Source of the DNA: Rhodosorus marinus CCMP1338
Lineage: Eukaryota > Plantae > Rhodophyta
DNA length: 64,000 bases
Reading direction: 5' to 3'
NCBI GenBank assembly: GCA_029953675.1
Contig: JAMWBK010000003.1
Coordinates: 558,001-622,000, forward strand
Shown here: piece after piece, positions 1-64,000 of the stretch
How positions within the stretch are numbered: the first letter of the stretch is position 1
Layout of the letters: the number at the start of each line of letters is the position of its first letter
Made by a program: the position numbers and the translations under genes
The notes under the pieces: generated by a model
What the model was told of the DNA's origin: nothing
The model's database searches: none
What the model saw: only the letters and a program-made list of their open reading frames with translations

Positions 1-592
1 TCCTAAGAACCGTGCAGCAGCAGTTCTCAGGAGCCAGTACAGGAGTCGGATGCGGGATTGGAATAGGCTATGGAGTCGGAATTGGCTTAACTTACGGAAG
101 AGGTGGCGAAGGAATGGGTATGGGTGGAGGTATGGGTGGTATGATGGGTGGCATGGGTGGTATGGGTGGTATGGGTGGTATGGGTGGTGGTATGGGTGGA
201 ATGGGTGGAGGTATGGGCGGCATGGGAGGTGGGATGGGTGGTATGGGCGGCATGGGAAGTGGTATGGGTGGCATGGGAGGAATGGGAGGCATGGGAAGTG
301 GAATGGGTGGTGGAGCCGGTGGGATGATGCAAGGTCAAATGTCGCCTGGTAATGTATATCAGAGAACTATCTACTTTGTCTCTTGTTTGATGATGACTGT
401 ACTGACACTCAACCCGATCCAACGCGTTTAGGTATGGCGGGTGCCGCTGGTGCAACTGGTGGAGTACGGCCTGACACGCAGAGGCTCGACAACATCGAAA
501 GAAGACTGGATGAAATAGACAAAGCGCTGGGCATTCACACGAAACTACAACAGATAGAGGAGAAGCTGGACAAAATTGGAAAGAGAAGATAG
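1..592 (+). CDS. Gly/Met-rich low-complexity protein (GGM repeats) with N-terminal glycine-zipper-like segment and C-terminal coiled coil; 5'-truncated by window edge; intron 349-431
   Basis: The frame stays open upstream of the GTG at 12, so the true start is off-window. It reads GVGCGIGIGYGVGIGL then (GGM)n. A GT(349)...AG(431) intron with a CTGAC branch-like site joins it in frame to GMAGAAG...RLDNIERRLDEIDKAL...KRR-stop(592). Confidence 0.75.
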
Positions 593-752
593 TGCTCCGT
601 CGTAGATCGCAGGGAAACTGGTAACCTCACATTTCGCGTTGCTTGCTTAAATAAACGCGCAGACTGACAGCGAGAAAATCCAACTGAAAAGACCCTCATA
701 TCTGCTTCCTGGGCCGGGACAACACCCCATAAGTTTGCATCAAGAAGTCTTT

Positions 753-1565
753 CTACTCCGGTAAAACCTTTCTGAGAAAACCCTGCACCAGTTTCATCTC
801 CTCCATATCTGCACTGTGGGGCATGTTGGGGAAGTCCTTAAATTCTACTTTTCTGCCCATGTCACTAAGGAGATCCGCGCTTAGTTTGCCCCAAGAGAAC
901 GGAACAACCTGGTCCGCACCCCCCTGAATCGAACGGACGACATTTTGAACGAAGAAACGAATGAGAACGGATTCGCCGAGAAACGACCAACCACTCAGAT
1001 GTTTGCCGAGGGTTCTTACGTGACACATCAGAATAGGCGTTTCCTTGTTACTCTCGGAGAGTTCTTCAGGGTATGACTCCTTAAGCGGAAGCCAAGTACT
1101 AAGAGCAACTATTCCCGCAACCTTTTCCTCAAGTCGAGCCATGCTCGTAAGCGCAACCGCACCACCCTGACTGAACCCACCTACAACGATACTGCTGGGA
1201 TCGATTCCTGCCTCTTCCTCTTCCTGAATAATCTTACTTATCATTCCCACGCATTCGATGAAGCCCTCCTTGTCCTCAGGCGTGCCCTCCTCTAAACCCT
1301 TCACATCCGTCCACGACGGTACCGCCTCACCTCCGAACATGGTGACCCTACGGTACGGAGCGGACGGGAGTATAAACTTTATGTGACTGCTTGTCATGTA
1401 CGGGACAAGCGGCTGCCATCCCTCGCCAGAGTCACCAAGACCGTGCAAAAATATCGCCGTAGATCTGTGCTCCCCTCGCGCAGGTACGACCACCTTTTGT
1501 ACGGACGCCATTCTGCATAAACCACGTCTGCCCACAGCCGCCGTACTGACGAAGCCCAGCAACAT
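753..1565 (-). CDS. Acyl-protein thioesterase / lysophospholipase-carboxylesterase (APT1-like); exons 1565-1020, 923-753 (238 aa)
   Basis: Motifs IFLHGLGDSG, FILPSAP, GGFSQGG (catalytic Ser), HGGADQVVP after removing the 96-nt GTAAGA...TCAG intron (924-1019), and MPHS (catalytic His). The ATG at 1565 gives a transit-peptide-like N-terminus (MLLGFVSTAAV). Confidence 0.92.
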   Translation of the reverse strand: MLLGFVSTAAVGRRGLCRMASVQKVVVPARGEHRSTAIFLHGLGDSGEGWQPLVPYMTSSHIKFILPSAPYRRVTMFGGEAVPSWTDVKGLEEGTPEDKEGFIECVGMISKIIQEEEEAGIDPSSIVVGGFSQGGAVALTSMARLEEKVAGIVALSTWLPLKESYPEELSESNKETPILMCHVRTLGKHLSGWSFLGESVLIRFFVQNVVRSIQGGADQVVPFSWGKLSADLLSDMGRKVEFKDFPNMPHSADMEEMKLVQGFLRKVLPE

Positions 1566-1982
1566 TACAAGCGTTTGCAAGATTTGCCGATCCTTCCAAG
1601 TGTCCTGTAGAACAGAATCAAAATGCACCGGCTTTCTTTATGATGGTCATGCACGATCGAGATCGGTACTCTCCAGCTCACCCACAGATCCCTTGCCTCT
1701 CGCCTTTCATACCCATCAAAAGCATAAGCTCTCCGAGAATATCGATCTGAGTATCGAGAATGGATCTCCTGAGCGAGCTGACTCATCCAGCTGCAGTTGG
1801 TAATCGCTAGAGGCATTTAAGATAAGATGTCATCAATTCGGGATCGAAAAGCTCTCTTTGGGGGAGATCCACAACGCTTCAGAAATCTGCACAAACGATT
1901 CCTCCACTGTACACTGTACAATAAGAATGTCATAGACAGAAAAGGCGGCAGAAAAGCGGACAAAAAGAGTTTGCCAGAGAAG

Positions 1983-2055
1983 CACCGACCGTGGGGCTCG
2001 AACCCACGACCACAAGGTTAAGAGCCTTGCGCTCTACCGACTGAGCTAGGCCGGC
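1983..2055 (-). tRNA. tRNA-Lys(CTT)
   Basis: The reverse complement GCCGGCCTAGCTCAGTCGGTAGAGCGCAAGGCTCTTAACCTTGTGGTCGTGGGTTCGAGCCCCACGGTCGGTG folds into a 73-nt cloverleaf with anticodon CTT and intact A and B boxes. Confidence 0.97.
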
Positions 2056-2958
2056 TTCCGATTTAGTGTCGGAAATTACTAAACTAATAATATCATAAAT
2101 TTTCCTTATTGGTCTTTCCGCGTTTTGTACGTATTTGTGATTGCTCAGACTGACAAGGAGCGACTGCAACCAACCTGAACTCGCGTCTCAGACAGTTTCG
2201 GAGCACTAATCTGGAATCTACAAGAAATAGCAAACTCGAAATAAAAGTCTTTTTGCACAGAATACCATGCGTGAAGCGTACTCTGTTTTTCCGTTATTGC
2301 TAGAGCCATGTTTGTGGATTGATGGTCACGAGACAGGACTGCCGCCTGTCAGAATTGATAGTTGTGTCTCTTCACCCCCCGTTAGTATTGAGTGGACTAG
2401 ACGATGCTGGATACTAGCGCTCTTGAAGCGGTCAACGTACCAGCCAGACGAAGCTACAAACGCTGGTGGAAACCGGAATTCCACTTCTCACGGGAGATGT
2501 GGCATGAGCACGACTAGCCAACATCCGTTCTGGGAGACGGCAAACCGCTGGGAAAAAAACTGAAAGAGTTTGACAACTGTTTTCAACTCTCCAGAGTGGA
2601 CTTAAGACTCCTTCACTGGCATAGTTTTCTCAAAATTTCCTTGAGAATAGAGTTTTCTTTAACCAGTAAATGAAAGCTCGTCACAATGCAACATCTTGGA
2701 CTTCCTCATACGGGGTAAAAGCAAGCAAGAGGCAGACGGAATCATCTTTTTTGTCAACCGCAGGGCCGGCTAACTCCTTCCAGAAACCAAGAACCCCAGA
2801 AAAGACGAAAAGAGTCTTTTGTACAAGCCCGTTGAGGTATCTAGTTTGGTCTAATGAGAAGTAAGCAAGTGCTGTTCTCAAAAAAGCAAAAGGACAGTAC
2901 ATGCTTGCTGTTCATGGGAGAATATCTGCCTTTCGAAGTATGCCCACTGTTCACCTTC

Positions 2959-3033
2959 AGCAAGATTAATTCTTGATATTATGAAAATTTTCGCAAAGCA
3001 AGATTAATTCTTGATATTGTGAAAATTTTCGCA
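2959..3033. repeat. Tandem duplication, 2 x ~38 bp, immediately upstream of tRNA-Thr
   Basis: AGCAAGATTAATTCTTGATATT(A/G)TGAAAATTTTCGCA occurs at 2959 and 2997 with one mismatch. Confidence 0.95.
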
Positions 3034-3044
3034 GAGAAGGAATA

Positions 3045-3117
3045 GCCTCCTTGGCTTAGTGGTTATAGCGTCGGTCTTGTAAACCGAAGGTCCCGAGTTC
3101 GACTCTCGGAGGGGGCT
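3045..3117 (+). tRNA. tRNA-Thr(TGT)
   Basis: GCCTCCT.../AGGGGGC acceptor stem, TCGGT-CTTGTAA-ACCGA anticodon arm (TGT) and GTTCGAC T-loop; 73 nt. Confidence 0.96.
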
Positions 3118-3513
3118 TTGTCATGTCTTGCACTAACAAACTGTTTTCAATTGGCAAACGACGAGTATAGGATTAGATTTTCTCTTGCTGGAATTCAGCG
3201 TTCTCATCCAATTGAGGTATACGACCACAACTTTGGGAAGCATTTCTGTTTCCCAAACTTCCTCCAGACTATTCCCATTCCTTTTGATTTACTGAATCCA
3301 GCTCGCGGCTCTGGAAGACTCAGGAGGTTTCCAGAATTCAGCCGCCTAGTTTTTCAGAGCTCGTTCATATTCGGTAGGCTGCTGTTTTAGGTTCTTTGAG
3401 GACTCGACACTCTGCAAACCATTCGGTTGCGCCGGAGTCAAGCCGATGAGTACCTTCTATCGTGATAACCTCGTTTGCTCCAACGAGCAATTCCAGGTTT
3501 TGTTCAGTCAGCA

Positions 3514-4754
3514 CTATACGGGGCTGGTTTCAGCTGAAGAAGTGCTTTTGAGCGCTGGATTAGTTGCACGGCCGGTTTTCTTGGCGAAGTCAATGGATGG
3601 CCCGATTGGGATGATTCCGCTGGGATTGAGTGGAAACAGATTCTCAAAATAGTTGTTCTCAGTCGTCGCAATATCTGACACTCGTGCAACACCCTCAATT
3701 TGGTACATGTCACAAGCCCATTCGAAAATGTTGGGAAAGTCCAGAGGGATGTTCCTACTGTGACAACGGAAGAGTGGCGAGTAGACGTTCTCATATCGGT
3801 AGACAGTGGGGAACAGGAGAATGTCGGCGATTCCTGGCTTGTCTCCGCCGGAAAGATATCTCTGTTTGGATAATAGTTCATCAACTTCTCGCATTGCAGC
3901 ATTCAGAGTCTTGACGCTTTTCTGAGGAGTCAATGAATGAACGATCTCAGTCAGAGTTGGTAGCTCTACTTGTCGTCTTCTAGGTTCAAACCGTACCTCA
4001 TACGCCTGCTGGGTCTTTGCGAATCCGCACTTGTAGACTCCGTTGTTTATATCCGAGTGGATCCTCTCAGCAACGTTCCTCGCTTCGTCAGTTTCTTCAA
4101 CGCCAGCAAATTCCTCGGAAATCATTCGAACCAGGTCGATACTCTCATTGCAGACAACTACACCGGTGGACGTCTCAAGCAGCGCCGGAGCAGTGTACCT
4201 TCCACGATACTCTGGATCACCACTCATGTAAACTTCTTTCATGGTCTTCATTGCATTCTTGGGAGTCTCTAATTCCCACAAGCCGCCGTCGCCTGGCACC
4301 AACCACTCGATTTTGATCGCGTCCTGAAGCCCAAATAACTCTATCGCAAGGAGGACCCGGTGACACCTGAAAAAAGCGTTTTCAGCCTGGTCCAGAGCTC
4401 GCGGCATGGATGCAAGGTTTCTCACCATGGGCACGCCACTCCTGCGTACACGGTGTACCTACCCTCCTCAGCTGGAAAACGCGTCACTGAATCCTTCCGA
4501 AGACGAGATGCCTGTGGACGCCTGTACTCTCCATCTGGACCAGAAGGAGCAAGTTCGTTCATCATCAAAAGCCATGCTGTAGACCAGCCGAACCGAGCCG
4601 CTTTCACAAGCGATCCAAAAGGAATTCCCAGCTCAAGGATCCTGAACCCGGACCCAGCACCTTTCTTGTTGGAGCAAACGACCGTGGTTCTCAAGCGAAC
4701 CCCCCCAGGAGCAACCGAAGAGAATCTTCCTGTGCCTAACCTTATAAACGCCAT
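3514..4754 (-). CDS. Glutathione S-transferase, omega/Xi-like (glutathionyl-hydroquinone reductase, YqjG/ECM4 family), probably plastid-targeted; exons 4754-4426, 4366-3997, 3921-3514 (368 aa)
   Basis: Splicing the 59-nt intron (4367-4425) creates the active-site CPWCHR. Other family motifs are VVCNES, INNGVYKCGFA, QRYLSG, ADILLFPTVYRYENVY and NPSGIIPIGP. The N-terminus reads MAFIRL. Confidence 0.92.
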
Positions 4755-6390
4755 GTTCTTCTCATCGTCCACAAAATAATAATCGCAAAACCCGCGGTGG
4801 CGCGATTCTCTCATAGGACAAGTCCAGGAAACGTGGCCGAGATATGTAACCCAGCGATTCGTTTTTTCCTAGGACTCGACCAGGTCAGCAAAACGACCGC
4901 AAATCTGGAGAACTTCCAGGAGTCCAAACCAGATAAAGATCAGCAGCTCGAACCGAGATAAAACTGCTGAGGTATACGAAAATGGTTCTCGGAAACCAGA
5001 ACGGCCCTCGCGCAGCTCCCAGGACGAACGCCGCGAAGGTGAGCTAGGTGCGTCAAAGGCTAAACACAAAACATCACCAAGATGAAACTCGTTGAAACTA
5101 AAAAATCAACGAAACTAGTATTCAAAACCACCGACTGCGTTTGTACTCCTGCAGAGTAGCCAAAGCGTTGGAGTTTCTGAACAGCTGACCAGAGTAACCA
5201 ACACAACGATCCTCGGTAACTGTTTCCTCGCTCCTCAATGACCCCTTCCTGTCCCCAATATGGAACACTACTACCCAAACCATACAATTTGACAGGTCAA
5301 GATATACATAATAATGACTGATACAATCAAAATATATCTACTCTAATTCAGGAAGCTGAACTCTCCTATTATGGTCAATGCTTACATATAAAGCCCATAA
5401 TATTAAAATAATATATCAATATCGGAATAGTGACCCTAGATTATGATATCTGTCTAACGAAATCTGGATATCTCAAATTGAAGTCCACGTCGAACCCGCC
5501 CTCTCTTTTTCGCTGTTTACGTTAGTTCTGCAGTGGATGAAACATATAGTTAAAATTATTGGGCAGAAAAATTCATACAAGCGCATATGATCAACCCCCC
5601 TCCGTGCACGGCTAACAATTCAACAAGAACATGGATGGACATTAATCTTTTTAAGGGGGGGATGGTTGGGGTAAAAAATCCTGAATCTAAAACAAGATCA
5701 GATAATCAAGAACTAGGCAGAACGCTGAATTGAGTTTCAATAAATATGATATACATGCTTATTATAGAAGTACGTTTTCAGATTATGTTTTTTAGTGAGC
5801 CAACAGATTCTGAGTTGCTTCTTAGAGGGGTGGAATAGATTCAATAGCGTAAAAATGAATTGAAATTCATTTTTTTGTTTTATCGTGCAGGGAAAAGGAG
5901 TTTTTGCTAGGCAATCGGTGGGGACGGTTTTTTGGTCTTTTTTACGGGATTGGCGATGGAAGTGGTGATGATGGGGAAGGAGAAGGGTTGCTGTATTGGG
6001 GAGTTGTGTTGGTTGGGGGTTGGGGTAGGGAAAGGGAGGTTTACTATTTGTTTTCTTTTTTGGGGGGTCGGGGTGGTGGTTTGTTTGTTTAGGTTTTTTA
6101 GCTTCTTCTTGTCCTAGTTTTATTAATCGTCAACTTGGCTGGTTTTTTCGTTGAGATCGCGAGGGGTTTTGTTTCTTGCGGTTGACCTGGAAGCGTTGGG
6201 GCGGGGGCAAGGGAGGAAGGGGACCGGGGAGGGTAGGTAGGTTTGAAGAGGATCTTTGAGCTTACGGATTCATTTTTAGATCGAGCGGTTTTATCCGCGT
6301 TGTATTTACGGGTTCGATCACCTGTGTGGGTTCCGGTGAGTGCTGAATTGTTTTGTACACTTGTTGAGTGTCGTGGTTGCTGTTTCTTAG

Positions 6391-7175
6391 ATGGCGGATG
6401 TTGTGGGTAAGTGTTTTCGATGTTTAACTTTTTTTGTCTTGAGATCGAGGAAGTATGGGTGGGATTAGATCCACTAAATACTGTGGTTTGTTTCCTTTTG
6501 CGTCCTTTTCTTGGTCCCGCAATCTTGGTACTATAAATCGCGTCTAGTTCCGCGGAATTTCCGGCTGCTCGAGGAGTTGGAGCGTGGAGAACACGGAATC
6601 GGTGATGGGAGCGTGAGCTATGGACTCGAGGATGCCAACGATATCACGCTCACCAGGTGGAATGGGACCATTCTGGGCCCTCTCAATGTAGGATTTGCAC
6701 CTGGACAAGCACGACATTACGTTCTAACGTGGTCTCTTCGTTGATGAAGACTGATAAGTGTGCTTGTGACTTGTCTGTTGTGACCGAGCAGACGACATAC
6801 GAGAATCGTATCTATCGAGTCCAGCTAATCTGCGGAGAATCATACCCAGATCGTCCGCCAATTGTCCGTTTCGTAACAAAAGTGAATCTCAATTGCGTAG
6901 TGAGGCACAACGGACAGGTAAGCGTAAGGTTTCCATCGGGGGACGAGGCATGACTGTTATCCTGTTGTGCCTGAGGAGGATGACTGACCGTCTTCTCCTC
7001 CTCCTCAACGGAAACTTGTATTTTGCACCAAAAGGTGGATTCCACGAAATGCCAGGTCTTGAAGAATTGGAACAGAAACTACAAAATTGAAACGGTGCTG
7101 AAGGAGCTTAGAAAGGACATGGCTTCGGGGGCGAATAGACGCCTGGCACAGCCGCCCGAAGGAACCACGTTTTAA
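6391..7175 (+). CDS. UEV1: Ubiquitin-conjugating enzyme E2 variant (UEV1/MMS2); exons 6391-6406, 6548-6687, 6792-6917, 7035-7175 (140 aa)
   Basis: The spliced protein [34 protein letters not shown]...WNGTILGP...YENRIY...YPDRPP.VRF.TKVNL...[13 protein letters not shown] is the classic MMS2/UEV1 signature. It has three GT-AG introns in consistent phase. Confidence 0.95.
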
Positions 7176-7364
7176 ACGTGCGCGTGCGTGTTATTGGGGA
7201 AAAACCCAAAAATGGGATGGAACTGGCTTGACATACACTAACTTCTTGTTTCAGAAGGATGCGCAAGAAGGACTTGTTACGAATTGAGATAGAGGAAAGA
7301 GGGAAAACGCATCTTTTGATACAAGACCCTGTAAAGAAATCGCGATCCGCTTTGCGTTTTTGAC

Positions 7365-8000
7365 TTAATCGCACATTAGGCTTTCTCTAGTATCCACCTT
7401 GGTCTTGGCATTGGTTCCACTAACGTCGCTCCGTTTACACAATTTCGAGGTCACGAACTCGGGCATCAAAGCATCGGAGGCATCAATGTTGTGAAGGTCT
7501 CCAGCCTCGAGGATGCTATCGCTCAGGTAGGCGCTCTCCATCACCGCGTTTACAAAAATCGCATCCTTCAATGAGGCCCCTTCCAGACTTGCCGTTCTCA
7601 AATCCGAGCCGGTGAAGTCCGCCTCGCGGAGATCAGCTTTGAAGAATCGGGCGCCTCTCAAGTCCGCCCCTCGGAAGTTGGTACCTCGGGCAATCGCCCC
7701 ACTGAAATCTTTCCCCACGAAGGAACCCTTCGAGAAATCAGCACCTGTGGAAGGAGTCTCACATTAATTTTAGGATCAAGCGAAGGCCAAAAAGCGGGGC
7801 AGATGAATCCCAATCTCACCACTCCAGTCCTTCGACGCGTAGTCCTTTCCTCCACCAGAAATGGCCGCGGCGGAGAACGGGGTCATCACCAGCGCCACAG
7901 AGACCGCAGCCACCGCGCCTCCAGTCTTCAGCTTGTCACAGAATCCTTTCCAATCCGGCTTACCAGACGTCGCCGCCATGGACACCGTGAAGCCGTACAT
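7365..8000 (-). CDS. Pentapeptide-repeat protein, thylakoid-lumen type (TL15/TL20.3-like); exons 8000-7820, 7744-7365
   Basis: A(D/N)LxX pentapeptide repeats (GADLRGARFFKADLREADFTGSDL), a hydrophobic stretch ending in an AxA lumen-peptidase-like site, and the C-terminal C...GTN..T.VDTRESLMC motif. The intron is 7745-7819. The exact start is uncertain. Confidence 0.88.
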
Positions 8001-8359
8001 CCTTTAAGCTTAAAGAAAACCCCGCAACCCAACTTCTCACCCAGATCCACAAAAATGAGTCCAAAAAAGCACGCAAGAGATACCGATAAACCTAAGAGAC
8101 CTCCGAATAGTGAACAATGCCGGGTAAAACCTACAAAAATAAAACAGGACGCTCTTCCTACAACTCTCTCACTGATCTACACACCCACCTTCGCCCGGCC
8201 AATCCAAATAGCTCCAACACCACGTCAGTCCCCCGCGATATCCTAAATGGAGATTTTCTATCTAAAACGCTACCGATTGCGCGGCAGGGGAACGCCGGGG
8301 GGAGGGGAGAGGGAAGGGGATGGACCCTCACCCAATTCTGACACCCAATCGTTTAGTAC

Positions 8360-8995
8360 CTAAGAATATCTTAGCGTTTAGTGGCACCCGATTCCGTGAT
8401 ATGAGAGAATCAAAGCACTCAATAATGACTAAAACGAGGTGGGTTGAGAGGCGAGGGCGGGTCGGCTACAGGTCCTGACACCCGGTCCGTTGGACTAGAG
8501 ACTGCCTTATCATGTATTACCATCCGAATTCCGCGATGTGAAAGAACAAAAGCACGCAACCACGACTAGCGCGAGGTGGGTTGAGGGGGGAGGGTGGTTG
8601 GGTACAGGTCAGATCCTGACATCCAGTCTTTTGGTAACAAAGACTGCCTTGTCATATACTTCCACACGATTCCGTGATATTATAGAACAAAAATACTCAT
8701 CTATGACTAGCACGAGGTGGGTTAAGGGCAGCAACAGGTCCTAGGCGTTTGTTTTCAACTGGACCGAGGTAGTTTTCATCCATCCATCCACCTCCCGGAT
8801 TCTTAACCGATCCTGACCTAATCTCGTTTTTTTATTGATGCCAAAGACTGCCTTGTCATTTACTAGCACACGATTACACGATAAGAGATAACAAAAAGAC
8901 TCGACCAGAGCTATAGCACGAGGTGGGTTGAGGACAACAGAGGGGTCCTCGTATCTTCAACTGGATTTGACTGAGGTATCTCATCCATTCTCTCC
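8360..8995. repeat. Degenerate tandem array, 4 units with conserved core and variable linkers
   Basis: CGAGGTGGGTT(G/A)AG at 8435, 8572, 8713 and 8919; AGACTGCCTT at 8499, 8641 and 8845; ATTCCG(T/C)GAT exactly 44 nt upstream of the core in units 1-3. Confidence 0.9.
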
Positions 8996-9459
8996 ATGTA
9001 CTAATACACTATAAAATACTAATGGTACTAACCGACGCGGTGAGGACGCAAAAAGAATTTTCTTTTTTTTTTTACTTTTGACGACGGGGATGGTGAGCGG
9101 CGAAGCTTCGGTCTCGTTTCCATTCTTTGCGTGGGAGAGCTTTCACGTAACCACATGTGTCCTATTAATTGGTATTTTTAATTTTCTGTTTTTTTTTTTC
9201 TCTGTTGGTTTTGGTATGTGCTGTTTTGAGCACAGAATAAACTCTTTTTGTCGTTTTGACTTTTTTGTGCGTTTCGCACGAACCTAGATGAAAATTGAGG
9301 TTTTGATGACAATCCATTGCTTTTAAGGCTTTTTTTGATTTCTGTGAAGAGGAGCGGTTCTCTCTGGCTTTTCCTGAGGAGGTCTTTGGTCCGTCGGTTT
9401 TTTCTTGAGGGGTGTGGCCTTGAGTGAACTTGTGGTGGGTTCTTGTTCTTCGGAGCCCG

Positions 9460-10866
9460 GATGAATCGGTTTCTGGCTTTGGGTACCAGATTCAGTAGGG
9501 CTTCGTCTTGTCAGATTGCTAGTTCTAGAACATGGGTTGGGGCTACTGGAGGTTCACGCCGTTTGCTGGGAACTGAGCTTGGGTCGAAGGGGCCGGAAAT
9601 TTCCGGCGATAAAGAGGAGCAATTCTCGAGTGACACGGAAGGCGTCGACGGCAAGATCGCGAAATTTCCCTCCGACGCAGAGGAAATTGCACAGGGGTTT
9701 AAGAGCGTCGGTTCTAATAAATTAAATGCTGAGACTACGCATGGAACAGATGATGGAAGAGCAGAGGCTTCAGCACCTGGATCAGCTGAACGGACTGACG
9801 TTGGGAAGGATAAGACCAAGGACCCGAAAGTTCGCATGCAGCGAGGAGGAAGTTTTCCGTCCGATGCCAAGCTTTTCGTGAAGCGTGATTCCCGAAAATC
9901 CAAACGGGAGCAGAAGCTGAAATCAAATAGTGCACAGCCGAAGGATGAAGACGGTGTCGTAGAGGAGCTTGTCGCGGGCAGGAAGGAGCGGATTCCATTG
10001 TATCGAACTTATAGGTATCGAATGCGGTCTGCAGATACTAGAAGCTGGTAAGCAAAATCTGCGTCCTGGATTCTTTTAGAGCCTTTCACAACCTTCGGAG
10101 TGAAAGGAAGCTGGAAACCTGACATTTCGCACACTTCCCGTAAACAAGGCTCATAAATGAGATGATCAGACGGACAATGAGCGCAGTTATTCGATCTGGG
10201 GGGGTGATCACGAAAGGCGAGCGGCGCTTGAAGACCAGATCAAGAGTATGGTGTGTCAACCGGAGTCCTTTCGTACACGGAAAGCACAAGGACCATTTCT
10301 GGATGAGGATGCGAAGGATTCTGGTGAGGGTGGATCGCTTTAGTGGACTTATCAAACACTGCAGAGACCATGGGTTAAAGAACAAGATCTCAACTCGCCT
10401 TTCGTTTCTTTTCTTTCACTGCTCTGCATCGCAACTCAGTTTTCCTACAAGCAGGACGCATACGACGCGCTGGAGGAGCCGAATCTGAGAAAGTCAGCCT
10501 TCAAGATTGCCGAAAAGCTGCCCGGGATAGTCGCCACGAGAGTAAACGAAAAAACCCCCGGCGTTCTGGCGCTGCCGGAGATGTACCTTAAGATCCAGAG
10601 GATCAGGCACGGTGCTAGGTATGCCCGCAAACTAATACACTCACAGTCCTGTCTTCGTCACAATGGCCTGCCCTAACCGGAGGGCCCGTAACCCCCTTGT
10701 ATTTTTTTGCGTTAGGACTCCGTCCAACGTTAGGCTCAGGTTTGCGGGGGGTTGGCCTTTCCCGACTACTGGAGTCCGAGGCACAGGGCAACCCCAGAAA
10801 CCGAACCAACAGGAATCGCAAGCAAAAGATCAAGAGCACTCGGCCGGCAACAGCGGAACGAGTTAA
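9460..10866 (+). CDS. Hypothetical multi-exon protein with mitochondrial-presequence-like N-terminus; internal exon structure unresolved
   Basis: A long first exon ORF starts MNRFLALGTRFSRASSCQIASSR (Arg/Ser-rich, no acidic residues). There is a candidate donor at 10048 and a clear exon QDAYDALEEPNLRK...RHGA. A 97-nt intron (10619-10715) joins it in frame to RTPSNVRLRFAGGWPFP...stop(10866). No family recognised. Confidence 0.55.
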
Positions 10867-11380
10867 GAGCGTGTCACGCGTAACCGTAGATGTTGAATGT
10901 ACATGGTGCCTGAAGCGGCTATGAGAGGAGGACGGAACGCAATACATGATGTTGAGCAACGAACGGAAGATGCTGGTCAACGTCGCTGCGGTTTTCGTCT
11001 CGAGAAAGTTTCTGAAAGCGAGGGGACGGTGCCGTGCATCTGCTCTCCGTAGTTGAGACTCTTTAACGTAGGATATGGTGCTATTTTTTCTCTTGCGGGA
11101 GGGCATAATTGTTATTATCTGTTTCCCTTTTACATTTTGCTGCGCTTTTCCACAAACAGAGAAGCAAATACTTAAGAGATTAGGAAAGAAAAAAGTCAAA
11201 GTCAGTTCGATTTCGAGGCCTCGAAGCAGGCCTCAAACAATAGATAACATTCCAGGAGCAATTCCACCGTCCTCATTTCCCCTCTGCAGACGTCCGGAAC
11301 AATTCACGGTGTAGCTTCTAGCATGGGGACCAGTGGCTGGCTGTATGAGGTAGGAGGTTGCGTGAGATCAGACAACATTT

Positions 11381-13151
11381 TCAAATCCAATCACCACCGT
11401 TCATATACTGATCTTCGCAGTCGAAGTTTCTCGTAAGGGTAATCTTTCCCCGTCGACGCCGGCCGTCCCCTCCACTCATGTCATCAGAACTTAGCAGCGG
11501 ACTTTCAGGCTCATGCCTCGGGCTGAAGCTCGCATGGTTCGGGGGTGTAAATCCCTTGTTCGATTGCGTTGGCGGAGTGAATCCCTTATTAATACCCATC
11601 ATGAAGATTCCGCTCATGCCACCTCCAGATGGTCTTTTCTTCGTTTGATTGTCGTATTTGCTTATGAACGAAGCCGGTGAGGAAGGGCTCACATCCGGAA
11701 CGGATCCATATCTAGCATCTTTGTCACCCGACCCGGTAGACGCCGTTTCTCTGTGGTCGCCTTGGCCGATCGGCAGGCCCCCGGTGAGGAACATCAGCTT
11801 CGCATGACGCACCATTTCCTGTACGGCTCTCAACTGATCACTCACGGGATCCTCATTCACGAACGTCAGGCCTTTCTCCTCACCCGCGATCCAAGGATGC
11901 GCCAGAGCTTCCACGGCCGTCATTCGCGCCTCTGCATCTGGCTCGAGCAGTTTGCTTATGAAGTCTCTACTACGGGATGAATACGATTTCCATTCACTAC
12001 CGTATGCATACTTCCCAGTTCGGATCTGAAGGAAAATAAACAGCACAGAAAGATCGATAAGATGGGAGCTCTGTTTTACAGCGCCAACTTGGGCCACTTA
12101 CCAGCCTCATGACCTTATTCGGAGACTCCGCCTCGAACGGAAACTTGCCCGTGACGCACTTGTACATGAGCACCCCAGCAGCCCACAAGTCCACACTGGC
12201 ACCGTACGGTTTCCTGTTTACTTGCTCTGGAGCAAGATACATCCAAGTACCTAGCATGGTCGATAGAGCATTGCTCATGTCACTCGCGTCCGGTATGATT
12301 GCCCCAAATCCAAAGTCTAGCAATTTTGCTCCCATCGGAAACGTTTCGAACTCGCATGCAATGTTCTCCAGCTTAATGTCTCTATGAACAATTCTCAGAG
12401 AATGCAGTGCCGCGAGTCCGTAGACAATTTCGTTCATAATCATCCGTAGTTGGGACTCAGTCACTTGAGGTCTCTTCGCCAGACACTCGTCCAGAGTACC
12501 TGCTGTTAAATACTCCATCACAACATATACCTTGTCCTCCGAATCAAATATATCAATCCTACATCAATTCCACGCGAGTTTTTCAGAAAAATTATGCTGC
12601 AACAACTTCATGCCAAGGGGGCTTGTGAACCATCCGTGACACTCTGAACACGGTTTCAGGACTTACGTTGACACGATCTGGGGGCTCCTGACAACCAGCA
12701 TAATAGCAGCCTCGCAGTGTAGTCGATGAATGCGTTCGGGTGAAAGGCCTTCCTTGCTCACAATCTTCACTGCGACCGTATCTCCCGTGCACTTACTCTT
12801 TGCTTTTCTCACGATGCCACTAGTGCCCTCGCCTATTACCTCGAGAAGCTCGTAGTAGTTTGTGAGCTCCCGTGTCGACGATTCCATCAACGCCTTAACC
12901 CAAATGTCAAAGGATTCAGCAGTTTCCGCAGTGAATAGAAGTTTCCATCTCGGAATATGCATGCGCAGCTTTTCTCTATGTACAAGGATCTCACAGTTCA
13001 GCATTGCACAGGACCAGTCAGGTTCATCATCCGGTCCCTTGTGCTTCGTCAACATGATCCCATTCAGACGAAAAAAGCGCCGTTTCCCGAACCGCCCTGA
13101 TTTCAACCATCCACTGCACTCCAGCGGAACGCCGTTTCTCAAACCCTGCAT
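11381..13151 (-). CDS. Ser/Thr protein kinase (CAMK-like) with N-terminal PH-like domain; exons 13151-12667, 12558-12102, 12025-11381 (528 aa)
   Basis: Kinase motifs IGEGTSG, VAVK, HRDIKLEN, DFG, YLAPE, DLWAAGV and RMTAVEALAHPW. The N-terminus has GWLK...KRRFF.L and LLF.AET.E....WV.AL, a PH-domain pattern. Introns are 12559-12666 and 12026-12101. An additional 5' exon cannot be excluded. Confidence 0.9.
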
Positions 13152-13516
13152 CTCTCAAAAAAAAACAAACCCGGCAACCACTACCAACAAAAACCACGCT
13201 ATCCCCAAAGACCGCTTCTACTCCCCCCCTTAGAACCCGTCAAATGCTCAAAGCCGAGGAGACCCAAAGCGCCAAAACACCAGCCGGAATCCGGAACCAA
13301 AAAAAAAAGACACCGCCCCTCCAAATAGAAACCTACTTTAAGATTCCCCCATCTTTTCGCCTGTGCTCTCTCAGCTCTTCCCTCCCACCACCAACCTCCT
13401 CAACCCATTCCACCACATAAAACATAAACCCATAAAAGTTGGACAGATATTCCATAACCAACACTGAACCCTTCACTTCCTACCTCAATCAACCCTTTCC
13501 CACGAAACTAACCCCA

Positions 13517-13562
13517 AGCTCCCCCTAGCTCCCCCCAGCTCCCCCAGCTCCCCCAGCTCCCC
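13517..13562. repeat. Short microsatellite (CCCCCAGCT-like, about 4 copies)
   Basis: GCTCCCCCTAGCTCCCCCCAGCTCCCCCAGCTCCCCCAGCTCCCC is seen directly. Confidence 0.8.
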
Positions 13563-14923
13563 TTCCCATCCCTTTCCCATTTCCTCCTCCTTAAAACCGT
13601 CCAAACCCGTCCAAAAACGATCCTCGTCATCTGCTTTTTTTTCCAAAACCAGAAAAAGGAGAAAAAAACGCATAATGGTTTATGAATTAAAAAATGTCTC
13701 ATGGAAATCAAATTTTACACTATAAAAAACATATAGGAGAGACTCCCATCTAAATAAGATGGGAAACGCCAAGTCAAAGTGAACACGCGCATCGAGTTGA
13801 GGCTTTCCCATTTTGAGAGAGCTCAGCTACGCGAAATGACGTAATTACACGACTTAGCACATGCCACAGATTGGGGCCTTCGTAAATCTCTTTTTCTCAC
13901 CTCTCTTCTGTCGTTCTCTCTTTCTCAGCTATACTCGAGAAATCTATTGTTTTGTTTTTCGTGACAAAATAACGGGGATGCGCTCACTTTCTATATCTCT
14001 GTATTTTCCCAAATCTGATATATATTAGAAACTTTTGGTTTAAATGAGGTCGACTTTTTAGTTGACAAAAATACCTATAGGTTGGTTTTTATTCTAATAA
14101 TATATAATTCAACCGTGTTTTTCGTTGGGATTATATTTTCTATATTTAGAGTTTAGAAAAAAGAGATGGTGGCATCTCTGTTACCTCTTACCTGCGGCTG
14201 AGAGAAACAAATATATTCTCTTTATTTTGGTGCGTGGGGGTTGTGCAACAACTTCGTGATTGGACAAACTCTTCAGCACGTCAACGTGGGTTGGCAGGAA
14301 AACGAACTCTAATTTCCGGGGGTTAGGAAAATATTGTGAATTTTGACTGATGGTCACAAAAGTTTTATTATTCATCCGAAAAGAAAACAGTAAAAAGTTA
14401 AAATTAGCCCAATATCTATATCAATGACGTTTTTAATTCAATATTCTTTATTATATTGATTGATAATTGTTTTGGTCTTAGGGGTTGGACGTATCGCACA
14501 GGAAGGTGCAGATCTAAATGTCAGGGTATACCTAACAAGCGTTGAAATAAATAAGGAAAAGCAGAAATCCTTCATCAACATCGGATTGGATTGGGTTGGT
14601 CCATTATACGAATTAAGAATTGGCACGTGTGTCGACGGTCTAATCAGCAACCGAAACGGTGGAATATTGCGCAAAAAAGTGATATATTATAAAAGCGCGT
14701 TGTTGCGGGGAAAAGCGACATTAAATATTTATGATAGTAATAATATATATTTATATCTGCGTCATTACTGTTGATAGAGATATCGGATGGACGTGTCGGA
14801 AACGGACAATGGGAATGGAGATTGGTGCAGCGGTTCGGAGTTGGGGATGGTGACTGCCACACCCGATGGGAGGCTGAGGCTTAGGCACACAAAAATTTCG
14901 ATGTGTTTCTGGAGAGAGGATTG

Positions 14924-17137
14924 ATGGACCAGTGTTTTAATTTTGTTCCGGTCGGTTTGGTATTGGACAAGAGATGGAGTCGGAGGAGGGTATGCCGCGG
15001 ACGGGGTGCTCAGTCGAAAACGGACCCCCCGATGGAGGATAACGTCAGCAGAAAGGAGGATGGTTTGAATTTTGGGTTGAGTGGTCTGAGCATTGAGGAT
15101 CAGGAGTCTCTTCTGAAGCTTCACAATGAGGTGGCTTGGTTCACGCTGGACAACGAACAGGCCGGTGAATTTGCGGATTCGCTTCTGGGGACGACCGGAC
15201 CTCCAAAGCCGGATTTGAAGTACATTCGAACGGTATTTGGAGAAGATCGTGTGCTGAAATGGATACGCACAGAGACGTTTCGAAAGCTGGAAACAGATGA
15301 CGCTTCGATGATCACATCACCGGAGCAAGGAGACTTACTGCGCCTGCTCATTCAGGCCACAGGTGCTGAAAAGGTTTTGGATGTTGGAACATTCACAGGA
15401 TACTCATCCACTTGCATGGCGATGACCTCGGAAAGAATCTCCGTGACGACGATGGACTGTGAGGAGGGAGCTCCTCAACTGGTCGCGCGAGAGGCGTGGA
15501 AACGAGCTGGGGTTGAATCGCAGATTAATTTCATTGCAGGAGACGCCCTTTCGAGCATGAAAACCATGCGAAAGGAGAGCTTTGACCTGGTCTTCATCGA
15601 TGCGGATAAGGAGAGGTACGAGGAGTATTACGAAGTGGCATTGGTAAGGCATGACCAACAACCCCGAACAGATTTCTGGAGATCACTGACCCCGAAGAAC
15701 CGTCGCAGTGCGCACGCGATCTGTCTCACGATCTGTCTTGAATGCATCTACTGACAGGATCTTGTTCGTGACGGTGGTGTCGTAATCATCGACGACAGCC
15801 TCTGGAGTGGAAGGCTGTCTGACCCGACTGTTCAGGACCCGTCCACCAATGCAATCAGGAGAGCCAATCTCCGTATCTCCGGCGATTTGTCGGTCGAAAG
15901 CGCGTTAGTACCAATTCATGACGGCATGACCGTTGCCGTGAAGAGAAGAGAACATCCCGTTTCCTCCACCGCATTTGCAGGTCACGTTGTATCGGTTGAG
16001 GGCAACATCGCGGTGGGGAAGACCACGCTTCTGAACACCATATCCCGGGATCCTGAACTATCGGGAGAAGTTCCCGTTCAGATCTTCTACGAAAACCCAA
16101 CTGAGTCATTTCTCAAACTTTTCTACGAAGATCCAGAGCGGTAGGGTGAAGCTCGCCACTGGTGTCTCCGATCTGGATCACGGGCGAGACAAGCATAGAG
16201 CCTTAGAGCTGATCTTCCCGACTGCTTTCCTCCCAAAACGCAGATACGGCTTTGGGTTCCAAATTCATATGCTTCAAACCTGTCAGAATCTTGTCAACTC
16301 AGCTGGAGAGCATGCTCAGAAGGCGGGTCTCAGCTTCGTTGATCGATCTCCGTGGGGTAACTCCTGTTTCGCGGACTGCAACTATCGTCTTGGCCGTCTT
16401 TCTGAAGGTAACAACCCACAACCCACCAGAGCTCAACAGAGGAAGGCACGGACGGATTGCGTTTTAGATACTTAGCAAAGATGATGGGTCTCTTCTCCCT
16501 GCCTAGACGAGTATGCAGTTTATCGGACCATGCTCAATTCACAGCCACTGGGTTTGGATGTGCTCGTGTACCTGGACGTGCCTCCCGAGATATCCCTGGC
16601 GAGGTGCGTACAACGGGGTGTCAACGCAGAGGCGGCTGTTGAGCTGGACTACCTGGAGAGGCTTGATAGCTCGCACTTCGAGATGCTCTGCGAGACTATC
16701 ATCTCGAAGAGATTGCCGGTTCTAGTCATCGATTGGAGAAGCTTCGCACCCATTAAAATGGTGCTGTTATGCCCCGAACGAACACATAGGAGAAGGACGG
16801 CACGGCGTTTGAGTGGAATTCTGACTTGAACACAACATCATCCGTTTCCTAGGTTCTGGAGCAGATTTACAACTTTTTCAAGCACGATCAAGAACCGGCG
16901 AGGCTCAGGAACGAGAGAGGCTCGAAGGACAGTCTTGCGCTTGGAGCTGAAGAAATCATCGAGCTCGAACGTTCGCTCAAAGTCGACGGAAGGCTGGACT
17001 TGCAGGATATTGTGAATCCAACGAGAATACAGAGAATTCCTACTGGCACGGGACCTGTCTACGCTTCGTTTAAGAGACTCGTCTTGTACCTCCTCGCAAA
17101 CAAGTACGAAGTGGTTTTCGAAGCGGACTCGACTTGA
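14924..17137 (+). CDS. Fusion protein: transit-peptide-like N-terminus + class I SAM-dependent O-methyltransferase (CCoAOMT/Methyltransf_3-like) + deoxynucleoside kinase (dNK) domain; exons 14924-15643, 15758-16140, 16244-16407, 16507-16760, 16853-17137 (601 aa)
   Basis: OMT motifs: VLDVGTFTGYS, FDLVFIDADKERYEEYY, GGVVIIDDSLWSG and VPIHDGMT. dNK motifs: VSVEGNIAVGKTT, FYEDPERYGFGFQ, DRS and LVYLDVPPE.SL.R...RG...E...LDYLERL. Four GT-AG introns give a phase-consistent 1806-nt CDS. Confidence 0.9.
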
Positions 17138-17793
17138 AAGGTCGGCACAGTAGTGAAATCAAGACCAAAAAAGAAAAGCAGCGGGATGTCTGAAGAGAGC
17201 GGTCAGTGAGGAAGGGCCTGTTTGTACCTGACTGCTAGCCTGGAGACCTCAAAGAGCGGAGACAGATGTATTAGATGCCGTCGTGTAAGGAACACACATA
17301 TATCCACTGAGACGTGTCTCTGCGATTGTTCGTGGACGTTCCTCCGACCCCTTGTGGATGCTCTTCGACCGGTAACATCGGAGCCAGTAACTTTTTGGAT
17401 TCGAATTAGGCAAGAAGGCGAACATCCTCACAGGAGAGGTGCAGTCTGGGTTTTCGGACTTGTCGGGTGAAAGGCCCCGACGGCTCCATTATAGTACGAC
17501 TTAGTAATTTATTTTTCTATGTTAGCTATATAACTACATTCTCGTTCAGACCAGCGCCTTTAACTCGCGCACGTCAGTCAAGAGCCAGCGACCATTTTGT
17601 GACATATACAAGTGCGATTGTGACGCATAACAAATCTGTCAGACTCCTTCAAAACCCTCAACATTCAACCTCGGGAGACTCCCCCTTCCCCACCCCCCCA
17701 GGAAAGCAAACAGAGACCAAAAACTTTGGTGGCCCATGCAAAACAAAACCGAAAAAAAATGTTCGAAATGGCTGCTCTTCTTGGCACAAGTTC

Positions 17794-19265
17794 TTAGAAG
17801 AGGTCGTCCTCCACCTCAACCTGAGCGATTCCACCAACGATCTCGTTCAGCTCGTTTGTGATTCGGCCTTGTCGTTCTCTGTTAATCATAAGGCTGAGAT
17901 CGTGCATCAGATCCTTCGCGTTATCCTCTGCTGCTTGCATGGCGGTTAACCTCGCCGCTAGCTCGCTCGCAGAGCTCTCCCGAACCGCTCGAAGTATGTG
18001 TTGACGGAGGTAGAGTGGCGTCATCGCACAGAGGATCTCAATCGGGTGTTGTTCAAACGAAACTTTCTGCGAAAACCTAGAATCCAGCTCCCTTTTGGTC
18101 GGGATAGTTGGGCAATAAGAGATCGTGAGCTTGAGGTCGCCTTGACAGTCCACAACAAGGAACAGGATCTTTGATCTTACTTGTCCGGGTCGCAGTGTTT
18201 CCTCTCGACATCAAAACCGTGGTCGCTTGGAACCAGTTGAAAGATCTCGTCCTCGTCCCACTCAAAACCAAGAGGAGTCAGCGGTAGGAGAGTTCTGATG
18301 CTTGGTTTGGAGGCGAGCATTGACTGAAATCGGGTGTAGACAAGCTCGACTCTGTCGACCTCATCGGAGACAAAGTCGATGAGCGATTCCTCGGCAAGTT
18401 TGAGGGATAGGTCCGGAAGACCTCTGCCAGTACCGAGCAGGAAGGCGTTCACGATGAGAAGATGCGGATAGTTTCTTCTGAAGAATCGTTCCGTTAGACG
18501 ACCCACACAGCACAGCTCCACTTCCATTCCTAGTTGAGTAAGGTCCTCAATTCGGCGCCTTGCAGTGGTAAAAACGAGGCGATTGTAGACTCCGCAGAGT
18601 CCTCGATCACCAGCGACAACGATCAGAAGCACTCTTCGCGTCGCTCCGGGATCCTGCAACGCTCTATGGATCTTCATTCAGCACATGAAAGCAGGCCAAC
18701 GATCAGAAATCACGAACCCAACTGTAGTCAAACCGTCTTGACTGGAGCAAGCACATCTCTTACTTCCGCCTGGAGAAAACGAGCCATACCTTTCGAAGCA
18801 TGTACTGATCCACAGTATCGATCTCTCCACCCAATCTGATCGCTTCATCTGTTAGCTTTTCAAAACTTTTCCCGTCACTGTTCAATCGATGCAATACAGT
18901 TCCTAGCACCTGCGTCAGAGCGGTGAAAAAACTGTCAACTACGACTCGTCCTGTGGGGTGGGTTTAATTCCATCGAGTGGTTAACCCAAAAATCAAGAAG
19001 GAGGTCTAACCTGTTGCAAGCTCTGCACAAAAGGTCTGGATTTCAATGCGGCCTCAGAAGTTCTCTTTATCCTAGCCGCCGCAACCAGTCTCATCGCCCC
19101 AGTCACCTCCAGCGCCGTTTTCACGGTACTCATCCTCCGTCGCAGTTCATAGAGCTTCCCTCCGGCCATCAAAGGGCCAGGTCGTCTCCTCCGAACCAAG
19201 TTCGATGGTTGCCTACCAATCCACCCGGATGGATGACACACAAAACATCCATCCCGGTCCTTCAT
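17794..19265 (-). CDS. atpC: Plastid-type F1 ATP synthase gamma subunit, highly divergent; exons 19265-19011, 18909-18790, 18653-18181, 18076-17794 (376 aa)
   Basis: AMRLVAAA, GDRGLCG, VELVYTRF, LLPLTP..(cyanobacterial/plastid insert)..DEIF.L, FEQ.P, SASELAARLTAMQAA.DNA and RQGRITNELNEIVGG. The N-terminal extension resembles a transit peptide. Confidence 0.9.
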
Positions 19266-20034
19266 TCTCAATAGATACCTAAATCCTCAGATCAACCCGA
19301 ACCCAAGAAGTACAACAAAAAACGAAAAAAAAGAAGCTCCCCGAACACGAGCTGAGCAATAACAACAAAAACTTCACTAATCCTTCCCCTTCATCTCTGA
19401 GATCAACCCCTCAGTCTCAACCCTTCCTCTTATAGACCCTTCCCACTATCCCTCCACCCTATCCAGCCAAATGTCTATCAATGGCCACAGTGTCATCCAA
19501 AACCCAGCTCAACCAGCGAACAGAACCCTGTTGTACCTCAACCAGAGCATCCTTGCGTCGTATCAAAAGGTTCCTAGATCGCAGCTACTTCAAGCGGAAA
19601 AGTCTAAACATTCACTCTTAAGATCTCTTTACCCTCCACACCCTCTCGCTCACCCAACCTTCCTCCCCCTCCGCTTCCATCTCGGGCAATACCAGAATGG
19701 ATATTTACCAAAATGGATCGCTCTACCCTCCCCCTCATATAAATCAAGTCCCCTCTTTCTTGATTTATTTTCTTTAATTATTCAGTATTTATCCTTTTTG
19801 GAATCCAGGGAGTACCCCTCCATCTACATATTTGCTTTTTGGTGGGTCTCCGGCCATGTTCGAGACAAGCGATAAGCCAAAATGGTCTAATTTTGGATGG
19901 TTGATGACGACGGTCATCAAATTTTGATCTGTTTTTTGAGGATTTTTTCGGGTTTGGGGAGGATGTTGGCATCAGCGTACAAACCATTGTTTTCGGGTTT
20001 ATTTTCGTCTGAGAACTTTGAAAGAGATTTGCTT

Positions 20035-20215
20035 TACGTTCAAGCGCGGGCTGGCATCATTTACCCACTCGCACCGGGGAAAATGGTCACCGCGGTTTGT
20101 AATAGTTTTCGTCTGAGTGCTTTGAAGGAGCTTTGATTGTGATGGGAGCGTACGTTCAAGAGCGGGCTAGCATCATTCTACCACTCGGGCCGGGGACAAT
20201 GGTCACCGCGGTTTG
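20035..20215. repeat. Direct repeat, 2 x ~65 bp (20035-20099, 20151-20215)
   Basis: TACGTTCAAG(C/A)GCGGGCT(G/A)GCATCATT..CCACTCG..CCGGGGA(A/C)AATGGTCACCGCGGTTTG, with period 116. Confidence 0.9.
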
Positions 20216-20373
20216 AAATGACCACGGGCCTTTTTTTAGTTTCGTTTTTTCTGAAAGTGAGGAGTTTTGTTTATAGGTTGGGTAAGGAAGAGCTTTTCCG
20301 GATACTTGGCTCTGAAATACGAGTTGCGGGTGGTCGCGCCTATGCCCAAAGGAGTTGCTTCTCATTGCGTGTT

Positions 20374-20817
20374 TTAAGCCCAAAGAGTGCTCTTGGTTAG
20401 TTGCTGCTTGCTTCTTGTCTCTGAGCTTAGTTCTGCATGTTGTTGTTGTTGTGAGCCCTCTGGATGGCTAAGCCAGCCACAGTAGTCAAGAGTTCGGACT
20501 CGTCCCTCCGAATGGACGAGCATCAGGCCCAGCGCTTACGTCCAAGACTTCCAGTCTCGCCATAGCATAACCCTTTCCGCCTCTGATTGCGTCTCCAGAA
20601 ACGGACGATGTCGGGCTACTACCCTCGCATTGGACGAGCTCTTAAACAAGTTAACCAGGATGGAGGTGACGCGGGCCTGGAAACGAAAAAGCTCGCGCTC
20701 TTGCAACTGCTTCCACATTTTACCAAGACTCAGCTGTCTGCGCACTGCCCTGTGAGGAATGCTTCCGAATCTCAGCCGTCTACTTTCTGCAGCGAGCATA
20801 GAGAACATCGTCAACAT
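20374..20817 (-). CDS. Possible small two-exon hypothetical protein
   Basis: ORF MLTMFSMLAAESRRLRF...WKSWT ends at a GTAAGC donor. A ~70-nt intron ending CTTAG joins in frame to HPEGSQQQQHAELSS...LWA-stop. No homology recognised. Confidence 0.3.
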
Positions 20818-21149
20818 GGACTATGCCACAGTTGGGTGCCTGGGCCTCTACTGAACGATTTGGAGTTGCATCGAGACATATGAGGGAATTAGGCCATTGC
20901 AGGGCTTTGCTCGTTGTGAATGGAGGTTTACCAAATTCGAAAATATAAATGTAATTGTCAGAATATTCAAATTCTACTTAATATGTTAGTACCGGAAAAA
21001 GATGATCACTAGATAATGCACTACCTACGGACGCCAACCGCCGGCCAGAAATCGGAGACAATCTGCGACAGGCAAAACAAAAACTTCGAACGTCCTTATC
21101 AATAGGAGAGCAAATAAAGAGAGTTCGCTCTCAACGCTTCCTCCAGCGA

Positions 21150-22130
21150 CTACCTCCGCTCTAGAGGGTTCAATTCTGTACAAAGTCGCAAGAGTGATTC
21201 CCTCGGTGCAGTCCCAAGGCGAGAATTGTTATTCCCAAAACTGTTCGGCGCTCTTAAAACAGGAAGACCTTGATCAGGAGCAAGAGGTATCTTTTCCATT
21301 CCCGAAGGAAACGGAGGTAGCAGGTTCGACGCCGCTGGGAGAGCGCTTGAAGCGAAGAGAGCGCTTGTTGGCGGGAGTGCGATAGATTCCGCCAGTGCGT
21401 TGGATGACGGAAGTGCGCTAGAGGCCAAAAGAGTGCTAGATGATGGTAACAAGCCATCGTGCCTCTCAAATTGTGGTGATTTCCTCGAGGTCGGAATTCG
21501 TTCCGCTGGATAGAGGTTTGAAATATTGGGCAGGCTGTTGTACAATTCGGGCGCTAGAGGTGACAGCGCCAGTTGGCACGCACTGTCCGGGGCATTCAAC
21601 TCCAGTGACGCAGGAGAATCAGCAAAGTACTTCCCACTAGCGTCGACACCGTTCCGAAACCTCAAGTGCGCCGTTCGTTGCTGCCTGGCAACCTTCAGTT
21701 CACGTGAATCGACTGAGCATTTTGACGACATCGAGTCGTTCTTAAGGAACGGATCTGTAGAAGGTTCATTTGGAATCCCAGGAATGCGATTCTCCTCCTT
21801 CAGCAAGCGTCCTTCTTCCTGCCGCACAAGTCCATCAATTCCATTCCCCCGAGAACTCCACCCCTTATCTGTTGCCTCTTTTGAGCTGACTTCTACCTCT
21901 CGATGGGTTTGCATATGACTCTTTAAGGAAGACCTCCATTTGAACACGCGGTCGCAGCCTTTCTCCGTACACCTGAATGGGTTGCTCCCCGTATGAACTC
22001 TTCTATGATTATCTACGCAGTACCGATACTTAAACATTTTGTTGCATATCTCACAAGCAAACCTCTCCCCAACCCTTGCAGAGGAAGAGGGCTTTTTCCT
22101 CTTCAGCCCAACTTCCTTCGCAGGCCCCAT
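21150..22130 (-). CDS. C2H2 zinc-finger transcription factor (2 fingers, N-terminal), intronless
   Basis: FACEICNKMF...NHRRVHTGSNPFRCTEKGCDRVFKWRSSLKSHMQTH, a basic NLS (KRKK) and a Ser/Pro-rich tail. First ATG at 22130. Confidence 0.9.
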   Translation of the reverse strand: MGPAKEVGLKRKKPSSSARVGERFACEICNKMFKYRYCVDNHRRVHTGSNPFRCTEKGCDRVFKWRSSLKSHMQTHREVEVSSKEATDKGWSSRGNGIDGLVRQEEGRLLKEENRIPGIPNEPSTDPFLKNDSMSSKCSVDSRELKVARQQRTAHLRFRNGVDASGKYFADSPASLELNAPDSACQLALSPLAPELYNSLPNISNLYPAERIPTSRKSPQFERHDGLLPSSSTLLASSALPSSNALAESIALPPTSALFASSALPAASNLLPPFPSGMEKIPLAPDQGLPVLRAPNSFGNNNSRLGTAPRESLLRLCTELNPLERR

Positions 22131-25100
22131 ACTCCCTAAAAAAGCGCTCACTAAAGCCGTTCACGGACAGTCCGTCGGCATGAAAGCCATCCGCCAACCC
22201 TCCAAAATCCCGAACCTAACAACCCTACGATCCTTTCCGCCTAACACCCGGAACTTCCTCAGCCCCCCAACACTGCTCACCCAAATACTCACACTCAAGA
22301 TCTACACAATACCTTCCCACGACCAAATGTCCATTCGCTTGCACAATCCCAAAAGTTTTGCACGTCACCCGGAACAAATACCGAGGACGATAAGAACAAA
22401 ACAATTTAATTCCAATTCGGTTACAAAAAAAAAAGGGTTCTACTTCCCGACGTAAAAATCCCCCCGCCCTCGACTAACTTGCTCGCCCCAAAATCCTGCT
22501 CACCCGCCAACGACTTAACTTCCCCCCCTCCCCCGCTCGACAATCAGCTATCACCTACGTATGCTCTCTAAAATACTCAGCTCTGCCAAAGCTTTGCCCT
22601 CTCAACCCCTCAACCAGAACGACACTCAGGAGTGACCAACGAAACAGAAGAAAAAGAAGAAAGAGATAAAACCCGTTGACCCATTCTCTCTCCCCCCCTC
22701 CTCCCCTTCCCTCCTCTCTATTCCTCCTGAATACAAAAAAAAATAACCCATTCGCGAGCTTCCACAAAAAACCAGGTCCACTTTTGCGATCCATTCTCTC
22801 TCCCTCTTCAGTCCCGGATAGCGAGTGTATCGAACAGTTTTGAAAGGAAAACTTCCCCCCGTAAATCACTTTCTATATGTACCGACAAAAGGTTTTGGAT
22901 CCAAAATAATTAGAGAAAAATCAAAAATTTGAAAAACTTGCTGACCAAGTAAACATGTCTTTACATATTGTCCACGTGGGAGCGACTCTTCACCATCGGA
23001 CGGTGTGGAGGTGGGGGAGGGGGGGTGAAAAGTTGGTTGAAATTTTTATTGTGCGATGGACTAGGAGGAGAAAGCTGTTTTTTTTTGTTTTGGACCCTAG
23101 AAAACAAAAATTCGAGTCAATAAACTAACTCGTTTGGAAAGTAATTATTGGAGGACTTTTGGAAAAATTTCTGGACATTGAGTACCAAAAGACTCTCGAA
23201 CGGTTTCTGTTTTACAGAAGTTGGAAAATTAAACGCGAGCAATGGTTTTGCTACAACAGTCTCCCCTCATGGCCACTTGGTGCGCTATTTCTTTCACAAT
23301 ATGAAGAATATAGTGAACTAACCAGGGTGGGTGTTTTTCATATTTTTTCGGGAATAGGACGATTGCACTTCAAATGCCACCCACGCAAGCAATGGGAGGG
23401 GGAGCGGGGGGGTAGTGGATATTCGGTCGCATCATGAGCGGGGGAAGGTTCGTCATTTTGAGTAGACCAACAACGCTGGGCTAAATTGATCATCAGCAGG
23501 GGCTTGGTGGGGAAAATTCAGATGTGGTTATATTTTCTTGAATTTGAATCTTGGGGATTCTGAAAAAATTGCAACCCACGTCCGTATCTTCAGTATGCCG
23601 ACAGATGGACGTGGAACATGACCTCGCCCTTGACTCTGGGGACTCCAATAATGTTGAATTTGAAACAATTTGTCCATTCGACGGAACTGGGGGAGGGTAC
23701 AACACGTTGCTTTTGGGTTTTTTTATTTTCATGATAGGTTCGTGGAATGCTCATGGCATTTTGATATGACGTACTCTTCCGGGTAGGATACTGACATAAG
23801 AGGGACGAAACTGCACATAAATTTAGCAAAACTCAAGAAATTAGCCAGTAACACGCACGCTGATATAGGGGTGGCTGACATATGCTCCCCGGGGGGGTCT
23901 TTGCGACCATATGCATCTTTGGGTTTTGTTTTTTGTTAAATAAAATTCCCTCGTAGAGCAGAACAACACTCCTCTCAAGAAAAAAATTGCTCGGTCCGGT
24001 TGAGCTTCTTTTTTCGAAACCCCAGCTTCCCCCCTAGCTAATAATCTGAATATTTTATTGCGTATAAATGAAAACTGAAGTGCGACATACGACAGGAACG
24101 TAATGCTTTGTCTGCTTCTGATAGATTCTATTTCCCGTGAAGTTGACTAATTTGTTTTGCGAATTCAACGGAAATCCAATAACGGCCGGTTTTTTTTCCC
24201 CAATAAGAGGCACGACTCATGCCAACTACAAGCTCCATCTTTTATGCATCTTATCTTGTATTCCACCTCATGGTCTAGAATATACAAAAAAAATCCAATC
24301 ACAATTTTGCCCTGGTTGTTCTTGTTTGCTTAGCGTGGAGGCGGAGGAGGACAGATCGGAGAATTCGATGACCTGTTTGCATTTCATTTGAAGACCAGGC
24401 AATGAATTAGATAGAAAAGTTAAGGGGAGGCGTGGAAGTGTGTGAAATAGTGAAAGATAATATCTAATCTAGTATAAAAAGAGCGCGCAGCCTTTTTCTT
24501 TTTTTTGCAAGGGGGCCAGTCCCACCTCCTCCAAGAATTGAGGAAAAAAATATTTATATATGAATGGTTTTGTGAGCTCGCATTTTTCGAGGCACTTGAA
24601 TAGAGGGAGCCGGATGACATTGATTGCTATTCTTGCACAAGAAGGTGGGGGGGGGGGATGGCGAAACAACCAGTGCTTCCAAGCTTTTGTAAGCCACCGA
24701 ATTAGAAAAGAAAATGATTCAAGACTTCCGAAATAGACGCGATCGATTTTCCAATTGGTCGATCAATATACAAGTACATTTATCCAAGCGGTGAGAGCTG
24801 GGCTGAAGTTTCCGTGCGCAGTGTGGTTTGCGGTTAGTCCAAAGAGGGCACTGGGCAATCTGACGTCCTCATATAATATTTCTTCAAGGGTAAAAGGACG
24901 GAACTTTTGCATGTAAAAGAGCTGGTTCAACCAGACCGCCCCGCTGAGTAGAAAGAATCCATCCGATCTCTACTCCCACAACTGTAGGTCTCTTGCTCCT
25001 TCACGCCTTCATCTTGTGCTAAGAGGAGAGTGCGCTTCCCATGCTGCCAAAGCGATTGGAACTTTCTAGGAACGGGAAGAGGATCAGCTTATGGCCTACG

Positions 25101-26982
25101 TCAGCTTGAAGAGCGGGAAATCCTTTATAGGATCCGGGAAATGCCTTGCACTATATGTGTACCTAGATGGCTCTCGCCTTGTTCATCATCATCTGGTATG
25201 TTTCTGTTTCAAGTCAGAAAGTCCGGGAAGCATCCCCTGTATTGTAGTAGCATTGAATCACAACTCCGCACACCCGTACTTGTCATAAACAGCTAAAACG
25301 TACAGACAGGTATTTCCCCCGCGGGAGAATTTGATTGGCGAATACGTATTCTTGGAAATTTGCTCCCCCCAACCTTTTTAAAAAAAACCTCTATTTTTCC
25401 AATCGGAATATTGTAAAATGTGGAACTTCATCGGACTACTTTTCTTTTTCACAAATGCGGTGGTTCTGTTTTGCGTTGTTTTCAGCCATATAATTCTCTC
25501 AGAACTAAGACTCACACACGAAAACCCTTTCGTCCCAATTGAATAAAATCTTCATATTTGGGTTATTATATTTGATCCTCCATCCAGTGTGCCTTTTTTG
25601 CAAATATAACATTGGTATTTTTGCCGCATTCGTCGGATTAAAGAGCCGCTTCTCTCATCTGGTTGTGGCTGTCCCCCGCATTTCTGCGGGGTCGATGGCT
25701 CTTAAGATATACGATGATTGGTAAATAAAAATCAGCTCGAATCGTATCCTCAGTTTTTTGCGCTTTCCTCAAAATGGCTCCCAACAGAACGAAACCGTGT
25801 CCGAAGAAAATAGTTTCGGGCAGAGATGCATGTTTCTGGACAACAAAGGTCAGTCTGTGTTGCGAACAAGGAAAAATTGACCAGGGTCTCCACCCCCGGT
25901 AGCTGTCCACACACCACACATGCTACATATTATATTGGTGTGTTTTTGTCGGGTTTTGTTTCTGCTTTTTGCCTTCTAGTATCCTGCCCGAATGTCACGC
26001 CAAGTAACTTACAGGATGGTTGACTCCAACAAATGAGTTCAGAAGGCCTGCGATACGTCGTCCTCCCTCTGCGAGACACAATACAATCAATCGCAGATTG
26101 CTCGTACAGGTAATGGGTCCGCCATCGGTGTCGAGGAGGGGAAAATTCATGAGGTTCTCGCGGATAAGTCTTCATCGGACTGAATTATCCAATGTATCAA
26201 AGCCTTGGATAAGAAACCCTGCAAAGGTTCTGTGCCTTGTACAATTTCTTTGGAAGTGCGGCTTGTACAGCGATCTCCATATTCTGCTGCTTCAAGCTTT
26301 GTACTGTTTCAGATGCTTAGTAGAACATTGTGCGGACGACTAATGGCCCCATCGCTACCTCCGTACAGCTCTCGAGATTCTAGATAAGTAATCACCCACT
26401 CTCTCTCCCGATCCCTCCCGCTAGGTAGTTCATGACACAAGTGTAGCGGCCTTAATACAACTTGAAATGAGTCGTGGGCACCACTCCCCGACAGAAGAAA
26501 CACCGGCAAAAAACAATTTGTCGGATTTCGGAGCTGTACTCTGATTTTGAAGCATTTGCTGGGATCGTGTCAAAAATATATATAATTTCTGTTTTTTGTA
26601 TATCGCACTCCCAATAACAAACACACACACACCCCCACCCCCTTGTCTCCCCTTTCACGTTCATTGCTAGCGAATCAAAGCAAAAGGAGGTTTCTGAGTA
26701 ATTCCGGTATCCATGAATTTCGATAGAATATCTCGCAACTCTGGGAAATAAACCAACATTCAAAAACTGTATTAAAAATCAAAATATCATCTGTTGCAAT
26801 ACAACATCGAAGGCAAAACAGAAATATTTCTGTTTTTCACTTATCTTGTTGTGCTGTTTCGGATACTCAACTCGCTGTATCGAATCATTTGGCTTAACGC
26901 ACCCCCTCCCCCCTCCCCTCCTTCTCTTCCAAAATAGCAAATCAGAAATGATCATTTTCAGCATCTTAGATAAGGCGGGGTT

Positions 26983-27235
26983 GGGGTGGCCCTTGCCGTT
27001 GGGAAACTGGTAGCAAGAAGACCATCAACAAAACTACGAGGCTCTTTAGGTCGGGCTCCAAACTGATGACGTCATAGACGGGGTGGCCATAGCCGTTCGG
27101 AAATTGGTATCAAGAAGACCATCGATTGGGTGTGGTTTGGTGTTCGGTTGGACACCAAACTGATGACGTCAAGCTTGTCATAGACCTGGGGTGTGCCCCT
27201 GACGATTGGGAAGTTGGTTCACAAAAAGGCCATCA
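26983..27235. repeat. Degenerate tandem repeat, 3 units of ~97-108 bp
   Basis: GGGGTG(G/TG)CC...G(A/G)AA.TGGT..CAAGAAGACCATC at 26983, 27080 and 27188; CCAAACTGATGACGTCA at 27058 and 27155. Confidence 0.85.
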
Positions 27236-27286
27236 ACTGCAAACGCCAGTTTGACCTTCAAAAGTTCAAAAAAGAGATGATTTTGC

Positions 27287-27520
27287 TACCCCATAAAATC
27301 GCCTTTGTGTATGTCAACCTGCCGTTCGCTTCTACTACTCTACCACTACCCGGTAGCGTCCGCTAGCCAAGCTCGATTTGCCTTTCTTGGCTATGAAGTG
27401 GCGCTTCACTCGGTAGCTGGCGAAAGAGAGAAAGCACCGTAACCGTAAGCTTTACCCCATAAAATCCCCTTTGTGTATGTCAACCTTCTGCTAGCTTCTG
27501 CTACTCTTCCACTACACACC
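27287..27520. repeat. Direct repeat, 2 x ~65 bp, period 166
   Basis: TACCCCATAAAATC(G/C)CCTTTGTGTATGTCAACCT...GCTTCT.CTACTCT.CCACTAC at 27287 and 27453. Confidence 0.9.
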
Positions 27521-27899
27521 ATAGACACCATATGCTCGTCTTCGTTTCTTGGCGCCTCACTTTTTTGTTCAAACATGATTATTACTGAAAACTAGGGTGG
27601 GACAGCATCTCGCCACATGAAACTATCAGCATTCATTATGCAGCCTACAAAGTATTGATTGCAATCAGTCTATTTCTCTATCTTTCGATTGAAAATTTGT
27701 TGATGAGTGTCCACACGAGCGCGATACTGAAAGCCGAATTGAATGGCTGGGGATTTCGGCTGAGAATGGATGTTGGCTCTTGGGGGATGTAGTAGATAAG
27801 CTTGCTGAGCATCCTACTGAATATTTGGCGCTCTTGAGGCGTTTAAGTGTCTCCCTTTGGCGATATTCCAGCGACATGCTTTCCGAGGCGCGCCATCGG

Positions 27900-28300
27900 C
27901 GCCTGGGGTTGCATACTTCCCTCCCTAGTTATTAGTTCATCTTCACGCCTTGCGTAGCGCTTCAGGCTATGCTAGTAAAGTCCAGATAAGGTAGTAACAC
28001 GGCTTCTCTTTCCATTTTCGGTGAAATTTTCGGCTCCGTACGCAGCCGCACGAAAATTGTAGAGTTTAGAGCTACCTGTGAGAGGTCGTGCCAGGCCATG
28101 ATCAGGTCCTTGATGGGAGGGTCCGTAGCCACTTGAACGTACTACAGTCCTGATTTGGAGGATCCCACTGCCGCACTGATTCAACAGTTGCGTTGGATGA
28201 GTGAGTCGAATCCAATACAGAGCTGCGGTAATCAATAGCGATGTTCCCATAACTCGCCAATAGGTTGAGAGCGTCAGTGGAAAATGAGCACACTATGAGA
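27900..28300 (-). mobile_element. Decayed reverse-transcriptase fragment of a non-LTR retrotransposon (CRE-like)
   Basis: The minus-strand translation LASYGNIAIDYRSS...TVESVRQWDP resembles the RT motif YG...S..GVRQGDP. It is followed by stops and frameshifts. Confidence 0.45.
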
Positions 28301-28439
28301 GGTTAGAAGATTCGCGCGTATTGTAGCCCTGTTGACGGGGTTCTATACGTTAGGCTGATGATCACTCTCTAGTAGCGGTAGGAGTGCTGAGTTTTCCTTT
28401 TGCGAGAGCTTGCGGGATTAACTCAGTGGGAACGCCCTG

Positions 28440-28550
28440 TGGACTACCAGAAGGCCGCTACGAATGAGACCACCATGCAGTCGGCTGTTTCACACCAGTT
28501 CGTTCCTCTAGTTATCGAGGTCTTCAACTTCACTGAGGGTTGAGCCGCGA
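28440..28550 (+). mobile_element. Remnant of restriction-like endonuclease (RLE) C-terminus, copy A
   Basis: Translates SAVSHQFVPLVIEVFNFTE, and the DNA aligns by eye with 29265-29365. Confidence 0.6.
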
Positions 28551-29264
28551 CATGGCTTCGGCACTGAGATTAATTCGTGTTTCCTCTCTTCGTTGAGTAT
28601 TATACTGTGGCACGTTCGTGTCCCGCTTAGATTTCGAGGCCCGTTGTCGGTTTAGCCTAGCCTTCTTCCTCTCAGCGTGTTCTCCCTGAACAACGTTGTT
28701 GTTATGGATTAACTGTCTTACTGCCGTCCGAACGAGCAGCCCTTTGTTTTGTTCCGGAGGACAAGCACGCCGTGCTGTCCGACCTCGACAGTGATTCTGC
28801 TAAAACAGAATTCTCAACGAAGTGTTTTGTTTTTGCTCAGCCAGTGAGCTGGAGTAAAGAAACATTTCTCATGAGTACGTCGTTAACCCCGAAATCCATC
28901 TCACGGTCACGAAGCTCGTTGCTTCAGCCCCGTAAATCCATAGAGACATTGGGGTACTACTCCTTGCAGTACCAAATCCCACCCATATGGAGAATGCGAG
29001 AGAGCTAAACAGGCCAGGGAAAGGGAGTTTTGGGCAAGTAAGAGACTAAATCCTGGATGAGCGTCGAAGGCTTGCTCATCTCGTGGAGGACGGCGCGGAC
29101 GGTTCGCATGTTAATTTGACTCTTTTCCTGCCCTCTTGCCCAGCGCTATTTCTTGTTTTCGAGTTGGGACCGTGGTGCCGCTGCTCGAATCATGCTCCGC
29201 CACAAGACGGTTGTATCCGGAACTAAATGGCGCTAAGGGTAGCACACACAAGTAGAAAAGATAA

Positions 29265-29365
29265 GGAGGCGCTCACGAATGTAATCACCTGCAATCGGCT
29301 GCCCCACACCGGTTTGTCCAGCTAGTCACAGAGGTATTCTGGTTCGATGAGAGTTCACGGGCGGC
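29265..29365 (+). mobile_element. Remnant of RLE C-terminus, copy B
   Basis: Translates SAAPHRFVQLVTEVFWFDE and is a degenerate direct repeat of 28448-28550. Confidence 0.6.
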
Positions 29366-29769
29366 TTGCGTTTTGAGAATTTTTTCTCGAGCACTTGCGT
29401 GTTGGCTCTTTTCTTTAAGTTTATGCTCAGGCGTTCCAACGCCGCCTTATTTTTGGAGATCCGTTCCCTCCGGTTTTGGGTAGTTTCCCTGGTTTCAGGT
29501 TGTTGTCTGTAACTAAACGAGGATGGATTTGATGCTAAGATGTGAGGACGCAATGAACACAACAGATGCCGAGGATTGCAGGAGAGCTGCCGCAGGGGAC
29601 CTCTGGTGGTTGAGATCGAACAACGCGTGGGACCTTGAAGGAAATCGTACCCAAGGGGAAGGAAATCCTGTAACTGTACCGTTTATTGGGCAGCTGCCTA
29701 AGGCAGTGCAACACTAATTCTATCACTATCTAGGGAAAAGTATGGCCTTAATCCCGCACCCTGGGTCTC

Positions 29770-30600
29770 TAGCTACGATGAAAAGAAAAACGCGGAATCA
29801 GCGGCTGATCCACACGGAGAGCTGCTCGTGCAAGCTCTGCGTTCCCTTCCCAAAGCGTCCTGTTTCTCTGAGAGCGCACGTTGCTCAGCTCCTCGATCTT
29901 TGTCAGCGTATGACTGCATACTTCGCGAAGAATCTTCTGCGTTATCTCTCCCGTCCGTCCAAATATCTCGATCGCAGTCGGTATGAATGTATCGTCCGGA
30001 TGCTCAATTGCAATTGCCTCCTTGTAATGTGCGAGTTTCCAGCGCTCCGCATCCTTGGCTGCAAAGTTTCTCGGCTCCTTGGAAGGTGTCTGGTCTGCAG
30101 TGGCGACACCACAGTCACATCGGTTTCGAATCTCTGCCACGTTCTTTGGTGGGTGGCCACCAGGTCCGGCCTCAGGTTGTAGTTTTCGAAGTATTCTGTT
30201 TGGTTCCTGCTTGACCTCCCGCAATTGTCATCGGTTCAGCCACCGCGCTACCTCTGTACATTTCGCACTTCCAAGGCTGAGAAGAGCCTTGGACAGGTCG
30301 GTCCAGATATTCGAAGCGAAGATCGTGGCGAAGGTGCTGAAGTCGACTAGAAGGGTGAAAACGGACCTCCACTGGTGATACGAAGTCCTGGGAATCCTGC
30401 ACCCCTTCCAACGAACTTTGGAGCATACGGAACTTCTCATCGTCTTCCTCGTTCAGCTTTTCCATGGCTTGTCCCAGCGTTATTTTCGCCACAGTCTTTG
30501 GTTGCCATTGCCGTCTGGCTTCCACATCCAAGTACGCAAAAAGCCCCTCCTCCAGGCCTTCCCACTAAGCCACTCCGCTGCATAGGTGTTACGTTAGTCC
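29770..30600 (-). mobile_element. Frameshifted 3' end of an RLE-type (CRE-like) non-LTR retrotransposon
   Basis: Across two frameshifts it reads EVKQEP / NLRPDLVA...ETDVTVVSP / AAKDAERWKLAHYK...FIPTAIEIFGRTG, the E-P..R-P-D..D-V..AE..K..KY..F.P.A.E..G pattern of RLE domains. Confidence 0.75.
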
Positions 30601-33600
30601 CTGGTTAGGAATCGAGCGCTGTAGGCAACCGTAGGTGGCTCGAAATAATTCGAGTTCGCTGACAGGCCGGCGTCTTCTGTGGACATAGGAGAGTGGCCTG
30701 GGGAAGTCATGAAGCTGGGAAGCTTTTCACCTCTGGTCAACCCAACAGAAAAATCTGTCCTTCCTTTCCTTTATTTAGAAATACCGGACTGCCGAGCACT
30801 TCGAAGAAGCTTTTCTATAACCCAAAACAAATGAACTACCAGATTTGCCGTATTTTCTTCTAAATCTTGGTTCGGATTGACTAAAAGGAAACGCTGCCGG
30901 TTTTCAAAGCCTATTTGTTCTTCAAAAAACCGTAAAAAACGTGGATCTGGGATTTGGAGGTATTTCATGGATTATCTCAAATTGCTAATGGTGTATCACC
31001 ACGCGTCCTTCCGTTCAGATGCCCAGATTTCTAATTTTTTTGAAGACAAGCAATAGAATGAATATTTTGAAAATATTTATTATCCTTGCTGAGTTCGTTC
31101 ACCTTTTTTCTTTTTTTGCCGATGTTTCTTGGATCTTCGGTTTTTTACCACAGGAATTCTGCCATGTGTTATTTATAAGTCTATTTGACCAATCATATTA
31201 TTCGAATTCTTGGTCTCTCTCGAAGGGGTGACGAAGTTGTGTGTGGGCTTGAGAGTTGTGAGGGTGATGTACTTCTTTGGTGCACGGCGGGGGGGGAGGG
31301 AGAGGGAAGTTGTATGTACGAAGTACCACTTGACTGGAGTTCTGGAAAGTAGAAGTTGCGGGGATCTCTTCTTACTGGGTGGGAGGGTGACTACCGTGGC
31401 GGTTTCCAGCACGCTGAGGACTAAGGTTGTCTTCTCCGCACGGAGGGTGTTTTTACGAACTACCGCACGCAGATCGGTCGCTCCGATCAGTTTCGTAAAT
31501 ATCTCTCCGGAACGACAGCGAGGATATGTTGGGGTAGTTTTTTCTTGTGCTTGGAAGAATTAGCCACCGGGTTCTGATTTTAAGTGGTGTTCTATGAATT
31601 CGAGACCGCTTGGGATGAGGAAGGGGTGGGTGTGTGAGAGACTATCCTATGCAGTTGTCTCTGAGCGGATGACGAGACCGTTGAGGTGAAGGATTTCGCG
31701 GACATACCTCAGGTTTTCTGGGCCGGGTGACTTCCGATAGATAGAGCGAAGCAGTACATAACATTCACATCAATTTCAGTAGGTGGCGGGATTTTCACGT
31801 ATTACTACTTGAAATTTGGCGTCTGTGGCAACACGTCCTGGAAAAGATGTGATTTCTCCCCAGCGCGACCATACACCGACGGTTCAAGTGAGAAAAAATT
31901 AGACTTAAAAAGCTTGCGAAAGAGGATACTAGGGGCTCGTGCTGTCTAAATTCAGGATTTGTGGGACGGCGACAAGAGCCATACTTTCATACGGTGGCGA
32001 CCTATAAATCCAGAACGGAGGAATCCCGACTTGCTAATCCCATCGCAAAACGTTACATGTGGTCGTGCCAGCAACCACGCAATAACCCAAGTTGCAATTA
32101 TCAACCGAAACTGCGGTTAAGAAGCTAAAATCATCATTATTTTTCTACTCCGCGGGAGATTTCAAATTCCCACCGAAACGCTGCAGGCTTGCTAGATGCA
32201 GCAGTTGCTTCCGAAAGCAATCAAGCACCAAAAACGACCAAAACAACAAATCATGTGGCCTCGCGATGGACACTGAACGGGTCTTGCTTGGACCAATTCA
32301 ACCACTCCTGCGCGCAACACCCCCAGATCCAGACGGGAGTCCAGTGAGGCAAGCAAACAAAAAAGTAGACTTCAACGCTGCTGAACATTAACAGTCCTTT
32401 GCCCAGATCATCGCAAAACCACTTCCCAACCCCCTCTACCTATTTTTACAGCTTCCCAGGCACCCACCCACTTCAATAAATCATAGTCCGCGACTGGTGC
32501 TAGTTTTTCATTCATATTCATTGGTGGAATCTCCCATCTTGAATATCAAAAATAATAATAATAACCATAAAACAGTCAGAAAACGAGGAATTCATCCCAT
32601 CGTGCCCAATCAATCGAGCCCTCAACCAATTCTTCAATTCAACGGCTGCCTATCTTTTTTATTTAGAAAATACAACAACATAATATCAAAACGTACATAC
32701 AGAATCAGCCCCGTTTTTCCCCCCCTTCAACCCCCTCCCCCTAGAAGAAATTCAACGAATTTTTTTTCCGAAGCGATCAGAAAATGCCCCCTGGATATAT
32801 TTTAAAGGATTATTGGAAACAAAGAAAAACATGTTCGCGAAAATATGGTTTGTAAAGTAGAAGAAGAGGGGGGGAAGATAGAGGGGGTAGAAAAAAGAAA
32901 AGAAATCCGTTGGATCCGAAAGGGAAAAACACGAAATTAAAGAATTCTGAAGTCAATCATTATAAGGAAAATAAGAGGTAAAGTTCTTTTTTTGTTTTTT
33001 TGTTTTTTCTTAGGAGACTCAGCCCCCTGTTTCCGATCTATAAATATATAACAAAAAAAATTGCGTCATGAGACGATTTCTACCAACCTGAACTTCCGTT
33101 TAGAATAAGACTATAAATGTTTGTTATTATTTTTGTTTAAATTGTAGGTAGCCAATAAGGTGACATGGTTTTATAGCTGCGTTGCGAGGGGGTTGGAAAG
33201 GTGGGTGGTTGGTTGGTGGTCATGGGGTGCATACTACACCTCACCGTGACGATTTCGTTTCAAGAGGGTTGTGAAAGTAATTTTCGACCACCCTCGGTTT
33301 TCCTTTTTCGTAACCTCCCCCTTCCCCCTCCCCCCCTCTCTGGCCTATTCGCTTTGCTTGGCCTTGGGGTAGGGAGCGGGCTGCGTCTCTGTTGTGGATT
33401 GACGAAATTCCTCGGGTGCCATTGCCAGGTGGGATATTGGCACCTTTTTTAGAGCGTGCAAATCTAGGCGTTAGCAGTTTACGGTTTCGGGTTGTGAGGC
33501 GGATTCTCCTCTTCATCGCGATCCGAACGGGTTCGGACACAATTTTTTTTTTTTTTGAGTGCATAGTTGTTTCTTGCAAGCCGAATGAATCGTCATTAAG

Positions 33601-33744
33601 CAGGTTGTGCAAAACAACCAGCTCTTGTTATAGGGATCAAGTTCGTTTCGGGTAGGTTTTTACTTATGGTATTACAATTCACTCAAAACCACAAACTGGG
33701 AGAGTGAGCTTTCGCGGTGACTTGAGTCCGCACACAAAATTTTT

Positions 33745-34473
33745 TCAAGGAGGATTCATCTTCAATGCGCTCCCTTTTTCCGATCGACTCGGGTTGTGGA
33801 ACTTATTTACGTGGTAGGTCATCGAGGACCTCCATTTGCACCGAAAATCGCAATATTGACATTGGTGCTGCTTCAAGTCAGTATGTGCAATGTTATGAAT
33901 CTTGAGCAAGTATGGATACCTCACTCGTTTGCCACATACTTTGCACGTTCGGTCGTCCACCGACCCAGTCGTGGGTGACTCTGGAGTATTTACGCTTGCG
34001 GACGCCATCGGTGGCGTGGAAGGGAAATTCTCAAGGTTGTCAAGATTCAATCCTTCGCCTTCATCGGATTGCATTATCAACGTATCAAATCCTTGGACAT
34101 GAAAATCTGCATCCATTGGCTTCTGTTCCTGTTCCTGAGCCAGTTCCTCTACCACTGTCTTCTCTTCCTGTACACCCTGTGAGACGTCCAACATGCTACT
34201 GTCGTCCACAGCTACCAGGGCTGAGTCCAGTTGTACATCCTTCGGTTCCACTTCGGCTGGGAAGCTTGGAGCCATTTCTACCACTCTGGGTTCGTTCTCA
34301 CCAACGCGGGGGGATTCCAGCCCTGCAACAGATTGTAAAACCTCATCCAAAACTTGCATGAATTCTCTCTCACCAATGCTTCGGCTAGATGTAGCTCCGT
34401 CGGGTTTATTCTGCAAGGGACCCCCATCACCCTCAGAGCTCATAACGTAATCCGCAAGATCAAGCGACAACAT
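33745..34473 (-). CDS. C2H2 zinc-finger transcription factor (2 fingers, C-terminal; acidic N-terminus), intronless
   Basis: CKVCGKRVRYPYLLKIHNIAHTDLKQHQCQYCDFRCKWRSSMTYHVNKFH; ATG at 34473. Confidence 0.88.
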   Translation of the reverse strand: MLSLDLADYVMSSEGDGGPLQNKPDGATSSRSIGEREFMQVLDEVLQSVAGLESPRVGENEPRVVEMAPSFPAEVEPKDVQLDSALVAVDDSSMLDVSQGVQEEKTVVEELAQEQEQKPMDADFHVQGFDTLIMQSDEGEGLNLDNLENFPSTPPMASASVNTPESPTTGSVDDRTCKVCGKRVRYPYLLKIHNIAHTDLKQHQCQYCDFRCKWRSSMTYHVNKFHNPSRSEKGSALKMNPP

Positions 34474-36939
34474 TCAAGCTGTACACGGAGAGTTGCTCCC
34501 CGCCGTTAAAACCCTGAGTTACAAGGAATGCTTCCTACAGTACCAGAAATCCCACCAATCCCTTCCGCCTCTTTGGAAGACTCCGAGGACTCCACCAAAC
34601 CCACTTCAAATCAGTCTCTCCCGCACTCACAAAACAACCTATTCCGTCCGTTACCATTCCACCCCACAGTCCAGAAACCTCGCCAAACCCCGCAGTCCTA
34701 GTCTTGAGCAAAGACCTCTAATATAGCCAAACCCCAAGCTCCCGTAGGCTCGCGTCTCGACGTGCACTCCGCTACCTTCATCAACCCTGTTTTATCCAGG
34801 ACAACTTTGCCCGCACCCGCTGAAGACGTCTGACCCAATTCCAAGCTAAATACGTTGCCGATTCCCTCCGTATTCCATAATCGAAATCCACTCCCCCCGG
34901 AACATCCCTCTGATCAGCAGGAAGGACATTTTTTAAAAAAACACCCTTCCCCCCCCCCTTCCTCGTCAGCCGGATGCTCTTCTAGCGAATGAGCCCACCA
35001 CCCTGTTCAACGAAACACAGCGTTTAGAGGGCAGCGAACACCTCAACCTGCAGGAAACCTCCTTGAAACCGGTCAAAAATATTCCATAAGAACACGGAAG
35101 ACCGAATTCCATCACATATTCCAGACCCCCTTGAACAAAACCTTGTCAAAAATAGCGACCTTGCTGATCGTAACCCATGCCCGGTTAAGACTCCCCACCC
35201 CTAAACCAATTGAAACGTCGAGTTCAGCTCGCAACGGCCCCCGACACCACCCCCCTACAAAAAAAATAATAATAATAACAGGGAATCGCGTTCGTCCGAA
35301 AAAATTTACTCAATTCCGTGTACCTGGAAAAATTAACAAATATAGAACCCAACGCATATTTTCACTTTTCACCTAAAAATACCATATGTGTTCATTTTTC
35401 TTTCATCTTATTCGATATCTACCCTTGTTTCTTGGAAAATCGAGTGCGCTAAAATGGTACCAGGCGTTTCGTTTGTTGTCAATACCGATGAACCAAGATT
35501 TAGTCTGTATTAGACAAATCTGGATTTTTTGTTCTTGTTTTATATTCTACAACCCTCGATTTAGTGCCTAATAGATCCGCAACGCTCTACATGAAGGAAA
35601 AGAGCACCACATTGAGCAAAAAAACATGAATTTAAAATCTCTCAATTATATTAAAATTCATGTATTCAAAAAACCGATCCATTTCTGGGCTATGAAGGCG
35701 AGCTAATTAGCCCATTCACGCGGAGATCTCGGAGCCCGCACGAACCATATGCAGAGGTCACCATTGACAAACGGGGCGGGTAGAAAAGTCTATGGACAGT
35801 AGAATGTTTGGAAACGACGAAATCTGATCTCCCTTTATTGACGAAAAGGCGCTGGGGTTTATTCGGCCCTTCGGAAGACTGCCTAAAAAACTTCCCCAGA
35901 ACTGTTCCTGCAGCAAGATAGGACCATACGGAGCGTAAACAAGGACGCTTGTGGTTTATTAATAGCAATATTTAGGGACTCGCGACAATAGGAATTAACA
36001 AAACAATCTTTCGGACCACATGATTGGTTCTATTTTTTTGAATGTTTTTTTCCTTTTCAGATTAAATCCCGAACGCTCAAATTGGTTGGAAAAAACAAGT
36101 TGCTTCTTCGTAAAAACAAAAATCAAGATGATGGTAAGTCGATACGGGCGCCAGGGGTGACCGTTTTCCGTTGTGTGTGATATCCGCATAGCTAAGGGCT
36201 GAGGGGGCTAAGGGGGTTCTTGTTGTCGTTAGAAAGTTTTTGAGATATTTCTATGCTTATTTTCTCTCCCTTTGGACCAAGCGAAAAGGGGTCGAGCCTT
36301 ATCTCAAAACAAAATTTTGAAAGTTTTGCTGGTGAAAGAGGTAGTGGATCCTCTATTGTAAACCAAGGACTGAATTTGTTCTGCTAGTTACTTTCGGTGT
36401 TTGATTGGTCAAAGTTTCTAATAAAATGGTACAATTTGAAAATTACCAACGTAGCGTGAGGGGAAATTCGCTTTTCGGGGTGAAGACTCTCTGGAACCCC
36501 CCTTCTCTGCGAATCGGATTTGAGAAGGGGTAATCCGGGAACTGAAAAAAAGCTTGAGGTTACGTTTCCGGGGGGAGCTGACGGATCTTTGATTGATGTG
36601 CGCAGAGGGGAGGGAGGTATGGGCGGGGGGGGCGGAGAGGAACGGGGGTGGAGAGTAGGGGGAAGGAGGGCGGTCGGAGATTCTATGGAATTTGTTGAGC
36701 ATTGAACTAATGTTGACGTGCGTGGCAGCATGGGAAGGTCATCGTTCCGTTTTGATTTTTGCTTAGAATTTACCATGAGATCGGTTGAGGGTGTTAATTT
36801 GGGGGCCCGAGCTAACAGAAAGTTGACATTCACAGCGCAGAAAACGTACTGGAGCTTGGGTTTTCCGACCTAAATGCCCTTGAACTTCGAGCGCACTTGG
36901 AGAGGATGTGTACTTGAGATGTGCTTCTAGAGTACCATG

Positions 36940-37300
36940 TGAGCTACTTGAACCATTCGAGGCTCATAGAGTTCCTAGCCAAGGAGAGATAGCAAAAACT
37001 GCGATATTGAAGAGAGGAACCGCGGGGGGGGGACGAAACATCAGCAAGTCTAGTTGACGGCCCCGAATCTGTTGCCAAATTGGGCCTCATCACCACGGTA
37101 GCAGAGATCCCTGGGCGAAGTTTTTGCGTAAAAAGACCAGTATGCGGAGGCCATCCGCTTCTCGGCAAGATCCTCGAGAAAGGCCTCCAGTTGTTGCTTC
37201 GATAGTTCCTGCTGCCATTAGCGCATTTGGCCGATTACTGCTGAGAAGTTTCATAACGTTCGCTCTGCGCCTGAGCTTACTGGCTTACCTCGAAGGAGGC
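36940..37300 (+). mobile_element. Possible decayed RLE remnant
   Basis: Fragments TVAE / KDQYAEAIRF / IVPAAISAFGRL lie in different frames and resemble the RLE C-terminal motif at 30.0 kb. Confidence 0.35.
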
Positions 37301-39279
37301 TCATTTTATTTTCGACTTGTTTTGGCGTTCTTTAGCGCCATTGTCCGTGGTTGCTATAAAAGGAATGGTGCCTTTAGAAGCAACCACGGACCGCTGGGGA
37401 GCATCTGTGGCTCCTTTCTTTCACATTCCAGTATACTTGGCTACTGGATCACCACCACTATGGGTGGACAACCCCTTTGATGTGTCTCCCGAGCTTCTTT
37501 CCCATATCTTAGCTCTTTTAGCGCCACCCCTTGTAGCTTATGGTAAAGTGCACAATTCCATCAGCAATTGAAGCCTTACAAACCAGCAACCAGAGAAAGT
37601 CCAACGTAACAAGCGCCCTCATCGCAAGGCTCCTTCAGACGGCATCCCACAGAACCCCACAGAACCCCACTCGTGGGGATACCACCCGGGGTTGTTAGTT
37701 TTCTAGTCAACCGCAGAACCCCAACGTAGCATGCTCGGGGCATCCCCCGCTTTCGCTTGCAGTACGTGCTGCATGGAGTATGCAAAGTCACCTACGTATC
37801 CATTCATGAAACTCCCTAAATTTTGTATGCAATCAAGATTTAAGGCGTAGGTTGCCCCCCCCTTTGTTCTTAATCTGATTGAACTCGGATTTCATGCTTT
37901 CAGGGGCGAATTTGCCATTTGACCCCGACGACAGCTGAACAGGGACGAATTCGATTTTTTACGAGGCTGCTTCTGGGAGAATCCCCAAGCGCACCTTCGT
38001 GGATGCGCAGTCCGATTGATAAATCTAGAAAACTGCGTGATGTTCAATCTTGTTTTTCCAACCCTACCCAAGAGCTGCAGCCGATCCCTCCTGGATACGA
38101 AGTTCCCTCTAGCATCTCCTATGCTTTTCGACAGCCTACGAGGTACGCCTTATCCGAAGCTCAGCCCCGGCGCAAGAATCCTGAAATCGATTTCTGTTCC
38201 AAATTTCAACTCTAAACCAACTTTATGTAAAGAGTCGTCTGAGCGGAAATATTGAAATACTGAAAAAAAAGTCGGCGAAGTGGACGCCAACATCCCAAAC
38301 AAGGTTTTTCATTTCACAAAATTGAAGAAGACGTCCCAGATAAAGACATGGCTATATAAAGCAAAAACTATTTGCACGTCCGTGTTTTTGAGAAATAAAC
38401 GAAAACAAACGTTTTCGTCCTTAGTTTTGCGTCAGATAATGAATACTCGAAAATGACAGCCAAATGCTCAAAACCTCTAAATTCAATATTTTGCTACTAA
38501 TTTCTTGGAGCGAAGTGTTGCACACGCGCAGACAGACAGCCCACGATCTGCGCGGGGTTGTGGCCCGACGTCGCTGGAACGGTTTGGGACACTACAGAGT
38601 AGCCACGAACTAGGAGGTCTATCAGCGATACGTCACGTTAACCTTCTTTGGGGGTACTCAGTTTGGCTTCTCTAGCTCCTACAGCGGTACCAGCACACCC
38701 GGTCCACAATACGAGGAATCATGCACACCCCTGACCTTACACACTCGCGTGCTGGTGAAGGCAGAAGAACCAAGGAAGCTGCCAAAGCTTTTACCCACCC
38801 CACTACGCAAGCGTATGGAACTTTTATCAGATACCCATTGTCCCAAATTCCCCGAGACGAACCTCTCGTCCCTCTCAATTCCTCTGCCAGAAATACGAGA
38901 TATCGATTTGTATTGTATTTGAATATCATAGTTCAAGTATTGCTAAATATTTAATGTGATTGAGTTTTTATTCTCGAATTAGCATGAAAGTAGTTGAGCC
39001 AATTGGGCAAAACGGTTGCAACCCGAAATCGATCTTGGAACCCAGGTTCATTGATAGGATCCTTTCACGAAGCAATGCTGCACGCGATCGCAAAGAAGCT
39101 TCTACGAACCCGTTGACTCTATGGGGCAACTCCATGCTATAGCGATCCTTCCCTTAGAGTGTCGTTTATGATTGCGATAGGAAAACTGAAATTCACCGTT
39201 CGTATCAAGCGAGCTTATCATAAACGTGGAATGAAATCGGTCCATTCGGAAGGAAGACGAACATCAGCAGAGGATGTCG

Positions 39280-40400
39280 GAGTTCCATGGCACCCAGAGT
39301 GCGCAACTTTGTGAGCGGTTTACAACGCTATGAAGTTCCTGTGCTATATTTTGAAGATTTCCTTTGTCTGTGGCTTGTCCCTTGGCACCAGACCTTTCAG
39401 ATAGTGCTCGGAGCCCCTTTTCACGAAGGTGTATATAACCCCTCCAGCGGCTTCATTTCAGCAAAAAAAAGTCGAAGCGAGTGCGGGGATGAGGTTTTTG
39501 ACGAGAATTCCCTCAGGTAGATTCGCAATCAATCCTTTCTCACGATGGAAAGTTCTCTGGGATCTTAAGGACTTGCAGCCGGTCTCTGTCGCAAGAACCG
39601 GTACGTCAGCGCTGAAGGATACTGCGCTTGCACGCCTACCTCCCTGCAGCACACGGTTTGCAAAGTTGTGGATCCCACGAAAACTACAGTCAGCTCGCAA
39701 GATTCCGCGAGTGACTCCATTACCATCTATGCAATGCCTGTCGAATCGCGAAGTGAGTAGGCGATGCTGGGACTCCTTCTCTGGTGGCCAGCATCCCCTC
39801 AGTGGGACCCTTCCCCGTGATTCGCAAGTGTACCTAACAAAGTGCGAGCACAAACAAAGTGCGAGCACTTTTAAGATGGGCGTTGGCTCTCCCGAGCACA
39901 TGTCTCGCAAAGAGCGACCAAAGAAGCTGCGAAGGGTGGTAAAGCCTGCTGCCAGAGGTACAAGTGCGTCCAAACTTTTGTCAAGACTATTGCTGAAGCG
40001 GTTCTACATCTATCATGGGTCTTTGAGTTCGGCCTACGGTGCGCCCACTAGTCCACCTCTTAGTCGCCGTTGCGCCCACGATTTACGACATCTCCTCGCT
40101 AAGTTTGCTTTGGGTGGCTAAATGCCAGACCTGGTTCTCCAGTACAAGAAAACGCCGTGCGCTTGTCTGCCGAATTCTGCGAGGCAATAACCGTCATTGC
40201 TGAAGCAAGAGGACTTCAGAACCGCGAAGATGCTACCGTTTAGCTCTGAGGAAGGGACAAGTAGGCGTCCAGAGAAAACAAGGAGCTGCTTCGTAGAGCT
40301 TCAAGAGAGATCTTGATAATTCCATGATTGACTACCACTGGAACTCGCATCACAACGCGTGTGCCAACACTTTCCTTCCTGTCACTAAACAACAGGACGC
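39280..40400 (+). mobile_element. Possible decayed non-LTR retrotransposon remnant
   Basis: AHDLRHLLAKFALGG*MPDLVLQ resembles the RHD...RPDLV motif that precedes RLE domains. The region is GC-richer and coding-like but has no intact ORF. Confidence 0.35.
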
Positions 40401-43364
40401 GGTGATGAAGGAAGTCTGAGAAACATTATGCCTCTCTCCTGTCACTCGTTCATGTCTTGCTGGTATCCGCGTGAACCAAATGGAAGGTGAACGCCCTAAT
40501 TCATTCGAGTTGATTGGCTCCGTCACGTTCCCACAAGGTTTTCCTCCCCTGGTCAGATTCTGAAGGAGGGTCGCAATCTGCGAACTAAGTGGTCTTTCGC
40601 GCAGTTGAAACATTTAACTGAACCAACTAGATCTTCACAAAACTCAAAACTTTCTGTTATCCCAAATCCCACATAGTAGTAGGAGAGCTTGAAAGTCAGC
40701 CGACTGCCTTTCGCGCAACTCCCGTCAAGACTCACAGCCCCCGTATCCAAGCGCGCCGGTATGCGCCCGAGAAGACAAGGAAAAGCAGCCGCCCACCTAC
40801 TGATTAAGCTCACGCAAACGACGAAGGACGACTTCCACCTGGGCAAGAAAAAGCATATTCAGGAAGCAAATTTCAAGATTTGAGACAAACCTGGCTTCCA
40901 TGCCTGTCTAGTCCCTCTATCATCTCTAGATATTGAATGGAAAACAAAAACTACGCAACATCCTAAAGCAACTTGGAAGAAAACAACTTTTCTTTCGTGT
41001 TTCCTGTCGCTTGCGGCGAAGAATCCTGAGATTCGCTGTTGTTGGATAAAAACCCTTAGATGATCCCATTGGCTTTCATAGTTGCATCATGCAATCCACA
41101 GCTCGGGGGGGAGTGGAAGTTGCTTGCGTTTCCGGTTTTACTCTAGTGTAGCCGCCTGCCAAGGTGTGGTCCCTCTTGCCTGAAATTGTCTGCAGTGAAT
41201 GTAAACATGCAGATACACAGGAGAGAGAGGCGAAGCAGGCAAGCACGATCCCTTACCGTCCTGGCACTTGAGTATCCACTCACGAACAGGAGCGCGGAGC
41301 GCTCTCTGAATAAACGGATCATACAGGAGTGCGTCGAGCAACGTGAATGTAGATGTGGGTGCCAATAACTTGTGCATGCGATACCTCCTCCCAGATACTC
41401 TTTGATTTGTTTCCTCCAAGAAAATACTAGAATTCAGGATACTTTCGTAGGGAGGAGCCGGGGGGGGGGGAAGGCGGGGGTGGCTGGAGCGGACGTCGTT
41501 GACCCTCTCCTTTTCCTTTTAAAAAGTTTTCCAAATATTCAATTATGGAGATTTTGGAAAGGGTTTTTTCCTGTGTTGCCTTTTCTAGAACAGCTGAAAA
41601 CAGGGACAAGAGTTTTTTTTACCCATTCTTGAATAAATACTCTTTCCGTTGGCTTGAGTGCCAAGACGCGTAAGGAAAAAGAAGAAGAAAAAAGGGGGGG
41701 TGGAAATAATAATATAATCAACTCGATGAGCAAGCGCGGGAGAGTTGCGCATAGAGACAAAAGGGTGGGTAGGGAGGGGTATATAGGTGAAAGGAGCTAC
41801 CTTGCCAATCATCATCGTCAATAGACTAGGTGAAAAGCCCACTTCAACCGGGGTCTTTCAAGCATAAAAAAAATTAAATCTGAATAACCACCGAACGGCT
41901 ACGACGGGATTCTCGGTGTATCTGCGCATTAGTAGTGTCTGCTAACGATTGAATCAACCCCATTGGCCGTTTTCGAGAACAATTGATGGTGGAAGAGAAA
42001 GACCCGTTCAAATTTTTTTTTCATTCTTCTGAGCAGTCCAAAAAAGGACAGGTTTCCTCGATTCCCCAACAGCAAAGTAGATAACAAAAAACAAAAGATC
42101 CTCAATTTCCTTTTGGGGGAAGCCAAATCGTTACATGATTGGATAATGGAGTCACGCTAAGTCGAATAGGAGGAGGACAGACTGCAGAAGCTTGGAGGAG
42201 GGGTAGGGAACCAAAGAACACTTGCTCCACAACATAATTTGCTAAAATATTTAAGCATTATGTGGATATGACATCCGCAAGTGAAAGGGGCTAGAGGTGT
42301 TTGAAAAAGCTAAAAACATTAAAAAAAACTTCAGCACAGAAATTTTGATAAATAAGCAAAAAAGAGGATGGAATCGCAGCCCTGAAATTTGCACTAAAGG
42401 CCACCCCCCCTCCTTCCAACAGAATTTTGTCCTTTCCGTGATTGCGTTTCATGACAATGGAATGATTGATTTACAAGGAATTCCTGAACTGTTGGGAAAT
42501 TGTTTTTAACATCACAGACGACGTTAAAAAAAACAAAACTGGGTGTTACAACAGTTTGGGGGGGGTGTGTGTGCTGAGCTTGATTTTTCGTTTCTTTTCT
42601 GGTGGTTGGCAGATTTCGGATTTTTCCTTCTCGTAAAGCTGTGTCAGTCATCGTGAAGGCAATTGTAAGTCAAGAAAAGGGGGATGTCGGAATGGGTGAT
42701 CGTTGCACATACAATTCTCACGCAAGGCCTAACTGTTTGTTCTGTTGGGCTTTAAATACATGAAATATTTTTAATAAAAGTAAGTATTAGTGAAAACTAC
42801 CCCCTAAGTTCTTCATATTGGCGTTTTGTAGCTTCTCTATGAACCCCTCGCGCGGTTGCTCTTTTTTGGGCGCGGAAGGGAGATGTTGCTCATTGATTGT
42901 TGACGCTGGTTTTCTAGGCAACTAAATAAATCGCAGAAATTTTGAAGGGCTCTTGGGCTCAGCGGTTGCTGTTTTCGTGTTAGTATTTTCGTTGTGGTTC
43001 TGTGGGTATTTGTGTGATTAGCTTTGGGAGGGGCTGGACGCACACATTGTTATAGATGTTGCTCATCATGAAAAGGCGAGCCGGTGGTTGAGGGAACGGT
43101 GTAGAGGGCAAAGAGCTAGGAAGTGGACGAGGTGATTGTTCGGGGAAGCAGTAGAGCTATTGTGGATCGTCGTTGATCTTGACCCGATCGCCGAGGTGAG
43201 ACTTGGGTGAAGTCTGGTTGGTTTTGTGGGGCGATTGCTTAGAGCGCTGACCTGGGGGCCGGGGTGCGCTTTTCCAGGACGTAGAGCTGTTGTATCCACT
43301 GTGTGTGATTAAGCCTCTGCTGGCAGTGAGATTGGGATTTTTGGACTGGACTAGGTATTTAACT

Positions 43365-43805
43365 ATGAGACGCATCCTCGTGGAGGTCAGAGAGGGAAAG
43401 GGCAGGGTATTTGTGTGCCCTGTTGAAGGATGTCGAAAGGAGAGCAGTCGGAAGTACAACATTCAAGCTCACATGAGGATTCACACTGAGCAAACACCTT
43501 ACATTTGTGTATTTTCTGGATGCGGAATGTCCTTCAAATGGCGCTCGAGCTTGGTGAATCATGAACGATACCACAAGAGGGATGGAAGCGGTCAAGATAT
43601 GTTGGAGAAAATGAACGAAAGGGCTGACGATGGGAACAACCGGAATGCACTTGACCGGGTACTATCAAGCAGCTCAGCGGTGACAGTGGAGAGCAACGAT
43701 GGCAATCAAAAAACTGTTGAAGATGAACGGGAGCAGTTCTACGTCGCCGTAATCCTGGCTGAGAACTTGCACAAGGGAGGTCAGCTCGGAAGTGCTTGTA
43801 ATTAG
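43365..43805 (+). CDS. C2H2 zinc-finger transcription factor (2 fingers)
   Basis: FVCPVEGCRKESSRKYNIQAHMRIHTEQTPYICVFSGCGMSFKWRSSLVNHERYH; first ATG at 43365 (an upstream exon is possible). Confidence 0.88.
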   Translation: MRRILVEVREGKGRVFVCPVEGCRKESSRKYNIQAHMRIHTEQTPYICVFSGCGMSFKWRSSLVNHERYHKRDGSGQDMLEKMNERADDGNNRNALDRVLSSSSAVTVESNDGNQKTVEDEREQFYVAVILAENLHKGGQLGSACN

Positions 43806-45756
43806 GATTGAGGGTTTAACCCAAGGACGCGCTCAAACAGCTGATACGACTATGGTATCCGCATCATATTGAACTTACGAAGGTCAGGCATAGAAGAGGC
43901 CTATACAACATTATGGAACATATATACAATATTATTCTTATATAAAATAGTAAGCTAATGCATCATCCATATCAGAGGGCGAACAGAGGTAGAATCGATA
44001 AGCGATCTGACGGATCGCAGAAGGATCTGTTGACGCAGCCGCAACTAGTCCCGTTGTACCCAAACGAAAACGAAGTCAGCTCCTCCCACTTCTCATACAG
44101 CAGAGTTGTGCTCGAAACGATTAACCAGGACTCATTCGACCAAGGCTAAACCACTGGAGAACGACTGACGCCATTCACCTGCACCCGAAATGTGCTTCAC
44201 ACCCACACTTGCGTGAGTATGCAGAATCAAGATGTGGTCTTGTGAACAGGCTCGCCGTCCCCATTCAGTGAGGAATCAATCGCCTGATCGAGATCTTCCC
44301 ACCTCAACTGGGCCATGTGGAACTGTTCCATATGTCGACGTGGGGGGGCTTGGTCGCCAGTGTCTGAGTTAATTACGTTTCTGCACCATGTTCGCTAGTT
44401 TCCAAATCTATTTATAATATCAAATAAGCGGAAGAAATTTGTATGATTTCATTGTTGTTGTCGGATCTCACCCCCCCCCCCCTAGCAAACTGTGACTATC
44501 CATCCGACGGAAACCAGAATGCCAAAAAAAGGCCATACTTCATTATTTAGACCAGAATGTTCTTAGATCTACTTTCATCCTCTTGCCAACAAACTTGAAA
44601 TATGTCAATTTTCAATAGGATGGATCCATTCTTATGGGCGCGCTTTCCCCAGAAACATCGAAAGTAACCCATTTCTGCTTTGTGCCTGAGCTCCAGAATA
44701 TGACCGCAACGTCGCGGACAAGCATATCCGGGGGTTGAAGGATTTTCATGAGAACATAAACAGACGGGACTGGAAAAAAGGGAGCAACAGATAAAAAGTA
44801 CCCCCTCGATATTATCGCCTACGCTATAGGACTAGAATTATAAGTAAAACTGGGTCAATTATGGTCCCTATTGCCTACCCACGTTTTTGCTTGCCACCAC
44901 TTCCGACTCCTTCCCTTCCCCCCACACACACACCCCCGGGGCACCAAAAAATACTTGGATCATGTATCAAGGAAGAGGAATATATACTGAATCCTATCAA
45001 CAGTACGCCTTAGTCACTTCTGAGAAGAGTGCTTCTTTCCTGAAAACACGCCTTATTGGCCTTCAAATCCATTCCAATCATTCCCACATTCCACTCCAAC
45101 ATGGCCCCTTTCAATGAACGCAAAAGATCGTCCCCCCCCAAAAAACAAACAAGACAAAAAAAAGGTTAGTACAAACATAGTATATGTTGCTGTAGACACT
45201 GATTTGTAGCGACTCTGACATGAAAATCAATAATAACCAAAACCAATCCAAGCGAATCCGTACAAATCAATCGAAATCTGTAATAATGATTGACTCAGTA
45301 CTTGAGAGGTGGTGACAGTTGGGCATCCTAACTTCCGAATCTGTATCTACACAGGAGGTTGGCAGAATCTATTATTTGCATCGTAAAAAATGAGGAGGCT
45401 TTTTTTTTTTTTTGAAATGCAGGAGGGGAGAAAGAAAAAAAAAGAGAAGGGGGGGGGTGGATTGGTCAGCTCAGCTTTTTCTGGCTTACTTACAATACTT
45501 ACAATGTCAGAATCTCGTCCGATTTTATTTTTTTGTGTTTGTCTGCTGATTGGTAGTCCAATACAAAAAAATAGGTGCGCATGGCCGAGTTTTTCTGGAG
45601 TGGGAGGGGCGAATGGTCGATTTCGAAAAGTGGTTTTTTGAGGGTTCTTGCACTACGCGATCGTGAGATGGATTTTGTTCTTTATAGCTTTTTTCGGTGG
45701 TTTTGATCTGTTCATTAGGAAAAGTAGATCCTTCTGGGATATTTTTCACACAAATT

Positions 45757-46430
45757 ATGGTAGAACGGCTTTTTTTTTACCCAGATAACGTAACCCAAAA
45801 GCAAACCGACGAGACTCCATTTGTCCCGGCTGTGGAAGAGGTGAGCGTTTGCACTGGGGTTGGAATGCTCGTGCTCATTTCGTGATCTCCGCTTTTTCGT
45901 TGCTCTGATAGCTTCAGTTGGAAGTCTATCAACAAGTAGCACTCCAGACCGCAGCCCAGTACGATTAGGAGCGAGGCGTCATGGAAACACACATGATTTC
46001 TTGGTGATGCCTTTGCATTACTATTTAGAGCACCCGCAGGACTAGGATGTTCTGACTAGAACGTTCGCGTGTCTGGACAACGAGGCTCGAAGGTACAATT
46101 CTAGGCTCACTACGAACACGTCAGCGGGAAGGGTTTTGGACGATACAATCCATACCAGGTTCCCATAACGAGTAGAACACGGCGATCAGTTACAGGTCGT
46201 TCTGAATTTGCGGTTGTTTTCCTAAGTTCGTTTTGAACGAAACCCTCCATTCACAAGTCCAGCTTCGTCGCCCGGAGGGAGGTTTCGCTTACAAGGCCAG
46301 TGGGGTGATGGATCAGTAATCATCTTCACAAAGTCCTGGGCTCTTCAAGTCCAAACCTATAGACCCTTCCACTCGTCTAGCTATGCTATGAGCGCCGTGG
46401 ATCACAAGCTGCTTCGGGAAAAGTGACTCA
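45757..46430 (+). CDS. Possible multi-exon hypothetical gene upstream of the SET gene
   Basis: ATG 45757 MVERLFFYPDNVTQ...VEE, then a GTGAGC donor (45841) and TAG acceptor (~45911). Further donor/acceptor-like sites allow an in-frame model ending GRFRLQGQWGDGSVIIF...LLREK-stop. Other splice models are also possible. Confidence 0.25.
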
Positions 46431-46721
46431 GTAAGAAGCCAACTTCGTCGCAAGGGGCGGTGTTTTTTCTTTGCAAGAACTGACAAGGGTATTGAATCAT
46501 GTGGCAGTCTAGTCTCATCGAAAACCAGCGGTCTTTCACGATCACGAGGAAACCAGAAGACCAGCTTCGTCAGTGGGGGAGACCCAGTTCGGATAACTTT
46601 CGGTTAGGGTGAAGGATCAATTGAATTTCGCAAAGATCATTCCCTTTAAGCTTTTTGAAAGAGAGATCGGATAGCGTGGATCAGTCAAGGGTTTGGGATG
46701 GCTGCCTGATGAGGCCTCCTG

Positions 46722-48343
46722 ATGGCTTTTTCAGGTGGTGGAGATCTGAGTGAGTTGACAGACTGGGTGATATCGAATGGAGGGCACTCAAAGGTGAAGG
46801 TTGAAGACAATGCAAAAGTCGGTAGGCACCTTGTCTTCACTGAAGATGTCCTTGATCAAACCGTGATCGTGTCGGTGCCGGCGGACCTGGTCTTCAGCTT
46901 GAGGAACGCTCCAAGGGAATTGAAGACTATTCTAGATTCCATCCCGGAATATGTTCTGGACCGCTCGGAGGCTTCCGATTTGTTGCTCTACCTGTTGTAC
47001 GAGCGTTTCAGAGAAGATACGAGGTGGAAACCTTTTCTGACTACCCAACCGGACGGGTTTTCGTCTCCAGTTTTAGACGATCGATGCGATAGCTTCCTCC
47101 AAGGAACACCGCTGCTACCCGTCTGCCAGAGCTTGAGATATGATATGACTAAAACGTTCGAGAAGCTGCTGAAACATCTGCTTGAGAGGTGAGCAAACGT
47201 CGAGCAGAAAACATTGAGACTCAAAACCAGTTTTTTTCTCATCCATGCCAAACTTCTGTTTTCATCAGGTGGCCTGCGGAGTTTCCAAAGGACCAGTTCA
47301 ACGCTGAAACCTTGAAGTGGGCTCAAGCGATCTGCGAGAGCCGATCATTCAAAGTCCTCGTTGAGGATGCAGAAGAGACGGTTTTGGTACGCACTGAAAA
47401 TCGCTCCTTTGACAAGCCCAAGACGAGCCTCATCAACTTGTTTCTCAACATCTCTCTCTTTCTGCCTCTTTGCGCTGGCTTTCCGTGGCTCTTAAAGGTT
47501 CCACTGGTGGATATGGCCAACCATGACCCGTCTGGATGTCTGTTCAGGGACTTGTATGACCCAGAAAGGGGCTTTCAACTACGAATCACAGGGAAATCCT
47601 TCCGGAAAGGAGACGAGCTCAATCTGAGATACGGAGAGCTTCCTAATTGGGAGCTTCTCCTTCACTACGGTTTCGCAGTTGAGAACAATCCACACGATCG
47701 ATTGGACATACTGCTTGATAGCTCCGACGAAGACGATGATATGCAGGCGGCGGTGGGTAGTCTTTTTGGTTGCTGAAATGGGGACTCTCTCCCTTCTGCA
47801 ATGTCGAGCTCGCTCAGCTGGATTTTCTCGTTCCACAGGTGAAAAGAGCTCTGCTCCTTGAGCTGGGCCGCGCGCACGGGATTAGCCTGGAGCACTCTGT
47901 TCCGCGCATAGACCCGAAGTCGTCGGAGGGATTTCCACGGGGACTTTTAGCCTCGATGCGCTTGCTCTCTGCGAATGAAAGTGAGCTGGAGCCGATCACG
48001 ATCAGTAACCTCGCAGAAAAAACTTCCCACGTGATCAGCGAGCGATGTGAGCAGGAGGTGTTCTCGACGCTGAAAATGATCCTACAAGCGACCATGGCTT
48101 CATTGGGAACGTCTTGGGAAAACGATCTGAAGGATCGCGATCAACACGATGGTGATGTCCCTGAAAGGTAGACGATTGCTTCCAATATCCTGTCCCATCC
48201 TAGCCGTTGTTCCTCAAAGGTGGTGGTGTTTCATGTCCACCAACAGATACGCTCTTATCTATAGGCTGGAACTGCGGAAGATCATCCAGTCATTGCTTGA
48301 CTGGATAATGATCCACGATCCAAGGTCTTCGGATTCCGGATGA
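46722..48343 (+). CDS. SET-domain protein-lysine N-methyltransferase (Rubisco LSMT/SETD3/SETD6-like); exons 46722-47188, 47269-47386, 47498-47752, 47839-48167, 48247-48343 (421 aa)
   Basis: L..W...NGG, GR.LV, SVP.DL, W.PFL..QP, WA..ICESRSF, VPLVDMANH, YGELPNWELLLHYGF, plus a Rubisco-substrate-binding-like C-terminal domain. The four introns are phase-consistent. Confidence 0.9.
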
Positions 48344-48646
48344 GAGTACTCCGGTAGGAGACAACATTTTCTGTTGATTGTGGTGGCTCGATCTTTTTCC
48401 GCTTGTGCGTCAAAATAGTGGCAAACCGGTGACCTCTTCTCAGCCGTCCTTAGAGCGCTGAAGTGGCTTTGATGAACATAGTCCTGATACAAGTAATTCT
48501 TCTAGGTGCAATCGTAGTACTATCTATTGGACGCTCACAAGTAGTAACTCCCGCGCGGTGAAATCCGTCACCTATTTCCCAGAACCAGCCGAGACAGGCA
48601 GGAACGTTGCTACATACTTCCACAGCCGGTACAAGAACAGACTAGA

Positions 48647-50773
<2,127 letters not shown>

Positions 50774-52277
50774 AATCTATAAAAGACTTATCGAAACAAG
50801 ACCTCACCCCCACCCCCAAAAAATCCGGTTTCTCTCTCACACTCTCACACTCTCACACTGTCTCTTACAAGCTTTTTCTCCTAACTCCAATTACATATAC
50901 AATCCAATCTTATCGAAGACGTGGCCCCCCCCCCCCAACCACTTCTGCATCTACATATGACACACCCTCACACCTTTTCCCCATCTTCTTCAAGCCTCTC
51001 TTAAAAAACCCCCACTTCCCAACCCCAAAAGACCAGTATCCAGCCAACGTAAGTTTTTCAAATATTTTAACTCGGCCTTTGCAAACCGGCTGATGATACA
51101 CAAACAAGAAAAACCCAGCCCCCTTTTTCAAAAACAATTCAGGAAGCCAATAACATTTTCAATAAAAAAACATGAACGAACGCTTATATTGACTGAAATG
51201 TAAATATACTGACTGCAATCTAGTCTCTTTCATGGCGAGCATGGACAGCGCTCTTGAAAACCGAAATGTTATGGAACAGCTGTCCAAACGGAATTGGGGT
51301 CCGCATGATTACGTTGGGATCTGACGCTGAGGGTTTCTGGGTGTACCCCGGGGGGTTTTGGAACAAGAAGCTTACGTATATTACAGTCCCAACTGTGAAT
51401 GGCCTTCGACAGACATCAACACGAGGTCTGAGAGACAGATATACAGAGAAACCCCACGGAAGAGGAGTCTTGTCCCAACGGCAAAAACTAGAACAGTTGT
51501 GGGGTCTTTCCCACCTCGCACCAAAAAGCCGAGGCCAATGTTTGGTCCTTGCCTGTCCAAAACGGCCGGAGCATTGAATTACTAGGCCATGAACTCAGAG
51601 GATGCTCCGATACGAAGAACTTTTTAGTTCCACAGCGCTAGATGGATCGCAAACGTACCGAATAGGAAAGCAACTACTGGAAGACTCTGGGAGAACAGAT
51701 GTGTGACTGCGCGATTGCACAATTGGTAGAAGCCTCAGCGCCGGGTTCACGTGCGCTTGCAGTCGGCTCGACTGTTCTTCTGGCTGCTTGTAGTGCCTGC
51801 AGCAACCACCTACGTGTGGGTGCAGGTGCACGGTGCACTCAACTCTCGCGGCTTGTAAGGCCTCAAGAGTTGCTATTCTCTAGGGGGGGGGGATTCATCC
51901 TAGCGTTCTCTAGCGTCGAGCACGGAGCTAGCATTGATGGGGCGCATCAAATGACTCCATGCACTTGGCGTGGATTATCCTGCTTACTCGTGCTTTAATC
52001 CTCTTCAGAGGACAACTCAAGGGGACGACAATTCCCCTTCTTCAGCGAGCTATAACCAGTGTGTAATTGTACAGGCGCGGCTTGGGAGACTCTCGTCTTT
52101 GTTCCGGCGAACGAACGGCAATACGTCGCTGCGCTAACGGCACCCCCCATCCGGCATAGTTGCCGCCTGTGTAAAAATCGTAAAACACTCAAGCTATGTG
52201 CGCTCTTGTTGAACCCCTCAAACGTTGTATCTCCTGAACAGCCAGAAGAAGTAAACACGGCGCCAATCATAAAACCC

Positions 52278-53429
52278 CTAGTCCTCATCTTCGCTGTCAC
52301 TTCGAATATCCCCATCCTTAGCCACCTTGCCGGACCCCGTGAGTTCTCGGTAGATAAGACGACTTATCAGTGACATCCAGAAACAGTTGATAAGGTACAA
52401 CCCTATCAGCAAAGCCACAGAACATGCCCACATAGGCAAGTAGTAGTCGAAGTACGCTACCCAGTTGTTCAAACCCGGCTGCACAGTACCAACGGAAAAA
52501 AGCGAACGAAAGTTAACATTAGCGATTCACATCCAGACCCATTTATCAACCCAATCGATTTCATCGGCTAGATGACTGCTGCCTATACCTTTTCGAGAAC
52601 GTATCGCAAGACTTCAGCTCCTACGCAAACAACAACTCTAGGGAAGATGACAAGCCTGCACCATACACTCAGATACCAAACTGTTAGATGCTGAAGTGCT
52701 CCCTTTCACACGCCCGCTTTGCGAGTCTTACCTCAACAGTACAAACGCGGCAGAGAACAAAACGAAGAACACCATGCTCCCGGACTCAACACGGCAGTAG
52801 TGGATTGTCTTCGCAGCGTGCAAGAACACGTCACATATGTCGTGAAGTATCAGGATCACCAGTCCGATTCTGACGATGCCAAAGCTGAAGCTAATCGCCA
52901 TCAAAGACAGTGTGATACCGTGGTGCATCAAATACTGGTTGTAGTCGCTCCTTCGAGAGTCCATAAAGAGCGTAACAAGCAGGCCCACGTAGTAGCCAGT
53001 CTGCGTAGCGTAGTAAGCCTTGAAAAGGTTTGACATCGGTGGTGGCGCGGGATCGAAGAGAGCCTTCACCATCGAGACGTCACTATTGGTGAACGGGTTC
53101 AGGTCCCATTTTTCACGAGATATTATTAGCAGTCCAAAAACTGAGCTTATAACGTAGAACATAGTATAGAACAAATTCTCGAAGAGCTTCTTTTTGATGC
53201 TCCGCTTCATCGATGGGAAGAGTCTGTAATCGGCAAAGGACAGGAACATACTCTTCAGGGCAACCAGGACCACAACGGAGAGCAATATAGTGTAGATATC
53301 GCTAATCTCGATCTGTGGATTGAATAGTTTGGGCTGCCCCTCCTCCACGAACTTGTCATATTGCCCAATCTGGTCCGCTAGGGCCTCAAAAAACACGACA
53401 CCTCGTAGCACACCTCCTTGACCACCCAT
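52278..53429 (-). CDS. Ceramide synthase (LAG1/TLC family); exons 53429-52732, 52655-52589, 52478-52278 (321 aa)
   Basis: Lag1p motif RRSDY...MHHG.T..L...S...G...LHDICDVFLH.AK, multiple hydrophobic helices, and the acidic C-terminal DIRSDSEDED. Confidence 0.92.
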
Positions 53430-54929
53430 ACCTATTTCCAGGAAACTGAAGCAAACTGTTTATTCACAAGCACCACCGAAGCCCTTCTTCTTCTCAAGGA
53501 AACCCCCTCCGCCTTTCCTTGACGCCACTTCAAAATATCCCTCAAAACCGATCCCACCCGAATCCAGAAAAACTAGACCGTTTTGCTCTCTCACCCAAAA
53601 CAAGTTTTCGGACTACAACAAAACAAACCCACAAAAAACCTGACCAATAACACACTCGATCTGTCACAATCTCGCCCTCCCAAACACCCACCCACCACTA
53701 GGCAACACCCCCCGTCCTCCCACGAAAAAACCTCACGGCTCCTCAACCTTGTCCCGCTACTACTTCAAAAGCGAATCCTCAAAAGGCAAAGTCCACAGCC
53801 ATAGCAAGAAAACAGAACTAATCCTCTCTAAAAAATTTTGAAGCTAATGCCGGCTCGACCTCTCAAGCAATAACATATTGAACAAAAAAATAAATTAAAA
53901 CAAAAGAAAAACAAGATCGCGCCATTCCAACCCCCCAAAAACCTCCAAACCTCCCCCCCCCTCTGCTACAGAAACGGGTCAGGGCCATGATCGTGTTCTA
54001 GATTACTCATAATAATGAAATCATTCTATCTAAATAAGAGCTACAGTTTTCATTTTTAGGACGTACGGAATAATCTATCTCGTATCGTCGAAGAAAACTG
54101 CTTAATTTTGTTAACATTCGCCGATCCTTACCATAAGAAAGGATAACATTAACATCAACATAAACACCCGCCTTTTCTTTTACACAGGAATGTTCTACTT
54201 CAAGAAACGTAAAGGACAGTTGTCCACCCGGATCCGTTCGGTTTTTTGTTTTTTTTCGGAGATCGGTTTGCAAACCGAAAAACCAGCTCGTAGGCCCACC
54301 CCATTCCTCTGGACTAGATTCGACCTTTTCGAACTGCCAACCAGTGGTTTTTAGAGGTTTTTAGAGGAAAGATAGAGCACCGTTCCGAATTCAATTTTCC
54401 CCCCTCAATTTTTCGATCCTCGGCTGTTGTTATCAGCACCCCCCCCCCCCGCCAATCACTTTGCACCAAATTCATGTTCATTTATTTTGGGTTTAAAATG
54501 GGTAGAAGGGATTCGACGATTGTACTCTGCAATTCCCCCCACCCTCCACGATTCAATAATGATGAGGATTGAGTTTTCGTTTCTGCCTACAACTAAAACA
54601 TAATTAATTTCAGATCAATTAAGATGGTTGGATAAATACTGGTTTTTCGTGATTCTTTGGATGCCAACTGTCCAGTACCAATTTTTTTTGGAATAATACG
54701 ATTATTTTGTTTTGGGAAATGAGGTTTGGGGAGGGGTATTGGACTCTTGGCGTTGTTGACATCGACATTTTATACGTTTCGATGGGTCCTGGTTGGTGTT
54801 GGCAAACCCTAGCTACTGATCAGGGGTTCGCTGGTTGGGTCGTTCCGACATCATTCGCCAGTGTCTTACCCTGGAGGAGGCCCCACTTGCAGCGCTTCTA
54901 GTTTACAAAGAAATGGAGTTCTGCTACTA

Positions 54930-55400
54930 CAATGATCATCCCTCGTCCCGAATACGGCGCACGATGCTGTTTTGAGCTCGATTTGCTCGCGTGCTAGAAG
55001 CTAGCAAGCTACCTTCTTCCAAAAACAGTCTAAATTCGCTTTGGGAATTATCGTTTCGCGCTGTTAGCGCGTATTTTGGTGTCTGCGGAGCGCCATGTCC
55101 GGGTTTGACGAGTCAACCTGGTCTAGGACGCCCAATCCATACTCATGCCGCGTATCGACTTGCTGGCGGGCTGTGATCAGTTTGGTGCTTACCTAACATC
55201 GAGGTGCTGTAGCGCTGGCTGTTCTAGGTGTTTACTAAGCCTGGAACCTCACCAGTAGATTTGGTCCTGTGAATCGAAGTTGCAAGCTCCAGAAAGCTGT
55301 AAACATCAGCGATGCGCGGACAGCGCACAGAAGCCAACCACTGACTCTCAGCTCCGCGATCAGTCCGTGTCGCTGCTCTGCTTTCATTTGTTTTGTATAA
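54930..55400. mobile_element. Possible decayed CRE-like fragments
   Basis: AHDAVLSSICSRAR (+ strand) and GAESQWLASVRCP (- strand) weakly resemble RHDAV and AG.WL.A.P motifs. Confidence 0.2.
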
Positions 55401-55801
55401 GCCTTTCGCCACAATGGAAGTCTTCCGTACAAATACTAGTTTAAGGAACTGATTATTCACTATTTTACACTTGCATTATAATCTGTTCGTCCCACATAAG
55501 CTGTCCTAGAGTAAGTATTTCAACTAGTATATCCATTACCACCACCACCACCGCCACCACCAAAACTGCTCAGAGCGTTCATTTGGAGGGCGTCGCACGG
55601 TTTGAATGTTGCCTGCTCCGCTCTGGTCGCATCGTGGCTTGTCTCTAGTATCGGAACTGTGCAAATTGGAGTACAGGATACGGCTGCCAAGATACGTGAA
55701 GGTCCAACACGCTTCTAAACAAAAGCCTGCCAGTGTCAGGTCGCCGCCGACCACGATCTTTCTCCTTGAGCACTTTGTTGGCAAACGTTTTGCACGGTTC
55801 A

Positions 55802-56341
55802 TCATCGGTTATGACCGTGATAGGTTCTCATGTGCTCAAGTTGAGCGTCCCGTCCTGTGAAAACGCTGCTGCAGTTTCGCTCGGGGCAACTGAGTAGGCT
55901 GCCAAGCGTGTCGGGACCAAGAGGACCCGAAAATCTGATCTCCGTGTAGAAACCATCGTTCTCCCGAAGAGTCAGGTTCATGTTCTCCTCTTCGTCCGCT
56001 GGTGTTCTCAGCAGAGTCGTAATGTCCCCTTTCGATGTCGCCGTCCCATGCTTTGGGACATCCTTGGCCGTTTCCGCGTCCTTCTTCGAAGGGTAATGGT
56101 ATCTCTGATGATTAAGAAGCGTAGATCTCCATCGAAATTTCATGCCGCAGCCATCAATTTCACACTTGTATGGGAGTTCTCCAGTGTGCGTACGCATATG
56201 AATCACACGATTGTACTTCCTATTAAACTCCCTGTCGCATCCTTCAAAGAAGCACTTGAAAATTCTGGGGCTGGCTTCCCCATGACCCCCGCTCAGCCGT
56301 TTTGCGTTCTTTCTCCTCAAAACTGTTTCGTTCTCCTTCAT
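55802..56341 (-). CDS. C2H2 zinc-finger transcription factor (2 linked fingers + 1 isolated C-terminal finger)
   Basis: FKCFFEGCDREFNRKYNRVIHMRTHTGELPYKCEIDGCGMKFRWRSTLLNHQRYH ... SCPERNCSSVF.....EHMRTYH; first ATG at 56341. Confidence 0.9.
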   Translation of the reverse strand: MKENETVLRRKNAKRLSGGHGEASPRIFKCFFEGCDREFNRKYNRVIHMRTHTGELPYKCEIDGCGMKFRWRSTLLNHQRYHYPSKKDAETAKDVPKHGTATSKGDITTLLRTPADEEENMNLTLRENDGFYTEIRFSGPLGPDTLGSLLSCPERNCSSVFTGRDAQLEHMRTYHGHNR

Positions 56342-59300
56342 CAAGCTCAAATTATACGGCCGCGCACCGGCGCCGCAACCCCTCAGACTTCCCCCGAGGC
56401 GGATTTGTCACTCCCGCGCCTCACCACCCATCGACCAAACAACACAGCCGACTCCACCACCGACCCTACGGATCCGCAGGCGTACTACACTTTGGTTTAA
56501 ACGCTGCCACCATGATCCCTCACTACCCCCCACTTCCGCAACCTATACCAGCCAACAACCTCCTCACCTACCCAACTTTACCTACCCCCATAAACACAAT
56601 TTCGACCCATTCCAATCCTTATCACAGCAGCGAGCGTAACCGTTAAAGCAGCAGGCAAAAGCTCATGGGACGGGTTTTTTCAAATCGCTACTGTGGAGCG
56701 CTCGGACAAAGCTTTGTTTCACGTTCCTCCTTGGCCTCTACCACACAAACAAGCCAGCCGCTAACCCCTCAGGCTCGCCTAGATCACAGATGAATCCACG
56801 AAATCGTCAACAATCAAGCGGCCAGCAACGCCGAAAAAAGAAACGCGAATGCGGAAACAGTAAACAACCTATATCCCAACTACCAAAACCCGACAACAAC
56901 AAAACCCCTCAAACGTTTTGCTGACTAACAAACTCGGTGGGGTGGGGATCCCATTTTACCTGTTAACTGATTTAGATAATTCATTAGAATCGATTATTTT
57001 TCTCTACTTTTTGGTTTGATTCATTGTATCTCATTCAAAGATAGGACATTTTTGAGGAAAGGCAATATAGGTCCGTCATTCCCCCCCTGATTTCTCAACA
57101 CAATTTACGCAAAAACCGAGAACTCCCAAATTACGAGAAAACTTATGAGCGTATGACGAACTTATAAACAAGTCTAACTTACCCCTATTCCCATTTTATT
57201 TCCATGCTCTCTTCTCTTTCGTCCGGTCTATCCACGAATTGGCTTGTTTTTAATGAAAATATGAAGGCGTTTTTCTTACTAAATTGCTATAAAAACCATA
57301 CAGTTTCACGCCCCCAACAAGCTGAAAAGTGCAGCTACAAAAATCATCGTTTTTGTGCAATCGCAATTGTAAATAAATGATCTTAGACGACCTAAAAACA
57401 AGGGAAAAGTTTCTTCTTTTGGGGTGGGGGTTTGAGGCTTCGGCAATCGGATTAACAGACTCTACTTACAAAATCAATCAGACGAATTGAGGCCCATGGT
57501 TTGGGTCTTAATAATTGCTGAAAGTTTGATTATTGAGAATAAATCGGTCAATATCAGGAAAAAAAAGGTCGTTGGAAAGGGGGAGGGTGGTTTTTTTGTT
57601 GGTTCACTCTCGGGTGCGCTCGAATAATTCAGTTTATATTTTTAGGCGGTGAACAGTCAAAAAAAACATGAACTCGGAGCCGCGGTTGAGGTTTTCACGT
57701 AGCTAAGAAGCCCCTGCGTCTTGTTTTCTTTTGATCGAAACTTTTTTGATCAGATGAAACGCGTTGCCATGTGAGGGTGGCTTACTTTTCTTGCCAAAGA
57801 TGGGACCAAAACATGATTGGTTTTCTATTCCCTAACTGGTGGATGCGGTGTCAGTGCGTTCTTAGGTAGAACCTGACGCATTCAGAAGGGGGCATATAAC
57901 TCCAATCCTAAATTCTGGGCCGGAATGGTCCATTTCTGGTTTTTACTCTCCGTGAAGTGCAGTGGATCGTGGCAGCAGTACACAGCACGGAGCTCCATTC
58001 CATAGGAACAGACTTGCAGGTATCCATTTCGGGCCACTCGAAGGCTAACAGCAATGAAGGGAGAACTCACTCTCGACGCCACCTAAAAGATCAGTTGATT
58101 GAAAGCCCGTTCCAGGGTATAGCAACTCAAAACATGGATGATTTGACGTTGATTTCGCCATAAGAGGCCTATTGGTCTCGCAGAATATGGGAATGTCCTC
58201 GAGTTGCGAAGCAGTTCACTTTGTGAAATTGGCTTCTTCATACAATCATAAGGAGAATCCAGTATCTGTCGGAAGCTATACGAATTTCTGAACAGCCTAT
58301 AACAATGAGTACTCGGCGCACTGCGATAGGTGATGTTCTCGATTCATCTTGGAGAACCCCGTCCTCACAGTCTGTTGTCTATTGAGTGTTAGGGTCTCCG
58401 CTTCTGCAGGAGAGACATGTCCTACAAGCACATGGCACAACGACATTTGAGCCTTAGTAGCCGAATTCTATCCTCAAGACACCCAAAACGGTTGTTTCAC
58501 TTAGTCAAGACCCACAACGATCATACGCAAGTTAAACTCTTAGAAAATGGTTGATGAGTTTGCCAAAAAAGGGCGTTTCTGAGCTCTCTCAGGCGGGTTG
58601 CTCTTTTAGAGTCCGATCGTCGCGCTTCAACAGCCCACGCAGATTTCATGCAGCTTCCAAATTGGAACTGAACTGACAAAAAAAAATTCAGTTGTTCATT
58701 ACTTTCAATCAAAACTCTTTCCTCTCAGTAAATGCTTTGAGAAATGGAGTCGTGCTTTGCTTTTTGGTTGTCTTCCCCACCGCAAAACGACCTCTCGTCA
58801 AGTACGAAAAAAGGCAGGCGACCGTCCGAGTTGATCGTCCGAGACCAGATAAAATCCACAACAAGAAAAACAAGACTATCCCAATCCCTCTGCGAAACAA
58901 CATCAAAACGTGTTTCTCATCGCAAACTTAAAAGACTGCAGATTTCCAAGTTGAAAGACCAGCGACAAGAACACTTGAGGCGTTCGATTCAGCCCCCTCA
59001 CATTCACTCCAGCAGAGCTTTCAGAGACTTGCGGTCGGTCCTCTCTCCAACTTTCTATTCAGACACCGATTTACGCTCCCGCTAACTTGACGAATCACAA
59101 TTTGCCCTATTAGACATTAATCCATTCGCATATAATAATTGGCTTACCAGCTTACCAGGGAAGAAATTTTACTTATGCCGTGATTGGTTCAAACTCAAAA
59201 TTTGAATCGAATGAGAAACAGTTAAAAAATGATGGTAGAGCATGCTGACATCTATTGACCCCCCTCTCGGCCTATAATTTAGGCATACGACAATCACCAA

Positions 59301-59346
59301 CCTTTTTTCAGACCCTCCAGGATAAAAGAAAAAAGTACGTAATTAT

Positions 59347-59370
59347 TTGATGAATATATATATTCATCAA
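59347..59370. repeat. Perfect 24-bp palindrome
   Basis: TTGATGAATATATATATTCATCAA equals its own reverse complement. Confidence 0.9.
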
Positions 59371-59599
59371 TTTTTAACTCTACTACCCTAACCCGTCCTC
59401 CATTGTGTCGAACTCTTGACTAGTCATCGGTTGAAGGGGGTGAGAAAAGAACAGGATGGGGACAAAACTTTCATTTGAAGAAAAACTAGGATTGTTTAGA
59501 TGGAGCTTAATGTTTTCATATTTTTGGGAGGTAATTCTCTTTCACACGTACTTTTTTTGGGGGGGGGGGGGGCGTTGCTGGACTCGCCAAGTACTCGCT

Positions 59600-60960
59600 T
59601 TGCAGCGCTCGGTTCAAGTGAGCGAGGGTTGAGAAGCACGTTTCCTTAGCTTCTTGGAGGGGCTAGAGCTGGAATCCTACTGAAGCGAGAAAGGATCAGC
59701 TGCATGTTGGATGTCGTCGTAATGCATGTATATGCGCGTTTTTACTGTGACAGCAAGGCTGGTATTGGGAACAGGATCAGCGGACCGAGTACCCCGTAGC
59801 CTTCATTCTGCGGATATTTGTGTCAGAATCGAGTCGGAGCGATCAGGCTTTTCGAACATGAGCCGAACCGAAGAGCAGGAATCGCAATTTTAGATACTTT
59901 TTTACCCAATGACCGCTTTCGAGTGCATGCGGACGGACAGTCTGTCAAGCGATTCACACCATGGGACACTTAGGAGTCGAGAACGAATGAAATGTGGTTT
60001 GTCAGTTTCTTGCATAGGGCAGTGTGGCTCTGTTTGTGTTGATCCATCCCACCCATCCATCCATCCTGAATTATATTTATGCGCGAGCATCTTAGCAGCA
60101 GCGGGACACGAGAAGATGTGGAGGCCCCTAGTCCCGTGAGATGTCAATGGTGGGATGATTCAGTGTTTGTTTCGTAAAGGAACTACCTGATCGGTTCGGA
60201 GTTCATGACCTCTGCAGAAACATTGTCTTGCTGTCCATATAATCCGATCGTGTCCATGATCGAGGTGCGGTCCACACTGCTTGGGAGACCGGTTGGAGGA
60301 GGTGATTGAGAGGTACCTAAATGGTTATCGTAGCTCTAGCTCCAGATTTGTGTGGTGTAGAACCAGATTTAAACGTGTCGGAAGGTTGCCCCAATGGAAG
60401 TCCATTCTGAGAGTCATCCTGGTCCACTTGAGGCTCTCTTCCAACAATTGACATATTGGATCTAAAACTAGTTATAGACATTTCTTCTAGAATAAGGCTT
60501 GTCCATGACGTACTATATTATGACCATATTCTAAAACTAAACCATCTTCGTCAGTGGCACTAGTCATGGCATTATTTTTGCCGGCTGCGGGAGAGCGCCG
60601 TGGATTTGCCGCGGCCAGTATGAGCGTCGCAAAGAGTTGAAACATGCTGGAGCTTTGTCTTCCCCAGGCATTTGTGCCTCGGCTCTAGCTCATCGCCTGG
60701 TACCTCTGGTCATTGAGTGCTTTGGGTTTATGGATTCCGTTGGCTCTCGTTGCCTGCGGGAATTGTTCCCCGAACGCCCTGACCGTCTGTCCTCGTTGTT
60801 TACCGGTTTTAAGTTTCTTGCTGTGGTGTATGAACGCTGCTTCGATGTTGGAGCCGCGCGATCTTCCACGCGCATAGTCTTGTTTCTTCCCTCGGGGTTT
60901 TTTCTTTCAGTCTCCGGACTCAACAAATTCATTCAGTTATGGCAGGAGGCTAGCTGACTT
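59600..60960 (+). mobile_element. Decayed CRE-like non-LTR retrotransposon 3' region
   Basis: FP*LLGGARAGI (cf. LP..GGLG), VEPDL, AAASMSVAK/ELKHAG, SALAHRLVPLVIECFGFM and LAVVYERC appear in element order, with stops and frameshifts. Confidence 0.55.
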
Positions 60961-61065
60961 CCTAGAAGTTTGTTTATGATGCTAAGTGGTGAGTGGCTTC
61001 CCGATGAGGTTTTCGTCTCCAGTCCCGGCCGAAGACCGGATGTTGGAGAGATAGTAGTCGGTGCT

Positions 61066-61770
61066 TTAGTAGGGTATCTCATGAGTAGCTCCCCTGCAAA
61101 ATTTGGCTCCAGAGTTGTGGATGAAATCCTCTCCGGGACCTGGTTTGAAACAAAAAGAAAACGAGGTGAGTTGATATATCTCCCCAGGTTTCGTTATGGA
61201 AACTCCCAGGCACACTCCTACTTACCTCCAGACTGATGAGGCCCCCATTTCCACCGGCGACAAGCGTATCTTTTCCCCTTTCCTCCTTTCTGTGATCCGC
61301 CACCTTGGAGGAGATCGTTTCCGTTCCCTCCATCGAGCCTGCTGATACCTGAGCTGTCAATCAACTTATCACTGCCGTCGCCTCAGTACAGTGCGTGCTA
61401 CCGTATAAAGCCACCGAGTGCTTATCGATGTCCTGGAGTTTATCGTCCCCGTAGTCCCCGCGTGGAACGTCTTCGTCCAATGCTCCGATCAGATCATCGT
61501 CACCTTCCCCACCGTTCAAGGTGTCACGGTGGTCCCCTCGTAGATCTTATCGTCTTCACTACCTGTAGCTCCTATCGCCTCGTCGTCGCCGTCGCCGCGG
61601 AAGATGCGATCGTCGCCTTCTCCAACAAACACTCGATCTTTTCCGTCTCCACCGTCGAGCTTGGTGTTCGATCCAATGCCCCGAAGCCGCTCATTCCCGG
61701 AGTAACCGTAGATAGTTGACAAAAACTCCGTCCCCTCGAGCTTATCGTGTCCCTTGGTGCCCATGCTGAT
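61066..61770 (-). pseudogene. Frameshifted gene with RTX / hemolysin-type Ca2+-binding nonapeptide repeats and one spliceosomal intron (61140-61225)
   Basis: GGxGxDxUx-like repeats: LDGGDGKDRV, VGEGDDRI, RGDGDDEA, LNGGEGDDDL, GDYGDDKL, GDGSDKL, LDGGNGNDLL, and GGPGEDFI across the GTAAGT...CCAG intron. About four frame changes are needed to join them. Confidence 0.75.

Positions 61771-64000: not shown

What the first reader, a model, noticed from the sequence alone, without database searches (positions are those of the whole stretch)
14924..17137. O-methyltransferase fused in-frame to a deoxynucleoside kinase, with a plastid-like presequence
Seen in sequence: the end of a CCoAOMT-type methyltransferase (VPIHDGMTVAVKR) runs into a dNK P-loop (VSVEGNIAVGKTT) within one exon (15758-16140). 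There is no stop or intron at the junction, so the fusion is not a splicing artefact. Both domains keep their core motifs. The OMT metal site reads IIDD rather than the usual DN. The dNK base-recognition segment reads DRSPWGNSCF, with Asn where human dCK has Asp133 (by-eye alignment). Established: this OMT family includes nucleic-acid modifiers such as Bacillus TrmR (tRNA 5-hydroxyuridine methyltransferase), and dNKs phosphorylate nucleosides. Inference: this may be a bifunctional organellar enzyme that methylates and salvages or phosphorylates a modified nucleoside or small phenolic. I know no described protein with this architecture, but I could not search.
Basis: partly seen in the sequence, partly recalled or inferred. 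Interest (0 to 1): 0.85.

Follow-up and report, generated by a model that had tools for sequence, protein, structure and literature searches.

The report
Red-algal methyltransferase–deoxynucleoside kinase fusion protein
This is a real nuclear gene of the red alga Rhodosorus marinus that joins a metal-dependent O-methyltransferase, a deoxynucleoside kinase and a small unknown end-module in one protein; the fusion is conserved across distant red algae but has never been studied, so its substrate is unknown.

Summary
A five-exon gene on the + strand (14924..17137, GT-AG introns of 92-114 nt) encodes 601 aa. Pfam finds Methyltransf_3 at aa 107-302 (4e-45) and dNK at aa 318-511 (6e-32). The junction lies inside exon 2.

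The protein is 100% identical to NCBI 'hypothetical protein NDN08_002924 [Rhodosorus marinus]', which starts at Met37. Transcripts of a sister strain show introns 2-4 spliced as modelled and carry both domains on one mRNA.

The same layout (OMT, dNK, about 85-aa C-terminal module) occurs in three Galdieria species, Porphyridium purpureum, Rhodella violacea and unnamed relatives. No other such fusion was found among 1.84 billion cluster representatives or in the literature searched.

Every member has Asp-Asp where about 99% of the nearest standalone OMTs have Asp-Asn. Every member with the kinase part has Asn where dCK has Asp133 and a small residue where dCK has Arg104, a pair whose mutation lets dCK accept dT and dU.

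The N-terminus is disordered, has a Phe-based motif, and resembles the presequence of the neighbouring chloroplast ATP synthase gamma gene.

It is most likely a working bifunctional organellar enzyme. A shared nucleoside substrate is inferred, not shown. I class it as a new variant of known kinds, of moderate interest.

The parts
14924..17137 (+). Whole CDS: five exons 14924-15643, 15758-16140, 16244-16407, 16507-16760, 16853-17137 (stop TGA 17135-17137). Introns 15644-15757, 16141-16243, 16408-16506, 16761-16852.
   Evidence: Manual splicing gives an open 601-aa frame with GT..AG introns. It is 100% identical to the NCBI R. marinus protein over 565 aa. Sister-strain transcripts are spliced at the same exon 2/3, 3/4 and 4/5 junctions, and intron-3- and intron-4-retained isoforms also exist.
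14924..15031 (+). Candidate plastid presequence, aa 1-36 (MDQCFNFVPVGLVLDKRWSRRRVCRGRGAQSKTDPP). The NCBI model omits it and starts at Met37 (15032).
   Evidence: It starts at the first ATG after an in-frame stop; it has 8 basic and 3 acidic residues, with F5 and F7. AF2 pLDDT is below 50 for aa 1-34 and 37-55. The Porphyridium orthologue starts MGKGAAFVAVHG. Rhodophyte plastid targeting uses an F-based motif at the very N-terminus (PMC7038456). The neighbouring chloroplast-type AtpC starts MKDRDGCFVCHPSG...RRRR.
15032..15241 (+). Acidic helical N-terminal region, aa 37-106, partly conserved in the closest orthologues (…LLKLHNE…FADSLLGTTGPP…).
   Evidence: Alignment A1. AF2 helices at 57-74 and 77-91 with pLDDT 53-65. 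No Pfam hit.
15242..15943 (+). Class I cation-dependent SAM O-methyltransferase domain, aa 107-302, interrupted by intron 1.
   Evidence: PF01596 4.4e-45. SafC 5lhm 2e-44. Foldseek TM 0.86 to SafC 5log. pLDDT is 89-98 over most of the domain.
15599..15610 (+). D226-A-D-K229: first metal ligand and catalytic lysine ('FIDADKE').
   Evidence: Aligned to the DADK of SafC, SynOMT, LiOMT and others. D and K are invariant in the family.
15791..15796 (+). D252-D253: metal site reading Asp-Asp instead of the usual Asp-Asn.
   Evidence: All five best PDB relatives have DN. Census: all fusion members have DD, against 236 DN and 3 DD among the nearest standalone OMTs. All 80 closest bacterial genomic loci have DN.
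15944..15988 (+). Short inter-domain linker, aa 303-317, inside exon 2.
   Evidence: Linker length varies from about 15 to about 70 aa among orthologues.
15989..16864 (+). Non-TK1-type deoxyribonucleoside kinase domain, aa 318-511, interrupted by introns 2-4.
   Evidence: PF01712 6.3e-32. Giardia dAK 8puu 2.4e-20 and human dCK 5e-17. pLDDT 85-97.
15995..16027 (+). P-loop VEGNIAVGKTT (K328).
   Evidence: E321, G322, N323, I324, G327 and K328 are invariant or nearly so in the family.
16338..16373 (+). VDRSPWGNSCFA: DRS motif (R402), N407 in place of dCK Asp133 / Giardia dAK Asp114, and the stacking residue F410.
   Evidence: HMMER alignments. D, R, S, G, N and F are invariant in 7 family members. 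Residue roles are taken from PMC11662666.
16260..16283 (+). Helix QIHMLQTC: Q374 (base-binding Gln) and C381 where dCK has Arg104 and Giardia dAK has Arg91.
   Evidence: Ungapped register in the 8puu alignment. The family has C, S or A here. The gapped dCK alignments are ambiguous by one position.
16880..17134 (+). C-terminal module of about 85 aa (aa 517-601), beta-alpha-beta-alpha-beta, ending in the conserved Y-x-[AS]-[FY]-K-R motif. No known relative.
   Evidence: AF2 block-mean pLDDT is 76-95 in the full model and 79.6 when folded alone. No Pfam hit. No Foldseek PDB hit better than E=0.18. Y, K and R are invariant in the 7 sequences of A4; the Porphyridium orthologue, not in A4, reads Y-S-A-F-S-A.

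Best explanation
This is the Rhodosorus marinus orthologue of an old, red-alga-specific, three-module enzyme. It is probably imported into an organelle, most likely the plastid.

Shown:
- One mRNA and one reading frame encode four parts in order: a disordered basic N-terminus with a Phe motif; a class I metal- and SAM-dependent O-methyltransferase domain; a non-TK1-type deoxyribonucleoside kinase domain; and an approximately 85-aa alpha/beta module with no known relatives.
- This order is conserved in four red-algal classes: Cyanidiophyceae, Porphyridiophyceae, Rhodellophyceae and Stylonematophyceae.

Inferred from conserved residues:
- Both enzymes work. The OMT keeps the SAM motif, the DADK aspartate and lysine, and a third acidic ligand.
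- The kinase keeps the P-loop lysine, the catalytic Glu, the Tyr/Glu pair that reads the 3'-OH and excludes ribose, the base-stacking Phe pair, the Gln, the DRS arginine and two lid arginines.

Inferred mechanism:
- The kinase makes deoxynucleoside 5'-monophosphates with ATP for organelle DNA precursor salvage.
- Its base pocket lacks the Arg/Asp pair of dCK (Cys381/Asn407 instead). That should admit thymidine- or deoxyuridine-type, 5-substituted pyrimidines.
- The OMT methylates a hydroxyl of a substrate that chelates its all-aspartate (D-D-D) metal site.

Both active sites carry changes found only in the fusion clade, and no split version was found. I therefore think the two domains act on one nucleoside-type substrate. 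The most specific guess is a 5-hydroxylated pyrimidine deoxynucleoside.

Likelihoods: real conserved fusion about 0.97; both domains catalytic about 0.75; plastid targeting about 0.55; shared nucleoside substrate about 0.4. The confidence given is for that last, full statement.
For: - Gene model and domains.
- Identity to the deposited R. marinus protein.
- Sister-strain MMETSP transcripts span OMT end, linker, dNK and C-terminus, with introns 2-4 removed exactly as modelled.
- Genomic fragments of relatives keep the same exon 2 limits and intron 1 position (P0044, P0018).
- An exhaustive HMMER scan of 1.84e9 representatives found the fusion in Rhodosorus-like, Galdieria, Porphyridium and Rhodella clusters and in a few unnamed contigs. 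G. partita was added.
- All else in the top 150 is standalone OMTs, plus tandem OMT-OMT and tandem dNK proteins.
- DD is universal in the fusions and present in about 1% of standalone relatives.
- Invariant kinase residues, mapped onto Giardia dAK contacts.
- Mutation of dCK R104/D133 extends its specificity to dT, dU and 5-substituted dU (PMC3851323).
- AF2: mean pLDDT 82.4, pTM 0.65, with the C-terminal module ordered.
- F-based rhodophyte plastid motif, and the similar presequence on the adjacent chloroplast-type AtpC.
- Other Methyltransf_3 fusions join what look like consecutive pathway steps: rhodanese (TrhO-like)+OMT and DHQ-synthase+OMT. That reading rests on my own knowledge of those pathways.
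Against: - No activity, localisation or substrate data exist.
- The OMT is much closer to small-molecule catechol OMTs (SafC 153 bits) than to the only nucleobase-directed member, TrmR (51 bits). A phenolic or other non-nucleoside substrate is therefore at least as natural.
- The linker varies in length, and I could not inspect inter-domain geometry because no PAE or coordinates are available.
- Bacterial neighbourhoods give almost no OMT-dNK linkage. Only 3 of 80 loci have it, all in one gammaproteobacterial NUDIX-OMT-pcnB-folK-dNK-panBC arrangement.
- My simple NJ trees do not recover a single OMT clade (2 of 100 bootstraps). They only weakly support the dNK clade (28 of 100).
- The NCBI model starts at Met37, which would remove the presequence.
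- The third lid arginine is missing in Rhodosorus (V461).
- The register at dCK Arg104 is ambiguous by one residue in the gapped alignments.
Confidence: 0.4

Rival explanations
1. Both domains are active but functionally independent. The fusion only ensures co-expression and co-import of a housekeeping organellar deoxynucleoside kinase and an unrelated small-molecule (catechol or enediol type) O-methyltransferase.
For: The OMT domain is most similar to promiscuous bacterial catechol OMTs. The linker is variable and poorly conserved. Green-lineage dNKs also carry an unrelated N-terminal module (helix-hairpin-helix), so this kinase tolerates diverse fusions. There is no meaningful bacterial OMT-dNK synteny.
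Against: The fusion persists across four deeply diverged red-algal classes with no split copies detected. Clade-specific changes occur in both active sites. A conserved extra C-terminal module travels with the pair.
Confidence: 0.3
2. One domain is a non-catalytic sensor or scaffold. For example, the dNK fold may bind a nucleotide or nucleoside to regulate the OMT (as the dNK-fold subunit NDUFA10 is structural in complex I). Alternatively, the OMT fold may bind SAM to regulate the kinase.
For: The dNK fold has a known non-enzymatic use: NDUFA10 appears among the PDB hits. The metal site is altered (DD) and the base-contact Asp is lost. One member has Glu for the base-binding Gln and Asp for the catalytic Glu (P0017).
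Against: The P-loop Lys, catalytic acid, DRS Arg, lid Args, 3'-OH Tyr/Glu pair, SAM motif and DADK Lys are invariant or nearly so across the family. That pattern is not expected for a pseudoenzyme.
Confidence: 0.15
3. Artefact: two neighbouring genes wrongly read as one, or a lineage-specific accidental read-through with no function.
For: None beyond the general frequency of merged gene models. One G. sulphuraria model (944 aa) does merge an upstream gene.
Against: The junction lies inside one exon with no stop. Transcripts cover it. Uninterrupted ORFs carry both domains in independent assemblies of five genera.
Confidence: 0.02

Closest known systems
Bacterial and cyanobacterial class I cation-dependent catechol O-methyltransferases (Myxococcus xanthus SafC 5lhm/5log, Synechocystis SynOMT 3cbg, Leptospira LiOMT 2hnk; Pfam PF01596)
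   Same: About 35-45% identity over the whole approximately 210-aa domain. Same fold (TM 0.86). Same SAM motif, DADK metal Asp and catalytic Lys.
   Different: Those enzymes are standalone proteins of about 220 aa with an Asp-Asp-Asn metal triad. Here the third ligand is Asp, there is an N-terminal extension of about 100 aa, and the domain is fused to a kinase.
Non-TK1-like deoxyribonucleoside kinases (Giardia intestinalis dAK 8PUU, human dCK/dGK, Drosophila dNK; Pfam PF01712)
   Same: P-loop, catalytic Glu, DRS/ERS arginine, Tyr/Glu 3'-OH clamp, Phe stacking pair, base-binding Gln and lid arginines.
   Different: Only about 25-32% identity. Asn replaces the conserved base-contact Asp (dCK D133, dAK D114). 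Cys/Ser/Ala replaces the Arg (dCK R104, dAK R91). The domain carries an extra C-terminal module and an N-terminal OMT.
Green-lineage (plant and green-algal) organellar-type dNK proteins of about 400-690 aa
   Same: Nuclear-encoded, N-terminally extended, multi-module dNK proteins of Archaeplastida.
   Different: Their extra module gives weak helix-hairpin-helix matches, below Pfam cut-offs, not an OMT. They keep ERS...SDR (Asp present). No Methyltransf_3 signal was found even at E<=1.
Bacillus subtilis TrmR (YrrM), tRNA 5-hydroxyuridine O-methyltransferase (8k1f, 5zw3)
   Same: Same Pfam family, and the only member known to methylate a nucleobase hydroxyl. Rhodanese(TrhO-like)+OMT fusions exist in the databases.
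   Different: Weak similarity (51 and 48 bits, against 153 for SafC). No NCBIfam equivalog hit. No evidence here for tRNA binding.
Metal-dependent sugar O-methyltransferases (MycE/ThnM1 type)
   Same: Mg2+ held by aspartates chelates vicinal sugar hydroxyls for methylation (PMC9275233). This shows that an all-carboxylate metal site can serve sugar diols.
   Different: It is a different family. No sequence relationship was tested or claimed. This is only a chemical precedent for one speculative substrate class, the nucleoside sugar hydroxyls.

Membership tests
Pfam PF01596 Methyltransf_3 (class I cation-dependent SAM O-methyltransferases) | Profile match above the curated cut-off over the full domain | tested here: met
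   153.9 bits against a cut-off of 22; profile positions 7-203 of 204.
Pfam PF01596 Methyltransf_3 | Rossmann-type SAM-MT fold of the CCoAOMT/COMT class | tested here: met
   The AF2 model gives Foldseek TM 0.83-0.88 to SafC, SynOMT, LiOMT and COMTD1.
Pfam PF01596 Methyltransf_3 | SAM-binding motif I and catalytic Lys of the D-A-D-K motif | tested here: met
   LDVGTFTGYS and FIDADKE align with solved enzymes. They are invariant in the family.
Pfam PF01596 Methyltransf_3 | Asp-Asp-Asn divalent-metal triad | tested here: not met
   The third ligand is Asp (D253), giving Asp-Asp-Asp. All fusion members have DD, against 236 DN and 3 DD among standalone relatives. Metal binding is probably retained but was not tested.
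Pfam PF01596 Methyltransf_3 | SAM-dependent O-methyl transfer activity | not testable with these tools
   Needs an enzyme assay.
Plant caffeoyl-CoA O-methyltransferase sensu stricto | Closest similarity to CCoAOMT enzymes | tested here: not met
   1sui 76 bits and 5kva 72 bits, against 153 bits for bacterial SafC.
TrmR (tRNA ho5U34 methyltransferase) | Specific similarity to TrmR, or an equivalog model hit | tested here: not met
   8k1f 51 bits and 5zw3 48 bits. No NCBIfam OMT equivalog above cut-off.
Pfam PF01712 dNK (non-TK1-like deoxyribonucleoside kinases) | Profile match above the curated cut-off | tested here: met
   111.4 bits against a cut-off of 27; profile positions 1-193 of 203.
Pfam PF01712 dNK | P-loop GxxxxGK[ST], catalytic Glu after strand 2, and the (E/D)RS arginine | tested here: met
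   GNIAVGKT, FYE352NP aligned to the Giardia dAK YYEP, and D401-R402-S403 as in the Giardia dAK DRS.
Pfam PF01712 dNK | Deoxyribose 3'-OH clamp (Tyr + Glu) and base-binding Gln / Phe stack | tested here: met
   Y363, E464, Q374, F362 and F410 align to Giardia dAK Y73, E174, Q84, F72 and F117.
Pfam PF01712 dNK | Conserved base-contact Asp (dCK D133 / dGK D147 / dAK D114) and Arg (dCK R104) | tested here: not met
   N407 and C381. N is invariant in the family, and the Arg position is C, S or A. Drosophila dNK and TK2 also lack this pair (my own knowledge), so membership is not excluded, but a different specificity is implied.
Pfam PF01712 dNK | ATP-dependent 5'-phosphorylation of deoxynucleosides | not testable with these tools
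   Needs an enzyme assay or complementation.
Rhodophyte F-type plastid transit peptide | Phe (or other aromatic) at the very N-terminus of a basic, unstructured presequence | tested here: met
   F5 and F7; 8 basic and 3 acidic residues in 36 aa. pLDDT below 50. Motif definition from PMC7038456. It is met only if ATG 14924 is the start codon.
Rhodophyte F-type plastid transit peptide | Actual import and cleavage | not testable with these tools
   No targeting predictor or localisation data were available.

The most novel reading that the evidence does not exclude
Red algae have a previously unknown organellar route in which one enzyme both O-methylates and 5'-phosphorylates a hydroxylated pyrimidine deoxynucleoside, for example turning 5-hydroxy-dU or 5-hydroxy-dC into a 5-methoxy nucleotide. 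This could be a 'sanitising salvage' of oxidised DNA precursors in a ROS-rich plastid. It could instead be the entry step to a so-far undetected modified base in organelle DNA. The unknown C-terminal module would mediate oligomerisation or substrate hand-over.
Probability: 0.12. Interest if true: 0.8.

Novelty: new variant of a known kind. Interest (0 to 1): 0.5.

Why it matters
Both halves belong to well-known enzyme families. Their combination is not described in the literature I could search. It has apparently been kept since the divergence of the Cyanidiophyceae from the other red algae. It also comes with clade-specific changes in both active sites and with an extra module of unassigned fold.

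That pattern is what a 'Rosetta stone' fusion marking an unrecognised pathway would look like. If the two domains share a nucleoside substrate, the protein would reveal a new type of nucleotide salvage or modification in plastids. It would also provide a kinase with unusual base specificity and a methyltransferase with an all-carboxylate metal site. If they do not share a substrate, it is still the probable organellar dNK of these algae and a useful marker of red-algal gene content.

The finding also corrects annotations: start codon choice in R. marinus, the name 'MdmC' in Porphyridium, and partial or merged models in Galdieria.

Tried and rejected
1. **Gene-model artefact.** Rejected by transcripts and orthologues.
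2. **Plant dNK N-terminal extension as a degenerate OMT**, which would make the fusion ancestral to Archaeplastida. Rejected. Pfam at E<=1 shows only weak helix-hairpin-helix signals and no Methyltransf_3.
3. **Known fold or family for the C-terminal module.** There are no Pfam hits and the best Foldseek PDB match is E=0.18. It stays unassigned.
4. **Bacterial operon support for OMT-dNK coupling.** Among the 80 closest bacterial OMT loci, only 3 have a dNK within 2.5 kb. All 3 lie in one gammaproteobacterial housekeeping cluster (NUDIX-OMT-pcnB-folK-dNK-panB-panC) and all have DN. This is not convincing.
5. **Domain phylogenies** (MAFFT, Kimura distance, NJ, 100 bootstraps; my own script).
   - The fusion dNK domains form a clade, but with 28% support.
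   - The fusion OMT domains are not recovered as a clade (2%), because they sit in an unresolved radiation of bacterial OMTs.
   - The result is inconclusive, and no ML program was available.
6. **Profile word-index search with the full-length alignment.** It was swamped by bacterial OMTs and added no fusion members.
7. **Whether the GC-rich metagenomic DD-type OMT P0004 continues into a dNK.** Only a P-loop-like 'IQGNMGAGK' is present before the contig ends, and tblastn found no dNK. Undecided.
8. **Standalone red-algal orthologues among the extended OMT hits.** None could be identified from the names available.
9. **Literature.** No paper combines dNK and O-methyltransferase as a fusion or treats red-algal dNKs.
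Full report
**Observation**

The stretch 14924-17137 on the + strand is a eukaryotic gene. Three-frame translation and splice-site inspection give five exons: 14924-15643, 15758-16140, 16244-16407, 16507-16760 and 16853-17137. The four introns are GT..AG and 92-114 nt long. The open CDS is 1806 nt and encodes 601 aa.

Exon 1 ends at 15643. My first attempt, ending it at 15646, added a spurious Val. ATG 14924 is the first in-frame ATG after an upstream stop.

Pfam places Methyltransf_3 at aa 107-302 (4.4e-45, 153.9 bits) and dNK at aa 318-511 (6.3e-32, 111.4 bits). The end of the OMT, a 13-aa linker and the kinase P-loop all lie inside exon 2 with no stop codon.

**Identity of the window**

The protein is 100% identical over 565 aa to NCBI 'hypothetical protein NDN08_002924 [Rhodosorus marinus]'. 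UniRef names it 'Deoxynucleoside kinase domain-containing protein'. The window is therefore nuclear DNA of the stylonematophycean red alga R. marinus. The deposited model starts at Met37 (15032).

**Is the fusion real?**

- A cluster of MMETSP transcripts, 91-92% identical and so from a sister strain, includes P0172. It runs MTVAVKRREH...P-loop...C-terminus and is spliced exactly at my exon 2/3, 3/4 and 4/5 junctions.
- P0170 and P0174 are intron-3- and intron-4-retained isoforms of the same gene.
- P0172 starts at the first Met after the in-frame stop of intron 1. This fits an intron-1-retained or 5'-partial transcript.
- Genomic fragments of 59-63%-identical relatives show an ORF with the same ends as exon 2 (P0044) and read-through at the same intron-1 position (P0018).
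- Uninterrupted ORFs with both domains occur on independent contigs (L001, L002).

**Distribution**

An exhaustive HMMER scan of 1.84 billion cluster representatives returned the fusion in a small number of clusters:

- the Rhodosorus-like set;
- an unnamed MMETSP species (P0002/P0162, 600 aa, 'complete');
- Galdieria yellowstonensis, G. sulphuraria and G. partita;
- Porphyridium purpureum, annotated 'O-methyltransferase MdmC';
- Rhodella violacea (MMETSP0314);
- an AT-rich metagenomic relative (P0017).

Everything else in the top 150 is a standalone OMT of about 220 aa, plus tandem OMT-OMT proteins and a tandem dNK-dNK protein.

No bacterial, viral, green or animal fusion appeared. No member from Bangiophyceae, Florideophyceae or Cyanidioschyzon appeared either. 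I could not search eukaryotic genomes at the DNA level, so that absence is provisional.

No paper in the searchable library mentions such a fusion or red-algal dNKs.

**OMT domain**

The best solved relatives are bacterial and cyanobacterial cation-dependent catechol OMTs: SafC 2e-44, SynOMT 7e-37 and LiOMT 4e-35. Plant CCoAOMT (76 bits) and TrmR (51 bits) are much weaker. The AF2 model superposes on SafC with TM 0.86.

The SAM motif and the D-A-D-K metal Asp and catalytic Lys are intact. The third metal ligand is Asp instead of Asn.

This is a clade signature. Every fusion member has DD. Among the nearest standalone OMTs, 236 have DN and 3 have DD. All 80 closest bacterial genomic loci have DN.

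**Kinase domain**

The best solved relative is Giardia deoxyadenosine kinase 8PUU (2.4e-20), followed by human dCK (5e-17). I mapped the published Giardia dAK contacts (PMC11662666) through the alignment:

| Window residue | Giardia dAK | Role |
|---|---|---|
| K328 | K43 | phosphate |
| E352 | catalytic Glu of YYEP | catalysis |
| F362 | F72 | base stacking |
| Y363 | Y73 | 3'-OH clamp; the residue modelled to clash with a 2'-OH |
| Q374 | Q84 | base |
| R402 | R109 | phosphate |
| F410 | F117 | base stacking |
| R459 | R169 | phosphate |
| E464 | E174 | 3'-OH clamp |

Most of these are invariant in seven family members.

Two contacts differ throughout the family. Asn407 replaces the base-contact Asp (dAK D114, dCK D133). 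Cys, Ser or Ala replaces the Arg (dAK R91, dCK R104). In dCK, changing R104 and D133 extends specificity to thymidine, deoxyuridine and 5-substituted dU (PMC3851323).

The inference is a working deoxyribonucleoside kinase with an uncharged, roomier pocket next to the pyrimidine 5-position. The register at R104 is ambiguous by one residue in the gapped dCK alignments. The ungapped Giardia alignment supports Cys381.

**C-terminal module and overall model**

After the kinase comes about 85 aa with the conserved terminal motif Y-x-[AS]-[FY]-K-R. It is present in every member that includes the C-terminus; the Porphyridium orthologue is divergent here (Y-S-A-F-S-A).

AF2 predicts a confident beta-alpha-beta-alpha-beta unit. 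The whole model has mean pLDDT 82.4 and pTM 0.65, and the module folded alone reaches 79.6. Pfam finds nothing. Foldseek against the PDB gives no hit better than E=0.18.

**Targeting**

Residues 1-34 and 37-55 are predicted disordered. The first 36 aa are basic and begin MDQCFNFVPV. Several orthologues also place a Phe close to the N-terminus:

- Porphyridium: MGKGAAFVAVHG
- G. partita: MNAFLYG
- P0017: MGFESV

Rhodophyte plastid targeting uses a Phe-based motif at the very N-terminus (PMC7038456).

The gene immediately downstream on the minus strand is a chloroplast-type ATP synthase gamma subunit (2.5e-57 to chloroplastic gamma, about 1e-21 to mitochondrial). Its predicted presequence, MKDRDGCFVCHPSGWIGRQPSNLVRRRRPGPLM, has the same style and length. 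This supports a plastid-type presequence if ATG 14924 is used, but it remains an inference.

**Mechanism**

- Shown: one mRNA, one ORF, three ordered modules, wide conservation, and clade-specific active-site changes.
- Inferred: both domains are catalytic. The kinase salvages deoxynucleosides in an organelle and probably accepts dT- or dU-like 5-substituted pyrimidines. The OMT methylates a metal-chelating hydroxyl substrate.

I favour functional coupling on a nucleoside-type substrate (about 0.4) for three reasons:

- The fusion has survived very deep divergences without detectable fission.
- Both active sites changed only in this clade.
- Other Methyltransf_3 fusions in the databases join what I take to be consecutive steps: rhodanese/TrhO-like+OMT and DHQ-synthase+OMT. 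That interpretation rests on my own knowledge.

The main rival (about 0.3) is two independent activities fused only for co-expression and co-import. It is supported by the OMT's similarity to catechol OMTs, the variable linker and the near-absence of bacterial OMT-dNK synteny. A sensor or pseudoenzyme role for one domain is less likely (about 0.15) given the invariant catalytic residues.

**Comparison and novelty**

Each domain passes the profile, fold and catalytic-motif tests of its family. Each fails one canonical feature: the DN metal pair, and the Asp/Arg base contacts.

The protein is not a TrmR and not a plant-type CCoAOMT. Green-lineage dNKs are also multi-module, but their extra module gives only weak helix-hairpin-helix matches, not an OMT.

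The architecture is deposited in databases but unstudied. I rate it a new variant of known kinds, with interest 0.5.

**Limits**

- No eukaryotic DNA collection, targeting predictor, PAE or coordinates, or ML phylogeny program was available.
- My NJ trees were inconclusive: dNK clade 28% bootstrap, OMT monophyly not recovered.

Noticed in passing
window 17794-19271, minus strand: The convergent downstream neighbour is a chloroplast-type ATP synthase gamma subunit (atpC-like) in at least three exons. Pfam ATP-synt hits are 7e-22 and 6e-28. The best PDB hits are chloroplastic gamma (2.5e-57), against about 1e-21 for mitochondrial. Its predicted presequence is MKDRDGCFVCHPSGWIGRQPSNLVRRRRPGPLM.
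   Followed up: partly
window 14787-14924, plus strand: A 45-codon upstream ORF in another frame ends with a TGA that overlaps the ATG at 14924 (TGATG). If the mRNA starts upstream of 14787, this could affect which start codon (14924 or 15032) is used.
   Followed up: no
window 11381-13151, minus strand: The divergent upstream neighbour is a multi-exon Ser/Thr protein kinase (Pkinase 2e-34) with an N-terminal region of about 100 aa before the kinase domain.
   Followed up: partly
window 21150-22151, minus strand: A 333-aa ORF with C2H2 zinc fingers (zf-C2H2 6e-07) and a long Ser/Pro/Leu-rich tail.
   Followed up: no
P0406, P0330, P0324, P0335, P0319 (green-lineage dNK proteins): Plant and green-algal dNK proteins of about 500-690 aa carry, between the transit-peptide-like N-terminus and the kinase, a segment with weak helix-hairpin-helix / BAF-like matches (below Pfam cut-offs). 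This hints at DNA or nucleoid association of the green-lineage kinase.
   Followed up: partly
L003 (JGI 3300007519 contig) and P0004, P0049, P0425: A GC-rich, intron-containing eukaryotic OMT from a metagenome also has the DD metal site. P0425 begins with a signal-peptide-like hydrophobic stretch. P0004 has a long low-complexity linker followed by 'IQGNMGAGK' before the contig ends. It may be the same fusion in an alga outside the named red algae.
   Followed up: partly
P0015, P0175, P0176 (Galdieria sulphuraria models): The deposited models of the G. sulphuraria orthologue disagree. One is a 497-aa partial called 'O-methyltransferase'. Another is a 944-aa model that merges the fusion with the upstream 351-aa gene Gasu_44840.
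   Followed up: no
P0006, P0009, P0010, P0012, P0013, P0005, P0007, P0021, P0028: Other multi-domain relatives turned up. They include DHQ-synthase-like+OMT, rhodanese/Rhodanese_C (TrhO-like)+OMT, GNAT+OMT, DinB+OMT, tandem OMT-OMT and tandem dNK-dNK proteins.
   Followed up: no
L019, L027, L055 (gammaproteobacterial MAG loci): The gene order is S4-domain protein, NUDIX hydrolase, OMT, pcnB, folK, dNK, panB, panC. This puts a standalone DN-type OMT about 2 kb upstream of a dNK in three related genomes.
   Followed up: partly
P0170, P0174 (MMETSP/JGI/Logan transcripts of a sister Rhodosorus strain): Intron-3-retained and intron-4-retained isoforms are assembled alongside the fully spliced form. 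Each would truncate the kinase domain.
   Followed up: no

Follow-up and report, generated by a model that had tools for sequence, protein, structure and literature searches.

RTX repeats are typically found in bacteria, which account for the overwhelming majority of the family. To our knowledge, the RTX secretion system does not exist in eukaryotes. The repeats are tandem Gly- and Asp-rich nonapeptides of the consensus x-(L/I/F)-x-G-G-x-G-(N/D)-D that form Ca2+-loaded parallel beta-rolls, and the proteins that carry them continue past the repeats into a C-terminal secretion signal of ~60 residues, which is not cleaved, and are linked to type I secretion genes for an ABC transporter, a membrane fusion protein, and an outer membrane protein (PMC3034196). 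In algae, a survey of 23 species found that prokaryote-derived genes tend to lie in gene-poor regions, to have few introns, and to gain GT-AG introns of host size (PMC7190310). No paper linking RTX repeats to Rhodosorus or to algal nuclear genomes was found in the literature.

The locus described here belongs to the red alga Rhodosorus marinus CCMP1338 (Stylonematophyceae), whose nuclear genome assembly is described in PMC10250338. Oxford Nanopore reads were assembled with NextDenovo, and the result went through three rounds of Pilon polishing with Illumina reads; genes were predicted by RNA-seq-trained BRAKER 2.1.5, with a BUSCO completeness of 94% (PMC10250338). The window, meaning the whole stretch of 64,000 nt that was analyzed, lies on nuclear contig JAMWBK010000003.1 (GCA_029953675.1; 3,353,001 bp), which encodes two of its zinc-finger ORFs, of 242 and 179 aa, exactly. 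A position in the record is the window position plus 558,000, which places the locus ~619 kb into the contig.

The locus shares with bacterial RTX proteins (PF00353) the same tandem x-U-x-G-G-x-G-(N/D)-D nonapeptides in a strict 9-residue register. In contrast to those proteins, it is nuclear and consists of repeats only, without a functional N-terminal domain or a recognizable C-terminal secretion signal; it is frame-broken and stop-bearing, contains an intron-like segment, and reaches 33–43% identity at best. Sequence matches of its 82-residue first piece to beta-roll repeat blocks in the PDB have E-values of 3.6e-9 to 8e-4 and include, all significantly, the RTX blocks of the Bordetella adenylate cyclase toxin-hemolysin (7usl, 7rah, and 6sus) and the R-module of the Azotobacter mannuronan C5-epimerase AlgE6 (2ml2). 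The match is to the scaffold only, and the pore-forming, acylation, enzymatic, and capping segments of these proteins have no counterpart in the algal piece. Such similarity suggests that the piece, if expressed, would adopt a calcium-loaded parallel beta-roll like the solved modules. AlphaFold2, run on piece 1 as a single sequence without an alignment, returned a mean pLDDT of 40 and no secondary structure. Like the genes of the algal survey (PMC7190310), the locus is gene-poor in its surroundings and poor in introns, with one canonical GT-AG-type segment and a host-adapted composition; unlike them, it is a broken orphan with no identified orthologue, paralogue, or donor. Taken together, the evidence set out below indicates that it is probably a pseudogene in the R. 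marinus nucleus, the decayed remnant of a bacterial-type gene for RTX (beta-roll) calcium-binding repeats.

Repeat text and reading frames of the array

RTX nonapeptide text runs on the minus strand from 61764 to ~60994, over ~770 nt (Table 1). Six-frame translation of 66.3 kb, comprising the window and 2.3 kb of extra flank, yielded three matches to the strict motif GGxGxDxUx. All three fall in the array on the minus strand, at 61653, 61513, and 61331, and no two of them share a frame. A looser motif matched ten times in the same 66.3 kb, and seven of these matches are at 61029–61653 on the minus strand. Among 1000 dinucleotide shuffles of 61066–61770, the strict motif occurred 0.018 times on average (maximum 1) and the loose motif 0.07 times (maximum 3). 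The three loose matches outside the array, in ~132,000 codon positions, set the background for this motif; on that background, ~0.006 would be predicted for the two loose motifs at 61143 and 61029, which share one frame within ~250 nt.

Read in the 9-residue register, the array contains ~14–16 recognizable nonapeptides, eight of which agree with at least five of the six consensus positions. Eight consecutive nonapeptides follow each other without a slip in piece 1, with ~six more in register in piece 2 and ~three in piece 3. The Pfam profile HemolysinCabind (PF00353), which the original prediction had named as a check on RTX identity, scores 34.3 bits against the 82-codon ORF at 61516–61764(-), above its cut-off of 23 (E 2.3e-8), and 16.1 bits, under the cut-off, against the ORF at 61218–61364(-). 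In a further search, every piece was compared on its own and in its own frame with 160 bacterial RTX proteins, and 20 composition-matched shuffles of each piece served as a control. The best single-domain scores of pieces 1, 2, and 3 were 39.7, 17.8, and 16.8 bits, compared with shuffled maxima of 6.0, 4.8, and 3.7; three short downstream pieces were not significant alone against the same 160 proteins. By Pfam match, motifs, and 9-residue register, the text consists of RTX repeats as described in PMC3034196. Thrombospondin-type and other Asp-rich repeats were considered and rejected, with no competing Pfam match. The motif scans and the register bear out the original prediction of at least eight RTX-like nonapeptides spread over several frames of the minus strand, and the frame translations agree with it that the reading frame is broken several times in the assembly. 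Its extent of 61066–61770 does hold RTX text but falls short at one end, where the text continues for another ~70 nt, to ~60994, and includes AGTGDENLI at 61029.

The array starts abruptly, without an upstream domain or exon: the ATG of piece 1 falls within the first repeat, and a stop lies three codons 5' of it. An upstream exon was rejected as a candidate, a host-like donor being absent upstream of the ATG. Piece 2 overlaps piece 1 at a frame change near 61537 and degenerates toward its 3' end, and the frame changes again near 61390 on passing to piece 3. The short stretch that follows is flanked by frame changes near 61272 and 61243, with a short mononucleotide run at each; the frame of piece 3 is open throughout this stretch, but its text there is non-RTX. 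Every one of the four frame changes is at a short mononucleotide run, one of which is two bases only. Two of the changes, ~30 nt apart, cancel, and the piece-3 frame is open to the donor of the 86-nt intron-like segment. Since the whole array has a single host-like donor, the other frame changes are not introns. The text downstream of the 86-nt segment closes with an in-frame TAA (61066–61068), and the last nonapeptide is in the same frame but past this stop.

Where RTX proteins have one continuous ORF, the text in the assembly is spread over three frames, shifts frame four times, and meets an in-frame TAA; several repeats are degenerate at the Gly and Asp (calcium-binding) positions. Frame changes, stop, and degenerate repeats, with no introns to bridge them, are the disabling changes of a pseudogene as read from this assembly.

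Two features of the array count against a pseudogene. Piece 1 keeps an ATG, an 82-codon ORF, and eight in-register repeats, and is well preserved for an old pseudogene; and all frame changes are at mononucleotide runs in an assembly that is Nanopore-based, with three rounds of Illumina polishing.

No N-terminal hydrophobic signal is present (MGTKGHDKLEG...), and hence no signal peptide; the text after the last repeats is stop-broken, without similarity to bacterial relatives, and has no recognizable C-terminal type I secretion signal. A Pfam scan of the minus strand from 60301 to 63300 found no domain other than HemolysinCabind. With neither a hydrophobic N-terminal signal nor another domain, the adhesin or surface protein that had been proposed for the locus finds no footing.

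Table 1. Coordinates of the RTX array, associated gene models, and nearest called gene (window positions)
Feature	Position	Strand	Description
RTX piece 1	61519..61764	-	82-codon ORF; eight nonapeptides; unbroken 9-residue register
RTX piece 2	61364..61546	-	second frame; NGGEGDDDL, RGDYGDDKL; strict motif at 61513
RTX piece 3	61272..61382	-	third frame; GDGSDKLID...DGGNGNDLL...GGKGK; strict motif at 61331
Short RTX-like stretch, GKDTLVAGGNGG	61226..61282	-	yet another frame, from frame translations
Intron-like segment, 86 nt	61225..61140	-	GTAAGTAG donor, pyrimidine-rich tract, CAG acceptor, GC 0.43
Downstream text	61069..61139	-	one good nonapeptide, (G)GPGEDFIH; loose motif at 61143
Last RTX-like nonapeptide, AGTGDENLIGKP (AGTGDENLI)	60994..61029	-	loose motif at 61029
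Public gene model, 114-aa product (BRAKER)	61361..61764	-	annotation of GCA_029953675.1
59-nt 'intron' implied by the 114-aa model	61504..61562	-	GTAGTG...GGGGAAG, purine-rich
Zinc-finger gene	55.8-56.3 kb		nearest called gene on the low-coordinate side

The 86-nt segment and the deposited gene model

The 86-nt segment at 61225–61140 exists as originally predicted, with a host-like donor, size, composition, and phase and with a split Gly codon. Pyrimidines make up 73% of its last 30 nt, and its GC of 0.43 lies within text of 56% GC. By coordinate arithmetic, it sits in phase 1 between the piece-3 frame (GGNGNDLLQ) and the frame of GPGEDFIH; the last 13 codons 5' of the donor are RTX-like in a frame other than the one that joins in phase. 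It holds the sole site in 60980–61800(-) with at least five of the six bases of GTAAGT. A search of 66 kb on both strands (~133 kb of strand) for segments of 60–130 nt with GTAAGT, a pyrimidine-rich tract, and a YAG acceptor returned two, the other being a 76-nt intron of a kinase-like gene, recognized from its flanking open frames. The chance expectation of such a segment in the array on the correct strand is ~0.006–0.012.

Host introns for comparison were taken from the window. Deriving the exon structures of neighboring genes from product lengths left too many equivalent solutions, and the set was hence kept to six introns that lie between long open frames, in kinase-like, ATPase, and other genes. 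These measure 76–108 nt and have the donor GTAAGT in five cases and GTGAGC in one. Their acceptors are CAG or TAG, in most cases preceded by a pyrimidine-rich tract. The GTAAGTAG donor of the 86-nt segment is identical to that of one host intron. In GT-AG borders, donor, size, pyrimidine tract, and phase, the segment has the sequence features of a host-type intron, and the balance tips slightly toward its having once functioned as one. The call leans on these features and on a single nonapeptide downstream.

The only gene deposited over the array is the 114-aa model. No single GT..AG segment other than the 59 nt at 61562–61504 would give 61764..61361 a frame of 114 codons without a stop. This 59-nt segment is RTX-coding in both adjoining frames, so that its excision removes RTX text of pieces 1 and 2, and it is within this segment that piece 2 begins to align to bacterial RTX proteins. 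It has no pyrimidine tract and is shorter than all six host introns. Gene predictors routinely invent such introns to cross frameshifts. A model that depends on cutting out purine-rich, RTX-coding sequence as a 59-nt intron is probably an artefact of the gene predictor, which in this way got past the first frame change. The 82-aa ORF, looked up by its exact sequence, is not on record as a called gene.

Genomic setting, relatives, and likely history

The gene content of the window is typically eukaryotic, with intron-bearing kinase-like, proteasome ATPase, and ceramide-synthase-like genes, C2H2 zinc-finger genes (including zinc-finger ORFs of 242 and 179 aa), and two tRNA genes. The low-coordinate flank of the array has called genes for a C2H2 zinc-finger protein, a ceramide-synthase-like TLC protein, and a proteasome ATPase. 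Apart from the 114-aa model, all called genes within ~15 kb of the locus are of these eukaryotic types (zinc finger, TLC, and proteasome ATPase), and the products of the neighboring genes are normal in length with complete domain sets. The locus itself lies in a gene-poor stretch of ~10 kb (56.4–66.3 kb) whose sole called gene is the 114-aa model. No type I secretion genes (ABC, MFP, or OMP) were detected by Pfam on the minus strand of 60301–63300 or among the called genes of ~15 kb, and tandem and dispersed repeat searches found no DNA-level repeats within or around the array. On the high-coordinate flank there is only a reverse-transcriptase fragment (RVT_1, 22.4 bits, under the Pfam cut-off of 29.6), situated just past the end of the window beside nested inverted repeats.

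The original prediction of a eukaryotic locus is thus upheld by a 3.35-Mb R. marinus contig that has eukaryotic genes on one side of the array, at lower coordinates, and this contig evidence gives no sign of bacterial contamination. The retrotransposon debris that it had put next to the array exists as the sub-cut-off fragment named above, but ~2.6–3.2 kb away. A paralogue family had also been raised as a possibility and found no support: no second copy of the array is present in 66 kb (the window and flank), and none was found in the protein collection by a search of uncertain sensitivity. The overall picture in the original prediction, of a bacterially derived, intronized, and decayed gene, is borne out in part: the RTX type, the frame breaks of the assembly, and the intron-like features are supported, but not the adhesin or the surface family.

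An exhaustive HMMER search of 1.84 billion representative proteins returned 29,788 matches at E<=1e-3. The top matches are giant proteins of 1,300–6,900 aa with 33–43% identity and scores summed over 7–58 repeat stretches; because these summed repeat scores dominate, the ranking names the family and not the donor. Among the best ten matches, all those with an organism name are bacterial (Pontibacterium, Curtobacterium, Enterobacter, Aromatoleum, and Pseudomonas), and the protein names include 'calcium-binding protein', 'Ca2+-binding RTX toxin-like protein', and 'S-layer family protein'. Scans of 185,579 prokaryote genomes and of metagenome contigs gave no close relative, the one metagenome match having 32% identity, and viral contigs yielded no relative. 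A word-index protein search with the 82-aa piece returned nothing, a result of doubtful sensitivity given that the same search missed the overlapping deposited 114-aa model.

The composition of the array is close to that of the host. Its GC3 is 0.60, compared with 0.55 for host ORFs, the choice of Gly and Asp codons is near-identical, and the local peak of 56% GC is a product of the Gly and Asp codons. A recent insertion from a high-GC bacterium was accordingly rejected on composition. The ultimate origin is most likely bacterial, as judged from the distribution of the family rather than from a phylogeny: the family is overwhelmingly bacterial, its secretion system is absent from eukaryotes as far as we know, and no related eukaryotic sequence was found in the searches described above. 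An identity of 33–43% over repeats cannot carry a phylogeny, and horizontal transfer and descent from the plastid ancestor are therefore indistinguishable here.

The history that we infer for the remnant would begin with the entry of a bacterial gene or gene fragment into a gene-poor nuclear stretch, whether through horizontal transfer or, a route harder to test, with the cyanobacterium that became the plastid. It would have been transcribed long enough to gain one host-type spliceosomal intron (61225–61140). A long residence with a period of expression is suggested by the host-like composition, the lack of a donor, and the intron-like segment. The repeats of the working protein would have formed a parallel beta-roll when they bound Ca2+; having no signal peptide, the protein would have been soluble and intracellular rather than a surface adhesin. 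Once selection was lost, single-base length changes at mononucleotide runs, a premature stop, and degenerate repeats may have accumulated. Today, the locus most likely does nothing.

Alternative readings and significance

The strongest competitor of the decayed-gene reading, although itself unlikely, is that a repeat-only bacterial fragment was dead on arrival and never functioned, the 86 nt being a coincidence or a later insertion. The abrupt start of the array, with its stop three codons before the ATG and no domain or exon upstream, is what such a fragment would look like, and beyond the 86-nt segment the text alone does not reach significance. Intron-like segments of this kind are nonetheless very rare, as the ~0.006–0.012 expected in the array shows, and this one is on the coding strand, in phase, at 43% GC within 56%, and with RTX motifs on both sides. 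The fully host-like composition also speaks against a fragment that never functioned.

A locus that is alive is a shade less likely still, whether rescued by 59-nt intronization into a 114-aa protein or seen through assembly errors that hide a two-exon beta-roll protein of ~200 residues. Each of the two routes is less probable on its own. A live short gene, in the form of the 114-aa model with 59 nt of former coding sequence spliced out or of the 82-codon ORF alone as a calcium-binding peptide, is quite unlikely. It can draw on a gene call from an RNA-seq-trained predictor, on the ATG, open frame, and best-kept repeats of piece 1, and on the tidy repeat-like junction that the 59-nt GT..AG boundaries yield. 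Set against these are the 59-nt segment itself, which has a GTAGTG donor and a purine-rich text with no pyrimidine tract, is under the host intron size, and is RTX-coding in both neighboring frames, and the 3' part of the model, which is degenerate and ends at a chance stop; the product, moreover, has no relative in the protein, prokaryote-genome, or metagenome searches.

The other route, an intact gene hidden by four uncorrected Nanopore homopolymer errors, is more improbable again. Such a gene would have two exons and ~200 codons, running from the ATG at 61764 through the intron at 61225–61140 to the TAA at 61066, and would encode a small, repeat-only beta-roll protein. Short mononucleotide runs are sites of both Nanopore assembly error and replication slippage. 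A run at each frame change in an ONT and NextDenovo assembly is compatible with error, as are the two cancelling changes ~30 nt apart and a piece-3 frame that stays open and in phase across the 86-nt segment. Against error stand three rounds of Pilon polishing with Illumina reads, the 94% BUSCO completeness, and the normal-length, complete-domain products of neighboring genes. Four indels in ~300 nt of unique DNA of 56% GC would far exceed a plausible residual error rate, one of the runs is two bases only, and the degenerate repeats and the RTX-like text past the TAA represent decay of a kind other than indels. If the locus were alive after all, the red alga would make an intracellular RTX-type calcium-binding protein from an intron-bearing bacterial-type gene, an unusual eukaryotic use of RTX repeats.

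Bacterial contamination or a chimeric assembly is highly improbable: RTX repeats are typical of bacteria and red algal cultures carry bacteria, but the array sits within a 3.35-Mb contig that has eukaryotic genes at lower coordinates, it is of host-like composition, and it comes with no long bacterial ORF, bacterial neighbor gene, or near-identical bacterial sequence. Gly- and Asp-rich sequence arising by chance, or another repeat family, has next to no chance of being correct; the region is locally richer in G+C with many GGN and GAY codons, but this reading is already refuted because of the shuffle controls of motif counts and piece scores, the Pfam score over the gathering threshold with no competing family at E<=1, and the strict 9-residue period across eight repeats.

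For the R. marinus genome, the decayed-gene reading flags a probable annotation error in GCA_029953675.1, and the same pattern can be screened for genome-wide. Surveys of horizontal transfer count intact survivors only, and decayed cases go unrecorded. The array would be a new member of a known phenomenon, a decayed foreign-type gene in an algal nucleus, and a minor footprint of foreign-gene acquisition. As such, it may serve as an example of the full life cycle of a foreign gene, from arrival through adaptation of composition and gain of a host intron to decay.

The 114-aa gene model and the sensitivity of the homology search

At the minus-strand RTX repeat array, the public record has a BRAKER gene model with a 114-aa product (window 61361-61764(-)), which crosses a frameshift only by way of a 59-nt purine-rich GT..AG 'intron'. 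Artefacts of the same type may be present elsewhere in the R. marinus BRAKER annotation. When the first RTX piece, an 82-aa ORF, was used as the query in a word-index homology search, no matches were returned, and the deposited 114-aa product was itself missed. Under the one gene structure that is possible for the 114-aa product, its first ~67 residues are the same as those of the 82-aa piece. Because this overlapping product was missed, null results of word-index searches with Gly/Asp-rich repeat queries are weak.

Reverse-transcriptase sequence beyond the window end

Just past the window end lies a reverse-transcriptase fragment that matches Pfam RVT_1 over model positions 9-140 of 205 with 22.4 bits, under the cut-off of 29.6, and that is probably a decayed retroelement. 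Nested inverted repeats adjoin it.

Other features of the window

The start of the window holds a low-complexity, coding-like ORF, and the two tRNA genes lie on opposite strands ~1 kb apart. Four C2H2 zinc-finger ORFs, two of which match called genes of the public annotation exactly, have in common an unusual finger with F(K/R)WRS(S/T)L..H.R.H at its end, and look like a dispersed paralogue family inside 35 kb.

Features in and beside the window (L002, minus-strand coordinates of the RTX locus reaching past the window end)
Feature	Position	Strand	Detail
Gly/Met-repeat ORF	12-431	+	nearly all GMGG(M) repeats
tRNA gene	1983-2055	-	Rfam RF00005, 66.7 bits
tRNA gene	3045-3117	+	Rfam RF00005, 68.2 bits
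C2H2 zinc-finger ORF	21150-22151	-	
C2H2 zinc-finger ORF	33745-34473	-	
C2H2 zinc-finger ORF	43290-43805	+	
C2H2 zinc-finger ORF	55802-56350	-	
Reverse-transcriptase fragment	L002 ~1450-2040	locus minus strand	~64.3-64.9 kb on + strand
Nested inverted repeats	L002 1045-1215 and 1295-1458		arms 106 nt (87% complementarity) and 40 nt (93%)
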